From positions 620,001-684,000 of the forward strand of contig JBLDXI010000043.1 in the NCBI GenBank assembly GCA_047495785.1: a stretch of DNA of 64,000 nucleotides, read 5' to 3'. Positions within the stretch are counted from its first letter, which is position 1. Each line of letters starts with the position of its first letter. Below the pieces are notes generated by a model. The model saw only the letters and a list, made by a program, of their open reading frames with translations, was not told the DNA's origin and made no database searches. Made by a program: the position numbers and the translations under genes. This document shows, piece after piece, positions 1 through 64,000 of the stretch. The DNA comes from Lepidodermella squamata (Eukaryota; Animalia; Gastrotricha).

Positions 1-350
1 CTTTATCCGTTTGGTAGATCTCATCCCACTGCTTAACTTGAGAGCTGTGTACCAGCCATCATTGTTCTTGAGAACTTTACTGCAGAGTTGCTTTAGCCTG
101 TCACCGACTTATTCAGCACTGGGATAATTTATGCAAAAGCCATTTTAAGCCCCAGATTTTCTTTCTTTAAAGATTCTTTGCGGATTGAAGTATTTTTCTC
201 AATTTTATCTGCCTCTGATTCTGTCTTGTGAGGAATAGTGTTCCTATATTCCTCACAAGGATTCAGTGGGTTTCATCTTTCATCAAACACCAAATTAACA
301 AAATCCACAAATACTATATCATAATCAATCAATAACCAGTTCACATACTA

Positions 351-1798
351 CCCGCACAGAAAAAACTGGGTGGAAAGACGACATTTTTACATGTCAGAAT
401 GTTACATGGAAACTCTGTTCATCTGGCTCCAGGGAACAAGCTGTAAATCTATTACATGGAACAATTGCGCGTTTACATGGAACATTACTAATACTGGTTC
501 CACCCTTATTCCACCCTCATTCCACCCTAGTTACACCTACTACCACGGCCCTTTTCTAGTTTCTGTTTCCACCCGATTTCATGAAAAACGAGAAGTCCGT
601 TAGAAGTTTTGTTTATTAAGCACATGCCTGATAAACACAAGTCGAAGACAGCTATAATCTGGAAGTCCAGGATAACAATTTAGACTTGAGCGCCAACATA
701 AGCAACAGTCACACACCAGCACTTTGCAAATGGTCAATTCAAGAGCGCAAAAAGACGTTAAGAATTTTCGAAGAATATCCTGGTAAATGTTTACAAGATA
801 GACTGACAATACGATAGAGAGAATAAGAAAATCGTAAGAAAACGCCATTTAACAGATTGACGAACAGATTCACAACATCCAGTTATCGTCGGCTTCGTCC
901 CCTTGTTTTCTGCCTCTCCAGTCGCAATTTACCTCGAAAGCTCGCATCATCAGCTGCCTGCTTCTTGATCTCCCGAATTTCCGTAGTTGATAATTCAGGC
1001 TCGTCTGTTTGCGTAATTTTCGCATAGGTAGCTCTGTCACCTTTCGACACCATATGAAAGATCGGTCGGTCATCTGAAACGAGCCGGAAAGTTTTCTGTA
1101 CAAACATTCTCCGAGAAAAGTCACTTACCTTTGATGCCGTAACACCTTGAAATTTATGACAGATCTTCCCATTAGGAGTTAAACTGCTACCTAGGTCTTG
1201 CACAAATTAAACATGAATTCTAAAAAGAAAATTTATTGAAAATTACAATAGGAGAACACAAAAAATAATCATTTGAGACAAGTTAGATCAGATAGCAAAC
1301 AAGTTGTGAAAAAATCGTAGTGAATTGCGCCACGTGCAACTTATTTTGCCAAGTTCAAATTTTTGAATCTAACGGACCTCGGCGTGGTGTGACTTGCAAA
1401 CGGGCACGTTAATGCTCAGGCTTCAACAGGAGAACGCATGCTAAATTTGGTGGAATGCGAGGATGTAAAGACGACATTGTTCCATATTATTCCAAATTGT
1501 TTCACGTAAGCAAGACTTCGTGTATTCGCATGTAAAAACTGCGTAGTTACATGTAATTTTTTGGGTGTAATCTTTACAAAATTCCAGCTGGTTTTAATTT
1601 AACCTTTTTACATGTAAAGTCCTCACTTTACATCGTCGAATTTTTGCTCAATTCCATGTAACCTCTTGGAAGCGCGACATTATTCCAGGTAAAAACAACC
1701 GCCATCTACTTACATCCGCCATTACATGTCAAAATTGCGTCCTTACATGTAAAAATGTCGGATTTACAGCTAATGCCACCCAGTTTTTTCTGTGCGGG
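351..1798. mobile_element. Non-autonomous TIR DNA transposon, CACTA/EnSpm-like, in the upstream intron of GPCR-1
   Basis: Perfect 23-bp TIR cccgcacagaaaaaactgggtgg (351-373) / ccacccagttttttctgtgcggg (1776-1798), TA on both flanks, second inverted match cgacatttttacatgt (379-394 / 1745-1760), many subterminal TTACATG repeats at both ends; no transposase recognisable. Superfamily is inferred. Confidence 0.85.
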
Positions 1799-1948
1799 TA
1801 CAATTTGGATGCATTTTGTAACGCTGATGAACTTGGATCTCATTCGAGCATCTTTCTCGAGAAAAATTGCTTATAGCTAAAGTTAAGTTGGTCCTTGTAA
1901 CCTATGATTTTATCTTGATTCATGAGGATTTTTCTGATGTTTTTACAG

Positions 1949-3814
1949 CTCAGTTCAGATGGCGGAAGCGTACGAACATGCAGCGTACAATGCTGATATT
2001 CCCGTGGTTCCTTTCGGCGATGGTCTCATTCCCGGTCATGTTCGTGTGGCAAATCGAGGCGCCGGACGCCGAGGAGAAGCGGCGCAACGTCGAAGTGTGC
2101 GAACCCGTCATGGACAACGTGTACATCATGCTGTCGGCCATGGTCTCGTTTTTCCTACCTCTCGCCACTACGATATCTTTCTACGTGCAAGTCGCCATGG
2201 CGATGCACCGGCGGCTCGAGAAGCTCAAGGACGAGCTGGGCGGCGCGTTGAGCTCGGCCGCCGACCACCTCATCGCGAACCAGATGCGAGGCGGCGTGAC
2301 GTCACACGTGCGCAAGGCCGCGACCGCGCTGGAGCAGCGGGCGACGTACCGCGCGCAGACGCAGGCGCACATCCGGCAGTTGCGGCAGCACCGCGCCCTG
2401 CTCAAGTCCATGGCCATCGTCGTGCTGTTCTACTGCGTGTGCTGGGCGCCGCTCTACACCACGCTGTTCGTGCAGGCCGTCTGCTCGTGCCCGCAGGCCG
2501 CCTGGGACTTTTGGCTGTCGCTATTCACGTGGCTCGGCTACGCCAACTCCGCCGTCAACCCAATCATTGTAAGTCCTCTCGGTTTTTTCGTAGTACATTC
2601 CTTTCATCTATTGATGCGCAGCCGCTCACAGTGAATGAACGACCAATGAAAGAACGCTAATTGCTTCTATTTATTAGCATTCAGATAGCTGTTAGATACG
2701 ACGTTTTTTACCGAAATAAGGTGTAAGCCGCTTGAAGACTGGCCTAAAAATCTTAAAAAGGCATATCCCTTCGCGCAGCAATGCAGGAAATGCGGAGGAA
2801 ATACATATAAATTCTTATGTATAAAATGGATAATAGATATCCTGGAAAGGAAGCTTGAGCGAAGAGGAAATGCCGGAATTAGTGAATCCTCAATCAAATC
2901 CGAACTAATTTCTCAAGATGAGCATCAGTTTTGCAATATCAAGGCTATTCGAGTGTAGTTCGTAGGTGCTGCTTCCATGACCAGTCCACAGAGCGGCTGT
3001 TCTGCTGAGCTCACAATGAGTATCGATTTCACAAATCAGTAATCAGTGATTTTTTCCGGGCGCAGTGCGCAGTAGCAATCCGGAGAAATTGCACATACAT
3101 ACTTGAGCCAGTGAGAAAAAAGTCGGAACCTCGAAAAATCTGTGAGTTATGGTGTTAAATTCAGAAGCAATAGGAAAATGTTAATAGTTTCCTCAGACCG
3201 AAATAGCACAGCTTTGGATGTTCAAACCTAAATTATTCTCAAATTCCGTTGACTAATCAGTTTTATTTTGTATTTTTGCGCAGTATTTTTGTACACTGTA
3301 CGAATTCCGGCTGTTATCGGCGACGCTCGTCAAGCTGCTGGCCAAGTACGCGACGGATTTGCCGATAATCGGCTTCAACAAACTGCGGTACATGCGCTAC
3401 GCAACGTGCGCTGGTGCTCGCGCCACTTCGACGCAGAACAACGTCGGCTCGTGTCGATCGAGCATCGGCGGCCTCAGTTCGACGGTTGGCGACCCGCCGT
3501 GGCGCGCGCCGGGTCAAGGCCCGGGTCGTGTTGTAGCGAACCCGCTCTCCCCGTCACGGCTCAACAGGTGCGTGTCAATGCCGAGTCCTCAAATGCCGGC
3601 AACGTTCATCGACTACGTCATTGGCCCGCCGCCAATCGCGTGCCAACGATCGTCGACTACGAACAACACGGAGCTGGCGATAACAATGACTGTGATGTGT
3701 TCACGGTCTGCGGACTCGCTGGCTCATGCGCACCACGCCGGCAGCAATTTGTTCCGCTACTACGACGAGTTCGGGCGGCCAGTCAATGCGAGCTCGCGCG
3801 AGGCCACCTTCTGA
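1949..3814 (+). CDS. Class A (rhodopsin-like) GPCR-1, 5'-partial (TM4-TM7 plus C-tail)
   Basis: Exons 1949-2568 and 3284-3814; motifs W(4.50)..SFP, ECL2 Cys (VCEP), SFFLP, CWAP, GYANSAVNPII|Y. TM1-3 exon lies outside the window. Clear paralogue of GPCR-2. Confidence 0.85.
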
Positions 3815-4546
3815 TGATTTTATCACGTGATCATTGTATTATTATCATTATTACCACAACTGAAACTGAAAGAATAAAATTGCAACAGAGATACAATTTA
3901 TGGCAAACAGAGTGTTGTTTTTGTTTCAACGGAGTGTGACAGCCGGCGAGTGAGTGCAAGGCAGCGTTTTTTCGCGGTTTGAAACCGATATTCTACTGCG
4001 TTTGTTACTAATAACGACGACGACGCCGGCAATGCGCGCCCGTGGGAAATCGCCAAATGCGTCAAAAACAGCGTCATTCGATTACGCGCGCGTAATTACG
4101 CCCCACTGTTGTAGTTATTATTAGCCGACATTATATCGGCATGTGCCACTCACTCGCTCACTCACTGGCCGCCGCGTCTTCCGAAAGCCTTTTTCAGGCT
4201 CGTCATCTTCATCGAAAGATCGCCCGCATTTTTTCCTGTACCTGGCTTCGCGTTTTTCCGAAAAACGGGCCAAAAAACTAATGACTGCTCCCACTAATTC
4301 AATTTTCCTCAAGTCATGAGCGATGGCGGGATTATGTACACGCAGTGCCATTTGTCAGAAAAAACAACGATTTGATGTCTTAAGCCTACCAACGGGAATC
4401 ACATTCGGATTTCTAGCTACTGCCCCAATTTTTTCGACTACGGTTATAAATGCAATTTTTCATTTCCTGTAACAGAATGGCATATGAATTTCAGAAGACC
4501 CTAATTTTGTTGCTCGAATTGTAGGATCGTTTTGTTGATTATTGTA

Positions 4547-7467
4547 ATGATCATTTATTGCGCGCCCGTCATTTCCTACCTCGCCTTTTTTATGCATTCC
4601 GTTGGTTATGTAAAATCAGCATCTCTCAATGCCGACAACCCATCGATTGGTCCATTTTCCGAACTCGCGGAGACATGGCCAGGGGCTGCTAGCAACGAAA
4701 CGGGGACCAATTCAACATCGACTACAACACCGTCAGTGACTCGTAAGTCGACGAAATCCGCGTCGAGACGAACTCGTCGCACTACCTCGACTACCACTGA
4801 ATCAATCGACGCAGATCTCGATGAGGACGACGAGCCGTTGGGCAAACCGACGACTACCATACCGCCTACGACGTCACGCTGGTTGATCGGGGTAATCGGC
4901 GACAGTCAGGCGTTTTTACAAGCGCTAAAAACATCGCCGAAACCGGTGTACGACATCTCGCTAACTCCGTCGCCAGACTATCACACAGTTGCAGCATCGC
5001 TACAGCTGCAGCACGCCGCAATTTCGACAATTCTTATCGGCCTCGTCGCCTACATCGCCATAGTCAACTTTGTAGCGGTAGTCACCCTGCTATACGGGGT
5101 CCTGTCGCCGTCAGCCTCTTTGACAGTGCGAATGGTGTGTTTAAGAAAAAAGCCTGTCAGAGTCGCGTTTCAACCGCCCAGTGCCGCGACAGCGCCCGTA
5201 GCAGCCGGAGTCAATATTGCAGCCGAGCCTAGCCCAGCCCGTTCCGCCAGTACAGCGACTTCATCCGGCGCAGCTTCGTCCGGCCGCCGCACTGCCGTAG
5301 TCACTGGGGTTGACATCCCGGAAGAAGCTCTCACCTTTGACTCATCGGCCTTTCCTTACCTTCTATCGTTGGCTTTCTCTGACCTTTTGATCGGCTGCTT
5401 CATAGCGCCGTTGCAGCTGGACATCTATCTGAACAACGTGTGGCGCTTCTCCACTGACCTGTGCGATTTCTGGCTTGCTCTCGACATCTTCTTCTCGACC
5501 TCATCAACTCTACACACGGCAGCTATTGCAGTCGATCGATGGTGGACCATTACGCGATATCAATGTAAGCATTTAAGAGAGTTGACATTTCCTGAAACTT
5601 GGGAGCTTTTTCAGCTTTCGTCGAAACGCAGCAGACACCTCAGATCAGCCTCCAGAAGACTATGCTCATCTTCATTTGGATGCTGGCTGCCCTGGTCAGC
5701 TTCCCTGTGATTTACTTGTGGCAGATCGAGACTCCAGGGCAGGAGAGTCGGAAGCGCAATCCTGACGTAAGCCTTTTCCTTAGTTGGATTTCTCGGATAA
5801 CTTTGCCTGATATCGTTGTTTTAGCAATGTGAACCGGTTGCTGATGACACTGTGAGTTCTTTGACTTCTCCAATTTTTCCGTAACATTCAAATCTTCGAC
5901 GCAGTACATTCTGTTATCAACACTTGTGTCTTTCTGCCTGCCGCTCACCCTTACAATCGTGTTCTACGTGCAAACGGCCCTGCGAATCAAAAAGCAATAT
6001 TCTGTCGCTAAAATGTGCGTCCGTCAGATGGCGGGTCCGCTCAGCGAAGCCCTCCGCTCGTTCGCCGACACTGGCGACGATGGGGATAGCGAATTCGAGA
6101 GGAAGACTCGCATGATGATTCGCCGCCGGGCCGAAGCATTGCGCCTGGTGGAGAAGCACATGCAGATGCTGAATCATCACCGAGCGATGCTCAGGGCGAT
6201 GACTATGATTGTCATTGTCTACTGCCTGTGTTGGACGCCGCTGTACACGACGCTGTTCGTGAAGGCCATCTGCGACTGCATCATCAGCAACAAGGCTCAG
6301 CACACTTGGGGCCAACTTGTCACCATGTTCTCATGGCTGGGCTACGCAAATAGCGGGTAAGTCATAGATTCCAAGTACGCACTGACTTGTAAGTAACTCT
6401 TTTACCTCAGTATCAATCCCTTGATCTACTTTGCGGCTCTGGAAGAGTTCCGCACCCTCGCCCTCGCGCTCCTGTGGATCATCGTCGACCAAATAGCAAA
6501 ATTCTTCTCCTGTTGTTTCGATTGCTTCAGAAATTACATCGTAGCGGTGTGTTGCTGCTGTTGCCGGCCAGCTGTCGATTGGTAATCTATTATCTCATCT
6601 GATCATCTGAGACCTTATTCTTGCCTTATTTTCAGGGTCGCCAGGCGACGATCTTCGACAGTGAACAGCCAGAAGAGTGCGAGTGAGACGGCGAGCGCGA
6701 TGCTGGACAATATTTCAGCTCTTATGGCTCAGAGCGACTTAGTTCACCGAAATCAACCGATTCGTTTGCGGAAATCTGTTAGCAGCACCAACAACTTGGC
6801 GAAAGAAATCGAGCCAGTTGTTGCTAACAATTTGCCGCCGCCAGACTACACGATACCGAGGGTTGCGAGTAAACAACCAGTAGCCTTGCAGGACGAAGAA
6901 GCGGACGAGACTGAAACAAGGTCGACTGGGCCAGATAGCATTGGCCCTGGTAGCCAGAATGCCATGAATTCAAATGTTCAGCCGCCTTACTACTACGAGA
7001 ATGCGCCAACGTCAATGCCGTCATCTCTCGGCCCAATTCTCAGCCGGCCCCCTCATTGGGGCTTCGTGCATCCGTGGACGGTTTCAAGGTCACATCACGA
7101 GAATTTGAACAGATTCGCATCGCGATCGGGCGACTATGAAGACAGCAGTTTCCAGCGAGTCCCATTCAACGAGCCGCCGTTGAGGGCGATGCCCGTGCCG
7201 CTGCCTGCGCCGTCGTACCAGCAGTACATGAACGCGTACCAGAGACAGGATTCACTGTGGCGGAAAGTGCAGCGGCATCACCTGGTTGCCGGGGCGCTGA
7301 ACCAGAACTACGTGTCTAACCCGAATCTCGTGTCTGTTGGCACGAATACCGATGACTTGAGGGCGACGCTGGTGCGGGCGCCGATGACACCACGGTCATA
7401 CCATGGTGGTATGGCGGACAGTTGGGGCAGGCCGGTCAATTCACGCTCTCACGAAGCCGATGTATGA
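4547..7467 (+). CDS. Class A GPCR-2, aminergic-receptor-like (Asp3.32)
   Basis: Exons 4547-5564, 5615-5766, 5825-5851, 5905-6356, 6411-6581, 6636-7467 join in frame via GT-AG introns of 50-58 nt; motifs LAFSD, CDFWLALDIFFST, DRW, CWTP, NPLIY; hydrophobic leader and Ser/Thr-rich N-terminus. Start codon uncertain. Confidence 0.88.
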
Positions 7468-7572
7468 GACGAGGATTCCAGTCTTTTGATGAGAGAAAAA
7501 AGCCGTGATTCATAAATAGATAATTTATTTATAATCGTAAAAATGCAATAAAAAAATAGAAAATCGTAGTCT

Positions 7573-10103
7573 TCACAGTTTGTTGTGGGCTAGGGCGACG
7601 TGTTTCGCGCATTTCGTGGCGGTGGTGAAGGCGCGTGAGCACACGCCGCAGACGAAAGGAGCCGACGACGCTGCTGAAGGTGCGACAGCATCGTACGGTT
7701 TCATGTCGCCAGCGTGGCTGCGGCGCATGTGCTCGAGGAGGACGGCTCGCAGGCGGAACCGGCTTTGCTTGTTGCTGCGGCGGAACCCGGGCGGCGGGCA
7801 GAACGGGCAGCAGTACATGGGCGGAGTGGCTGAGGCCTTGGGACGGTTCTTCCTCATCAGCAACTCATCGGCAACTCTTGCTCGCCTTTTCTCGTCGGCG
7901 TAGTACCTGTTTCCGAGGTCTGCTTGCAGCGTACTGTCGCCTTCATCAAAGTACGACGAATCAGCAGCAGCAGCAGCTGTAGAATCGAGCGTCGAATCGC
8001 CGTCGACGTAGCTGCTGCTGCTATCTTCGAGCAGTGATTGCGTCGTCGAATCGCCATGACGGTGGTTTCTTATTCTCTGTCGTTGTCTGTCGATGGCCGT
8101 TTTCTGCTTGCGGTCTCGCTCATTTGTTTCCTCGTTGTAACCTTGATGCTGTGATTGTTCGTCTTCGCCTTCGCCTTGGTCGTGGGCTCGTTTGCGCCGT
8201 TGCCTGAGCACGTGCAGCATCTGGTCGCGGCTGACGAGCGACGTGACGCCGGCTTGCAGCGCGTGCAACTGCTGCGCCACGTGCGTGCCTACGCGGTTCA
8301 CCTGATCAGACAGCTCCTGTAAACCAGTCAAACAAGCATGAAAAACGGCAGTGTTACACGGTTAGAGAAAAGCCAGAATTGGTGCCATGAACATGGTGCC
8401 ATGAGGAAATATTCGAAAAATCATTGCAATTTTGTTTGTTGCCTTCATAACATTTATAAACTTATAACTTTATAGTTATAACTGGCTTAGAACTTATAGT
8501 TATAGTTTATTAACTTATAAACTTATAAACTTTATAAAAAATTTATAAACTTGAACTTCGAACTCATGAAGAAATTAAATTATTACTGGATGTGTTCAAT
8601 AAGGCATGTGCGGAACTAGGTTTGAAAATCAGCATTAGTAAAACCCAATACATGGTGATCGGGGATGATAGAAACTATCAACTTGAACTAGACGGCAAAC
8701 TATTGGAAAAAGTCACATCTTTCAAATATTTAGGAAGCATCATTACTTCCGATGGGAAAATGGACGAGGAGGTCAAGGCACGCATAGCGAAAGCTGGCGG
8801 CTGCTTTGGTGCCCTCAATAAACTCAAGTGCAATAGGAAACACGTGAGCTTAGCTACGCAATTGAAAGTCCTTAAATGTGTTGTAATTCCTACCTCCTAC
8901 CGTCACCTATGCCTGCGAAACCTGGAACTTGACCACCCAACAAGAGCAAAGGCTAAATGTAATTTTTATGCGCTGGCTTAGAACAATTATGGGTCTGTTT
9001 AGAACGGACTATATTCCTAATGTAGATATTAGACTGATATGCGACGTAATGGAATTGAGTAAATTGATTGAAAAATTTCGTCTGAAATATTTTGGCCATA
9101 TAATTCGGCAGGATGAATAAGACCCTGAAAGTCTCACTATTATTATGTACTACTGGAAAGCGGTCGACCCGAGTTGGTACCTGCCTCGCGGCAGGCCACC
9201 AACCCGATGGTCTGACAGCCTCCGAAGAAGCCTACTAAAAATTGGAATTTTTTATATACATGAAAAACCTAATGAACCCAAAAAACGAGGGCGACCCCGT
9301 AAATCAACCTTATTGATGCGACGCACTGAAATTCACTAAATTCCCGATTTAGAATTGGCGGAAATAACAGCTAGAGACCGGGAAGAATGGCAGCTACTAT
9401 GTAACAGTATAGAAAATTATGAATTCATGGGAAAAAGCAGATTGTTCGCGACTGTTCCTGAAGCTGGTCTCTCGTCTTCAGCCGTCCCCTAAACCCTCAC
9501 GGGTAAGGCTTGTACATATTGCCACCACATTTTTTACAGCCGAGGAGGACGAAAAATAAAACATTTTCATTTGTTCATTTCATTTGTTCATTGCAATTTT
9601 TGAAATTTCTCCTTTCGTAACGAATTCAATTACCTAGTAAAAACTAGCCAATACTTGGTTAGAATCAAGAGCACAGCTTAAAGCGTTATGCCAAAGAAAT
9701 CAACACCAGTTTAGTAAAACAAGTAAAAACGAACCTGGAAAGCGGACTGCAGCTGGTAGCGAAACAGTTGCTCGTCGTGGAAAATGCGCTGCTGCTGCTG
9801 CTGCTGGTGCTGGGTTTCAAAGTCATCGCTGCGGCTGCCAAACGGCTGAAAATCATGCGGTGCGCCTTCGATGCCGCTCATATCATGCAACTGCTGCTGC
9901 TGCTGCTGCTGTTGATCATGGTCGTTGACATTTATCGTCGGCAGTTGGTGCTGTGAGTAGCAACTCAACGGCGGCGGTTGCATGAAGTCGAATCGCAGTT
10001 TCTTAGCCGCCGGCACGAACGACATGTTGCTTTGGCAGGAGAAGCCCGTGCTGTCATCGTCAGCAGCCATCAAGTTCTTGCGAGGCGTAGACGTGTTAAA
10101 CAT
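7573..10103 (-). CDS. C2H2 zinc-finger protein (Gln-rich N-terminus, coiled coil, two C-terminal fingers)
   Basis: Exons 10103-9735 and 8316-7573 join in phase 0 (SAFQ|ELSD); fingers CPFC...HMRRSH and CGVCSRAFTTATKCAKHVALAH. Confidence 0.72.
8446..8552. repeat. AT-rich degenerate tandem repeat (TTATAAC/TTATAG units) at the 5' edge of the LINE fragment
   Basis: Repeated ttataa(a)c / ttatag units are directly visible. Confidence 0.7.
8560..9492 (+). mobile_element. 5'-truncated, decayed RTE-clade non-LTR retrotransposon, antisense in the zinc-finger gene intron
   Basis: RT C-terminal and post-RT motifs GLKISISKTQYM, FKYLGSII, EVKARIAKA, YACETW, RLKYFGHIIR, PRGRPPTRWSD, ARDREEW spread over frameshifted or stopped ORFs (8592-8981, 8929-9120, 9145-9339). 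Confidence 0.9.
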
Positions 10104-10609
10104 TTTCACTAAAATCGCCACCTACCGAAATAAAACTTGCATTTTCGAAAATTGCATAAAAATAAGAAACCATATCGTCGGTGGAATCGTGAAAAGTGCC
10201 GTCTTTTAGGTATTTCCTGAATACTTCGCATACAGTTAAATTTTCCGGAATTTCGGCTGAATTTCTGTCAAAGAGACAAGCCTATTTGTATAACGAAACG
10301 CAGATGTTACAGGGCTACAGTAATTAGTCAACTACCAGCCTCATAAAATTCGAAGCAGTAGTACCTACTAGGTACATTGCTCTTATTCAATTGCAAAAGC
10401 TACTGTTATTCAGAGCGGAATTGAATGATATCAAATTTTGGCAAAATGCAATTTTATGCGAAATATTTAGCAAATACCAAAAGAGATAGGTAGCACTTGC
10501 CATTTGTTTCACCGACAACATAGACAACATTATGAAAGGCGAAAACAACTACAGCAGTTTGATGATGATGATGATGAAAATAGTAGAACAAGAAAAATAA
10601 CAATACAAG

Positions 10610-12283
10610 TTAGTAGTAGGCACTGCTGCCACTGGAGAAACCAGCGTGGAATGAGCGGCCGACGTGGGCGGAGCGGAAGTGGCGGTCTCGCTTGGCCGCA
10701 CTCGCCAGCACGGCGTCGCACAGGCCGCACGCCACGCCACCGTCGACAGTAGCAGTCGTAGCAGCAGCCGATGCTCCCACCGCCTTGAAATCAACGACGG
10801 CCGACTGCGACTTTCGAACACTGGTGTTGTTTCTGCCATCTGCAGGCATCTTCGCATCAGCAGCATTACTCCTAGGCGCACCACTTCCTGATGCTGCTGA
10901 GGATGATGACGCCGAGGATGAAGATATCGACTCATCGACAGCGATCAGCGAACTGCTCAAATCATGATGCGAGTCTTCTGCTTCTGCTTCTGCTTCATCT
11001 GCGACGAACGTGTAACAGCAACTAGCTGTAACTGATGACGGAGGCGGCGGAGGCGGTAAGCAACTGCTGCTGCTGTTGTTGTTGTTGTTGTTGTGCTTCA
11101 ACTCGTTTTCGCCAACAATCACGACGCACGTCTCACCGCAGACATCATCGTCATCATCGGCAGTTGCATCGGCAGATGATAACAACATCACGAGTTGTTC
11201 AGCAGGCGATGAACAAGGTGATGTCGATGAGATGCAGATGGGCGAGGAGCCGAAACACGCCGCCAACTTCGAGCCTTGTCGGTCGAGTTGGTCCTCAACT
11301 TCACCGGCGGTCAAGTTACGGCGATCATCGGCATCACATGATGAACCTATGGAAAGCAATACAAGGTCTTCATCATCTATTTTAGTTTGGCTACAACAAA
11401 ATCCTGAAATAAGGCGATTTTTTAATTCATTTTTTAATAAACAGGGCACTGTTATTTGCTGCGATTGGTTTGAATTTATTCAAATGGCTTTCAAATCGAA
11501 TTTCTTCTTCGCGTCAAAATGATAATAATTATTACCCAATCCCGACGCAGATTTTCTTAAATAAATGCGAGGAAATTGTCATTTTTCGAAAAAATCTGCT
11601 GGTGGCTGATGGCTGGTATATAGTCGAACAAATCGATATTAAAGCTATTATAATATGCCTGCTGGATCTTCGTCAAACTTTAGAGCAGGCGGGCGCCATA
11701 GACTATCCATATTTTGTATTCAATTCAAATTCAAATTTTTCGATATTCAAAAACACGAGCGCGATTGAAACTTGTGAATTAAATCAGCAACTTGTAGGAT
11801 CTATGCGCTCGAGTCCCTAGAATGCGTCCATTTTCCGACTAGATTCCTTGTTATTTGCTACAAAAAAATCCATTTTCATTTTGTGTTGCTTCGTGAAAGG
11901 GCAATTTAAATCTTCAAGGAGCTACAATTGCATCAACAAAAATTGAGAACCTGGATTGTGTTGTTCCTCCCGATCTACTTGTTCGTGTTGCAGCAGCGGC
12001 GGGCAGCTGCTGGCTGACGTTGCATTCATTGCATCATCAACATCATCATCATCTGCTCTTCTGCTGGTGTCTTGTTCTTCCTGCCTCTTGTTCTTGTTGT
12101 GTCTTGTTAAATCTTGGCACCACTGCTTCAGTAGTTGCATCAACTCTTCGCTGCAGTCATCGTCGATGCTGAGGCCTTTCGCGGCGGTGATTTGCGACAT
12201 GAGCGCTTTCAGGCGCTTGCCAGTCGTCGTCGTCGTCGTCGACGGCTCGGCAACCGGCAGCAGCAAAAAGTCAATTTCATCAT

Positions 12284-12316
<33 letters not shown>

Positions 12317-12557
12317 CATCCTGTCTTCTTCGTCGTCGTACTCTTCCTAGGTTTTTCTCCTGCACGGTATTCACCGCATGTCTACGCTGATGTGTTTTCG
12401 CTTTCGCAGTTCGCAGCATGCGTTCGAGCTGAGCGTTGCGGCGCTCGAGCACGGCGACGCGGGCGCGCAGCAGACGCGCGTCCGCCTGCAACCGCACCAC
12501 GGCCTCGTCGAAGGCACGCGACGACGACGACGACATGGGCTCATGCTCATCGTCCAT
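10610..12557 (-). CDS. Coiled-coil, low-complexity protein with a single C-terminal C2H2 finger
   Basis: Exons 12557-11951 and 11403-10610 join in phase 1 (NP-G|FCCSQ); N-terminal heptad helix; CGLCDAVLASAAKRDRHFRSAH. Confidence 0.68.
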
Positions 12558-13100
12558 CGCTCTTTCTTCTCAAAGTAGTCTTGTATCAATCAATCACTGC
12601 AAAATGCAACATCGTCATCATTATAACCGTTGTCTTTTTCTTTACTCGTCAACTGTTTTTTTTTGTATCATGATCATGATCGTATTTTTGTTATTATCAT
12701 TGGTAGAAATTGTCAAAAGATTTTAGAAAAATACTCACACCATAACAACTGCAATTACATAAATAAGAATACCAATAGACAGAGAGATAGAGACGGGTCA
12801 AAAACCACAAATAAATAACATATATTATATTTGTTAACAAAATAATGATAACGAGACTCAATCAAACACCGAGCGAGAATATTATTGTTAGATCTAGAAA
12901 ATGAGGGCGGCAATGAAAAATAACACATCATCATTTTAGTACTTGATCAGATGACGATTTTATGATAGCAGAAAACAGAACATCGACTACCACATACAGA
13001 CAGACTAGATGCATTTCAATCAACAAACACATTTGTTCTTCATTTGTTGGATAGAGTAGAAATCATGAGATATACATTGTAGATATTAAAAACAATGCGA

Positions 13101-14647
13101 CTAGCTGGTGACTAATTTCGCCGACTGCTGCTGCTGGTGCTGCTCGACAACCTCGTCGTAGGACGGCGGCGGCAGGTTCAGCGCCATCATCGCGTTCAAG
13201 TCCACCGTCGACGAGTAGCGAGGCGGTGGCGGCGGAGTCGCATTCGTATTCGTAGTAGTAGTAGACGCATAGTCGCCAACAACCATGTTCAGGTGCTCAC
13301 TGCTGGTGCTGCTGTTGACGCCGCCGCCGCCGGCTATGAGCAGCGGCCGATGAGCCACCGGAAACGCCGACGATGAGTTGCCACCGCCAGCCGACGACGG
13401 CGAGTAGCGGTGGGCGTGACCACGGTGGTTGCTGTTGTACCGCCACAGCCGCATCATCGCAGCGGCCGAGTAAGACCCATTACTACCGCCACCGCCACTG
13501 TGCATGCTGGCTGTGTTGCGCCAGATACGAGCCGAGTACAGCCCAGACACCAGCACCACGAACCCGACAGCGAACACCAGCCTAGTGAAAAAAAAACCCA
13601 TCATTTTCACAATCCAAATCAAATTTTTAGGCAATGTCCCGAGAATTTTCACGATTCAATCGTTATTTTTAGCTATCTTAGCTGCACAGGGAAGACAAGT
13701 AGAATCATTAAAATCACATTCAAGTTTTCTTACTTTGAATTCTAATCGTGAAGGCATAATAAAGCTTGAAAATGTATCACTGACCTGAGAGGCATGTCGG
13801 CTGTGATGACACCGACGTGGGCCACCTTGCTGTTCTGCCGCCGCCCCAACCGCACAACCGACCCGAAGTGCGGGCAGTCGGCGATCGGCGTGTACACCTC
13901 GCTGTCCATCGCCATTGGTCGCTGTTGCTGCTGTTGTTGCTCTAGGTCACGTGACGACATCACACACATCTGAATGCGTTCGTTCGCAGTCAGCAAGAAC
14001 GACGCAACAGCCGGGCACGTGCCGGGTGACACGAGGCCGCCCGTCGACTCCACCTCCAGGTCAGGCCCCGGCCGCAACGGAGTCATCTCCCGCGTCGAGA
14101 AGAAGTGGTAACTCTCGTACTCGATGCGCACAAAGTACTGCGACGAGCAGTAGTCCGAGACGTGGCCCTCCAGGAACACGTCCAGCGACGAAAAGTCGCC
14201 GAACCACGCGTCCGACGCCTCCACCACGCACGGCTGGCACCCGACGTATTCGTGGCATGGGCGCCAAGTCACCGGGGAGCAGGCCGTCTGCGAGTCGAAC
14301 AGCAGCCGGCGTTGTTTCGCGCCCTGCTTGCCGATGATGACGATGCGCGACGACTGCGTCAGTGGGTACAAATCGACGAACGATGAGCCGTGGCGGGAAG
14401 GCGACAGGTCGGCAAACAACCACCCGGTTGGAATGTTTGACGAGCAACTTGTCAGCTGCAGTGAAGATGCTGATGCTGAGCTACTGCTGATGCTCGCATT
14501 TGAGTTTATCACCACTGTAGCATTACTGTGAGGTGAACAGCCTAGGAAAGCATTTGTGACGGACGAGCGAAGGCACAACGCGGCTGGAATCGACGATGCT
14601 AATAACAAGGCGGTGATCCAGTTAGCTGGTCGATCATTCATTATCAT
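13101..14647 (-). CDS. Type I single-pass membrane protein with Cys-rich ectodomain and two cytoplasmic PPxY motifs
   Basis: Exons 14647-13785 and 13581-13101 (phase 2); signal peptide WITALLLASSIPAALC, TM LVFAVGFVVLVSGLYSA, tail motifs PPPRY and PPPSY. Confidence 0.72.
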
Positions 14648-15488
14648 ATAAAGCCGCCTAATTACAACAAACAAGATTGATATGTAGGCAACACTGTCTT
14701 CTTGGTCTTCACCCTATTCACGGCACGTGTAGCACATGACGCTTTTAGACCGTTCGAAAAAGAGTAGAACCAAGTGAACTTTATTCAGACCGGACTAAAA
14801 ACACACCCAAGTAAAAATAAAAGTAAAAGGCTAGCGTGCTACATGTTACATGGGACAAGGCGTAAGGCGGAAGGTTTTGGGTTGGGTGCTAGGTAAGGTT
14901 CGTGGTTCGTTGTTCAAGAGGAAAAGAGGGATTGCGGCTTGCCAGCTCTAACATCGGACGCGATTAGAGCTGGGCGTTTTTTACATCTTTCACCCCGCCC
15001 CCGTCTAACTTGTCTCATTTCCATCTTCCCACCCTTTATTAATTTGCAATTATTAATTAAACTTTTTACAATTCTTGAAGAATTTAATTAAGTACAAAAC
15101 TCAACTTAGCAAGAGTCTATGCTTTAAAATAACGTGAAAACGAAAGTTTTACCGCGCAAATTTAAAAGCGGTGATGAATCAGGCCGTCTTGTAAACGGGG
15201 TTATAATGAATCATCAGGCGCCCAGGATCGCTCTGAGCGTTGGTTCCACATGTTGTCCTGTTTTTCTTCTAGAGGAGATCATAGATTTGCCATTTTGTTT
15301 TTCACCGTCTCTCTTGAACATAATTAATGGCGTTTGAAAAGCGACCTCAGTAGCAAACAAAAAACGCTATCTAGGATGTTATCTATGTTATTTGTGGCAT
15401 TATTCATGAAGAATAATCAGACTTGACTATTTATAACGACTGCTTCTTGTGTTACTGTCAAGATTTTAAATAAGTTCATTCGCGAAGA

Positions 15489-16409
15489 ATGGAGGGATCT
15501 GTCACGATCAAGCAGGGTCAAGTAGCCGTTGCAGATGGCACAAAACTTTACTATGAAATCAGATATTCGCCAGATCCTCCTGCCAACTCAGCTGAAGCCG
15601 AAAGAATAATTATGATTATGGGCGCTTTTGCCACCTTGAAGCATTACGATGAAACTGCTGATATGTTGGTGAAACACTTTGCGAAGACGAAAACTCCTGT
15701 CGAGGTGTTGACATTCGACAATCGTGGTATTGGTAAATCAACACCAGCCCCCAAGGTCAAACAATCGACCAGCATGTTGGCTGGCGATACTCTAAATTTG
15801 ATTAACCAAGTTTGGGGTGAAAACAGCCATGTGCATCTTTATGGGGCCAGTTTAGGCGGCATGGTCGCCCTTGAGTTGGCGACTACGCTAGTTCCAGCAA
15901 AACGGTTAAAATCTCTCTACCTTGCAGTCACGTCACGAGGCTCAGCTGTTCGACCCCTTGGTATCCTTGGTACTGGAGTTTGGTCTGCCTTGATGCCAGC
16001 ATTCATTAAATCAGACCGGGAAAGAATGGTGCGTGATGTTTTGCTACCGGCGTCATTTTCGGCGGAAACTTTGCAGACTCAGGGCGAAAAGTTTGCTCAA
16101 ATGTGGCTGGCTGATTACGACGCATGGTGGGCGTTTGGAGATCTACAAGCTTGCGCTTGCCAATCGCCAGCTGCCGCTACTCACTACGTCTCTGATGAAA
16201 GATTGCGTGTAATTCGAGAAAGTGGAATTGCTATAACTGTGCACATTGCAACGAAGGACAAGTTGATACCGCGGAAGAAGCAGGAGGAACTCGCGAAATT
16301 GTTGAACGCAAAAACAGCAGTTTTCAACCACGGACACATGGGCGATGAAGATGCTAAACTTCAAGTTTTCCAGGCTGTTGTAACTCATTTGGAGACCGCA
16401 ATGACATGA
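15489..16409 (+). CDS. Alpha/beta-hydrolase (Abhydrolase_1 type), intronless
   Basis: 306 aa ORF; FDNRGIGKS, nucleophile elbow GASLGG, acid in KDKLIP, His in GHMG; AATAAA at about 16521. Confidence 0.9.
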   Translation: MEGSVTIKQGQVAVADGTKLYYEIRYSPDPPANSAEAERIIMIMGAFATLKHYDETADMLVKHFAKTKTPVEVLTFDNRGIGKSTPAPKVKQSTSMLAGDTLNLINQVWGENSHVHLYGASLGGMVALELATTLVPAKRLKSLYLAVTSRGSAVRPLGILGTGVWSALMPAFIKSDRERMVRDVLLPASFSAETLQTQGEKFAQMWLADYDAWWAFGDLQACACQSPAAATHYVSDERLRVIRESGIAITVHIATKDKLIPRKKQEELAKLLNAKTAVFNHGHMGDEDAKLQVFQAVVTHLETAMT

Positions 16410-16755
16410 ATTTTGTTTCAAACACGCATAAGTATTATTGATTATTTGAGCATCATGATTATGAATGATTCGCGGTTTTATTATTTTGAATTATTTATAT
16501 TTTAACGTTGAAGTGAAGACAATAAAAAGCGAGACTGAATTTAGTTTGATGCTGGTTTTCAGTATATCTTTTTTACGGTAACATCATTGACCACATTCAG
16601 CGCAGTGAGTCAGGGAATAGGAATATTATGTTCAGGCCGGTTTTTACTGGGTGCGGAGTGCTGAAGTGCAATTTCAACTGCGTTAAATTTAGAAACGAGT
16701 TTCAGCTTAAACACCCAACATGTTAATTAGGCCGTCTGATACAGCAAATGAGTTA

Positions 16756-17762
16756 CCGGGGAGCGGTACAATGTTGACAACGCCCAATGCTCTTCCCTAA
16801 AAAAAAATGCTAAAAAATCAGGTTTTTTGAATCCGGTAAATCTGACGACACCATTAGAAACTCCTTCACCTGGCGCTAATTTACATGCCAAAAACCAGGT
16901 TAAGGTAAAGAAAGGTACAATGTTGACAATCTCGGTTTTTTTGTTTAAAATTCCAAAAGCATATGCAGATGAGGTCCTTGGTTTTGAATAATTTCTCTTC
17001 CGAACCCACACCCGAAGTAAATGTGATCTTAAAATCTTTCTTGCCTGCTTCGTGATGCGGCATTTAGAAGCCACTCCAGCTGCCCAAAGGGCCCAAGCTG
17101 TCTGGCAGAGGGGTTAGCCACCAGTCCGGTTCTATATTCGATATAAAATAAGTAAACAAAATCGATGAATCATATTTTTCGAGCACATTCAACACCGTTC
17201 AACATTTTCCATAGGGTGGCCCAGAACTATCGAGGCATACTTTCTAGGCTAAAATACAACTTACAGGCCTCAACTTATCATCATAGCGTCGAATTCAAAG
17301 CCGTTATAAAAAACATTAGCAAAATTTTAGAAATTCTCAACGCCGTTTTGCCTTGTGTCAAAATTGTACCGGCTGTCAAATTGTACCCAGAAGTTGCACC
17401 TCAAAAAGTGCGTCTTTACCGCTATAATTTACCTGGAATTGGCTCTTTCAAAAAATTTCTTTTTACCTTGACAATTCCTGGAATATTGTTAGCTCCGTTT
17501 CCATATAAAAATCATTTTCAGAAACCACCTGGTTGAGGAGATACGGAGGGGTCATTTTGCTATTTTCATTGCTTCTCGTAGAATAAATCAATCGCCAATA
17601 ATCGAATCGAAATCGGGAAAAATAACTGGATATCCTCAAACTAGAAGAGGTCAGGTATTTTTCGCTCATTTTTACAGAATTTTAGGATGAAAGGCCCAGG
17701 TAGGCCAGCAGGTAGAAAAATGTTGTCAAGGTTGTACCTGACAACATTGTACCCTTCCCCGG
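16756..17762. mobile_element. Non-autonomous Tc1/mariner (pogo-like) element, about 1.0 kb
   Basis: TA flanks; TIR ccggggagcggtacaatgttgaca vs reverse complement ccggggaagggtacaatgttgtca (3 mismatches in 24); internal copies of the ggtacaa/tgtcaa motif. Confidence 0.8.
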
Positions 17763-18735
17763 TACGAAATTTTGAAATCATACGCGATGTCAGCTATTAT
17801 GGACAGAAAAGCCTCTCAATTATTTTATCGGCTACTTTAACCTAATCTACGTGGCATAAGTTATCGCGCCTAGAGCGCCGAGAGGCGGATGGTTGTACAA
17901 ATAAAATCTCGATATGCCAATGTGATGAAGCTGACACTTAACATAGAATCTGAAAAGCCAACCCGATAAAATGCGAAAACATTTTCCAAAGGTTTTGGAG
18001 TTTCCTCCTGGGATTGTAGATATTTGACACGGCGCGTTGTTTTGTACCAAATAGTCGGATCCTGGAAGAGATCGCTTTTCTTCAACTTTTTCTCTACTTT
18101 GTTCTTCGATCCGTGATAAATTTCAGCTTAAATTCCACCAATTTCATTTGGAAAAAGACGACTTTCTCCAAATATTCTATCAATCCACTGGCCACTGGTC
18201 CATTTTCGCGAAGGAGGTACAGCTCTGGAATCTTGAAGCACATAAGGAGTATTGTTTAGCCTCGGCATGGCTCCGGTTTGGAACCTACGTAACGAAATAA
18301 CAAAGCTGATAATTTTATTTTGATCGCATCACGTTGTGTTGAGACGTTGAGATTGGAGAGAAGAGAAGATGAGAGAAGAGAGAGATCTTGTGTGAAATCG
18401 ACTGATTGTAGATAATGAATGCGCGAAATTGTGCAACATTATATGGGACCAGGGAAAGCAGCCAAGCTCCACTTTGCATGTGAAACTTGGCCGAGCGTCC
18501 CTCTTTCCTCAGAATAGTAAAAGTAACTACAATAACATGATAGTTATCCTTTCTCTTATTATTTGTACAATATCGTAAAAAGTAGCAAGTTGTTGAGATT
18601 GGAAAAACTACGACAAGAGACATGGCTTGTATATTTTGTATGTATAAATTTGCGTTTCAGATACACAGCGTATTAGACTAGAGATGAATAATACCTATAT
18701 ATAATAGCATGGCTAACAAATTGCGCTAAGACTGT

Positions 18736-18969
18736 TCATTTTTTGCCTAACAGGAACGGATTGTAGCCGTTGTAGTTGTACGGCTGGTTCGAGTAGGTGC
18801 GCGACGCCGAGCAGTCGTCGAGGTACGGCTTCCACGCGTCGCACTTCAACGCCGGGCCGAAGAATTTGTTCTGCCAGTGGAAAATGATGCCTGATTCAGC
18901 GATCGTGAATATGAGGTTGATAATGACCAGCACGAGGATCACAACCAGCAGAGCCGTGTTTTCAGCCAT
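18736..18969 (-). CDS. Single-pass microprotein family member A (77 aa)
   Basis: MAENTALLVVILVLVIINLIFTIAESGIIFHWQNKFFGPALKC...NPFLLGKK; shares the N-x13-W motif with three neighbours. Confidence 0.8.
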   Translation of the reverse strand: MAENTALLVVILVLVIINLIFTIAESGIIFHWQNKFFGPALKCDAWKPYLDDCSASRTYSNQPYNYNGYNPFLLGKK

Positions 18970-19732
18970 TGATTTCGGTTTGTTTTGATTTTATTCGACT
19001 GCTATAATTAGCAAAAAACTACTGAGCTAGAAAATACGATAAGGTTATAAAACGATGACAATGAAATACTATTAAATTTGGGCGGGATGTTGCGATTTTT
19101 TTTTATCAGGGATAAGCAATCGGGTGGTAATGAAAACCATGCCTCTGCTAGTGGGTTCGCCCTCACCGGCTACCTCGTGAGGTCAGTATTTAAGGCGAGA
19201 AGAATAAAACTAATGCTGCATTTCGTGACTTGCGCTGATGGATTCGAGGCCGTTGCTAATCGTTGCTAAGCGCGTTGATATAAACGAAGGAACTATTGCA
19301 GCTTCCGGGCCTTTGTGCGGCCTTGGCCTGCTCGCATCGGGACACAGCAGTCGCCGGCCAGTTCCAGGATGGAGTCATGCACGAGGCATAGCAACCCAGC
19401 CTTGCTTTCATTTTTATTACGACTCATTTCCAATGGCAATAAGCCGTTGTTTGTAGTTTCGTAATGAAATCAACTAGTATATCCGTGATAGTGCCTTTTG
19501 ACAGCCAGCGCACCGGCATAGTTTCAAGAAAGTATAAATTGAAAAAGGTAGCAAAATAACTTGACAACGACATGCCAAGTACAGTGCAAAGAAATTTCGA
19601 AAACATTCAGTTCGCAGCCACACCCGAAAGCACGTAAAGGAGTAGAGAGTGAAAAAATAGTAAAAATCACCGAGATCAAAGTTTTGATTGAATTAATCAT
19701 TAATGATTGAAGTTGTTCAGAAACAGTTTTTC

Positions 19733-19973
19733 TTAATAAAGTCTGCCATAAATTATTCGATTGCAAGTTTGAACTGCTCGAATAGCTTGGCAATTGAGGA
19801 TCGGCCCAAAGTAGACATCTTGCCAGTAGAATATAATTGCTGCAGCGCAGATTGTCAATATCAAGTTTAGGAGAAGGAGTACAAACATTGAAATCACCAC
19901 AGCTTTCATCAGTTCTAAAGGAAAACGTTGGGCAATCCGAAATTTTCTAATCAGTTAAAGTTGGCTTACCCAT
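19733..19973 (-). CDS. Single-pass microprotein family member B (61 aa; not in ORF track)
   Basis: Exon ATGG 19973-19970, 55-nt GTAAG..AG intron, exon 19914-19733: MELMKAVVISMFVLLLLNLILTICAAAIIFYWQDVYFGPILNCQAIRAVQTCNRIIYGRLY. Confidence 0.8.
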
Positions 19974-20182
19974 GTTAGATTTTCAGGCTCGAATTTCCCA
20001 AGTTATACTGCGAAAGACGTGTTTGTTTATTTTAAATAAAACCTAAAATTCAGAAAAAAAAAGAAATGTTCATATATGAACGCGTTAACTTGAGCTATAT
20101 TATAAAATCAAAGCGTTGACAGCAAACGATAAAAAGTCAGCAAAAGCGTGCATACGATCGCTTGAAAAACAGTTCATTGCAA

Positions 20183-20402
20183 TCATCCAACGAGTAGTGG
20201 AGCGTAGTAAGGAGCTCCGTCGTAAATTCGTTGCCAGTGGAAAATGATGGCGCCCGAAGCGATGATAATGCACAGATTGAGCGCCAACAAGGCGATGATG
20301 ATGTACAAGAACAGCTTGATAGTTTTCACGATTTCAACTGGAAAACAGGCAGAAAACAGAGACTAATTTATGTCATATCAGTCATTTTTAATATTTACCC
20401 AT
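20183..20402 (-). CDS. Single-pass microprotein family member C (52 aa; not in ORF track)
   Basis: Exon ATGG 20402-20399, 61-nt GTAAA..CAG intron, exon 20337-20183: MVEIVKTIKLFLYIIIALLALNLCIIIASGAIIFHWQRIYDGAPYYAPLLVG. Confidence 0.8.
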
Positions 20403-20600
20403 TTTGCCGTAAATTTATAGTTAACAAATCCCTAAAACAACAGAAAAAGTCAGGTGTAAGCAAAAAAAAAATTAACTGTGACATATCATTCAAAGCAATA
20501 TATCAACGTAAAAGATGTTTTATAACGAAAAGGCAAAGCGCTGAAGCTGCATAACATTGCATTTTTTTCGGAACAGGATCACGGCAGCAAATTTCGCGCA

Positions 20601-20837
20601 TCAACCGCTACCAGTTGGATATGCAGCGTTCGAAACCGCGTCAATGAAAGGGCGGTAATACGTGTGATGCCAGTTGAAAACGATGACTGATGCGCAGATC
20701 GTGAAGCAAACGTTGAGGAAAACCAGCACAATGGCGACGATGAAGAAAGTCTTGACTTCCTTGAGCATATCTGTTAACACACATTTATAACAATCGATAT
20801 ACCATTTGGAAATTGCTGCAGCTATATTGTTACCCAT
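20601..20837 (-). CDS. Single-pass microprotein family member D (57 aa spliced)
   Basis: Exon ATGG 20837-20834, 63-nt GTAAC..CAG intron, exon 20770-20601: MDMLKEVKTFFIVAIVLVFLNVCFTICASVIVFNWHHTYYRPFIDAVSNAAYPTGSG. Confidence 0.8.
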   Translation of the reverse strand: MGNNIAAAISKWYIDCYKCVLTDMLKEVKTFFIVAIVLVFLNVCFTICASVIVFNWHHTYYRPFIDAVSNAAYPTGSG

Positions 20838-21880
20838 TTTTCCGAGGTGTCAGTTTGATCGAGCTGCAGCGTTTATTATTATTGTTCTTATTATTAAATG
20901 AAGAAATAACGCTAGAATGTGTGTTTTTCGTCGGGCGATGTGTCAAGTCTTGTTGCTAGCTGGACACCGCCTATTAAATAAGACTGCGGTCGCGACTTCA
21001 GTACTAGCGTTCAGTGAGGGCAAACTCTGAGCCGTAAAAAACGAGAAAGCACTCAGTCACCTCGGCAGGCTCGCGTAGTCCGAGTGTTTGGCATGGGGCT
21101 GCTGGCACGTTGCTTCACGAAGGGAGTATTTACCAGTACTGCAGTTACACCGATGTGGCAAAAGTGACTCTCTTTTTTTCGCTCAATTGCGTTTTTTTAT
21201 TCCTGGCACGCTCTTGTGACAGCAGAAAATCAACTTCACCAATCCGGTTGTTTTCCACATTCCGTTTTTGTATTTCCAGAATTACAGTTAGCAAACTCCG
21301 GAGTGCAACAGCAACAATGCATGTAAAAGCTTTTGGCACGAAAGGCTTGTGCGTAAAAAAATTACCGGCCTCTTTTTGACGCAGCAGTAGTAGGCATTCA
21401 TCACGTCGCCGTAACCCTTGGCACACACAACGTGTGCGCACACACGTTAACTAGACTGCATGTAGTAGTAGTAATGGAAGCATCTGGAAAATGTTAACAA
21501 AGTAAAGCAACATAGTTTTGTCGTTGCTTTCAGCAGTTAGTTTCCTGAGCAAATACAGTCTTGTTCTACTACATCAGCATACCATTTTTTATTCGTTTGA
21601 TCACGTGTCCCAACAGGTAGGTAGGTATTCAAGACGTCATCATCAAGCCTGAACCAGTCAATTTACGCGACCTGTTGTATCTCACCTGAATAGCGACGTG
21701 TGTTTTGTACGGCAGGTAAAGAAGAAGAGGACGAACTCATTCTCTACCCATCAACCTACGTCAGCTCTTTTGAGATACACCGCCGCCGTTCGTTTTATTT
21801 ACTCACCTTAGTTTTTTCAGCTGTGCATTTTCACTCAAAGCATTGGATTTATTGCCCTCTGTACGATATAGGTTTTACAT

Positions 21881-22879
21881 ATGAAAATGTCATCGCCCAC
21901 GGATCGCCAGATGACGCTATCTGAGAAACTCGCTGATCAACAGCTGCAGTCCATGATTGCAACTACCCTGTCATCTGGTAAAGTCATGCCTGCTTACCCA
22001 GTGCCAACCGTTATTGCGGCTGGATGCAATGAGAAAATGATCAGCGACCAGAAAACTCTGATTCCTGTCCAACTCGCTCCACCTACCAAGCAATGTATTC
22101 GTCGCCGGAAGGCTGCTTCATGCTGCGCAACTTTCCTCTTCGCCGTAATGACCCTGCTTTCGATGGGCCTCATCGTCTACCTGGCGGTTCACGCCCATCG
22201 CCAGTGGGTTGCTTACTGCCACGGAATGCAGGCCCACCAGCAAGCTATGATGGCTGGTGCGAATTATAACCAACCGAGGTTTGCACACCGTCGCCATCAC
22301 GACGACTCTTCCTCAGCTTCTGATGAAATGAATGATGGCAACAATGGGCTTCTGTTCGAAAAACTTATGCGGCCGAAAATTGAGATTTCATTCACTTCGA
22401 TCACTTTCGTGTCGAGCGACAACAAGCAGCAGCTGCCCGTACAACAGCAACCAACTGTTATCACTGGCAGTGCGGATGCGGATAATAGCAAATCGATCGA
22501 AGACTTGAGCCGTGACCCCATGTTGAATGAATTTTTGTCGATGCTGCTTCAGGACAACGATAACAATGAACTGGTGAAGCCAACGGTGCCAACTGTGGCA
22601 AGTGGTGTTACGACCCAGGCCCCGACCCCGGCGGACCAGGATGCTGACGAGCAGCTTCAACAAGCCATGGAACAATTTGGCAACATGTTTGCCTCGATGA
22701 TTCCCCAGCAGATGCCTTCGGTCCAGCTTCCGCCAATCCAGATGCCTACATCGAGCCAAACCGAAGATTTCTTCCGCAACATTTTCGGATTCGGCCAACC
22801 GGCACAGCAGCAGCAACCTCAGCCGCAACAGGAACAGCCACGCCCGGTGCACCTGCTTGGCGCTAGCGGCCACGATTAA
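21881..22879 (+). CDS. Orphan type II single-pass membrane protein with Gln/Pro/Met-rich C-terminal region
   Basis: 332 aa ORF; RRRK followed by TM FLFAVMTLLSMGLIVYLAV; AATAAA at 22971. Confidence 0.72.
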   Translation: MKMSSPTDRQMTLSEKLADQQLQSMIATTLSSGKVMPAYPVPTVIAAGCNEKMISDQKTLIPVQLAPPTKQCIRRRKAASCCATFLFAVMTLLSMGLIVYLAVHAHRQWVAYCHGMQAHQQAMMAGANYNQPRFAHRRHHDDSSSASDEMNDGNNGLLFEKLMRPKIEISFTSITFVSSDNKQQLPVQQQPTVITGSADADNSKSIEDLSRDPMLNEFLSMLLQDNDNNELVKPTVPTVASGVTTQAPTPADQDADEQLQQAMEQFGNMFASMIPQQMPSVQLPPIQMPTSSQTEDFFRNIFGFGQPAQQQQPQPQQEQPRPVHLLGASGHD

Positions 22880-24188
22880 AAAAATTGCATTTGTTTTCTC
22901 GAAAGACATTTAAGCACTCAGTTCACACGTTAGGCATGCCTTGTTTTTGGTTAAACCGTGGCGGCTTTTGAATAAAATGGTTGTTTGATTTTATTCCCTT
23001 CGTCTTTTGCAATTACGACGTTTCATCTTCCTAAAACGAGATCAGGAAGATATCGGAATTCATGAAAATGCAAGTATGTAAATGAGCAAGCCGCTGAGAA
23101 AGCGAGGAAAAGGTGACACTTCCTACGCTGTCTCGACATTTTTTCCTGTTTTTTAGGCATGGCGGAGAACAACTGCAAGATGAATCACCAGCAGAAACTA
23201 ATATGCGCACATTTTGGTCTAATCTTAGCTTCATGGTGATTACTTGTTTTGAATAGGTATTTTCTGAATCACATCGATGTGAATAGCGTGAATCGACGTC
23301 GACAATCCAGCCTACCGAAAATTGTATAAATAGTATATTGTACTGGAAATAATAAGGACACCTTGAACTAGCCATCCACGGTTGAGGATGATTAATTGGT
23401 TGTAAAAGAACTGTCGATGAAAACCGTCAAGGGTGTCCTGTATTAGCAAGGCCTTTGCAGGTTTTAAGCATATCTTTCATAGTAGCACGCGCATTCAATA
23501 ATTCCTCGAAAGCATGCCTCATGCTCGAGTATTTCAATGGGTTCCATGTTTCATTCTTAACTATTTGCTACCGGAATGCAGCATTTCTCGCATGAGCCAA
23601 CTAACTTGTCAGATTTGCAGTAGCAGATGCGTAGAGGAAAAGACGTGGCGACAGGAAATTGAGCTGCCGTGGTATTTATCTATATAATTAGACACACCAC
23701 CGGTGCTTCTTGCAAAGAATGCTCAGGCTAAGCAATACAGTTGTATCGTAATACCTGCACATGTAACAAGCATTAGTACATCGATGAATTGCCTTTTGCA
23801 TGTTTGTAAAATATGCTAAGGTGTCTCTGCGCTTGTTGGGCTTGCATTTTTTTACGACCTCATTACAGCACTATTTGAGCATTGCGTCTGGTGTCGTGCT
23901 AGCGGCGGCGAAACTGCGAGCCAATTGTGCATGCAATAGCATCGCAGCCTCAAATGACACCCCCTTCTTTCCTGCGTACGTATGCAATTGCAGCAGAGAG
24001 CAACCACCAGTCGTCGACTCAGGTGCCAACAATCCGCTACATTTGTATAAATAATAAAAAGAAACACTAATCAACCGATTGTCGCAGCTGGTCGACACTT
24101 CTCGTTCTGCTAAAACAACCCCCACTTCAAACGCAGCAAGTCACAGTCAGATTTTCATTCTTTAGCCATAGCAAGCGCAGAGTCGCGA

Positions 24189-27100
24189 ATGAGTTCTTCG
24201 GCGCCGTGGAAGTCACAACTGACCGGTCGCAAATCGACAAATGACCCGCCGCCTCCTGCCCAACCTGCGCCAGCTCTCAAGAGCACGAACAAGTTCGGCA
24301 ACTGGGAACTAGGCCGTAAGAGCAGTCTGAAATCGACTACAGTCGAGGCTGCTCCCAAGCCGCCTAACAAGCAGGATGACCAACAGCAGCAGTCCACGGA
24401 GGAAGCAGCTACGCCTCCGATGGCGTCGACTGAGCGCCGCATGTCGCAACTGACCGTCGAACTGACGCATAGCAGTAGCAACAGCCCTGTTATCGCTAGC
24501 GACAAGTCTGAACCTCTCCTGATGAAGCAAGCTGCTGCGGACGACGGAGGAGCAAGTGACGTCCATACTACAGTCCTTAGCCCATCTGAGTCGAAACCTG
24601 AAAAAGATGATAGCAGTTCATCGTCATCATCATCTTCATCTTCTTCCTCCTCTTCCTCAAGCAGTGATGAAGAGGAGCAGGAGAAACAGGCGGCGTCTCC
24701 TTATCACGAAGTCGTTAAGCCTAATAAGGATGAAAGTAGCACCTCAAGCAGCGACGAGGAGGTTGAGAATGAGCCTGTACGAGCTCTTCCAGCAGCTAAA
24801 CCCACACCAGAGCCTGTGAGGCCCAGCCCGAGTTACACAAGCACCGTCGGGCGAAGCGGTTCATTGATGCCAGCACCCGTAACTCCGCCCGTCATCACTG
24901 CGAGTCCATCACGGGTGTCAATGGTTCCGCAGAGCAGCATTCACGTGATCGCTACAAATTACGGCAGCGACGCGAAATCACCCGCAGATAACAAAGAGGC
25001 GTATTTGCTGGAACAAATCAAGCGGCACATCATCGACCCAACGGACGCCGGTTTGGCTATAAGATTTTTATAAATTCAAGTATTAACCCTTGATTTTCAA
25101 TCAGGTGGCAGTTCAACGCTGTCGACTCGCAGCCGGCGAGCTCTGCGCGAGGCACTCGACGACTGCGGCGGACTGCGCGATGTTCGACTCGCGTACGAGG
25201 TCAGTTTTTGAAATTTATATCATGCTTGACCGAGACAAATAATATTAAGCATTCGACGTTAATTGTTTGTGGGCGGGCGGCTCGTAATTATACCGCGGTG
25301 TGTGATTCGGTTGATCGCGGGCGGATATCGCGCGCTCAAATCACCGGAAATAGATGGCATCTCACGTGTGTGCTATAGGATACCTAACTGCCTATAACTA
25401 TATGTTTATAGGAAGCTAGCGAGCGCCAATTAGAAGAAAGCAGGGCCGTGTCTATTCCGCCAACAATATGATAATAATAAACCATTTTTCTTATATGTGC
25501 TGCGATGATGATGAGGATCACATTCATTGATGGGCATCTCCGCGTGTGCGCTCCCGCCGTGCGCGCGCCCGCCCTTACCATATTGGCGGCGGGTACTACC
25601 AATAGTAAGTCTGCGCTCATTACCTACCTATATGCGCTCGCGCGCACGGGTAGTATGTATGGGTAGTATTAGTAAGTAGTAGGTAACAAGGCCAAGCAGT
25701 AAACAAGCAGCAAGCGACTGCTGCTGCTGCATTTTATTACGCGCCGCGCGCAACAGCCCGCGATTTTTCCACTGGCCCAGCAATATCCATCCTGGTGCTA
25801 TGCAGACCAAGTCCCTGCGCTGCCTGCGATGCCTCTGATACCCACGGTATTACCCGACCCGGATATCAGCAGCAGTTGTAGTAGTATGGCGAAAAACACG
25901 CCTTTGTGCGCGCCCGCCCGCGCAAACAACCGCCGCAGTGGAACAAAAGCGCGACGCGAGCGCGCGCGTGTACGCGTGTTTTTTAGCTGGCCACCGGCTA
26001 CTACTGCTACTACTACTACTAGGTACCCTACTGCCCAACTACCCTACTACTGCTACTAGCCGGTGTATCCAATGTGGCTAGACTCCTGCCGTATACCTGG
26101 CGTAATCCGCCGTGTTTTGCCGCTGGCACCGCCCCGCCCCGCCCCACGTCGGCCGTCATCGTTGAGCGCGCGTGCATGAACATAGCATAGCCTTGCTTTT
26201 ACCTCTTTTTCTTGCTCGTGACGACGCTAATGATGAATGCCATTAGGCAGCACTTGCCTTATACTGAGTAGCCAGTCACCACCAGCAGTTATTCTAACGT
26301 CGTGCTTTGCTATTTTTGTCGCTTATAAATTTTGTATTCTATTTGTCAATTATTATCAACGCCGCCGCCGCTGCCTGCCCCGTAACTGTATCGTTGCTGC
26401 TGGTTCTGATCCTTCTGCTACTGTTGTTGAACAACGTGTTATCGAATCGTGCTGCTCGAAAATTGATCCGATAACGAAATTCGATGCGCAATTGCAATTG
26501 CTTGAATCCGAGCAGAAACGCATCGAGGAGATCGAGCGAGAGTTGGAACGCGAGTCGACGAGTCGCATAAAGCTCGAGAAGCAGGTCGACGTGATGGCGA
26601 AGGAGGGCGAGGAACTGAGCGCCAAGATCGAGGATGTCGACGCCGTCGTGGTGACGCAGCTCGAGACGAACCGCAAGCGCGAGTTCGAGCTCGGCAAGGT
26701 GCGCAAAGAGCTCGACGAACAGCAGGCCTTGTACGAGGCGCAGTTGCAGCAGTTGAAGAAGAAGCACGCCGATCACATCGCCGAGTTGACGGACCAAGTC
26801 GACCAGGCACAGCGCAACAAGCTCAAGTAAGTCACTTCAGGATTTTAATTTCCAGTTGTATCACAGCAATCCGTTATAGAATGCTATCCTTTGAACTTTA
26901 ACATGTCTATCTCTAGCCATCTGAGAATTTTCCGAATTGTTTGAACTTTTCGTCATTATTCGGGAAATCTTAGAAATAATTTCTTTAGATTTTTATGCGG
27001 CAGACGACTTTTTATAATTTGGGGATTAAGATTCATTCAAAATTGATTTATTTTTTATTTTTTAATCACTGGCGATCGTTTTCAGTCGCTGAAATCGATA

Positions 27101-30006
27101 TTCAGAGCTGGAACCCATGAAAATTAAGGATATGAGGTGTTTATTTACTGAATTTCCGAATCTTTGAAATAAAATGAAGATTGATACAGCTGCAAACATC
27201 CCAGGCTGAATGCTGAATTCAGCGACGGAATAGGGTCAACTCAGAGTAAATAAGCTTAGTAACGAAACCATTCTTCGCAAAGATCAGATCTAAAATTACT
27301 AAGCATCTAATTTCTTCTTATCTTTTCGATTTAGACTCGATCGCGAGAGTAAAGAGTTCCAGCGTCAGCTCGAAGAAATGACGACGAATTTCGAGAAAGC
27401 CGATAAGCGGCGTACAGTTGTCGAGAAGCAGGCGAAGCTTCTCGAGAGCCAGGTCGGCGAGCTGACAACGCAGCTGCAAGAAGTCACTCACACGCTGGGC
27501 GACATCAAGGCGAGTCGTACGAAGACAGCGCAGGACAACGTCGAACTGGCGAAAAAGTGCCACGAACTCGAGGGCCAGGTCGTTAATCTCACCAAGAACC
27601 AGAAGGCGTTAGCTGCTCAGCTCGACGATGCGAATGCCAGTGTTGATGAAGCTGCACGACTGCGGACGAAAGCGCAACACGACCTTCGAACTACCCTAAC
27701 CGAGTTAGAGCAGTTGCGAGGCCAGGTCGACGAGACTGAAAATTCACGTGCCGAACTCGAGAAGCAGTTGAAACGAGTTAACGGCGAGCTGGCCGATGCC
27801 AAGGCTCGCCTAGCTGGTTCCGACTCGGCGAAGAATGACGAGTTGGAGGAGACCCGGCGAAAGTTACAGGCCCGTCTCTACGACGCCGAGCAACAGGCAG
27901 AAGCTGCGACTTCGAAACTGCAATCTGCAGAACGTGCTAGGGCGAAATTGCAGGCTGAGATCGACGAAGTGACGAGTGATAACGAACGTCTCGCACAGGC
28001 TCTAGCTCAGTCGGAGAAACGAGCCAAGGCCGCGGAGAGGTTGACAGCTGAACTGCAGGCCCGAGTCGCACAGGCGCAACTTGAGCTGGACGCCACTCTC
28101 AGTGATTCGAAACAGGGCCATGCCGAGGCAATCCGACTTCGCCACGAACTCGACGACCAGAAGTTGTTGGTCGAAGCCTTACGCAAGGAGAACAAGAACT
28201 TGAGCGAGGAGGTTCGTGAACTGGTCGAGCAACACCGCTCTGCTGAATGGACAAGTACCGAGCGTGAAAAGGCCCGTCGTGCCCTCGAAGCTGATAAAGA
28301 CGAACTGCTGCAACGTGTCGATGAGTTGGAAGCCCTATGCCGGGCTGAACGCGCCAAAACAGAACGTGTCGCCAGTGATTTCGCGGCTCTCCGTGACGAT
28401 TTTGAACGACGTTTAGCGGAGCGTGACGAGGAGGCCGAATCTCAGCGCAAGGCAATGCAAGTCGCGCTAGAAACCGCCCAGGCTCAGCAAGAGCAAGAGT
28501 CTCGCCTGCGCCTCGAAGCGCTTCGACAGCGCAAAAAGGCCGATGAGTTGTCCGGCGAGTTGGAAGCTCGTCTGCAGCAAGCTTTGGCCGTCGCATCTGA
28601 CACCGAGAAATTGGCGAAGCGTTTCCAAGCTCAGCTGCAGGAGCAGGCTTCCATCGTGGCAAACGCCGCTGCAGAGCGCGACCATGTCCGCCAACAACTG
28701 TTAGGAGCCGAGAAAAAACTTGCTGCCCTGGCGTCGGAACTCAACGAAGCCAACGCACAGTTGGGCCAGGCCACTAAAGCGCGAAAACAAGCTGAGTTAG
28801 AGCTTGCCGAGTGCGGTGAGCACATCGCACAGCTGCAGTCGCAAAACGGAGCACTGCAAGCCGCGAGACGGCGTCAGGATGGTGAACTTGCCGCGCTTCG
28901 GGACGACTACGACACGGCCGTCCATGAAGTTGCAGCTCTCGACGAGAAGTTGCGTCGCACCCAGGCAGACTGGGCTGCGGCTGGCGATGAGCTGAATACC
29001 GCCAAGTTGGCAATCGAAAACTCAGAAGCGGCTCGTAAGAAGTTGGAAACTTCGCTGCGAGAGGCCGCAGCTCGAATTTCAGAGCTTGAGGCTGCTGGGG
29101 CGAATCGCGCTGACAAACGAGCGTCCGCCGCTCTTGAGCAGCGGTGTCGCGAACTCGAAACCGCGTTAACCGAAGAGATGAAACGCCATGCCGACACGCA
29201 ACGAGCTGCGAAACGCGCCGAGTTGAAGATCCGCGACATGTCGACGCAGATGGACGAGGACAAGCGGTGCCAGGAGCGGCTGAAGGAAGCTGTCGAGCGA
29301 ATTCAGGCGAAGATGCGGCTGTACAAGAAGCAGCTCGAGGAGGCAGAGGAGAACGGCGTTGTTCAGATGTCCAAGTTCAGAAAACTGCAGCAGGAGTTGC
29401 AAGAGGCTGAACAGCGAGCTGATTCGTCCGAATCGATGCTGGCGAAACTGCGTCTCCGAGGCCGAACTCCTGTGCTGTCGCAGGGCGAGACTGGAGCGAG
29501 ATTGCGTACCTTATCGCCTGCGTCGGCCGCCAGTTTGAACGGAGACGCTGGTCTGATTGGCGGACCGCCATCTAGCAGCCGTGGCCGTGTTTCCGGCACA
29601 GCCACTCCAGTTGGATTGCATGGCCTGGGTGGGCTGTCGGCCATTGGCGAGCTCGCATCCCTCACAACTTCAAACAGTATGCGTTGACTTTTTGCTACTA
29701 ATTTTAGGTTTTTTCCAGTAATCTTGAGGGACGACTCTGTAGCATTGGGGTGGTTTCAAAGAGTTATCTTGCCGAAAGAATTGACAGTAGTCAGTCAGCC
29801 TCGACTAGTAGTTGTTGGCGTGATTTTAGACGTGTTTTTGATGTGCCGTGTTTGTTTGTCATCTCTGAAATGTAGATTCGATCGGTCTGCACGCTGACAC
29901 GAACGGAAACGGCAGTAGCAACGGCACTGTTTACGACGGCGATGAAGGCAGTCTAGCAGGCGGGACGAACAACAACGGCAACCATGGTGCCATAACGAAC
30001 ATCTGA
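24189..30006 (+). CDS. Headless myosin-II rod protein (catchin/myorod- or paramyosin-like) with long Ser/Pro-rich N-terminus
   Basis: Exons 24189-25050, 25105-25199, about 26516-26826, 27335-29677, 29876-30006 join in frame; Myosin_tail_1 motifs NRKREFEL, LKKKHADHIAEL, ENKNLSEEV, YKKQLEEAEE..KFRKLQQEL..AEQRAD; no motor-domain exons in the window. The exon 3 acceptor is the least certain boundary. Confidence 0.82.
26129..26145. promoter_or_regulatory. Tandem GC boxes (CCGCCC x3), candidate internal promoter of the myosin-rod gene
   Basis: ccgccccgccccgcccc about 90 nt upstream of the in-frame ATG at 26237, in a CpG-rich intron. Confidence 0.35.
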
Positions 30007-31003
30007 CGAACATTTGATGACCGACCCTAACCAGGCCAACGATCACGTCCCAGTGTTGCTTTCATCATCGCCTGCCATGAAAACAAACATCTCTGGCTGA
30101 AATGTTATCTATCAACCTATACTTACTTATACGAGACTTGGTCGAATCGCAACTCTCATCCTAATAGAATCATAGCCTATCATCTCTAGTATCCTGTTGT
30201 CTTCGTCAGTAATAACGTTTAAATCTGCTGCAAGAATGGTGCTTTTTTATGTTTTTCATTCATTCGCATATTTTTCTGTCGTTTCATCGTGAATTGGCGC
30301 GCGGTTGATGAATTTATTACGCGAACGTATACTTATAGCCGACTCAAATCATATATAGCTACTCGCTACTCGCAATTATGACTGACTTCTCGTTCTCAAA
30401 ATCTTCTTTTCGTCGTCTTCTGTTGCTCTTTTTGCAAAGCTAAAAATTAACATTTTAAAAACTGGATGCTTACTACTAATAATAACGAGTACTAATCGAA
30501 ATACTTGCTAGCAAGCAAAAACTGATATTACTACCTATTCCTATTCGAATGTGCTCGCGAATGCTAAGGCTTCAAGCTATAGCTGCTGACTACTACTGCA
30601 ATGTCGCTGCTAGAAAGACTCGCAGTTAATGATATTACTTTATTGTTATCACCATATTTAGCCTTGTTCAAATTTTCAGTGTACAATAATTTATTTGATG
30701 GCGCAGAGATGAGCAAGATTTAAAATAAAATGCAATACGCTTTGTTCAACAGATTTTTCATTAGCTAATAACAGAGTAAACCCACCCACGGCCATGCAGA
30801 TAAGTAAGGGTCGCAGGACTTAATCCGCTCCAGTTACTCATAATTGAATATCTTTCCCCTGTTACCTCTAAACCACAGATGGAAGTTCCATGTCACACTT
30901 CGAAACGCCTTTTCACTTTTTCGATCACTTTTTTATTCCAAGTAAAAAAATAGTTGGTATTTGATATCACATTGAGATGAATCGATAGTTTTGCATAACA
31001 GGT

Positions 31004-34000
31004 TTATAAGGCGTGTTTCTCGTCGTAAGAAGCGTCTCCAGTGAGGGCGACCACGAATCGCTGGCCAACAATGCGTTCGGCAACGACGAGACGAGCCCGG
31101 TGCGGGCCTTCGTGGCGCGGCGTAAACGTAACATTGATCGCAATGCGACGACCCGAGGCGAGCGCACCCGGCCCGATGCGCAAGGCAGTCGGTTTCACGC
31201 GGAAGCACCCTCGGTCCGCATCGGTCTCCGTCTCAACGTGCGCCGTCAGGAACGTGTCCGAATCGGCGTGATTCACGGCGTCGACACACAGCTCGCGACT
31301 GCGGCCGACGAGCGTCGTGGCGAAGGCGAGTCGCTCGGTCGCGAGGCTCACCAGTGGCAACGGCACGGCGCACGACACGCGAACGCTCTGCGTCGTGCCG
31401 TTGGCGTAGCGCAGCGTGAAGAAGCGGCGGTAGTGCACCGACCGCTGGCCGGTATGCGACGCCATCGTCAAATACCGGCCGTCGGACACGGCTAGATTCG
31501 GCACTAGCTCGTCGAGCTTCGCCAGCATGGATGACGAAGGCTCGACGTCTAGCCGTGCGATCAACGTGTCATGCGCTGCGAGGCTCAGTTCGGGCGATTT
31601 GCCCGTCGGTTTCGGCAACAACTCGCCACGAGTCGCCGTTCCGAGTGCGGTGATTCGGAACGGCGACGCAACTTCGGCGCATAACGCTACCTCGGTTTCG
31701 TGGTAGTTGTAAAACCGGATTGTTATCCCACTAGTTTTGCTACCCTTCGACTTCGGTCTACTGCCCTCGCCGAGGTCTAAATCGGCGTATAGGCTTTTCG
31801 GGACAATGCTATCGGCGGGGAGGGTGAGTGCCAGCGCGTCTTCATCCAGCTGTTCAACAGCGAGAAGAGACGGCTGCAACTGCGCGGTGATGTTCAGCCG
31901 CAGCGGCTCAGCCTCGTACCACTGAACGCGCGAGACGGAGCCGTCTTTCGGCCGCCGAACTTCGTCGGACAGCGAGACGTAGGCAAGGCCGAACGCCTCG
32001 AGGTTCACGTGGCTCGCCCCGATCGGCAGTGCAGCGGCGCGGCGCGGGTCGAGCGTCACCTCGACGACAGCGTGACTGCGGCCCTCGATGACCAGCTGGT
32101 TGGGGCTGACCACGAACACGCCCTCGTCATCCGCCGCCGCGCCCTCGTGCTTCCTCAACACGCAGGTCACCAACTTCTCCGGGGGCGGGTCTACGCTGGG
32201 CAGGGCTGGTGGGTTTGACGCGAGTGGGAACGCGTCCAACATGTATGTGGTCAAATCTACGAACTGCGTGTCATTCTGCACAACGTTGAATAAACGCCAG
32301 TCTAAGCGCAGTGGGCATGGGCCTTCGTTGAGGACGCGCAGCTTCTTGGAAAGCGGCGGAGTGCCGTGAACTGCGACGCCGAATCGGCACGTCGGCACTT
32401 TGCCGCGTTGGGCGACCATCATTTGGAAGAGCAGAGGCGAGCCATTGGCCTGGGCTTTCACGCGCAGAGGACACGGCGGCAGGTCGCCGACCTGCGACAC
32501 GAGTTCGTCGCAGTAGTCGCCCCACATGTCGGCGACTGCGAACACCTCCACGACTGCTGTGGCCTCGGCGGCTAGGTGCCCTGTCGACGGGATGGCGACA
32601 ACTGCCAGGCCTAAGCTATTCGCTAGCAGACGAGACCTCGCCTCGGCTACAGCCTTCACGTCAGTCGACAGCAGTTGCCGACGAAGCTCCACCTCTCGGC
32701 CAGGAGCGATGGCCGATGGGGGTGGGGCGAATTTCGAGAATTTCAGCGAGAAATCCGCGGCGATTCGCGTTGTGTTGCGGATAACGAGTTGCCGGCGAAT
32801 GACCTCGCCGAGGCGAAACGAGCCGAAGTCAACGACCGCGGGAGATTCTTTGCTTGCCGATTCGAAGATGGAGTACTCAACCTCAAGACCGCTGGCTTGG
32901 CCGCGCACGCACAGCACAAGACGCCGGTTGACCTCAGGCAGGTGGCAAGTCAGCATCGCCTCGACACTGCCGCCCTGGAACGGCTTCGCAGTGACAACCA
33001 CCGGAAGTCGCTGTTTCGGGCCCAACAACCCGCTCGCAGGTTCGACAGTGAACTCGATGGACCGGCACGTCGCAGTCTCGCCATGCACGACGTGCTGAGT
33101 GTCCCAGGCGAACTCGGTGGGCAGGTCGGTGGTGTTCAGCAGCATCGCCTGGCCTCGAGCCTGCGTGCCGACGAACAACGGCACGGTCATGAGCAGTTCG
33201 CAGCCGAGCAGGCACGCGTCCGCCTGCTGCGTGTCCGCGCACAGTTGCAGCACTCGCCGCTTGCCGAACTGCACGTCGAGGTTCAGATAGCCAGAGCGAG
33301 CGCCGAGGCGAACCGGATCGACGGGAAGTAGTTTGATATCGACGACAATCGACGACAGGGGAGGTAGAACGCCGCCGGTGGCTGAAAGCTGAATTTCATC
33401 CGGCCGGATCAACGATTCGGCTCCATTAGTGTCATCCAGGGTCAGACTCCATTTCGCATCGATAGCCGACGTGTTGGCGACTAGGAACCGCGCTTGCCCG
33501 ACACTCGTCGCTCTGATCAGGCCTAAATCGAGTTGGGTCAGCACGCCGCTGTTCTCCTGCTTGTCAGCCGGCCTGAAAACACACTCCGGGCCCTTGAAAT
33601 TCGCCTCGATCCTGAGGCAGACGGCCTCGGGGCAGAACTCGACCCAGCACGGCACGAGTTTTGTCACCTTGCCAGCCGATGTTCCCGTGATGATGGCCGT
33701 TAGATTGACCACGCCCTGCGGTTCCAGCACGCCCATTTTCGGCTCGACCTCCACGATGGCGTCGTCATCGGCGACCGGTTGCCACTCGAAGGCGGCCGGC
33801 CCATGCGAGTCGTTTCGCAGTTGCAGCTGCATGCGCGTCGACGTGCGGATGAGCATGTCGCCGTCGATGAAGAGCGCGCACGGCGAGAGGGACAGCGAGT
33901 AGGCCTCGCACAGCCCGCGCACGTCCATCTCGAGGGCGGTCACGTCGGCGACCGTGATCGAGACGGTGCTTTTCGCCGAGCGCGGGCCCTGCTGCTCGAC

Positions 34001-36275
34001 GGACGACACCGAGCCGGCCGAGGACAGCGAGCGTTCGTCGCCCGCATTTGCAGCCGGTGGCGTCGACAGTTGCGGCACGCCGGGTATGATCAGGTGAAGG
34101 GCGGCGTGCGAGGCGCCGATTTTGTCCGGCAGGTAAGACAGCGTGAACTCGGTGATTGTGCCCGCACTGAGCACGCCCGTCTGAGGCTCGACGCTGAACG
34201 GCGACGACTCTTCGATTATGCGACAATCCGGCAGTTTCACGCCACTGCTTATCGTCACCTGGCGGGAATAAAAACAACATCAATAGCGTCCTGAAATATT
34301 GCTATTTCTCTCAAATTTCGATAGGTTATCTTTGATTTTTTGAATTTCTTATTTCTTAAGGCTATGGCTCTTACCTTGGCAGATTCGCTTTCGGCTAGGG
34401 TGTCTGCGGCAGTGGGCGGTTGGCTGGGCGCGACCAGGTGCGGTTTGACGACCGCCCACACGAAGGGCACGTCGATTTTGCGGCTGTTAGCAATGCACAG
34501 CTTCTTGTCGAAGGCCATGCCGAGGTTGAGCGGCGGGAAAGCGACGTGCGCCGTGGCGAAGGCGTCGACGTAGTCGGACACCGACGGCGCGTACAGCCCG
34601 CCGTCGACGTGCGCGATGTCGAACTGCAGGCGCACGCCGTCGCCGCTCAGCGAGAACACACGCACGTCGCAGTTGTCGCACACCACGACGAAGTCAGCCG
34701 CGTGCCGCCGCGTGTCGATCGGGTTGAAAACCACCTTGAAAATCATCATAAAATCATCAATCATCTAAATCTGTCAGCTACTCTAGGTCGAATATCGCCT
34801 ACCTGTAGGGTGAATTCTTCCTTGTGTTTGAGCCGGAAAGTGCCGGGAAAGACGGAGAAACCATCGCCGACGTCGATGCCGCGCGTCGGGTTGCTGCTGC
34901 CGACGGCCTGTTTCAAACTGGCGCAGGGCCACGAGCCTCGCGGCAACACGCAGAACTTGCCCTCGCCGCCCAGATTGCGCACCTTGATCGCACTCACCTT
35001 CGTCGCAGCGATCAAACACTCACCGACGTCGATGACCCGCGGCAAGGTGAGCATTGGCGGGGGTCGTCTCCCAACCAACGGGATCACCATCGGCTCCCGT
35101 TCCAAGATGTGAACTGTCAGCTCGTCCTCGAAACCGCACAGCGCATCGGGCAAGAAGCGAATTCTGAATAGACAAGCCATGCCTGGGGCAATGAGGCTGC
35201 TCTCCGATGGAAATTCGCCGAAATTTATGCCAAAGTAGCCGCTTTTCGGCGGCGTGATTCGGCAACTTTGCAGAACTGCCGAGACATTTCGCAACTCGAG
35301 AGTCGCCTCGTAAACTTTGCCGGGTTCATAACTCGTGAAAATGACCGACGGTGGGGTGGGTATGAAAATCGGAGGTAGTGACGCGAGATCAGTCGGCCGC
35401 TCGCCTTTCGCGTACGTCTTCACCAGACTTTTCGTCCGACCGGCTTCGGATGACGTGAGAAAGCGGGGGTTCTTCGTGCCCTCGGTCTTTTTCAGCAGCA
35501 AGTCAAGTTGATTACGCTCTTCGTTGCGTTTCGCCACATTTGTGTGCTCTCGCCAGAATTCCTCCTGCTTCGGTCCTTCGACATCGCTAGAAACGTGACG
35601 TTTCTTCGGCCGCTCGCCTCTATCAGTCTTCAAAACCGATGATTCTTCAAACCCAGTGTGGTCATCTATTAAAACATATTTGTTCATGAAAAATATCGGA
35701 ATAATCTCGACTTATCACTTACCTAATTCAATGCCCTCGTCAGCCCAGGCAATAACAACATTTCTCGGTTCATCCGAACCGCCTTCAGCTCGAATAAGCG
35801 ATTTCAAGTAATTCGGCTTGTTAGACGCCTTCGGAGGAGCAGAAACCGGCGGCACGTATTGAAAGAAATCTTTTGGCGATACTAGTTTGTTCATTTGCAA
35901 CAGATCTGGGTCTAGACAGTCCCTTAGAGATGACTTAATTTTAGTCTCGTACATTTCCGATGACATTTGTTGAGCTAGCAAATTCTTCTCATTCGCGGAG
36001 ACGATTCGTGTTTGAGCATGCATGATGTGGCGTTCCAGCTGAGAGATTGTCGTTACTGCTCGGCTGTACTCGCCTTTCATCGTTTCAAGGGCTTCGACGT
36101 AAGACTCTTGAATAGCATCTTTCGAGCCTTTCGCCGCCAATATGTTTGAAACAAGATCTGACTCGAGATCGTGCAGTGGATATTTGTGAAAAGATGCGTG
36201 AATCACATGTGATACATCCTGGCTGCACTCTACCGAAGAACGCCCCGATAACAAGGGCGTCGGATTCGACGCCAT
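31004..36275 (-). CDS. DLEC1: DLEC1 / CFAP81, ciliary central-apparatus protein with ASH/PapD-like domains
   Basis: Exons 36275-35723, 35665-34803, 34734-34375, 34258-31004 join in frame; motifs KNPRFL, VYEATLELRN, IAPGMAC.F.IRFLPD, RPPPMLTLP, DMWGDYCDEL, GDASYDE. Confidence 0.9.
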
Positions 36276-37367
36276 CTAATACCTATTTGTAAAATAAAAG
36301 TGATGAAATATCTATCGGGAGCTAAATTTCATGGCTGCAGGTAGCAGAGGTCTAATTTATCTGAACCATTATGCGCTCATCTGTTGAGGTTTAAGGATAA
36401 ATTCACGAAGACCCTAGTTCCTAGTGCAAACAAGCCAAGTTACACGTGGTCAAAGCATTAATTTTTCTTCCTGATCAACAGCGCTGAAGCTGCAGTTTAA
36501 GTATAATTTCCATCTTATGGAAGTTGGAGAGAAAGACGAGTTTCAAAAACTAGCCGAATGCGGTATCGTTCATCATTCAAGCGCACTAGATATAGAAATC
36601 AGCATCCGTTTCAGGACCGCTTGCGCACAGTCCGCATCGCATCAGTTACGAGCTTGAGTTCGCAAAGGCGGCACGAGTTTTCAGAGCTGAAAAGACGAAA
36701 ATTCCTCTGACATCGTTGCCATAACAATATTATTCACACAAATAATGCAGTCTACTTGAAATATTTTTAATTCATAATTAGCTATTGTTTTTTAATTACA
36801 ATTATTTGCATGACGACCAGCTTCCCGCGCTACCAAGTTGGTACTCTAAGAACATGTGCGAGTCCATCTCGCAGATTGTGTAGTTGCTGTTACCGCAATA
36901 AGCGAGTCTTCAGGGTGCGTAGATCCGCTATAAAAACATCAACTATGACGCTATATACATGTCTTAAAACATCAGTGGATCATAGGCATTTTTTTAGGAA
37001 GGAAGCAATATGGAACTCCTCATAGAGTTCCGAAGACCACTGCCCTTGTAAGCATCTTATCCACATGAGAAACCTCTAGCTCTATTCAACTCAAAACAGC
37101 CCTTGCAAATATCTGCGTATCCGCCGAAGTCTAAGTATCTGAATATGGGCACTTGTGCCCGAAACATTGCTTGTTTGTAGCCTTAACAATGCCTCCCTGT
37201 TCGTCCATTTGAGAATTTTTTTATATAAGTGATGAAGGTCTTGCGATCTTGTGATCTGAATCATTTTCAAACCACAGTGGCAACGCCGAAATCCGGCCCA
37301 TGCATAACAGGCTTAACTTGCTTTTTGATTCTTTAGGGTCCTTTAATTGGATTGACACGGATTTAGA

Positions 37368-38913
37368 ATGGCTGGTCAAACGAAGCCAGACATGGACCGT
37401 GTGGGCATCTTCAAGGAGATGGGCTACATCTCCATCGGAGACCCCTACACAGTCGCGAAACTGGACTTCAACACAGCTGCGACGAAGGGCAAGCAGTTAA
37501 TAGCACCCGCGTCGAAATCCAAAAATGCTACTCAAGCTGGTTATTTTACCGAAAAATACAACCGAATTATGGACGGCGAGTCCTATTCCGACCCAGTGAG
37601 AATGCGGAGGCAATGGCGCTTGCAGGAGAACAAGAAAATCATTGGAGGTCGCAACTGGGTGCCCGCCAGTGGCGAGAAGAAGCCTTCAGGTTTAGGCAAC
37701 CACTACGGCACGATCGGTGGAAAAGTCGAATACTTCGCAGCTATCGGTCACCCGCCGAAGAAAGAAGTCGAAAACAAGAAGAACTTTATGACCAATCCTG
37801 GCAAGAGAGGAACAGGCTATGGGTAAGAACTGAATACATAATTTAGAAGCACCAAATCGAGCTACTCATATTGTAAAGTTACTTGAATGTCGGCATCGGC
37901 AAATTTATGGCGCTGCCGTCGAGTAATTATGACAGTGAAAAAGAGTTTATCAAAGTTAGTTCATAAATTAGTTGCTGCGGTGTGAATTTCTACCCTTTGA
38001 CCTTATTTGGCTTTATTTTTCGTTGAAAAACGTGCTTATCGTGTTTTTACCCTATTCAGTTACGTTGCTGTGGGCTTGGATAAGTATCCTGAACATTCTC
38101 AGGACGACTACCGAGGCGAAGCTAAAATGATTTTGGTAATTTCCTGCTTCTATCATTTTTACTTTTTTCATTCAAACCGATGTGTCTTCCTCGAATTTAA
38201 ATCTCATTCGTTTTCACAGAAAGAAACAGCTGAACACAAGAAGCTAATGAAATCGGGTGCGTTCAAGCTTGGCATGCACCCAAAGAACTTCTTCGAAGAG
38301 AACCCCTTCAAGACGAACAAACCTCTGCCGCCGGCGAAACACCAGCCGAAATCGGCACCGCCACGCTCTGGTCCGTTCCGGCCGAGCAACCCGGGCAAAA
38401 TGCTGGGCGGCAACAAATCGGGTGGGTTCGAAAAGTGGCCGGCGCACTCCGAAGACAAGTACGTTGTCGCCGGGTGGCAGTCGCGGCCAGTCAAGGTCGT
38501 CAACACAACCGGCAAGACGTTCGTTCCAAACGCGTGGCCGAAATCAACTCCCGCTCGCTCTGTTATCTATCAAAACGTCGATAAGTAAGTGCTATCAACC
38601 ATGCTAAACCACAAAGCTCAATCGAATTCAGTTATGATCACGGCCTAGGGCGTAGGCAACTTTGTCTTATTGAATTTGAGCCTGATTGAATTTTACTTAA
38701 TTCTGACATCCATAGAAAAATGGATGTTCAAGAAATTGGAGTAAATTGGCTTGGTATAAGGCCATACTTATCTGTGTACCCAGTTTATTGGCATAAAACT
38801 GAAGATTACACATTTCATGCATCAAACAGGAAAATTAATTTTTTCTGTTTCATTTCAGAGCCGTCAACAACAACAATTACAAGGACGTAAAAGCAGTAAC
38901 AGCGTGTGGTTGA
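37368..38913 (+). CDS. CFAP96: CFAP96 (C4orf47, DUF4586) cilia- and flagella-associated protein with duplicated alternative exon 2
   Basis: DMDRVGIFKEMGYISIGDPY, GLGNHYGT, KNFMTNPGKRGTGYG; exons 37368-37822, 37879-37954 or 38060-38135, 38220-38584, 38859-38913. Confidence 0.9.
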
Positions 38914-39706
38914 TGATCAAGCAGCAAGTCTCCGATTCCTTGTCCCTGTTTTATAGCATCTTCATTATTTTTGTTGCCCGTACGAAGGTTTAATTTTATG
39001 ATTGCAAATTACGCAGAAAAAAGAAGTTGACGATGGCCGTTATTCTTGTTTACTTATATATTTTATTTGAAATGTTGCTGATTTTGTACTGCGCAGCGTA
39101 AGCATTGTGATCTCAGAAAGAGAAAGAAGCCATGTGATGAAAATATTAAAAGTTGCTTTATTTGGCAAGCACCAATTTGTCGTTGTTGTTTTTATCGCGG
39201 CTAAGGGCATATATTGCTGACGACCGTTTGTAAATGGCGAATACTGCACCTTTTTCTCTAGCTTTTTCATTAGGCATACACCATATCTCACTAAAATGTC
39301 GGTCACATGCCCATTCTTTCCCGCTGATTCACATGCAGAAAATGAATACCACGTAGCAAATAAGGACAAGTGAATAACATAACTGGTGAAATTTGAATTG
39401 CACATAATGATAATGCAATAGAAAAAGGTGTTGGGGTATTTAAATCACGATGGTCTAATATAATAAGACGGTGAATTGTGCTACTGTTTGCCAACTTGCC
39501 AACTTGCAGTCAATTACTATTCCTCCAAGAGTCAAGTAGCAGTAAATTTTCGGGATCAGTTCTTCACTCTGCGAAGAAATCGTCTTCTCTCATATTACAT
39601 AGCAGACATAGCAGAGAGCAGCATTATCACTGGTCAATCGATGTCCAGACAACAATATGTAATAAAACTGAATTCGTGATAACGAGGCTGTATGGGCTGT
39701 ACATGT

Positions 39707-39734
39707 GTTACAGGTAACGCTGTTACCTAGCAAC
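39707..39734. promoter_or_regulatory. RFX X-box-like motif pair
   Basis: GTTACCTAGCAAC (39722-39734) matches the RFX consensus with a 1-nt spacer; adjacent GTTACAGGTAAC (39707-39718). Confidence 0.45.
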
Positions 39735-41107
39735 AAAAATAATTTGATAATACGTCATTTCTTCAAAGTTCATAAAATTGAGTTAGTTTAATTTATTCTT
39801 GTCAGAAATTTCATTTTGAGTTTGAGCGCGCAAATATAGCTTTTTGTTTTTGTCCGATCCGCGAACTCAACATGTCGCACTCCACCGTCTTTTTGAGTTA
39901 TCCATTCCCAGGACGAGCGTGACAGGCCGTACAACCACAGGCCCTTGACCCTTGAATGGCCATCGGCTGATTTCACTCCCGGCACTCGATAGCTCAAGGC
40001 GTTTCGCCGATGCGATTCGATTTGGAACCACAAACCACGCCTGTGGCCACCACTAGAGAGCTACTTGATTTCACATCCCCGAAATTGTTCTCAAACTTCT
40101 AGCATCGATCGAAAGATATAACAGCCCTAATAAACAATTACCGTTACTTAGTTGGCGTTGGCTCGCAGTGGCTTGATCAAGCCACTCGAGTGGCGCTTCG
40201 TCCGCCTTAGCCCGGTTCGACCAGATCGGTGTGGCATGGGCTGGTAGGCGGTGTTGTCCAGGAGCCAGGAGCCAGGAGCCAGGAGCTACTCAACTTTGCC
40301 AATTGCCAATGGCTTGTTTGAAGACGTAGGCGCTAAACCCTTGCGTGATCAGCTCATTGCCGGTGATATTGTAATTAAGCAGCATCAGTGTGTTTTATTT
40401 CGAAATAGTAATATATATTTAGCGCCGGCCACGGGTGGGCTTAGGGCGCATCCAAGAGAGAAAATTAGGATAAAGTCATCACTTGTTTTAGTTTTTGGTC
40501 AATACAGTAAGAGAGTGAGATGTACACAAATTATTTCCTCTTTCAGCTTTTTTAAACATAGTAATTGAGAATAGCATCGTGCCATATCATTAGTTATACA
40601 GTAGCTGGTTAGTCCGAGCTTGTCGATTTAGGGTATGTATAGTTTTTCAGATGGTGTCGGAAATTAGACGCTAATGATAAAATATTAGACAGACATTGTA
40701 TGAGGAGATTGATTGTTTTCCTCCTCGTTCAGCTTGCTATTCAGGGCATTGCGCATGGTGTGATTGTGCGGGAAGACAGGCTAGATGCGTGCAGCTTTCG
40801 AGCTTTAGCGTTGAGTATTGTTGAGGCGAAAATTTAGACCTCGCGAAAAATAAAGGTTCTTGAGAACTAAGGCAACGCGAAAATTTTATCTCGCCTTTTA
40901 AGGTAGGAGGCAACGTTGATTGATAACCGATAGGAGATTTATTGTTATCCAGAACAAATCGAGAAGGCAGCTCATGCTCAAGTGCAGTAAGAACACTGAA
41001 TTCTGATTATACAATCAAAGACTGTAAATAGTACCTATGAAGTTAAATATGTGTTGTATGTCAACAGTTTTGCGACCTCGAGTCATTTTATTCCGACACT
41101 GTGTGGA

Positions 41108-41156
41108 GATTCAGCGACGTTTCGGGTACCACGTACCCATCATCAGGCTAATAATC
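41108..41156 (-). ncRNA. Minimal type I hammerhead ribozyme (Penelope-like-element type)
   Basis: Minus strand UUAGC-CUGAUGA-U-GGGUAC-GUG-GUACCC-GAAAC-GUC^GCUGA: intact core, perfect 6-bp stem II, stem I UUAGC/GCUGA, palindromic ACGU stem III; AATAAA about 25 nt downstream. Confidence 0.85.
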
Positions 41157-42066
41157 TAGAACAAGCACAATCACAACAAGTAGATTAGTACAACGAGTTG
41201 AATGTATGGTGATTTGATGGTTAAATATTTGGTGTAATTGGCACCGATTCAGTCACCGATTAAGATGAATCATCGAAAACAAATACCGAATACAATTAAC
41301 ATATCCCTTCGCGTCTTCAAGTTTTTGTTTGAAATGTTAGATTTTCCCTCTTTTTGGTGAAATTCTACTCGTTCCTTCTTTTCCTGGCTATGATTAACGC
41401 TTCGTCACGCCCGGCCCTGCAAGGCTTGCACAACCATTGGTCGGTCACCTGCCGTTGGGAGCTGTGGCAGACCAACGCACGACCTTCAGGTGAATCAGAT
41501 CCTGAATCCTGAACCTATCTCTCAGCATGTTTCGGGCAGCAGTAAATTATGACGCTGACGAAAGAATCGCGCTTGACAGATGAGTTTTTAACCCAACTGT
41601 AAGATTATGACGTATAACATCACTCCAATAAACTCGCGGAAAACGCAAGAGACTGCATCTGGAGCTAGAGTCACATGAATTTGGTGGTTGATAAAGGTCC
41701 CTTCAGCGTTTCCGTGAGGGTCCCGAATCGCTGGCAAGTGGCTAGTCACGGGACATTGTTAAGCATCGTAGATTTTGTCTTATCAGCAGCTCCTCGGTTT
41801 GTCGGGCGGTTTCGGGTGGACACGTCGACCGAGCATCGATTATTTCATTGAGAGATTATTATTATTTGTAAAGAGAGTGTGGTAGCACGCGATTTAGTTC
41901 GCGAAAAAAGGCAAGTTGCTTGTAAAACGTAAAACTTGTCTTGCTCTGTAAAGTTTGGGCTTTTGGCCTTTTTCTTTAAAATTCAATAGCGTGCTTTTCT
42001 GTTATTTATTAGGCTTTAATTGCCGACTACTATTAGCAGTAGTATTAACTGGGCGTCGACAATAGA

Positions 42067-42783
42067 ATGGAGGGTGCTGCCGATGAGAACATGTCTGTGG
42101 AGATAATAACGAACAACGGCGACGACGTCGACGATTTATCAGAAGGCGGCGACGCCGGGGGTTCGGCGCACAGCCTGCCGACGTGCTCGCGGCAGACGTG
42201 TTCGCGGTCGCACGAGTGCTCGGCGGCGTGCCAGCGGTGGCGGTTCGCGTTCGGCGTCGCCGGCGTCGCGTCCTACGAAGTCTTCTCCATGTTCGTCGCA
42301 GCGCCGGAGATGCTGCACAGGTGAGTATGCGATTGATCGTAACTCTCATACACTTGGTTGATTTCACTTTTTGACAGTTTGTTGCGGTCGTCGCGCCTCT
42401 TCTCGGTGGTGTCGAACTCGCTGTGGGCGTCGGCGCACGTCGGCGTCGTCGGCTACACGTTCTGCTCGCGGCTGATGCGGCAGTTCGCGCTGCCGCACCG
42501 CCTGCTGTACTCGGCGACGGGCGGCGTGCTGTTCAACTTCGGCTCGGTGCTGCTGTGGGCGATCCTCAAGAAGCTGGCGGCGTCGAACGCGGCGCGGTGC
42601 GGCCTCGCGCTCCTCTCCGGCCTGCTCCTGCTCGCCGTCGGCTCGTCGTTTCTGGCGTTTCGCGGCAGCAGCCTCGCGAGTAGCAGCGATTCCTCGAACC
42701 ACCACGGCCTCCACGGCCATGCGTACTCGTTGATGGCTGATGATGACGATCAAATGGCGGCTGCGTCGTCGTCCCACTGCTGA
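42067..42783 (+). CDS. Uncharacterised multipass (about 4 TM) membrane protein
   Basis: Exons 42067-42320 and 42378-42783 (57-nt GTGAGT..CAG intron, phase 2); strong GC3 bias; LYSATGGVLFNFGSVLLWA segment. Confidence 0.75.
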
Positions 42784-43191
42784 TGTCCCACAAATCAGTA
42801 GTAGTCATTCATTCATTGGCGGCCTAGTCAGCAGATGTCATATAATGTGTGCATGCATCATTATTTTCTCCACTTGATCATCTTTGTACTTCATCTTCAT
42901 TTTCTTTCAAGTCGTCGTGCGTTGCTCGTTCAACTCGATGATTCATGCTCTGTCATACATACATGATGAAAGTGACCGAGCCTCCGCAATTGACAACAAC
43001 AACAACAACGATATTCGCTACACTCGAATTTGATAATAAACAAATAAAAGGAGAGATCATTTCGAAGTTTCGCACTTTGTCCAATCTTTTATTATGATCA
43101 GTTAGGAGAAACTGATGCAGAATTGCCGAAGCAGTTGATGCTGGTTAACACTAACCGATCGTTAGGTACATGTTTGGCCCTAGTACTAACG

Positions 43192-43478
43192 CAGGGCTTC
43201 TCAAACTGGGGTCTCCAGGGTCGCCTGATGATTTCGATTTGGTTCTTCAAAAATTCCTAAAAATATTAGTGTTAAAAGCTCACATCCCACTGTATTCGAC
43301 CGAAAACCGGCTGGAAAATGTGGCTAAGAGCATGCAACATTTTCAAATTTGATAACTTGGAAGCAGAATTTCAGAATTTTCGGGATCTTTTCCTCCGCTG
43401 TAAAGAATGGCAAAACTTCGGTAGGGGTCGCAGCCTGATAATTGATGATATTCGATCGCCAAGTGTTGGAAAGCCCTG
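43192..43478. mobile_element. Old hAT (Charlie-like) MITE
   Basis: Termini cagggcttctcaaact ... tgttggaaagccctg; internal ggggtc motifs; 8-bp flanks match only partly (tactaacg / ttctattg). Confidence 0.55.
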
Positions 43479-44316
43479 TTCTATTGGAACAAAATTAGAA
43501 AACATGTTCGAGGCGAACTTGAAATTCTGTTCAAGCCTTGCCGCCAGCAAGAGAGCACTGCGGAATCACGATTCAACAAGATTGTGTCTTAGTTTTTTTG
43601 AAAGTCACCCCATTTTATGTTACCTTCCGGTTCAGTTTGGGCAAACTGGTGACAACATTTTCCATCTCATTGGATGCCGTTTCAGATTCCAGACGCTATG
43701 AAATGCTTCCCAAGCAACTGCTTCGCAAGCATTGCTTCCCAATTAGCTGAATGTTTAGGAAATTCAATAACTATTTAGTCCTGTTACCGCGGAGCAAGGA
43801 TACGTTACATGATCAATCAACCGATCGATCAACGAATTCAACGGTAACATAAAAAGCTAATGAAAAATATGTTTCATTTTACATCTGAATGGAGGGTGGC
43901 TAGGGCCTAGGGCGAAGGATGAGTTTGATCGAGAAGCATTAGTTCGGAATCTAACAATCCAATTCTTGGCTTTACTTGCGATTTACTATTATTAGGCACT
44001 TTCGTGGCTCAGCGGTATTCGCTGTAGGTATTCGCCCGTGGGAGAGGGCATGCATTCACCGGATCTGTTTTCACCGATCATTTCTCGGCAACATCCCATT
44101 TTCGAAGCGACTGCTCTCGGCAATCTAGTAGTCGAATGAACACGCCGATCATAGAAGACAAACCCAGCAAACCAACATAACCAACATTATTCAATGTTTA
44201 TTATTTTCAGAATTTGCACAATGTTACTTTTATTTAAAACAGAACAAAGTTGTGACTTTTCCAATTTTTTTGGTATGAAAGCTCTGTTATTCTTCATTAT
44301 TATGACGATTTCTCTA

Positions 44317-45405
44317 TCATTTCAAAGCAGCAGCAGCAGTGGTGTTGAGCAGGAGTTCGTGGCTGGCGAGTTGCATGCGCGTCAGCTTGATGGCGGGCAG
44401 GTGCTCGTTGGCGCCGTCCCACTCGCGCACCCGCGTCACGTTCTCGGCGGACAGCAGGTCGGGCACGTCGAGGCCCGTCGCCGTCAGCTGCGCCAGTTCT
44501 TCGCGCGACCGGTGCGCCACGTCCGCCTCGCGCTTCATCTGCGAGTTGTTCGGCAGCCGGCGCTTCGGCAGCAGCGCCTTCTCCGCCGCCACGTCGTCCA
44601 CGGCACTGCGCACGTACTCCGCGTACCTACGAAACATTCGTAAACAAAAACATATGAATAACTATAGTTTACAGTGAAATCAAGAATATGAGAAATGGAA
44701 TCAGATAGAAATTTCGAGTGATTTCTAGCGAGTTCGACTTCGAAAGCAATCATCGAATTTCCAAACTCGCTGTTTTCAAAGCTAAATGGTCAATATGACA
44801 GCTCAAATTCCTCAGAATCTTATCTTGAATTGAAATTGGAAGCTCAAGTTTGAGAATAAAATCGAAAATTTCGAAACTCGCTAATGTTCCATTGCATGGG
44901 CGCTATTTAGAACGACATTGAGAATTTTTAAACAAAAAGTGTAACCAATTATTCTAGTTCGTGTATCGCCGGTGAAAAGTTAAGATTCTATTCCTGTTCT
45001 TATAAAATGCTTTTTCTACTCGGTTTTGCTCAAGGTTCATGAGTAGTTGTTGGAACCCAACAATTTGTGAGAAAGCGATAGGTATCTCGAATGAAATCAT
45101 AGCCTATGCATTATAATTAGGTACCTGGCAACGACGAGTTTGAACTCGGCGTGGGTGAGCTGCTTCTTGTCGGCGAGTCCGCAGTCGTCGCTGAGCATTT
45201 CGGCCTGGAACCAGGCGAGGCGCGTGCCGAGCGTCGAGTCGCGCGCCGACCGCGTCGACAGCCGCTGCTCGACGCGCTTCTCGTGCAGGATGCGCTTGCC
45301 GATGCGGTTCGCCTTGCGGCTCTTCGGGTGCACGCCCTTGCCGCCCATCTTCGTCGTCAGCTTCGAGATGCGTCCGGCGATCGTCGACGTCTTCGACTTG
45401 CCCAT
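44317..45405 (-). CDS. TMA16: Translation machinery-associated protein 16
   Basis: VHPKSRKA, RLAWFQ, GLDVPDL...VREWDG; exons 45405-45125 and 44626-44317 (phase 2). Confidence 0.9.
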
Positions 45406-45955
45406 TGATATGATATTAGTAGATCACTGAGTAGCAACAAGCGAAAGCGACACAACAACACGTATATAAACTAAAGCCTAAAATGTACAATAAAGGCGAC
45501 ATTACAAAAGCGGCATGCGGAAACACGAGAAAAACTGTTGCGTTTATTCAAAAAGTTTTGGCAATTTTCGACGCGAGACAAAACAACAACAAATAGAACA
45601 AAAAACGATAGGTATTATTACTATTAGGTATCACTTGTTTGAGCAACAGCGACTTGATGATGAATCATCAATGTTTCGAAAACAACCACACGCAAGAATG
45701 ACAAGAAGAACGGCGTAAAATAACCATCCACGATTAATTAGGTTAAACAAATAAAGAAAAACAGATTCCGAGGAAAGAAGATAAGCAGGAGGAAAGACAT
45801 TGATATAAAACGACTACAAGTAACAAAATTTGCTAGACGATATAGCAACATCATCGAGACGAACAAACCAGAAACCAGAAGAAGAAGAAGAAGAAGTAGC
45901 ATCTAGCATCAACGCATCACAGTTTCGGTGCTTTATGATGATCGAAAGTCTACTA

Positions 45956-48900
45956 CTACGTTGTGGATGATGATGATGATAGCAGGAGGTTGCGGACTGC
46001 CTTGTGCGACACCTCAACGCCGTGCTGCGCCTTCAACAACACAGAACGCACACGCGATAGCAACGGCACAACTACGCTACTACTGCTACTAATAAAACTA
46101 TTGCTACCACTCTGACCAGTACCAGTACCTGATTGCTGCTCCATGCGACGAACTTCAGCCCACAGTGTCGCATTGACAAACGTGTACATGCAGAGGGAGG
46201 GCGTACTGCTGCTGCTCTTCGGCGTCACCAGCGTGTGGAAGCGGCCGTTCGGAATCGAGAGTGGCGCATCGCCTACTCGCATTGCAATCGCATTCACGCC
46301 ATCAACCATCGTCGATTCATCATCGCCATCGTCGTCGTCGTCATCGTCGTCGTCGAATCGAACAATGACCGAGCCGTTGAGGACAAACAACTGCACGTCG
46401 TCGAGTTGCGCGTCGATGAAGTGGTGCAGCCGCATGGATGGGAAGTCGGCGAACACCAGGTACTCGGCATGCGACGCGTCCAATTCACGGTGACTGCGGA
46501 TTCGCAACTGACTGGCGACGCCTAGCGTGTGCAACAACGCACTTGTGTTGTACGCATTCAAGCGAGGCAGTTCTTCGATGAGCGGCATCAGCCACGGTGG
46601 CTTAACAAATGGCGACCACGTGACGGCGAACATGTCGGCGCGCGGGTCGACGAGGCGCTGGTGCACGCGCTGGTTCAGCGACACCCACGAGTCGATGAAC
46701 AGCGAGTAACGCCGCTCGATAGCCGCCACGTCAACGATAGCCGATTGCTGCGTCTGCTTCTTGGCCTTCTTGTTGCCATTGCTGTTACTTTCACTGTTAG
46801 ATCGCGTCGCTTCGACGTGCGCCAACATGTTGGCGACGCAGCGGGCGAACTGGTAGATCATGTCCGGGTGGAAGGCCCAACGCGGCGACGCCATCGGCAC
46901 CAGTTTCTAAGAACAACAACACGCATTGTTTTGAAATAATTGACAAAAATGACCCAAAGCCCCAAAGTTTCATCAAATCAAAAACCAAAATTCTAACACA
47001 TGATGATAGGTGTTTGTTTACCTCTGCATCCAAGTAGACGTTTTCGCGGGTGGCCTTGTCGCGGAGCGTGACGGTGACGTGGGCGACGTTCCACTCGTGC
47101 AGCATCATCTCCCACGAGAAGCCGTACTGGCCCGTGCCCGACCACGTCAGCAGGCCTGGCGTCAACCGGTGACTCACCACCGGAATCGCCAGCTGCAGGC
47201 CAACGTGCAGCGACACGGCACACGCGAGAGCAACGTGCCACCAATTCTGGTTGTTCGATCCAGTTGGACTCCCGTGAACACCTGATGAAGTATCCACAGG
47301 CTGCTGTTGCTCGTTGTCGTCGGCTGCAGAAGCTGCAGAGTCCTTGCTGCCACCGCCTTTTGCGGCTTGCCGTTTCGCCTTGATCGCCCGTCGCCGTTCA
47401 GCCGCCTTGTGCGCCATCTTGTCGCCTCTCGCCAGCTGCTGCTCATCCTTGCTATCTTTGCTGCTGCTATTGTCAGTTGTTGTTGCCAGTCTTCGAAACG
47501 GAAATTGCAGCGGCGGTGGCAGGGTGTAGGCGGGTAGGAAGAGCGCCTGCGTGGCGAGCATCACGCCCGGGAACACGCCGATGTTGAACAGCTGCGAGTT
47601 CATGACGTGGAACGCGGTTGTGAAGAGCAGGGCGGCGGGGCGAGTCGCCGCGAAGAACAGCGCCACGCCTGCCACCGAGTCGATGAGCAGGCCGGCGACG
47701 CGGATCGCGTAGAAATCGAACGCCTCCGTCGATATCACGACGGTGTCACCGCCAGCTGTAGCTTCGAGGAGTTGCTTCGCGCCGGCGAAGAGCCAGTGCT
47801 GCGCGAGCGTGGGCAGCGCTCGGCCCTGCAGCCAGTCGGCGTTCATCTTGTTCAAGCCGGCGTACGTGTACACGATGGCGACTTGCAACTGCGGCAGCGC
47901 ATAGTTCCAGTAGGGTACACTGCTAGTAGTAGTAGTCGTATGTCTACTTGCTCTTCTTCTTAGCAGCCAGTTGTCAATAGAAAGCAGGTGGCCGGCTCGG
48001 GTGCACGCGAGCATGAGCACGAGGATGCCGTACAGGTACGAGTGGTTGTTCCAGCGCAGTTTGTCGAGGGCGAGGCAGCCCCAGAACACGCCCACGTACA
48101 GCACGCACGACAGCCGGAAAGCCATGCCAACGGCGATGCACAACGCAGCTGCAAAATTTAGACATTAGTAACCATCTGGAAAGCATCAAAATCAAACGAT
48201 ATCTAGGCTAAAATTTCGCATTGTAAAAGGAGAAGCTGCGGGAGCTTGCTTGATCAAGCCATCAACATTAAAATAGTAACATTTCAATAATTTCTCCCGA
48301 TCTTATCAAGATTCCTCGCTTTCAACCTCTCTATTTATCACGAATTGAATTTCGGAAAATGACTTTGCCAAGCGAATACCTATGAAGGTTCGCAACTAGA
48401 TCGACGATTGCCCGCGATCTTGTATCATTCCGACGAACACTTGGAAACTTCCCACTAAAATCCCCTTTCTAGGGTTAAAAGGTTCATGTGACCCTAGTTT
48501 ACTGAGTTTATAGAGCTGTCAATTTGATTTGCTGCGGCAGAAGGAGCTGCCTTATAATATTGAAGTATGTTCTTATTACCTATGGCCTGGATGGCGCATG
48601 CGATGGCGTAGGCGTCGGGCGTGAGGCGCGGCAGACCGTCCCACACCGGAAACGTGCACAGCTTGAGGTCGGCCGAGTCGGCGAGTTGCGCGTACACCGC
48701 GTCGTCCGCCCACCCGCGCTCGATCACCGTGTCGAAAAACAGCAACAGGCCTGTATTATATTCATGTAGGTATAAAATAGTTATAGGCAAGTAGTCATAG
48801 AGTTGTTGTTACCTAGTAGGAAGCGGAATGTCACGAGGCTGTAGTTGGTGCCCGCAATCGGCGTGTCCAAGTACCGCCCAACAGCCTGCAACTTGTCCAT
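45956..48900 (-). CDS. GGCX: Vitamin K-dependent gamma-glutamyl carboxylase
   Basis: Exons 48900-48813, 48750-48580, 48148-47022, 46906-45956; WNNHSYLY, YAGLNKMNADWLQG, FHVMNSQLFNIGVFP, YGFSWEMMLH, HPDMIYQFARC, SLNQRVHQRLVDP, FADFP. Confidence 0.92.
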
Positions 48901-50085
48901 CAGCAGCAACGTAGCAGTGTAGGAAAGGTGGAGCGAAAAGTGTGGATGATTCAAGTACGGGCCGTCAAGGCATCATTTGATATATGATCGATCGCCTTGT
49001 TGTTGTTGTTGTTGTGTCCATCTCAAAGCCAAATTGATATCAATAGATATTTCATCTAAAATGTATTAATCGAAAATGTATTATAAACCAATCATCGAGT
49101 CAGGAAATTGCAACAACCAGCGATTGCAAAGTTGCGGTCACAGGTAGCGGTCACCGGTAGAAAAAAATGAAAAAATGCAGAAAAAACAACGAAAATAAAG
49201 ACAACGCTGAAACAACGTGTTTACTCTTCGTGAGTTTTTATTCTTTCAAGTCTGTCTGTTTGCTGCAAATTAATTAAATAAGTCTTTATAGCAATAGCTT
49301 TCTTTTTTTTTGATAAACTATGCAGTCAGGTGTAATAATATTTGTAAGAAGAAGAAGAAGAAGAAGTAGGAAGATGCTTTCATTCAGTAGTTGCTGCACT
49401 TGCTGCTGCAAGAACCGGGACTTCTCATCGTCGAAAATATTGATATCGAAATAAGGAAGTTACTTCCTACAATGGCACCATTCTCATTCATTTTCATCAT
49501 CATCGTAATCACCGTACTCAACTATTATACATAAGTGTATATAATAAACTTGAATGATGGATGATTTCGATCGATCGATCGTCCAAAATAAACATAATAA
49601 TCACAATAATAATATAAGTATCAATTCTTCTATATCATTTCATTGTGAATTCGACAACAATTTCACGCGAATATGAATATGATGATATGCATGAATGGAC
49701 GACGAGGATAGCTGGCAGGCAGTGAAAGGAGACACAGGCAGCAACAACAACAACAATATGATCATTCGAATCGAATTATCGCCAGTCACACCACATAACC
49801 ATAGCCATACATACTTATATCGCATGTTTAGAGTTGATACACTCACTTAGTCACTGACTCACTTGGTTACTACTTGTATTTGCAGACTCACAAACAAACC
49901 GACAAACAAACAAACAACAAGGCCATTTATTCAATAATAATTACTATATCATATTATTATTATCATAGCTAACATAGTATCTATTATAGTCCATCATCAT
50001 TGTTATTAGTAGTTTCAAGTCTAGTAGTAGTCGTAGTCGAAGTAGACTAATCAATCAATCGATCGATCGATCGATCTCAATTGAT

Positions 50086-52878
50086 TTAGAAGTGGGTGAT
50101 GCCAGCTTCGTAGTACGTCTTGAAGATTTTCTCGATCGAGGCGATGAACGTGGCCGTGCGCAGGTCGAGGCCGAGGTTGTAGCGCATCGCCGTCTGCATG
50201 ATGGTACGTGCCGATCGCTCCATCGTGTACGCCAGACCAGAGTGCACAATGTCCTTCTCAGACGCACCCTATACATGCAATGACAACGACAAAGACACGA
50301 ATGTTAGGCTAATCGTGACTTGGAACGAAATTGCAAACTACACTTCGATTTGTGCACTACTAAAGCTTCCAGCTACTAAGACCAGCTGATCATTTCGTCC
50401 TTACAAGTTAGAAATGTTGAACTTACGGAGATGCGTCGTTCGAACTCGGTCGTGGGCGTGATGGGGATCTTGCCACCAGCACGGCCGAACTTGCGTTCGA
50501 GCGAGTTCTGCACTGAGTCGAGCAAGTGGAAGTTGGTGTCGCGCTCGTACTTGAGGGTCAAGCGGCCGTACGACACGTGGTTCAAGTTCTTGAGCCACTC
50601 GAAGTACGACACCGTCACACCTCCCGCGTTCAGGTAGATGTCGGGGATGACGAGCACGTTGCGCTGCTGCAGGATGCGGTCGGCGCCGGGCGTCGTCGGG
50701 CCGTTCGCGCCCTCGCTCACGATCTTCGCCTTGATACGGCCCGCGTTGTCCGACGTCAGCTGACCCTCGGACGCGGCCGGCACCAAAATGTCGCACTCTT
50801 CCTCGAGCAGATCGCCCTTCGTGTACGACTCGGCGCCAGGGAATCCGACAATCGTGCCATTGGCGATCTTGTAGTTCTCGAGCGCCTTCGGGTCAATGCC
50901 ACCCTTGGAGTAAATGGCCCCGTCAACTTCCTTCACGCCGACGCATTTTGCACCTTCACACAAAAAGAGACAAAGGATTAAATGATTTCGCATCGAATCC
51001 GTGATTCAACTGCCCCAACATCACAGATTTCCGATTTTTCTATATTATTGTTCACAGATTTGTGAAAATTGTCGACTTTCAATTAGCGAGTTGAGAAAAT
51101 GCATTCAAAAAATTAACGATTTTTTCGGATGCTGATTTTCCATGAATTTGTCAAAACTCAAAACAGAAACTGCTACAAGAAATCGACACGACAAGTCTAA
51201 GCTGTTGTGATTAAATCGCGAGTCAACAGCGCCATTTAAAAACTGAACGTTACTCCATCTAGCTCGTCCTCTTTCGATTATAAGCTGATTTTTTCATGAG
51301 ATCTCATTTTACTAGTAGTCGGTTGCTTACCAGCGCGGCAGAGGTAGCGCATCGAGTGGAGACCGACGTTACCGAAGCCCTGCACGATGAACGTCTTGTC
51401 CTGGAAGCCGGGCGTGAGGCCGATCATCGACATGTACGACGCCTCGTTGATGAAGTTCTCGGTGCCGTGCCACACTCCGCGACCCGTCGCCGACACGCGC
51501 CCGTGGATGCCGCCCTGCGAGATCGGCTTGCCCGTGATGCACGCGCGCGCGTTCAGGTCCAGCGAGCCGTACGTGTTCTGGTACGTGTTCGAAATCCACG
51601 CCATCTCGCGCTCGCCCGTGCCCATGTCGGGAGCCGGGACGTCGACGCCGGGCCCAAGGAAGCCCTTCTTCGCCAGCTCGACGGCGAGGCGGCGCGAGAT
51701 GCGCTCCAACTCCGCCTCAGAGTACAGCTTCGGGTCGATCTTCACGCCGGCCTTGGCGCCGCCGAACGGCACGTCCACCACCGCGCACTTGTACGTCATG
51801 AGCGCAGCCAAAGCTTTCACCTTGAATCATAAGAAAAGAAATAGTTTAATCGAAATTTTTATTGATTTTCAATACTACGCTTCATCATAATTGGTAACAA
51901 TTGAATTTGTGGTAATTGCAGTTGAAAAATTGATTAGATCGGAACTTTCAAAAATGTCAAGAATGTTGCTGCCCTCTTTGGGTTAAAAGTAGCCTTAAAT
52001 TTGGCTCATTGACCGCCTCAACTAAAGGAGATAGCTCACTTAGACATTTTCATCTTATTCAGTTGAAAATAATCATCCTAATTGAAAACATTTTCAGGCC
52101 AACCGGGAATCCACCTTCTGAAGTGAGAATTACCAATTTTTGTTGAATTTGGTTATAACAGAAGCGAGGAAACTCGGAGGGAAATTAACATTCAAGCCAG
52201 ATCCGAAAAAATGCGGCTTATTTGCGCTTGAATTGTGCTAATCCTGCTAACAAACCGTTTAAAATAATTTTTCAGGGAATTTTCCTAGAATGTGAAAAAT
52301 GGAAGAACAACAGGAAGGCGATTTCTAATTTTGAGCAGTTGTTCCACATATTAAAATTTCAATTACAAATACGCATAATAAGTATTTCATGGGAAATTAG
52401 GCATGCTTACCTCGGAGACGTTGACCTCGGGCGAGAAGCGGATACCGCCCTTGCAAGGCGTGCGGTGGGAGCTGTGCTGCGCGCGCCACGCCTCGATGAT
52501 TTCGACCGAGCCGTCGTCGCGGCGGATCGGGAAGGTCATTTGCAGGACGTGGGCACAGGGCTTGATCATCTTGAGGATGCCCTTGACGCGGCGCTGCTTC
52601 TCCTCGACGGAGACCTTGCCGCGCACCGGCAGCTCGTCGACCAGCTTCTTCTCGATCAATCCAGCCGCGCGGTCGAAGAAGTAGTCGACCATCTCGTGGA
52701 ACGGCGTCGTGTCTGGCGGCACCTCGCTCGGGTCACGCGTCTTCGTCTGAGCCGAGCCCTCGTGGTGCGACAAGGCCGCCTGCTGCTGCTGGCCAGCCGT
52801 TGTGATGGCGGACGGCATGCGGCGCATGAACACAGCGGCGCCCGAAGACACCGCCTTGCTGCTCAGTGTCGACAACAT
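50086..52878 (-). CDS. GLUD1: Mitochondrial glutamate dehydrogenase (animal type, with antenna)
   Basis: Exons 52878-52411, 51820-51331, 50953-50427, 50268-50086; [38 protein letters not shown], antenna region followed by [12 protein letters not shown]. Confidence 0.97.
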
Positions 52879-53344
52879 GTTTCGATTCGATTCGATGAGA
52901 AGCAACAACAACAACTACTAAAGATCCCTATGTGAAACAACGTCAACAACGTGATGAGAAAATCGACTTCATGAAAATAATCTTAGTTGTAGAGAGAGAG
53001 TAGAAAAATGAGGACGCGATGAAAAGCAGCGTGACTTCAATTGACATTTTTGTGCGCAAGACACACCCGAGCGACCACGTACATGACTGCTGAGTGTCCA
53101 ATAGTTCAATAGCCGCAAAAAACAGCAGCGGCAGCAGGCAAGTTTCAATTAATTGTCTGACGGGGATTGCTCAGAGAATTTTTCACCTGATAGATGTGGG
53201 GTAGCAGTTGCTGGAAAGGGCTGCTATAAAGCTCAAGGAAGGAGCAACTTTCTGGCAATTGACAAATGCCTCTAAGTTACACCGCAATATACAAAGAATA
53301 ATAAAGATAGCCGATTTTGTAAACAATAATAATCTCAGGCGAAA

Positions 53345-54091
53345 CTAAGCCCGCCGCCACTCGACATCGAGCTTGTGGGGCAGAAACCAAGGCAGGTGCT
53401 GTGTTAGTGCTTCGACTGCCTCGCCGTAGATGATGCGGCTCGCTAAGGTGCTGCCTCGCTCGTTGAAATGCAGTCCATCCGAGTGCAGCAGCAGCCGAGT
53501 ACTCGTCGTCGTGTCTTCGTCTGCTCCACCACATCCTGCCGCCGTCGCCATCTCACGAGTGAACGCTGCGTTCAGGTCGGCGAGGCGGCATTTCGCCTGT
53601 TCGGCAACTCGTCGCACCACCTGCGCGTACTCGCCCACTCGCGCATTCGACCGCTCCGGCTGTAAATGTTCGACTATCGGCTGCGGAGTGACCAGCACAA
53701 TTCGATCACTGCTGCTCAATCGCAACGAATCCATGATGAGTCGAACCATCGCGATCAGGTTACGCTCAAACTCTTGCAGTGGCACGTGTTGCGGCGATTC
53801 GTTTGAAACCACCGAGTCGTTCGACCCGATGAACAGCACCACGCCGGCGACCACGCCATCATCGCAATTGCATCGGAAAGGCTGCAAAATCAAAGGCAGG
53901 TGATACCGCAGCAGCCGCGAGTTGTACCCACCAAATCCACGGCACACCCCGTCGCAGCGTCGCTGCAGTCGATCGGCAATGCCAGCCGCCCATCCACCAG
54001 CGTCGCTAAAACCGTACTGCGTAGTCGACGAACCGAGCAGTAGCAGCTTCGGCACGGGCGTACTCAACGTAAATGCATCTCCGCGGTTCAT
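53345..54091 (-). CDS. IAH1: Isoamyl-acetate-hydrolysing esterase 1-like SGNH/GDSL hydrolase, intronless CDS
   Basis: LLGSSTTQYGF, RGFGGYNSR, FIGSND, QHVPLQEF, SDGLHF. Confidence 0.88.
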   Translation of the reverse strand: MNRGDAFTLSTPVPKLLLLGSSTTQYGFSDAGGWAAGIADRLQRRCDGVCRGFGGYNSRLLRYHLPLILQPFRCNCDDGVVAGVVLFIGSNDSVVSNESPQHVPLQEFERNLIAMVRLIMDSLRLSSSDRIVLVTPQPIVEHLQPERSNARVGEYAQVVRRVAEQAKCRLADLNAAFTREMATAAGCGGADEDTTTSTRLLLHSDGLHFNERGSTLASRIIYGEAVEALTQHLPWFLPHKLDVEWRRA

Positions 54092-56232
54092 TCACGACGT
54101 CTATGATGGAAGAGTAGAGGGAAGAAGCAAGAATAAGAGATCGGCCTGGTTCATTCACGACGTCGACAACTACGAGAGATAAACTACCACACCGCCTATG
54201 ATGTCAAACAACAACCATCACCACCCCATTGCAATTCAGTATCATAGATATACTACTACTACGACAGAAGAACAAGAACAAGAAACGACCTACTAGCATA
54301 CATGTGTATGTCTGTGTGACGTCTTCAAGTGGACGAGCAATAAAAAACGCTGCTGGTGCTGCTGCCGGTGTGGAAAATTGCCCTCTAACATAAGCGCACA
54401 TGCACACATATTAGGCTATTATATTACAATACCACACACACGCACTGCGTCATGCATAATACTACTAATATATGTGCGTGTGCTTGCTGTGGGTATAGTG
54501 TTATCAAAAAACGCAAAAAAACGCCGGCGCGCTCGACGTGTAAACACCGCCCATAAGCTAGCCTAGTTCGTATTCGTATTAACTAACTAACACGCGCTAT
54601 CTACCGGCCAAAAAACCCACGATAGCTTCATGACCGTGATGATGATGATAACACTGCGCGGAAAAATCGGGCAAAAACTAGGAGCGGAAAATATCAAACG
54701 AACCAAGTACCCATTGTCTACCACATTAACACGGCAAGTACTTCCAGCCAGCGATACAATTAACAGCAATGTGGTTATATATACAGACAGTGATTTAAAG
54801 CTAAAAATTCATTCCATCAGTGCTTGAAGGGTTTCATACAACATAGAAAACACTACATTTTCGGCTGTTCACTTCATTGCTGCATTGTCACCAACCGATC
54901 AACAATAGTTTCCAGAAGATCGGACAAAATAAACATTAATAAGCTTTCAAGCAGCGGGTAGCTATAGAACAGTCAGGGCAAGTCAGACCTCATATCCGTT
55001 CAACTTCCCTTTCATTTTCATTGATAAAGACCTTCATAACTCATTTACATAGAGATGGACTTTCACAGCAATCGCTGACAGAATTCGTCTATTCTTATTG
55101 GCGTCGCTAAACCTTCGTACGCAAGCCTTAACCAACAAAATATTTGCGCTACCATCTCAAACATTAAATGGCTTCCTGAACTATCAATCACGATTGAAAG
55201 TTGAAAGGACGATTACAACAATACTTGTTGCCAAATACAGACTACAAACGTTATAATCTCACATCGCGGATCATGCATCAATTCCTAGCGCATCCATTGA
55301 CACCAAAATGCTTCTTGTGAAATGAAAAATAGAAAGAACCACCTGTTTTCAGTGTAAAACACAGCAAAGCAAAAACATAGAAACCTACGATCTGTGATGG
55401 GGAAAAAGGTCACGAAAAAATTAGGATGTTATCAACGTCGGAATCTAGATTTGTTTGCCATCCTGCATAGAACTGTTTACTTGAAGCAAAATAACAACCA
55501 AATATGGACACGCTACCAATCCTTAATATAGCATGCAACTTGAAAATCTAAAAAGCGGACGCAGCTCATGGAATGAAGGGCAATGAGTATGTAGTAGTAC
55601 CCCCACGACGCAGAACTTTCGAGTAGCTCAGTAATTTTTTAAAATCTCAACAGATGGTAGCGAACCTGGAAAGTTGGAGAAAACGTCTCAGAACGTCTCA
55701 ATTCTGAATGGCCTCACGTAACACGTTTACTTTGGGGAAAACTGGAAAGAAGAAATGTAAAAACACAACCACAGCAAAGAACGCACTACTGCGCAGGAGG
55801 CACAGGAGGAACAAACGATTCTATCGTTACCCTAAGGGCTAAGGACAAGGATCAATAGAAGGAGGGCGTGGAAGTCATCAGGCAGACGAGTCTGACAAGC
55901 AAAGCCGGGCGGAAAAGCCACAAGCCACGATTTTTTTCGATCACGTGACACAATTAACAAGTTAACTCAATAATCAATAATCAATACGTAAAATTTATTA
56001 AATGCTATTTTGATTATTTCATGTCATCCCGAAATGAAATTTTGGCGTCCATTCGATTTTTTTAAATCGAAAAATTGAAAAGCTTCTCTTGGAGCGACCA
56101 CGATCTCAACTCGTTGATTCCTAGAACTTGTCCCAAAAACGAATGCCAAATGCATCCAATTTTTCGACTTTCGTCGATTCCCGTTTGACGGCACTAATCG
56201 TTTGCAGCATACCGCGAGGCGATTTGTGTATA

Positions 56233-57071
56233 CTGTATACGCGATTATTTTCGCGAGTAGATAATTTTCGCGAAGGCCCTAAAATGAGGGGTAGACAATA
56301 TTCGCGAGCGGAAATTTTCGCGATCAAGCATTCTGTGAACGGAAAATCGGGATTTTCGGAATATCGCCCAGGAAGGGTATAAGGTACTTTAAGGTATAAG
56401 GTAGAGTATTTTACCTCTTCCTGAAGCTACATACAAACAGCAAATCGCGAGCCTACAATCGCTCGAAGTGCTATGAATGGAATTCATCGTCTCACTTCTC
56501 ACTTTAGGCTCTCTCATACATTAGTCTATAGTCTATATCTCAGAAGTCGATTGATATTTTGTACGAAATCAGAGTAAGTTGATACGACTTGGGTTTCAGC
56601 CTTAAAGGAATGTTTTTAATGGCTTCCATAACCCAGCCGTGAGAGTAACCATAAAAATTCATCAATCGGTTGATTTGATTTAGGGCTAAGTATCGAAAGG
56701 TTTCCATCAATTCCTGGCGGAGCATTCGGTGTCACATTTTGCCTAACAACACACATTTTGAGCTATTTTTGTTTCTAAGGGAAAGAACATGGGATATATT
56801 TTGTGATAACATGAGATCTTTAGTCACCCTCACGATTGGGCCACTAGTTAATTGGCTTATACGCTCTCTAAAGGTGTATAACATACAGGAGGTACGATAT
56901 TTGTATGACAATACTTCTCGTGCATCATGTATTACGTTCCCAATAGCATATTCACGAGAAATGGGCACTGTTGTGATGAGAAAATTTTCGCGAATTTAAT
57001 TTTCGCGAGGTCCATTTTCGCTTGCGAAATTCGTGAAAATTATCGCCTCGCGAATATTATCGCGTATACAG
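56233..57071. mobile_element. Non-autonomous Tc1/mariner-type element, 839 bp
   Basis: TA flanks; about 40-bp imperfect TIR ctgtatacgcgat.a.tttcgcgag..gataattttc; subterminal ttttcgcga repeats. Confidence 0.85.
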
Positions 57072-57386
57072 TATACCTTCTGAAGTGCTTGAACCATCTT
57101 GAACTTTTATGTTTTGCACGAAGAAGACTTGCGTGGTTTTAATGAAACGTGGCCATTATGGCTGAAGTTCTGCATTTGACTTCGCATTTGAATACTGCAT
57201 TATTTCATACTATTCCATTATTGAATGCTATATAGAGGTTTTGGGCCGATATATGGATGCATCTGGTTAAAGATGGAAAAAAAGGCATAACTAACTTAAA
57301 TTTCGTTCACGAAGGTGACATGAGTAGTTAAAGACTCTAAGTGTAACGTGTAACTAACTTTGAGTAAAAGCTATGGGAGGTTCTGC

Positions 57387-57749
57387 CAGTGGCGGAGATA
57401 TGGGGTCTCTAGGGGTAGCACTGATACCCCAAGTCTTCACCCCCCAAAATGGACTGTGGCGCCCCATCAGAATTAACATAAGGGTGCCCCCTTACGTTTT
57501 TGCCTAGTGGCGCCCCTAAATTCGAAGTAAGCAGGTCGATGCAGCCAATTTGAATAGGTTGAGTGGTCGATTTTGGGGCTCTAAAACTCGCCAAAACAGT
57601 TTTCACCATATGCTTTTCTATAATAGCAAATTAAGGGGTATTTTCGATTGATCATCGTACCTGTCACTACCTAAGTCAGGTAGTGGCGCCACAGTGTCAG
57701 GTAGTAGCCTAGGTGCTACCCTAGGAAAAATTTCATATCTCCGCTACTG
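57387..57749. mobile_element. hAT (Tip100-like) MITE, 363 bp
   Basis: Perfect 8-bp TSD ggttctgc (57379-57386, 57750-57757); 16-bp TIR cagtggcggagatatg with one mismatch; subterminal ggcgccc repeats. Confidence 0.92.
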
Positions 57750-58709
57750 GGTTCTGCCTTTCAGAGCTTCCGCAGTGGATGGTGGAGACTAAAATCTATC
57801 AGATGGTATGGCTGTAAGAGTAGGCTTTGATGCTAGGCACTTTTGAAGCACGTTTCATTAACATTATTTTTGCTTATGGACTAATTTGTTATCACTTTTA
57901 GACTAGAATTAATCGCTAAATTCATTTCATGACTTGTACGGGAAACACAGCGACGGTGGACCGCAGCTGTCAGCTTTTCAAGTGTTTTAGCTGTTCTAGG
58001 AGCTGATATCTTGGACTGACGTGGTGTGACGTGGCGTTGCTGTTAGAGTAGAATAAATGGGAGCAGTTTAGCGTAAGGATGTTAGGAGAAGTTGAGACGA
58101 GAGATGACTAGGAGTAACGCTACTTTGCCCTATGAATTGTCGTCTCTTGGAGTGTTCAATTCTTCGAGTAACTTTCATGGAACGGAATACAAATGGACAT
58201 AAGTATTTGATGATGAACCTTGTGTGAATACTTTTACTGTGTGTTATGTGGACAATGCTTTTCAGAACAAACCTGTTACACAGAAGTGAATCTGGCATGT
58301 TATATGGTAGTCCAAGCTTCACTCTTGTGGATGAAGATACTTTGCAATAGAGTCCGATTAAAGCTTCTATGAGCAATCTGGTCTCAGCTCGCTCAATATC
58401 TATTTACGTTATATTCCGACCTATACTCAAAATTACAACCCATCTCGAGCCATTTTTCCAAATTTAAATGAGAATTATTGCGTGAATCTCGTTGTGATGA
58501 GAGTTTTATGTTTTACTTGGGAACACTTCGATACAATAAGGATGCAGTTGTATTTTTACTGAATATTGTCTACGTGTCGATTGCTTCAGTTATCATGTTT
58601 ATTTCTGTTTTCTAGGATTATATGTGAAATAGGCGAAGGATAGTAGCTGATCGAGTTAATTTTAAGGGTGTAAGGAAGAACCGGCTTAAAATTGGCCTTC
58701 TCAACGAAA

Positions 58710-61700
58710 ATGATGATGACGCCCCCGAAGCAGCCGCCAAAGGGTGACAACAAGCGGCAGCCGGTGTTGAAGCAGGTGACGATCCTGACCGGCGACGACG
58801 CTGCTTCGGGGAAGAGGTCGAACTTTTGCGAACTCGAGATCCAGGGCGGCGTGTCGGTGCTGAGTTTGGACTTGTTCACGCAGTACACGCACCTGACGAT
58901 CCTGCACCTGGCGAAGAACGACATTCGGATTCTGCCGAAGGAGATCGGCAACCTGGTGAACCTGGTGTACCTGGACGTGTCGCACAACCACCTGCGGGCG
59001 CTGCCGCCAGAGATCGGGGAGCTGCTGCGGCTGCGCGAACTGAACATCTCGCACAACCCGATCGTGGCGCTGCCGCACGAGATCGGGCGCCTCTACAACC
59101 TGTACAAGCTGTCGATGATGAACGTGAACATAATGAATCTGCCGCGGGACATGTCGCGGATGCCGGGCGAGCTGATGGACATGCAGTGCCAGAGCGTGCT
59201 GGCGCAGCTGCTCGACTCGATGCCGGCGAACGCGTTCAAGATCCCGCCGGCGCGGCGCATGATCAGCGTGGAGGCGCCGAACACGAAGCAGGTCTCGGCC
59301 GTGTTCACGGTCATGTGCTACAACGTGCTCTGCGACAAGTACTGCACGCGCCAGTTGTACGGCTACTGCCCGCCCTGGGCGCTCTCCTGGGACTACCGCA
59401 AGAAGCTCATCCTCGAGGAGATCAAAAAGTACTTCGCGGACATTGTGGCGCTGCAGGAGGTGGAGACGGAGCAGTTCCACAACTTCTTCAAGCCGGAGCT
59501 GGGCGCGCTCGGCTACGAGGGCGTGTTCTCCGCCAAGTCGCGCGCGCGCACCATGACCGAGAACGAACGCAAGCACGTCGACGGGTGCGCCATCTTCTGG
59601 AAAACCGAACAGTTAGTTTTTTTTCTTTTGATATCATCTACACAAGGATGTGAAGGCGAGGCAAGGGCTGGGCGGGCAAAATGCCAACTAATGTTTCAGA
59701 ATAATTGGATTTGTTTTAGGCTGTTGATCACTATCTCCTGTTATTAGTTCAAATTATTGGACATTTTCGTCTCGAAAATTTGGAGGTGCTACGCGAAGAA
59801 TTTTGCGGCAATTTATTTGCACAGCCTCATATTTCAAATTCCAGACACAGCTTATTCATCGCCATCATATTCCAATATTACAAAATAACAAGAGGCATTC
59901 CTTGTGTAATTTGATGGATGGATGGTTGATAGATAAGATGCTTATGCAGGTATTTGAGTAGAACAAGTGGCGAAAATTGCTGGCGCGAAGCCAATGCTAT
60001 TTTAATTAAATTTGAAAACTGCTCGAGTACACACATGCAAGCAACTAAAACTAGCTGCTGTTCATTTATTTTCAGTTCTCGCTCGCTCGCTCACTTGCCT
60101 AGATAGATGAGTAATTGTAGCAGGCCTTTGTTTGTTTGCGGTTTGCGGTAGGTAAGATGGAGAGAGAGATTAACGAGCATTGTTGCTGCGTGTTGTCAGC
60201 GTTTTGAATCATGAAATGCTAAAAGCTGATGATTATGAAGATGACCCAGTTAGTACAATGTGCTCAACTGTGCTCAAACCACGAAAATTTGTTAAAAATG
60301 TCAGGAAAAAATGACAGTTTCGTAAGCAAAGCCATATCGAGAAAGACTTGTTTGCTTAAAATTTGAGCATTTCAAGTGGGACATGCCACTCTCTGCTTAG
60401 TCACAGCGAAAAATAAAATGAAAATGCTTGAATGTTAAAAAAGTAGTCGGGTCAAATGGCGTATTTTATCGAATTGGTGATGCGGTGTTTCATGCGGCTT
60501 TAAGTTCGCTCTGTTTTCTGAAAAAACCAAATTATTGCAGCGTTTATTGGTGCCCTGATGTTCGAAAAAATACGGTAATTGAGGTAATTGGAAGGATCTT
60601 GAGGCAAATTTGAGCAACGTCATGATTTACAAAGAAATTATCTAAGATGTGGATGATACCTCAAGGTCAGGGGGTAAAGTTAGCCACTCTCCTTGAACAT
60701 TTGTATGTGGTTTTCGAGGGCTAAAAAACTGTGTTGTCAGTAAAAAGCTGTGATTTGCGTATGGAAAGTGTCATTGATCATTTTATCATTTCTATTTTTG
60801 ACAAAAACGGCCATCGTTGACTTGAACGAAAAAAATAATCGCTCCTAGATAAAATATGAAAATGAGCCCCCACACTGGTATTTCGCCCGCTCTAGCTTTG
60901 CCACCTTGACACCTTGACAGACGTGTGTTTTTTTAATAATTGATAATTCAATTGCTAATTGGTGTTTTTTCTGTGTGTTTTCTTGTCGTTTCAGTTTTTC
61001 ACTGCTAAATTTTAACGTTATTGAGTTTAACCAAGTGACGCAGAATTTGACGCACGCGCGCGGGCCGAACGCCGATCTGATCAACCGCGTGATGACGAAA
61101 GACAACATCGGGCTGGCGGCGCTGCTGCAAACGAAAGACCACGTGTTCCAGTACGGCGACGTGCCGCCCATCCACGCGAACCAGCCCCTCCTCGTGGCGA
61201 CGGCGCACATCCACTGGGACCCGGAGTACTGCGACGTGAAGCTCATCCAGACGATCATGCTCATGTCCGAGCTGAAGCAGATCATCGAGGCGAGCGTGAA
61301 GCAGTACCGGCCGGAGCTGACGGGCGAGGCGGTGCGCCACGACTGCAACACGATCCCGCTGATTCTGTGCGGCGACCTCAACTCGCTGCCCGACTCGGGC
61401 GTCATTTCTTTCCTGCAAAATGGCAAGATCGCGGCGAACCACTCCGACTTCAAGGAGATGGGCTACGAGGACTGTCTGCAGAAGCTGTCGACATCGCCCG
61501 AGAATGGCGAAGTGTTGGCGCACGAGTTCCGCGTGCGCTCCGCCTACGAGGAGGAGCACTCGCGGGCGACCAACTACACGGTCGACTTCAAGGGCATCAT
61601 CGACTACATCTTCTACTCGTACGACTACATGTACCTGCTCGAAGTACTGGGGCCCTTCGACTACGACTGGTTCAAGGAGCTGCGTCATCCGGCTTGCCCG

Positions 61701-61814
61701 GCCCCATACATTCCGTCGGACCACTTTCCGCTGCTGGCGCGATTCCAGATGCCGGTGCCCTACCCACGCCCGCCCTTCATGTCCGCCCGCGTCACCGGGC
61801 CCAACAACCACTGA
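58710..61814 (+). CDS. CNOT6: CCR4-NOT deadenylase subunit CCR4 (LRR plus EEP nuclease)
   Basis: Exons 58710-59611 and 60995-61814 (phase 2); LRRs, CYNVLCDKY, LQEVE, HIHWDP, GDLNS, IDYIFY, PSDHFPL. Confidence 0.95.
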
Positions 61815-62756
61815 TCGGTCGGTCGATCGACTGTGAATGATGAATCTGAGCTTCTCTCTCTGTCTCTGTATTTGTGTTTGTACGTAAGGCAGGCTGCTGC
61901 TGCTGCAATAAAGATGCTTTTTTCTGTCTGTGAGGTAGTTACATTGATTTATCCAACCAACTCATCGTGCAACACCATCGAATGCCTAATTAGGAAAAAC
62001 AGCGCAAGATGAAGATTCTTAGAGATTGTGCTTTTTGCTGTCGTGACGCCACAACGTTGCCATTGCTACCGCCACCTCTCTGTTAAGTAAGTATCTATCT
62101 ATCTGCATACTACTCACGCGTGTTACCAAGTACTACTACTACTGCTATTGAATGTGTTTGAAGAAGTAAACAAGATTGTTATCTAGTGTAGTTGCTGCCG
62201 TCATCATCATCACAACGGCTGCCCACCGTTTCGTTTTTCTGCCGCCGCCGCTGCTACTGCTTACACGCGCGTCGTCTTTTTACTGTACGCCTGTACATGC
62301 ATGTAAGCTGCGTAGATTTGCGAAATTTCACTTGCAAAGTGTGTAGCGTAACTTCTTGCCACCAATACATGTGTCTCATCGTCTACCTGTAAGTCTGCCT
62401 GTCTTTTATCCACCGTATATTTGTGGCTGCTGCTGCTGCTGCTACGTACTTGTAGTTAGTGCCCTGGATTATAGTTGTCTTTGAGATATCCGCAACTTTG
62501 ATTCGCTATGTTGGGTTGTGCTCTAAACATCTTCTATCTTTAACGGGTGAGCGAGTGGTTCTCTCTCTCTCCCCTCTATCTCTGGCTGTCTCTGTGTCCT
62601 ACTTACGTGTGTTCTACTGCAACGGGCGTGCGTCGTACGTGTATTCTTTCTTTCTTTCTTCAATTCTGTCTCTCTTTCATGTGTGTCACATGTCCACTGT
62701 TCAACAAACACTGGCTGTGGAAATTATTGATGGATGATACATCGATTATGAGTATC

Positions 62757-62792
62757 ATCTATCTATCTATCTATCTATCTGTCTGTCTGTCT
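62757..62792. repeat. Compound (ATCT)6(GTCT)3 microsatellite
   Basis: Directly visible. Confidence 0.9.
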
Positions 62793-63241
62793 ATTATGAA
62801 TGAATGGCTTCAAAAGTTTAACTACGAAAAGACTGTTATCATCTACACTTGTATACTACTACTACTTGGCTACAACTACGTCTACTATCGTCTCCGTCCG
62901 TCCGTTGTCTTCTACGATATGTCGTCGTCGGTCGTCGTCGTCGTCATACGGCGACAAAAGTGAATGATGATGATGATGATAGCTGTAGAAAAAACAGCTG
63001 CTCATCCATCTACAATTAATAAAATGAGAAGGAAAGCAAACATGCTAAAAAATAAAAGCTACAACAAAATGTTAAAACGAGACGTGTTTTTTTCTCAAGT
63101 ACACATGCGCATCAACTTGATCATCGTCGAATACAATTTCCGAGTCCGAGTTGCCGCGGTCAAGACGCTGTTAACACTAACAATGAAAAATGAAACTACA
63201 ACAGCGAAAGAAAGCCAGCTCACCTATTTATAGGTAACATA

Positions 63242-63670
63242 CCGTATTTTACGAATTGTAAGGCAGGACCCAATTATAGGGCAGAACCGGAATAAAGGGC
63301 AGATGCTAATGGTCATTTGAAATAATGAAGGGCAGAACCGTATTAATCGGCAGGGCCTTGTATGAAGTGGCTTATTACATGAGCGCCTGCTGGGTAAGTG
63401 GTTAAAGTTGGATAGGGTGTAATTTTTCGTCATTAAGCGCACTAATCGTCCTTTATCCACCTTAATCCAATTGATCAAACACTTCAAGCGTGTAGTCACA
63501 GGTGGAAGGCAGCAGCTATAGTTTTTATTCGGCGTTTTCAACTGTTAATCTAGGTACTCAACTGGTGACTGATTGGGTTCGAAAAATTCGAGTGCAGAGT
63601 CGAAATAAAGGGCAGAACTTGAACCTCGTTTAGAAAAAAAGGGCAAGGTCTTATAATTCGTAAAAAACGG
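63242..63670. mobile_element. Tc2/pogo-like MITE, 429 bp
   Basis: TA flanks; TIR ccgtattttacgaattgtaag vs reverse complement ccgttttttacgaattataag (2 mismatches); internal agggcag repeats. Confidence 0.85.
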
Positions 63671-63730
63671 TAAAGGGATGTAATAGCGTGAACAATGCGA
63701 ACGACAAAGGCAATCAAAAAAGGGCAAAAA

Positions 63731-64000
63731 AGGCTGAAATCGCAGTTTCAACCTTTGTACGTTGCGCAGCTCATCGGCATCGTGCCGAATCCGGGCGAAC
63801 CATGCATATTCGCGCTTCATTCGTTAGTGGCAACAAGCGCTACCACGTTTGCAGGCGATCCGCTGACATTTCGAATTGCCGATATTTCGCTGCCAGCCAA
63901 AACAGGCTGAAATCGCAGTTTCAACCCTTGTACGTTGCGCAGCTCATCGGCATCGTGCCGAATCCGTGCAAACCATGCACATTCGCGCTTCATTCGTTAG
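63731..64000. repeat. 173-bp tandem repeat, running off the window end
   Basis: Unit aggctgaaatcgcagtttcaacc... starts at 63731 and again at 63904 with few substitutions. Confidence 0.9.

Follow-up and report, generated by a model that had tools for sequence, protein, structure and literature searches.

The window analysed here, a stretch of 64 kb, carries four neighbouring mini-genes of 52-77 codons on the minus strand, A, B, C and D. The question they raise is whether such short reading frames are genuine genes and, if so, what kind of protein they specify. An earlier note had described four same-strand small ORFs of 77, 61, 52 and 57 amino acids, and our gene models (Table 1) agree with it exactly in position, strand and length. 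Without the stop codon, the codons of gene A cover 18739-18969, and the spliced frame of gene B runs on as M-E-L-M-K. The spacers are 201 nt from the stop of D to the ATG of C and 212 nt from the stop of C to the ATG of B. A comparison of the whole window with Rfam found no family. One gene near the four groups with bdelloid rotifers.

Table 1. Gene models of the four mini-genes, with the basis of each feature
Feature	Position	Strand	Basis or remark
Gene A, CDS and stop	18736..18969	-	ORF; unspliced, 77 aa
Gene A, core			NLIFTIAESGIIFHWQNKFFGPALKC; second Cys 10 residues further on; C-terminus ...YNPFLLGKK
Gene A, 3' UTR (at least this long)	18368..18735	-	cDNA-run contigs over 18368-18488 and 18530-18972
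Gene B, exon 1, coding part (ATG + G)	19970..19973	-	GTAAGC adjoins ATGG
Gene B, putative intron, 55 nt, phase 1, GT..AG	19915..19969	-	read from sequence
Gene B, exon 2 and stop	19733..19914	-	spliced product 61 aa; profile match
Gene B, 3' UTR	19424..19732	-	cDNA contig over 19424-19775
Gene C, exon 1, coding part (ATG + G)	20399..20402	-	GTAAAT adjoins ATGG
Gene C, putative intron, 61 nt, phase 1	20338..20398	-	GT..ttttccAG in sequence
Gene C, exon 2 and stop	20183..20337	-	spliced product 52 aa; profile match
Gene D, exon 1, coding part (ATG + G)	20834..20837	-	GTAACA adjoins ATGG
Gene D, putative intron, 63 nt, phase 1	20771..20833	-	GT..ttaacAG in sequence
Gene D, exon 2 and stop	20601..20770	-	spliced product 57 aa; profile match

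A profile built solely from relatives in other organisms was searched against the 1912 six-frame segments of the window. It matched exactly genes A-D, with E values of 2.7e-20 for A, 2.2e-18 for B, 3e-14 for D and 3.6e-11 for C, and the next segment had an E value of 0.63. Judged by sequence comparison, this match is far beyond chance. Between diverged copies, 12 of the 13 variants in the frames of A, B and C are synonymous: the single variant in A (at 18754), all three in C and eight of nine in B, where the remaining one changes Ile to Met. The cores of the four genes share 46-65% of their nucleotides, and the proportion of differences is 0.48-0.97 for synonymous against 0.30-0.41 for non-synonymous changes. 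These figures bear out the statement in the earlier note that the DNA is strongly diverged while the protein motif is kept. A dN/dS ratio had been proposed as a check on coding status; between the paralogues it is 0.06-0.5 with synonymous sites saturated, not near 1, and together with the variants it agrees with an old paralogous family under purifying selection.

Expression was judged from assembled contigs of one sequencing run (X1), not from reads. The RNA status of this run is presumed; it was taken as cDNA because SMART cDNA adaptor sequence is found at loose ends. Transcription had likewise been named as a check, and the presumed cDNA reaches a word depth of 36-235 over A, B, C and part of D, while two flanking stretches (17962-18323 and 19048-19409) have a depth of zero. 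Gene A lies within the contig 18530-18972, contigs over 19772-19915 and 20116-20338 fall on B and C, respectively, and for D the depth is 41 in 20496-20676 and 5 in 20677-20857. We conclude that A-D are real, transcribed genes under purifying selection with a common gene structure, and that they are four separate, tandemly duplicated protein-coding genes.

The common structure concerns the start codon. The coding sequences of B, C and D open with an exon of 4 bases (ATGG), followed by a phase-1 intron of 55-63 nt, as predicted from the genomic sequence. The same ATGG/GT arrangement, always in frame, occurs in these three of the four window genes and in three of the four relatives (b, c and d) that lie in tandem on a 4.6 kb metagenome contig, L002. 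In exon 2 of these three relatives no ATG precedes the helix; the only ATG is that of the mini-exon, which is therefore required. The intron after ATG + G is absent from A, from the relatives on L001 and L004 and apparently from L002 a; nevertheless, the coding sequences of all of these begin with ATG-G.. or ATG-A... One cDNA contig matches gene B as far as 19915 and continues with 16 letters that do not fit the gene B intron, which indicates that the acceptor at this position is used. Another contig ends at 20338, the boundary of the gene C intron. No splice junctions for the mini-introns of B, C and D appear in the cDNA evidence, which consists of contigs rather than reads. The gene D intron, which contains a variant at 20775, is the least certain of the three because the unspliced read-through frame is also open (a 78-aa ORF). 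In two relatives, environmental gene callers ran through the intron or, in one case, through a stop codon.

The family has 15 members, namely A-D and about 11 relatives (cluster representatives and their contigs). An exhaustive search of 1.84 billion cluster representatives gave eight true relatives with E values from 2e-14 to 8e-5. All relatives come from environmental or transcript assemblies, and none is named. Only foreign relatives were returned, and none of the A-D products was found in the protein collections searched. A further hit, P0006, was rejected as a false match, since it aligns to profile positions 26-48 alone and does so six times, in the repeated stretches of a repeat protein. 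A word-indexed protein search with A gave no match, not even A itself, and the same search with the 15-member alignment gave only four already known proteins. When JGI metagenome contigs were scanned with an alignment of 7 members, a single locus came up, and it lies on the contig of the relative P0002. Nothing in contigs L001-L005 matches the window except the family members themselves, and the conserved flank element of L002, GGCACGACGATA, is absent from the window. The earlier note had not recognised the family, and neither do the databases: the best Pfam-A scores, 11-15 bits where the cut-offs are 22-30, are not near threshold and each fall on a different DUF, PDB chains gave no match to the family profile at E up to 10, no named relative occurs among the 1.8 billion representatives, and Atlas feature searches with A, B and the relative P0005 gave nothing above 0.8. 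On this evidence from sequence searches, A-D are members of an undescribed family found so far only in the source organism and a few environmental or transcript contigs.

All members, A-D and the 11 relatives alike, have a hydrophobic helix with one central polar residue, followed by G-I-[IV]-[FY]-x-W-[QH]. The cores of A-D align without gaps as first described, with L14, N18, I23, I28, F30 and W32 invariant among the four. The motif N-x13-W, reported as invariant, holds in full within the window; family-wide only the Trp is invariant, and the polar residue 14 positions before it is Asn, or Gln or Glu in four relatives. Similarly, the aromatic-x-[GR] motif proposed to follow is in most members [DN][KR][FY]-x-G-P-x-L-x-C. 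A and B contain this longer motif and a second downstream Cys. The corresponding segments of C (RIYDGA) and D (HTYYRP) lack both the motif and Cys, and C and D are therefore degenerate members. The Cys pair that had been seen in A and B is also found in nearly all relatives and was lost as a pair in C and D. After the conserved Trp, 45, 29, 16 and 22 residues remain in A, B, C and D, respectively, and 38-226 in the relatives, whose tails (up to 226 residues) are rich in Asn/Trp/Thr or Pro/Val. The number of Cys residues after the core is always even (2, 4 or 0), and N-glycosylation sequons are depleted in the tails (6 seen versus 21.7 expected). Column conservation peaks between the ninth residue ahead of the Trp and the first one beyond it, a stretch that takes in the end of the helix and the juxtamembrane segment.

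We believe that the products are probably uncleaved single-pass membrane anchors. In all 15 members the 19-residue Kyte-Doolittle means are 2.4-3.2 and the summed insertion free energy is -0.2 to -4.5 kcal/mol, and in most the uncharged run is 24-28 residues long. In the AlphaFold2 model, residues 2-41 form a single helix that passes through the possible cleavage motif without interruption, and the block-mean pLDDT for residues 1-30 is 90-98. The hydrophobicity of the helix is of membrane grade, and the single long hydrophobic helix of the earlier note is upheld by both the hydropathy and the model. The net charge of the N-flank is zero or negative in 13 of 15 members, unlike the n-regions of signal peptides. 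Immediately ahead of the best conserved block, however, stands a small-x-small motif, [ACS]-x-[GAS], at which signal peptidase might cleave. That the helix stays uncleaved, its orientation in the membrane and any binding of a partner are inferences. The topology cues conflict: the acidic N-flanks and long helix favour an N-out/C-in orientation, while the even Cys count and depleted sequons favour a luminal or extracellular C-terminus.

Each predicted product has four parts. They are a short N-terminus of acidic or neutral character; a helix of 25-27 residues that is very hydrophobic and holds a single polar residue at its centre (Asn, or Gln/Glu in relatives); the conserved segment G-I-[IV]-[FY]-x-W-[QH]-[DN]-[KR]-[FY]-x-G-P-x-L-x-C, reaching from the helix end into the juxtamembrane region; and a variable tail of 16-45 residues in A-D and up to 226 in relatives. 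With the helix as an uncleaved anchor, these would be single-pass membrane proteins. The conserved helix end and the juxtamembrane and Cys segment would form the working module, whose docking partner would be another membrane protein or sister subunits, and A-D would be minimal, tail-less versions. Conservation along the helix has no one-face (100 degree) periodicity (p = 0.58), and therefore no defined packing face is evident. The intramembrane Asn to which the earlier note had ascribed oligomerisation is not invariant, Gln or Glu taking its place in relatives; the position is nevertheless always polar, and a hydrogen-bonding role is possible.

Two known kinds of membrane protein are built similarly. 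Uncleaved N-terminal signal-anchor proteins (type II/III, for instance microsomal cytochrome P450) also have a short N-terminus and a helix, with basic residues and a Gly/Pro hinge immediately behind it. Their hydrophobic helix is 20-27 residues long, and the basic stretch and PPGP hinge of P450s are comparable to W-Q-D-K-F-x-G-P in the family. In P450-type anchors, however, the anchor is poorly conserved and the catalytic domain is the functional part, whereas in the family the anchor and hinge are conserved and the rest is variable or missing. The bacterial protein MgrB (PF13998) has about 50 residues and an N-terminal helix. It carries a short extracytoplasmic tail with two conserved Cys residues and acts by binding a larger membrane protein, PhoQ. 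MgrB was among the nearest named Atlas feature clusters of B, at a score of 0.70, below the lead threshold. The resemblance is architectural only; MgrB belongs to another domain of life and there is no sequence match.

The small-x-small motif opens another reading of the same N-terminus, one that the earlier note had not raised and that we consider unlikely: A-D could be secreted peptide precursors with a long cleavable signal peptide. The signal would begin with an n-region and 12 hydrophobic residues, have the conserved Asn at its h/c boundary and close with about eight residues ending in small-x-small, and the mature product would start with (G/A)-I-I-F-x-W-Q, contain one disulfide loop and be amidated at its C-terminus. 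The [ACS]-x-[GAS] motif stands directly before the conserved block in 15 of 15 members, exactly 12 hydrophobic residues precede the Asn in A-D, and the even Cys counts after the core and the depletion of sequons also speak for such a product. Six of the 15 members end in G, GK or GKK (A in GKK; C, D and P0003 in G; P0005 and L002 a in GK). The rough chance expectation is about 0.08 per protein, or about one in 15, and the members are related, not independent. Gene B ends in GRLY. The product of C, which has no Cys, ends in ...YAPLLVG and that of D, which has none after the helix, in ...AYPTGSG; A, C and D have a common Y-x-P-x-x-x-G ending. Calcitonin/DH31-type precursors likewise have an N-terminal hydrophobic segment and a Cys-Cys loop, the C-terminal Gly or Gly-Lys(-Lys) of A, C, D and three relatives resembles that of amidated precursors, and the nearest named Atlas feature clusters of A are neuropeptide precursors, at scores of just 0.70-0.77.

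Signal peptides are usually poorly conserved. In the family, conservation is strongest over the hydrophobic part and on through the putative cleavage site; rather than being concentrated in the mature peptide, it peaks inside and across the hydrophobic segment. The hydrophobic run of 24-28 residues, with a hydropathy of 2.4-3.2, is of transmembrane grade and longer than usual h-regions, and in calcitonin/DH31-type precursors the hydrophobic segment is neither of that length nor the best conserved part. An acidic or neutral n-region, found in 13 of 15 members, also sets the family apart from those precursors; that of L004 has 17 residues and a net charge of -2. The AlphaFold helix continues at high confidence through the putative cleavage site, the Atlas results for B point to small bacterial membrane proteins, many relatives have low-complexity tails of 100-226 residues unlike those of prohormones, and there is no neuropeptide Pfam match. 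We retain the uncleaved membrane anchor as the likelier reading.

How the genes are expressed is a separate matter, compatible with any reading of the proteins. B, C, D and perhaps A could be cistrons of one polycistronic transcript resolved by a spliced leader, which we regard as doubtful and rather improbable. All genes are on one strand with short spacers (201 nt between D and C, 212 nt between C and B), an AG acceptor is present some 30 nt upstream of every ATGG, cDNA depth shows no gap from gene C into the 3' half of gene D, and rotifers trans-splice a 23-nt leader (PMC3795323). Under this reading, GGCTTATTACAACTTACCAAGAG would be joined to these acceptors. However, no leader sequence is seen in the contigs of the run, and the transcript-like contigs L003 and L005 of relatives do not start with the rotifer leader. 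Between B and C the depth is down to 5.6, and between A and B it is zero. For the neighbouring gene at 21881, a separate cap site that immediately follows the SMART adaptor lies at about 21851. A leader-like loose end at 21869 was rejected, as it is genomic sequence from 21851-21861.

The earlier note had also suggested regulin-like modulators of a pump or channel. Regulins (phospholamban, sarcolipin, myoregulin, endoregulin, another-regulin, DWORF and insect sarcolamban) were long overlooked because of their tiny ORFs (PMC8396278). Like the family, they have tens of residues, one hydrophobic helix, an intrahelical polar residue (Asn34 or Asn11, functionally important) and aromatics just beyond it (PMC8396278). 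By analogy with SERCA and with sarcolipin or sarcolamban, the products might be modulators of P-type ATPases, and the helix might lie in the pump groove with its central Asn hydrogen-bonded to the pump; we consider both very improbable. The products are small, with one helix, a conserved intrahelical polar residue and an aromatic-rich segment afterwards, and in C and D, with only 16 and 22 residues after the helix, tail-anchored-like insertion is possible. Sarcolipin has cytoplasmic residues 1-6, a helix of residues 7-26 with Asn11, and the tail RSYQY, and regulins are tail-anchored proteins whose luminal tails have 0-14 residues (PMC8396278). In contrast to their C-terminal helix, that of the family is at the N-terminus with 16-226 residues behind it, in which a Cys pair is usual, and A, B and every relative have 29-226. 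The polar residue lies in the middle of the helix rather than towards its cytoplasmic end, and no alignment with Asn34 or Asn11 of regulins is possible. The Pfam sarcolipin and phospholamban models gave no match to the family (E up to 10; in a second search, E up to 1), nor was there similarity to any PDB chain (E up to 10). Complexes of SERCA with sarcolipin and with phospholamban have been crystallised (PMC8396278), and regulin peptides should therefore be among the PDB chains searched. Membership of the regulins thus fails on both layout and sequence.

That A-D are chance ORFs or decayed pseudogenes in non-coding DNA is scarcely credible: the ORFs are very short, two have no conventional in-exon ATG and they are expressed at a low level (depth 36-235, as against 4,000-13,000 for the neighbouring gene), but the foreign-only profile matches at E values of 1e-11 to 1e-20, 12 of 13 variants are synonymous, the intron position is kept across organisms and the cDNA coverage has silent flanks.

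Whatever the function of the products, the gene structure is of use for correcting annotation and shows that start codons in mini-exons call for caution: these are conserved microprotein genes that escape standard gene calling, with the start codon in a 4-base coding exon. The family is now defined by a core motif, a gene structure and 15 members, which makes its function directly testable in a micro-animal that can be cultivated. Tentatively, these could be lineage-restricted transmembrane microproteins that assemble as hetero-oligomers or dock on a pump, channel or receptor via the buried Asn/Gln/Glu, an independent counterpart of the regulins or MgrB with the tandem array supplying interchangeable subunits; or they could be new amidated, disulfide-looped peptide signals. 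If they are membrane-embedded regulators or new peptide signals, the family would add a lineage-specific layer to membrane or endocrine biology.

The microprotein genes A–D are genes, on four independent lines of evidence: gene structure, copy variants, selection between paralogues and transcription. Four short ORFs are present on the minus strand between 18736 and 20837, and the lengths given for them in the earlier note agree exactly with the gene models in the table. In B, C and D a 4-base coding exon, ATGG, precedes the intron, and the spliced products stay in frame (M-E-L-M-K, M-V-E-I-V-K and M-D-M-L-K, respectively). An intron of about 56 nt is present in a gene neighbouring A–D, so the introns of B–D are normal-sized for the genome. 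Four family members lie in tandem on L002, a metagenome contig of 4.6 kb. In three of them ATGG is followed by GTACGT or GTAAGT, the intron, 61-75 nt long, ends at an acceptor that keeps the frame, and exon 2 has no ATG ahead of the helix; the start codon can therefore come only from the mini-exon. Six in-frame cases in two organisms, as read from the sequences, would be hard to explain otherwise. The start-codon mini-exon of this family is unusual and conserved.

Gene models of A–D and neighbouring genes in the window
Feature	Coordinates and structure	Strand	Product	Basis
Gene A	ATG at 18969; CDS 18739-18969; unspliced	minus	77 aa	read from sequence
Gene B	ATGG 19973-19970, then GTAAGC; 55-nt intron, acceptor 19915; exon 2 19736-19914	minus	61 aa	
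Gene C	ATGG 20402-20399, then GTAAAT; 61-nt intron; exon 2 20186-20337	minus	52 aa	
Gene D	ATGG 20837-20834, then GTAACA; 63-nt intron; exon 2 20604-20770	minus	57 aa	
Hydrolase gene	15489-16406 or 15489-16409; single exon	+	alpha/beta hydrolase	protein comparison, tree
Divergently placed neighbour	21881-22879	+	332-aa single-pass, Gln-rich orphan protein	

A profile of the four window proteins was scored against 1.84 billion cluster representatives with a cut-off of E up to 0.001. Nine proteins were returned, eight of which are true relatives with the common core (E 2.3e-14 to 8e-5). The other, P0006, is a repeat protein and was rejected as a false match. When a profile built from relatives outside the window was run over the window's full six-frame translation (1912 segments), exactly the A–D ORFs stood out (E 2.7e-20, 2.2e-18, 3e-14 and 3.6e-11); the best non-member segment gave E 0.63, and no fifth member was found in the window by this search. 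All relatives derive from assemblies in ENA, JGI or Logan; one contig points to an animal since it has a SOCS-box neighbour. No member was found among the annotated reference proteomes searched, bdelloid proteomes included, and further sequence searches yielded almost no added members. Judged by public data, the family is rare.

Several features of the relatives' contigs were also recorded. The database protein P0004 (106 aa; L002 3728-4048) includes the 75-nt intron that follows ATGG, and splicing would give a product of 81 aa; prokaryote-style gene callers thus distort the family. P0001 (147 aa; 399-842 on contig L004) is a mis-call that begins before the probable ATG at 477 and runs on past a TGA at 726; the real product has about 83 aa and comes from an unspliced gene. 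Downstream of it on L004, at about 985-1060, is a tRNA-like sequence. On L002 a conserved element, GGCACGACGATA(TTTGTTTTCATG), occurs at 683-694, 2244-2255, 3275-3286 and 4075-4086, once behind each of the four genes, 25-160 nt past its stop, and on the + strand throughout, minus-strand gene included; no copy occurs in the window. Two family genes on L002 are separated by a short tandem repeat at 3372-3515, approximately GTTGGGTAC(A/C)GT(T/G)GTTGT(T/G)CCAAT.

The gap-free alignment of the core reported earlier was borne out for A–D, with L14, N18, I23, I28, F30 and W32 invariant; among 15 members (A–D and 11 relatives) Trp is the sole family-wide invariant residue. The N-terminus has 4-17 residues, with a net charge of 0 or negative in 13 of the 15. 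The hydrophobic stretch has 19-residue Kyte-Doolittle means of 2.4-3.2, which is transmembrane grade, and summed insertion energies of -0.2 to -4.5 kcal/mol (scale values from the literature); its central polar residue is Asn in 11 members, Gln in 3 and Glu in 1. A small-x-small motif lies between this stretch and the best-conserved block, G-I-[IV]-[FY]-x-W-[QH]-[DN]-[KR]-[FY]-x-G-P-x-L-x-C, which is followed by a variable tail. The number of Cys after the core is even in all members (2 in 12, 4 in one, 0 in C and D). Tails in relatives reach 226 residues, are Asn/Trp/Thr- or Pro/Val-rich, and are depleted of N-x-S/T sequons (6 observed versus 21.7 expected from shuffles). Using the 15-row alignment, AlphaFold2 modelled A as a single helix over residues 2-41 with a disordered tail (block-mean pLDDT 90-98, residues 1-30). 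Conservation climbs toward the C-terminal end of the helix and has no 100-degree periodicity along it (p = 0.58).

The products are most likely single-pass membrane proteins with an uncleaved N-terminal anchor, because the hydrophobic stretch is long and strong enough for a transmembrane segment, the n-regions, being acidic, differ from those of signal peptides, conservation peaks in and across the hydrophobic segment, and the predicted helix is unbroken. The same properties make it unlikely that the products are secreted, amidated peptides, even though signal peptidase could cut at the small-x-small motif ahead of the conserved block, 6 of the 15 members have a C-terminal G, GK or GKK, and A, C and D have a terminal Y-x-P-x-x-x-G in common. 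In an anchored protein, function would reside in the helix end together with the juxtamembrane and Cys segment, and A–D would be minimal versions of such proteins. It is well established that Asn, Gln or Glu buried in a membrane promotes the association of helices, so docking onto a partner or sister subunits may be the most economical function. The cues to orientation conflict: acidic N-flanks and the long helix favour N-out/C-in, whereas the paired Cys and the scarcity of sequons would suit a C-terminus in the lumen or outside the cell.

Public run X1 is cDNA, since SMART cDNA adaptor sequence is found at loose ends of its contigs; transcription was judged from assembled contigs compared with the window. 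They cover A with its 3′ UTR (18368-18972), B with its 3′ UTR (19424-19915), C (20116-20338) and part of D, at a word depth of 36-235 over A–D, and depth is zero in 17962-18323 and 19048-19409. No splice junctions across the mini-introns of B–D are listed from the assembled contigs; one contig loses its match at the B acceptor and continues with 16 letters at odds with the intron sequence, so this acceptor is used. Spacers of about 200 nt and acceptors upstream of each ATGG would suit expression of the array as an operon, which is compatible with any reading of the proteins. We consider an operon quite improbable, because no leader sequence turned up, a separate cap site serves the neighbouring gene, and X1 depth falls between B and C and also between A and B.

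In the divergently placed neighbour, SMART adaptor is joined directly to 21851-21861, which places a cap site about 30 nt ahead of the ATG. In cDNA this gene reaches about 100 times the depth of the microprotein genes. Seven nucleotides (21862-21868) are missing from one allele. The protein has no Pfam family and no membership of the microprotein family by six-frame profile search. The hydrolase has bdelloid rotifers as its nearest named relatives (Rotaria 56-57%, Adineta 50-53% and Didymodactylos 53% identity), with fungi next. A maximum-likelihood tree placed it within the clade of all bdelloid sequences (support 95/98), in a basal polytomy beside Didymodactylos. By these comparisons it looks like a bdelloid-type horizontally acquired gene. 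Judged from this one gene, the organism of the window is most probably a rotifer that branches close to the bdelloid base and belongs to none of the sequenced bdelloid genera.

The earlier view that the family is unrecognised is supported, as A–D matched no described family in Pfam, PDB or the feature-cluster search Atlas; nothing relevant on rotifer microproteins was found in the literature. A–D belong to a new family; the broad class into which it falls, small proteins with a single helix, is known. It is very unlikely that they are regulin-like pump modulators, a form of mechanism suggested in the earlier note: regulins are tail-anchored (PMC8396278), so the architecture disagrees, and the Pfam and PDB searches gave no sequence match. 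The shortest members, C and D, might still work in a regulin-like way.

Copy variants, taken from contigs of two public runs, represent a second haplotype or close copy. Twelve of 13 differences within the frames of A, B and C are synonymous and the remaining one is Ile>Met. Among the window paralogues pN is 0.30-0.41 versus a pS of 0.48-0.97, near saturation, and on L002 dN/dS is 0.06 for member b or c versus member d. Copy variants and paralogues thus uphold the purifying selection proposed for the family and, with the conserved gene structure and transcription, exclude chance ORFs, a reading of negligible probability. In the genomic run X2, two sequence forms occur at 19772-20249 and 21298-21581, at similar depths (about 51 versus 64). 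They differ by several percent and small indels, and one has 80 other letters in place of 84 nt at 19989-20074. These forms are diverged haplotypes or copies, which are typical of bdelloid-like genomes.

For specialists the family is no surprise in itself, and its function is one that we infer; it is nevertheless a well-defined orphan family that merits experiment.

Follow-up and report, generated by a model that had tools for sequence, protein, structure and literature searches.

In nematode spliced-leader (SL) operons, of which those resolved by SL2 in Caenorhabditis elegans are an example, co-oriented genes are separated by U-rich intercistronic stretches of ~100–170 nt, and an unpaired 3′ splice site precedes the downstream gene. 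Tunicate operons (Ciona, Oikopleura) have almost no intercistronic region. Polycistronic mRNAs made up of small ORFs also exist: the tarsal-less/polished rice mRNA of Drosophila is unspliced, has no introns, and contains ORFs of 11–32 codons. In the present study, we analyzed a window of 64,000 nt from the gastrotrich Lepidodermella squamata (the whole stretch of DNA considered here, 128 kb when both strands are counted). Its minus strand carries four tandem paralogous genes (D, C, B, and A, in the order of transcription) that encode single-pass membrane microproteins and are packed into 2.1 kb. Like the C. elegans SL2 operons, the array is co-oriented, with short U-rich spacers and a candidate unpaired 3′ splice site a short way before the downstream ATGs. 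Whereas nematode operons join unrelated genes, the cistrons here are all paralogues within a single microprotein family, and neither spacer allows a canonical poly(A) signal to be assigned to the region before its acceptor. What the array has in common with tarsal-less is a tandem set of paralogous, very small ORFs on one strand, whereas the array ORFs have 50–77 codons, and D, C, and B each possess a mini-exon and an intron of their own. The array also resembles Ciona in that an AATAAA 17 nt before the AG at 20009 would make the poly(A) site and the acceptor nearly coincide; this likeness concerns the C>B junction only, requires the weaker AG at 20009, and is inapplicable to D>C. An earlier note on this DNA had described all four genes as an operon-like array. 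That description stands for D, C, and B with respect to acceptors, spacers, and GC islands, but gene A probably has to be set apart, and the operon-like reading no longer leans on the earlier set of AGs or on their spacing of 26–34 nt from the ATGs. As a tentative first choice, possible rather than probable, we propose from the sequence that D, C, and B share one promoter upstream of D and that the 5′ ends of C and B would be generated by SL trans-splicing.

Table 1. Positions of the microprotein genes, spacers, candidate splice sites, and GC islands in the window (acceptor distances are to the ATG; pyrimidines are counted in the 16 nt before the AG).
Feature	Position	Strand	Description
Gene D	20601..20837	-	ATGG mini-exon 20834-20837; intron 20771-20833; exon 2 20601-20770 including stop
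Gene C	20183..20402	-	ATGG mini-exon 20399-20402; intron 20338-20398; exon 2 20183-20337
Gene B	19733..19973	-	ATGG mini-exon 19970-19973; intron 19915-19969; exon 2 19733-19914
Gene A	18736..18969	-	Intronless, 77 aa
D>C spacer	20403..20600	-	Stop to ATG 198 nt; 33.8% GC; T10 run; TATAAA at +76
C>B spacer	19974..20182	-	209 nt; 32.1% GC; T9 run; AATAAA 20026-20031
Candidate acceptor for C, -29	20432..20433	-	CTGAC, T-rich tract, TTTTAG|G; strongest of the set; passes strict test
Candidate acceptor for B, -69	20043..20044	-	T9 run, TTTTAG|G, 13/16 pyrimidines; homologous to C site
AG before B in the earlier note, -34	20008..20009	-	CGCAG|T, 9/16 pyrimidines
AG before A in the earlier note, -32	19002..19003	-	TTATAG|C, 10/16 pyrimidines
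Alternative acceptor for A, -57	19027-19028	-	TTTTCTAG|C, 12/16 pyrimidines
AG before D in the earlier note, -26	20864..20865	-	GCTGCAG|C, 6/16 pyrimidines
Alternative acceptor for D, -49	20887-20888	-	AAG, 11/16 pyrimidines
GC island upstream of D	20961..21170	-	52% GC; 125-330 nt upstream of D ATG; candidate promoter for D or D-C-B
GC island upstream of A	19130..19430	-	51.5% GC; 160-460 nt upstream of A ATG; candidate separate promoter for A
Donor-like sites upstream of D	21055..21806	-	AAG|GTGAGT 21806; CAG|GTGAGA 21685; CTG|GTAAAT 21133; GAG|GTGACT 21060

The start codons of the array follow one another at 435 nt from D to C, 429 nt from C to B, and 1004 nt from B to A. In D, C, and B, ATGG is directly followed by GTAA, so that the coding mini-exon is just 4 nt long and is followed by a short intron in phase 1, and the frame is carried on in the second exon of each gene. 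The introns measure 63 nt in D (GTAACA...AACAG), 61 nt in C (GTAAAT...TTCCAG, with an acceptor of 14/16 pyrimidines), and 55 nt in B (GTAAGC...CTTTAG). The intron of D is in frame and free of stop codons, so that the unspliced ORF of 78 aa is open too. All three genes retain an A at −3, the ATGG, and the GTAA donor, and around the ATG, 14 of 15 bases are common to C and D. Because each gene has kept its own start context, each start codon seems to be used, and a separate 5′ end would therefore be needed upstream of each ATG. In our reading, D, C, and B arose by tandem duplication of a ~430-nt unit, which would comprise an acceptor module, a short 5′ UTR, the ATGG mini-exon, a short intron, a coding exon, and a short tail. 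Gene A is probably a separate transcription unit, since it lies 729 nt beyond B and has a GC island of its own. D, C, and B thus show the common orientation and short distances of an SL operon, whereas the 729 nt between B and A do not. In the protein collection, protein A and a neighboring 332-aa ORF had no exact match, and word searches with protein A and with exon 2 of gene B, the exons of B, C, and D being searched separately, likewise returned no match. No transcript or genomic copy of the locus could be confirmed in the metagenome contigs scanned, and an Rfam scan of positions 16000–23000 gave no match.

In the earlier note, an acceptor had been reported 26, 29, 34, and 32 nt before the ATGs of D (20837), C (20402), B (19973), and A (18969), and the four AGs (20865/4, 20433/2, 20009/8, and 19003/2) are indeed located there. 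However, the regularity does not exceed what chance would give. When all 2106 ATGs of the window are considered, 42% have an AG in the same distance range, so that four of four corresponds to p of about 0.03; when YAG is demanded, the figures become 22% per ATG and p of about 0.0025 for four of four, with a distance window that was picked post hoc. Furthermore, the strong site of B lies at −69, and since this site at 20044, not the AG at 20009, is the homologue of the C acceptor, the 26–34 nt spacing is not the real regularity.

The quality of the acceptors was then compared with that of other AGs in the window. An automatic intron finder and an iterated splice-site weight matrix yielded mostly false introns, of which a stricter filter left about a dozen probable ones, and acceptor quality was therefore scored simply as the number of pyrimidines among the 16 nt preceding the AG. 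Among the AGs of the earlier note, that of C, for which a CTGAC read as a branch point and a pyrimidine tract had been described and are present, falls in the top 1.5% of 7194 AGs with 13/16 pyrimidines, followed by those of A, B, and D (10/16, 9/16, and 6/16, respectively). A weak tract is no bar to being a splice site, because the dozen or so probable introns of the window span 6–14 pyrimidines. A strict test requiring YAG, 13/16 or more pyrimidines, and no fewer than 9 T was passed by just 33 of the 7194 AGs in 128 kb of strand; these include several probable intron acceptors as well as 20433 and 20044 in the array spacers, and the chance of meeting a site of this class in any given 70-nt stretch is ~2%. 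As candidates for an unpaired 3′ splice site, 20433 before C and 20044 before B are strong, whereas those of A are moderate and those of D weak; the better candidates of A and D are 19028 and 20888, the latter an AAG. In all four genes, the stretch from each candidate acceptor to the start codon is free of ATGs.

The distance from stop codon to strong acceptor is 167 nt for D>C and 138 nt for C>B. The value of about 170 nt given previously for both junctions agrees with the 167 nt of D>C and with the 173 nt measured from the stop of C to the AG at 20009. The GC content of the spacers is intron-like (32–34% vs a mean of ~35%, or 34.6%, for introns). The two spacers are colinear (local alignment z = 2.5, a score reached by 4 of 200 shuffles), and in the alignment, the TTTTAG|G of C pairs with the TTTTAG|G of B at 20044 and not with the CGCAG at 20009. 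Furthermore, a module consisting of a T-rich tract, AG, 6–12 nt, and WATAAA occurs four times on both strands of the window (128 kb); three of these four occurrences precede C, B, and A, against 0.5 expected, and the version before D is degraded.

The same module could be a family-specific promoter element, as expected if the array consisted of four independent genes, each with a compact promoter in its spacer and a short unspliced 5′ UTR. The AGs would then occur by coincidence or contribute to an initiator, and the T-runs would belong to the 3′-end signals of the upstream gene. Tandem duplication normally copies a gene along with its promoter, and B fits a TATA-plus-initiator arrangement, in which the AG at 20009 would instead be a CAGT initiator and the TATA-like TATTTAAAA begins at −29 from its A; a GCAGTC is also found at 19003 in A. 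However, a TATA ~30 nt before an initiator fits B only, a result that concerns TATA-containing promoters. In C and A, the WATAAA is too close to the ATG to serve as a TATA box: it ends just 11 and 20 nt before it, and a start ~30 nt past the hexamer would fall at or beyond the ATG. In addition, ~140–170 nt would have to house the 3′ UTR of the upstream gene and a whole promoter, in spacers that are intron-like in composition and have no GC island, and the textbook 3′ splice site before C (CTGAC, 13/16, TTTTAG|G) would be left unexplained. We consider independent promoters unlikely, although they deserve serious weight. The 5′ ends of C and B would have to form within 140–170 nt of sequence that resembles an intron, closes with a first-class 3′ splice site, and offers no donor of its own beyond chance level, and a common precursor therefore fits better than two complete promoters.

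Each spacer contains a single donor-like site, a loose 5-mer (GTGATC at 20582 and GTATGC at 20155, the latter already recorded in the earlier note). As ~1.5 such sites are expected by chance, their presence is uninformative. They can nevertheless be read as the 5′ ends of 'intergenic introns' (20582–20434 and 20155–20045), whose removal might leave D, C, and B together on one mature polycistronic mRNA that is translated by reinitiation. For this, a donor-like site is found 19–28 nt past each stop with a strong acceptor 111–149 nt later, GTATGC also serves as donor in two probable introns elsewhere in the window (29677 and 42325), and D>C has no AATAAA. Against it, a single donor-like 5-mer in each spacer does not exceed chance expectation, ORFs of 50–60 codons are long for efficient reinitiation, and the related RNA contigs are all monocistronic (L003–L005; L006 and L007 probably so). 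Such a mature polycistronic mRNA appears very improbable.

With regard to the poly(A) signals, the D>C spacer contains no AATAAA and has TATAAA after the stop of D instead, and AATAAA follows the stops of C, B, and A at +151, +314, and +416, respectively. The AATAAA said to lie about 20 nt before the B AG was measured at 20031–20026, 17 nt before the AG at 20009. It is the only one in C>B, and it lies downstream of the strong B acceptor at 20044. Elsewhere in the window, an AATAAA follows within 66–111 nt at just four of a dozen or so stop codons, indicating that AATAAA is a weak guide in this window.

Within the array, islands of 51–52% GC occur upstream of D and A only, and no homology between them was found on comparison. 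Several donor-like sites on the same strand lie upstream of D. The GAG|GTGACT at 21060, suggested earlier as the donor of a shared leader exon, is present but weaker than those at 21806, 21685, and 21133. In cis-splicing of this kind, alternative splicing would connect a non-coding leader exon upstream of D with the acceptor before D, C, B, or A. The three better donors are good and on the right strand, and 5′ UTR introns are plausible in neighboring genes. CFAP96, whose start codon is well supported by a Pfam match, has CTTTAG|G (37335) 31 nt before its ATG and a GTAAGC donor (37048) 288 nt further up, and the divergent 332-aa ORF has T6CAG (21819) 60 nt before its ATG and GCAG|GTAAAG (21706) 114 nt further up. 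As these two genes indicate, acceptors a short way upstream of the start codon are common in the window, and such sites are compatible with a trans-added leader or with ordinary 5′ UTR introns. However, the introns of a shared cis leader would be 0.2–2.7 kb long, compared with the usual 42–90 nt in the window, and B or A could be reached only by skipping whole upstream genes together with their strong acceptors. Nor are the donors tied specifically to the array; two of them fall in the 5′ region of the divergent gene. An alternatively spliced leader exon is thus a distinctly doubtful explanation, less so than the polycistronic mRNA but more so than independent promoters. Trans-splicing explains the 5′ ends of C and B without long introns or gene skipping.

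The operon reading of D, C, and B is based on the homologous strong acceptors, the chance-level donors, the intron-like spacers, and the restriction of the islands to the regions before D and A. Co-transcription, leader addition, and the promoter positions are what we infer from these features. In this mechanism, a promoter within the GC-rich sequence before D would drive a single D-C-B precursor, and the mRNA 5′ ends of C and B would be made by splicing at 20433 and 20044. This splicing would be SL trans-splicing, as in the operons of nematodes, flatworms, and tunicates, and gene A would form a separate unit that is possibly trans-spliced too. The poor candidate acceptors of D and poly(A) signals that fit a simple operon badly argue against this reading. 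We found no published report of trans-splicing in gastrotrichs, and a genome paper (PMC11660948) makes no mention of it. The further proposal that the array is a paralogue-only microprotein operon of Gastrotricha, grown by duplication of cistron plus acceptor and resolved by a spliced leader, is also possible but slightly more doubtful. If true, the locus would show how an operon can grow through tandem duplication of a cistron with its acceptor module, would offer a small and clean test case for SL processing in a phylum for which no published record was found, and would establish the true 5′ ends of an orphan microprotein family and thereby its start codons. Should the genes turn out to have independent promoters, the spacers would rank with the most compact promoter-plus-terminator units known in animals.

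A profile search identified nine relatives of the microproteins, none of the nine from the L. squamata genome. The array microproteins represent the short end of this family, whose members have a single membrane helix, a core with two cysteines, and in many cases a tail rich in Trp/Asn. The RNA-like contigs among the relatives (L003–L007) have one ORF each, and L004 ends in poly(A). None of the contigs appeared to be of human origin. The 5′ ends of the related RNA contigs, which come from three or four other organisms and may stop short of the true 5′ ends, have no common leader, which counts against the operon, and gave no match in the window. The motif GGGCACGACGAT of the relatives was not above chance in the window, and the WATAAA hexamer of the array module was absent before the genes of the relatives. 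On a 4.7-kb metagenome contig (L002), three short members are arranged in tandem, all with an ATGG|GT mini-exon. They lie ~570–760 nt apart, spaced like independent genes, and have common upstream motifs, an arrangement that favors independent promoters and also counts against the operon. A pyrimidine-AG site just before the ATG recurs in relatives from metagenomes, which speaks for the operon reading. In L001, T7AAG is found 7 nt before the ATG. In L008, T8CCTGTTAG is found 9 nt before the ATG of a member that begins 249 nt after a SOCS-box gene on the same strand, and this SOCS-box gene has an AATAAA ~110 nt past its stop.

The microproteins encoded at 18736-20837 are short members of a wider family, to which the proteins P0002, P0003, and P0005, obtained from relatives in the profile search, also belong; the longer members of this family bear Trp/Asn-rich tails. 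Among the four tandem genes, C and D are identical at 14 of the 15 bases that span the start codon (20395-20409 in C, 20830-20844 in D; minus strand, CGGNAAAATGGGTAA). This match is far above the expectation from the protein identity of 33-44% and suggests that the start context and the donor are under selection. The 63-nt intron of D (20771-20833) is stop-free and in frame. If it were retained, the product would be 78 aa long and would gain 21 residues at its N terminus. The introns in C and in B are interrupted by stops.

In the relatives, the motif GGGCACGAC(GAT) was found near family genes. In L002, a metagenome contig with three tandem short family members, it lies ~30-130 nt 3' of every short family gene on the sense strand. 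Among the RNA-like contigs, L005 terminates in its reverse complement, 10-14 nt past AATAAA, and the 3' end of L006 is a close variant of the motif. A search of the 64-kb window did not find the motif above chance. The motif may act at 3' ends as an element of its own, or it may be a repeat on which assemblies break.

Positions of sequence features in the window and in contigs of relatives
Feature	Sequence	Positions	Strand	Remark
Motif GGGCACGAC(GAT)	L002	683-690, 2244-2251, 3275-3282, 4075-4082	sense
Motif GGGCACGAC(GAT)	L003	919-926		at end of contig
Motif GGGCACGAC(GAT), reverse complement	L005	938-945	(-)	at end of contig
Inverted repeat arms	window	16754-17764		26 nt each, 88% complementary, 959 nt between
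CFAP96 5' region	window	37048-37368		GTAAGC donor and CTTTAG|G acceptor-like site

Downstream of A, the inverted repeat arms sit within 2.3 kb without genes. Their core is GGTACAATGTTGACA, with additional copies at 16914 and 17356, and the arms resemble the terminal inverted repeats that flank small DNA transposons.

Outside the array, the CFAP96 start codon is backed by a Pfam match. The strong CTTTAG|G precedes this ATG by 31 nt, and the GTAAGC donor lies another 288 nt upstream. CFAP96 would be a good control inside the window for a cis 5' UTR intron versus leader addition.
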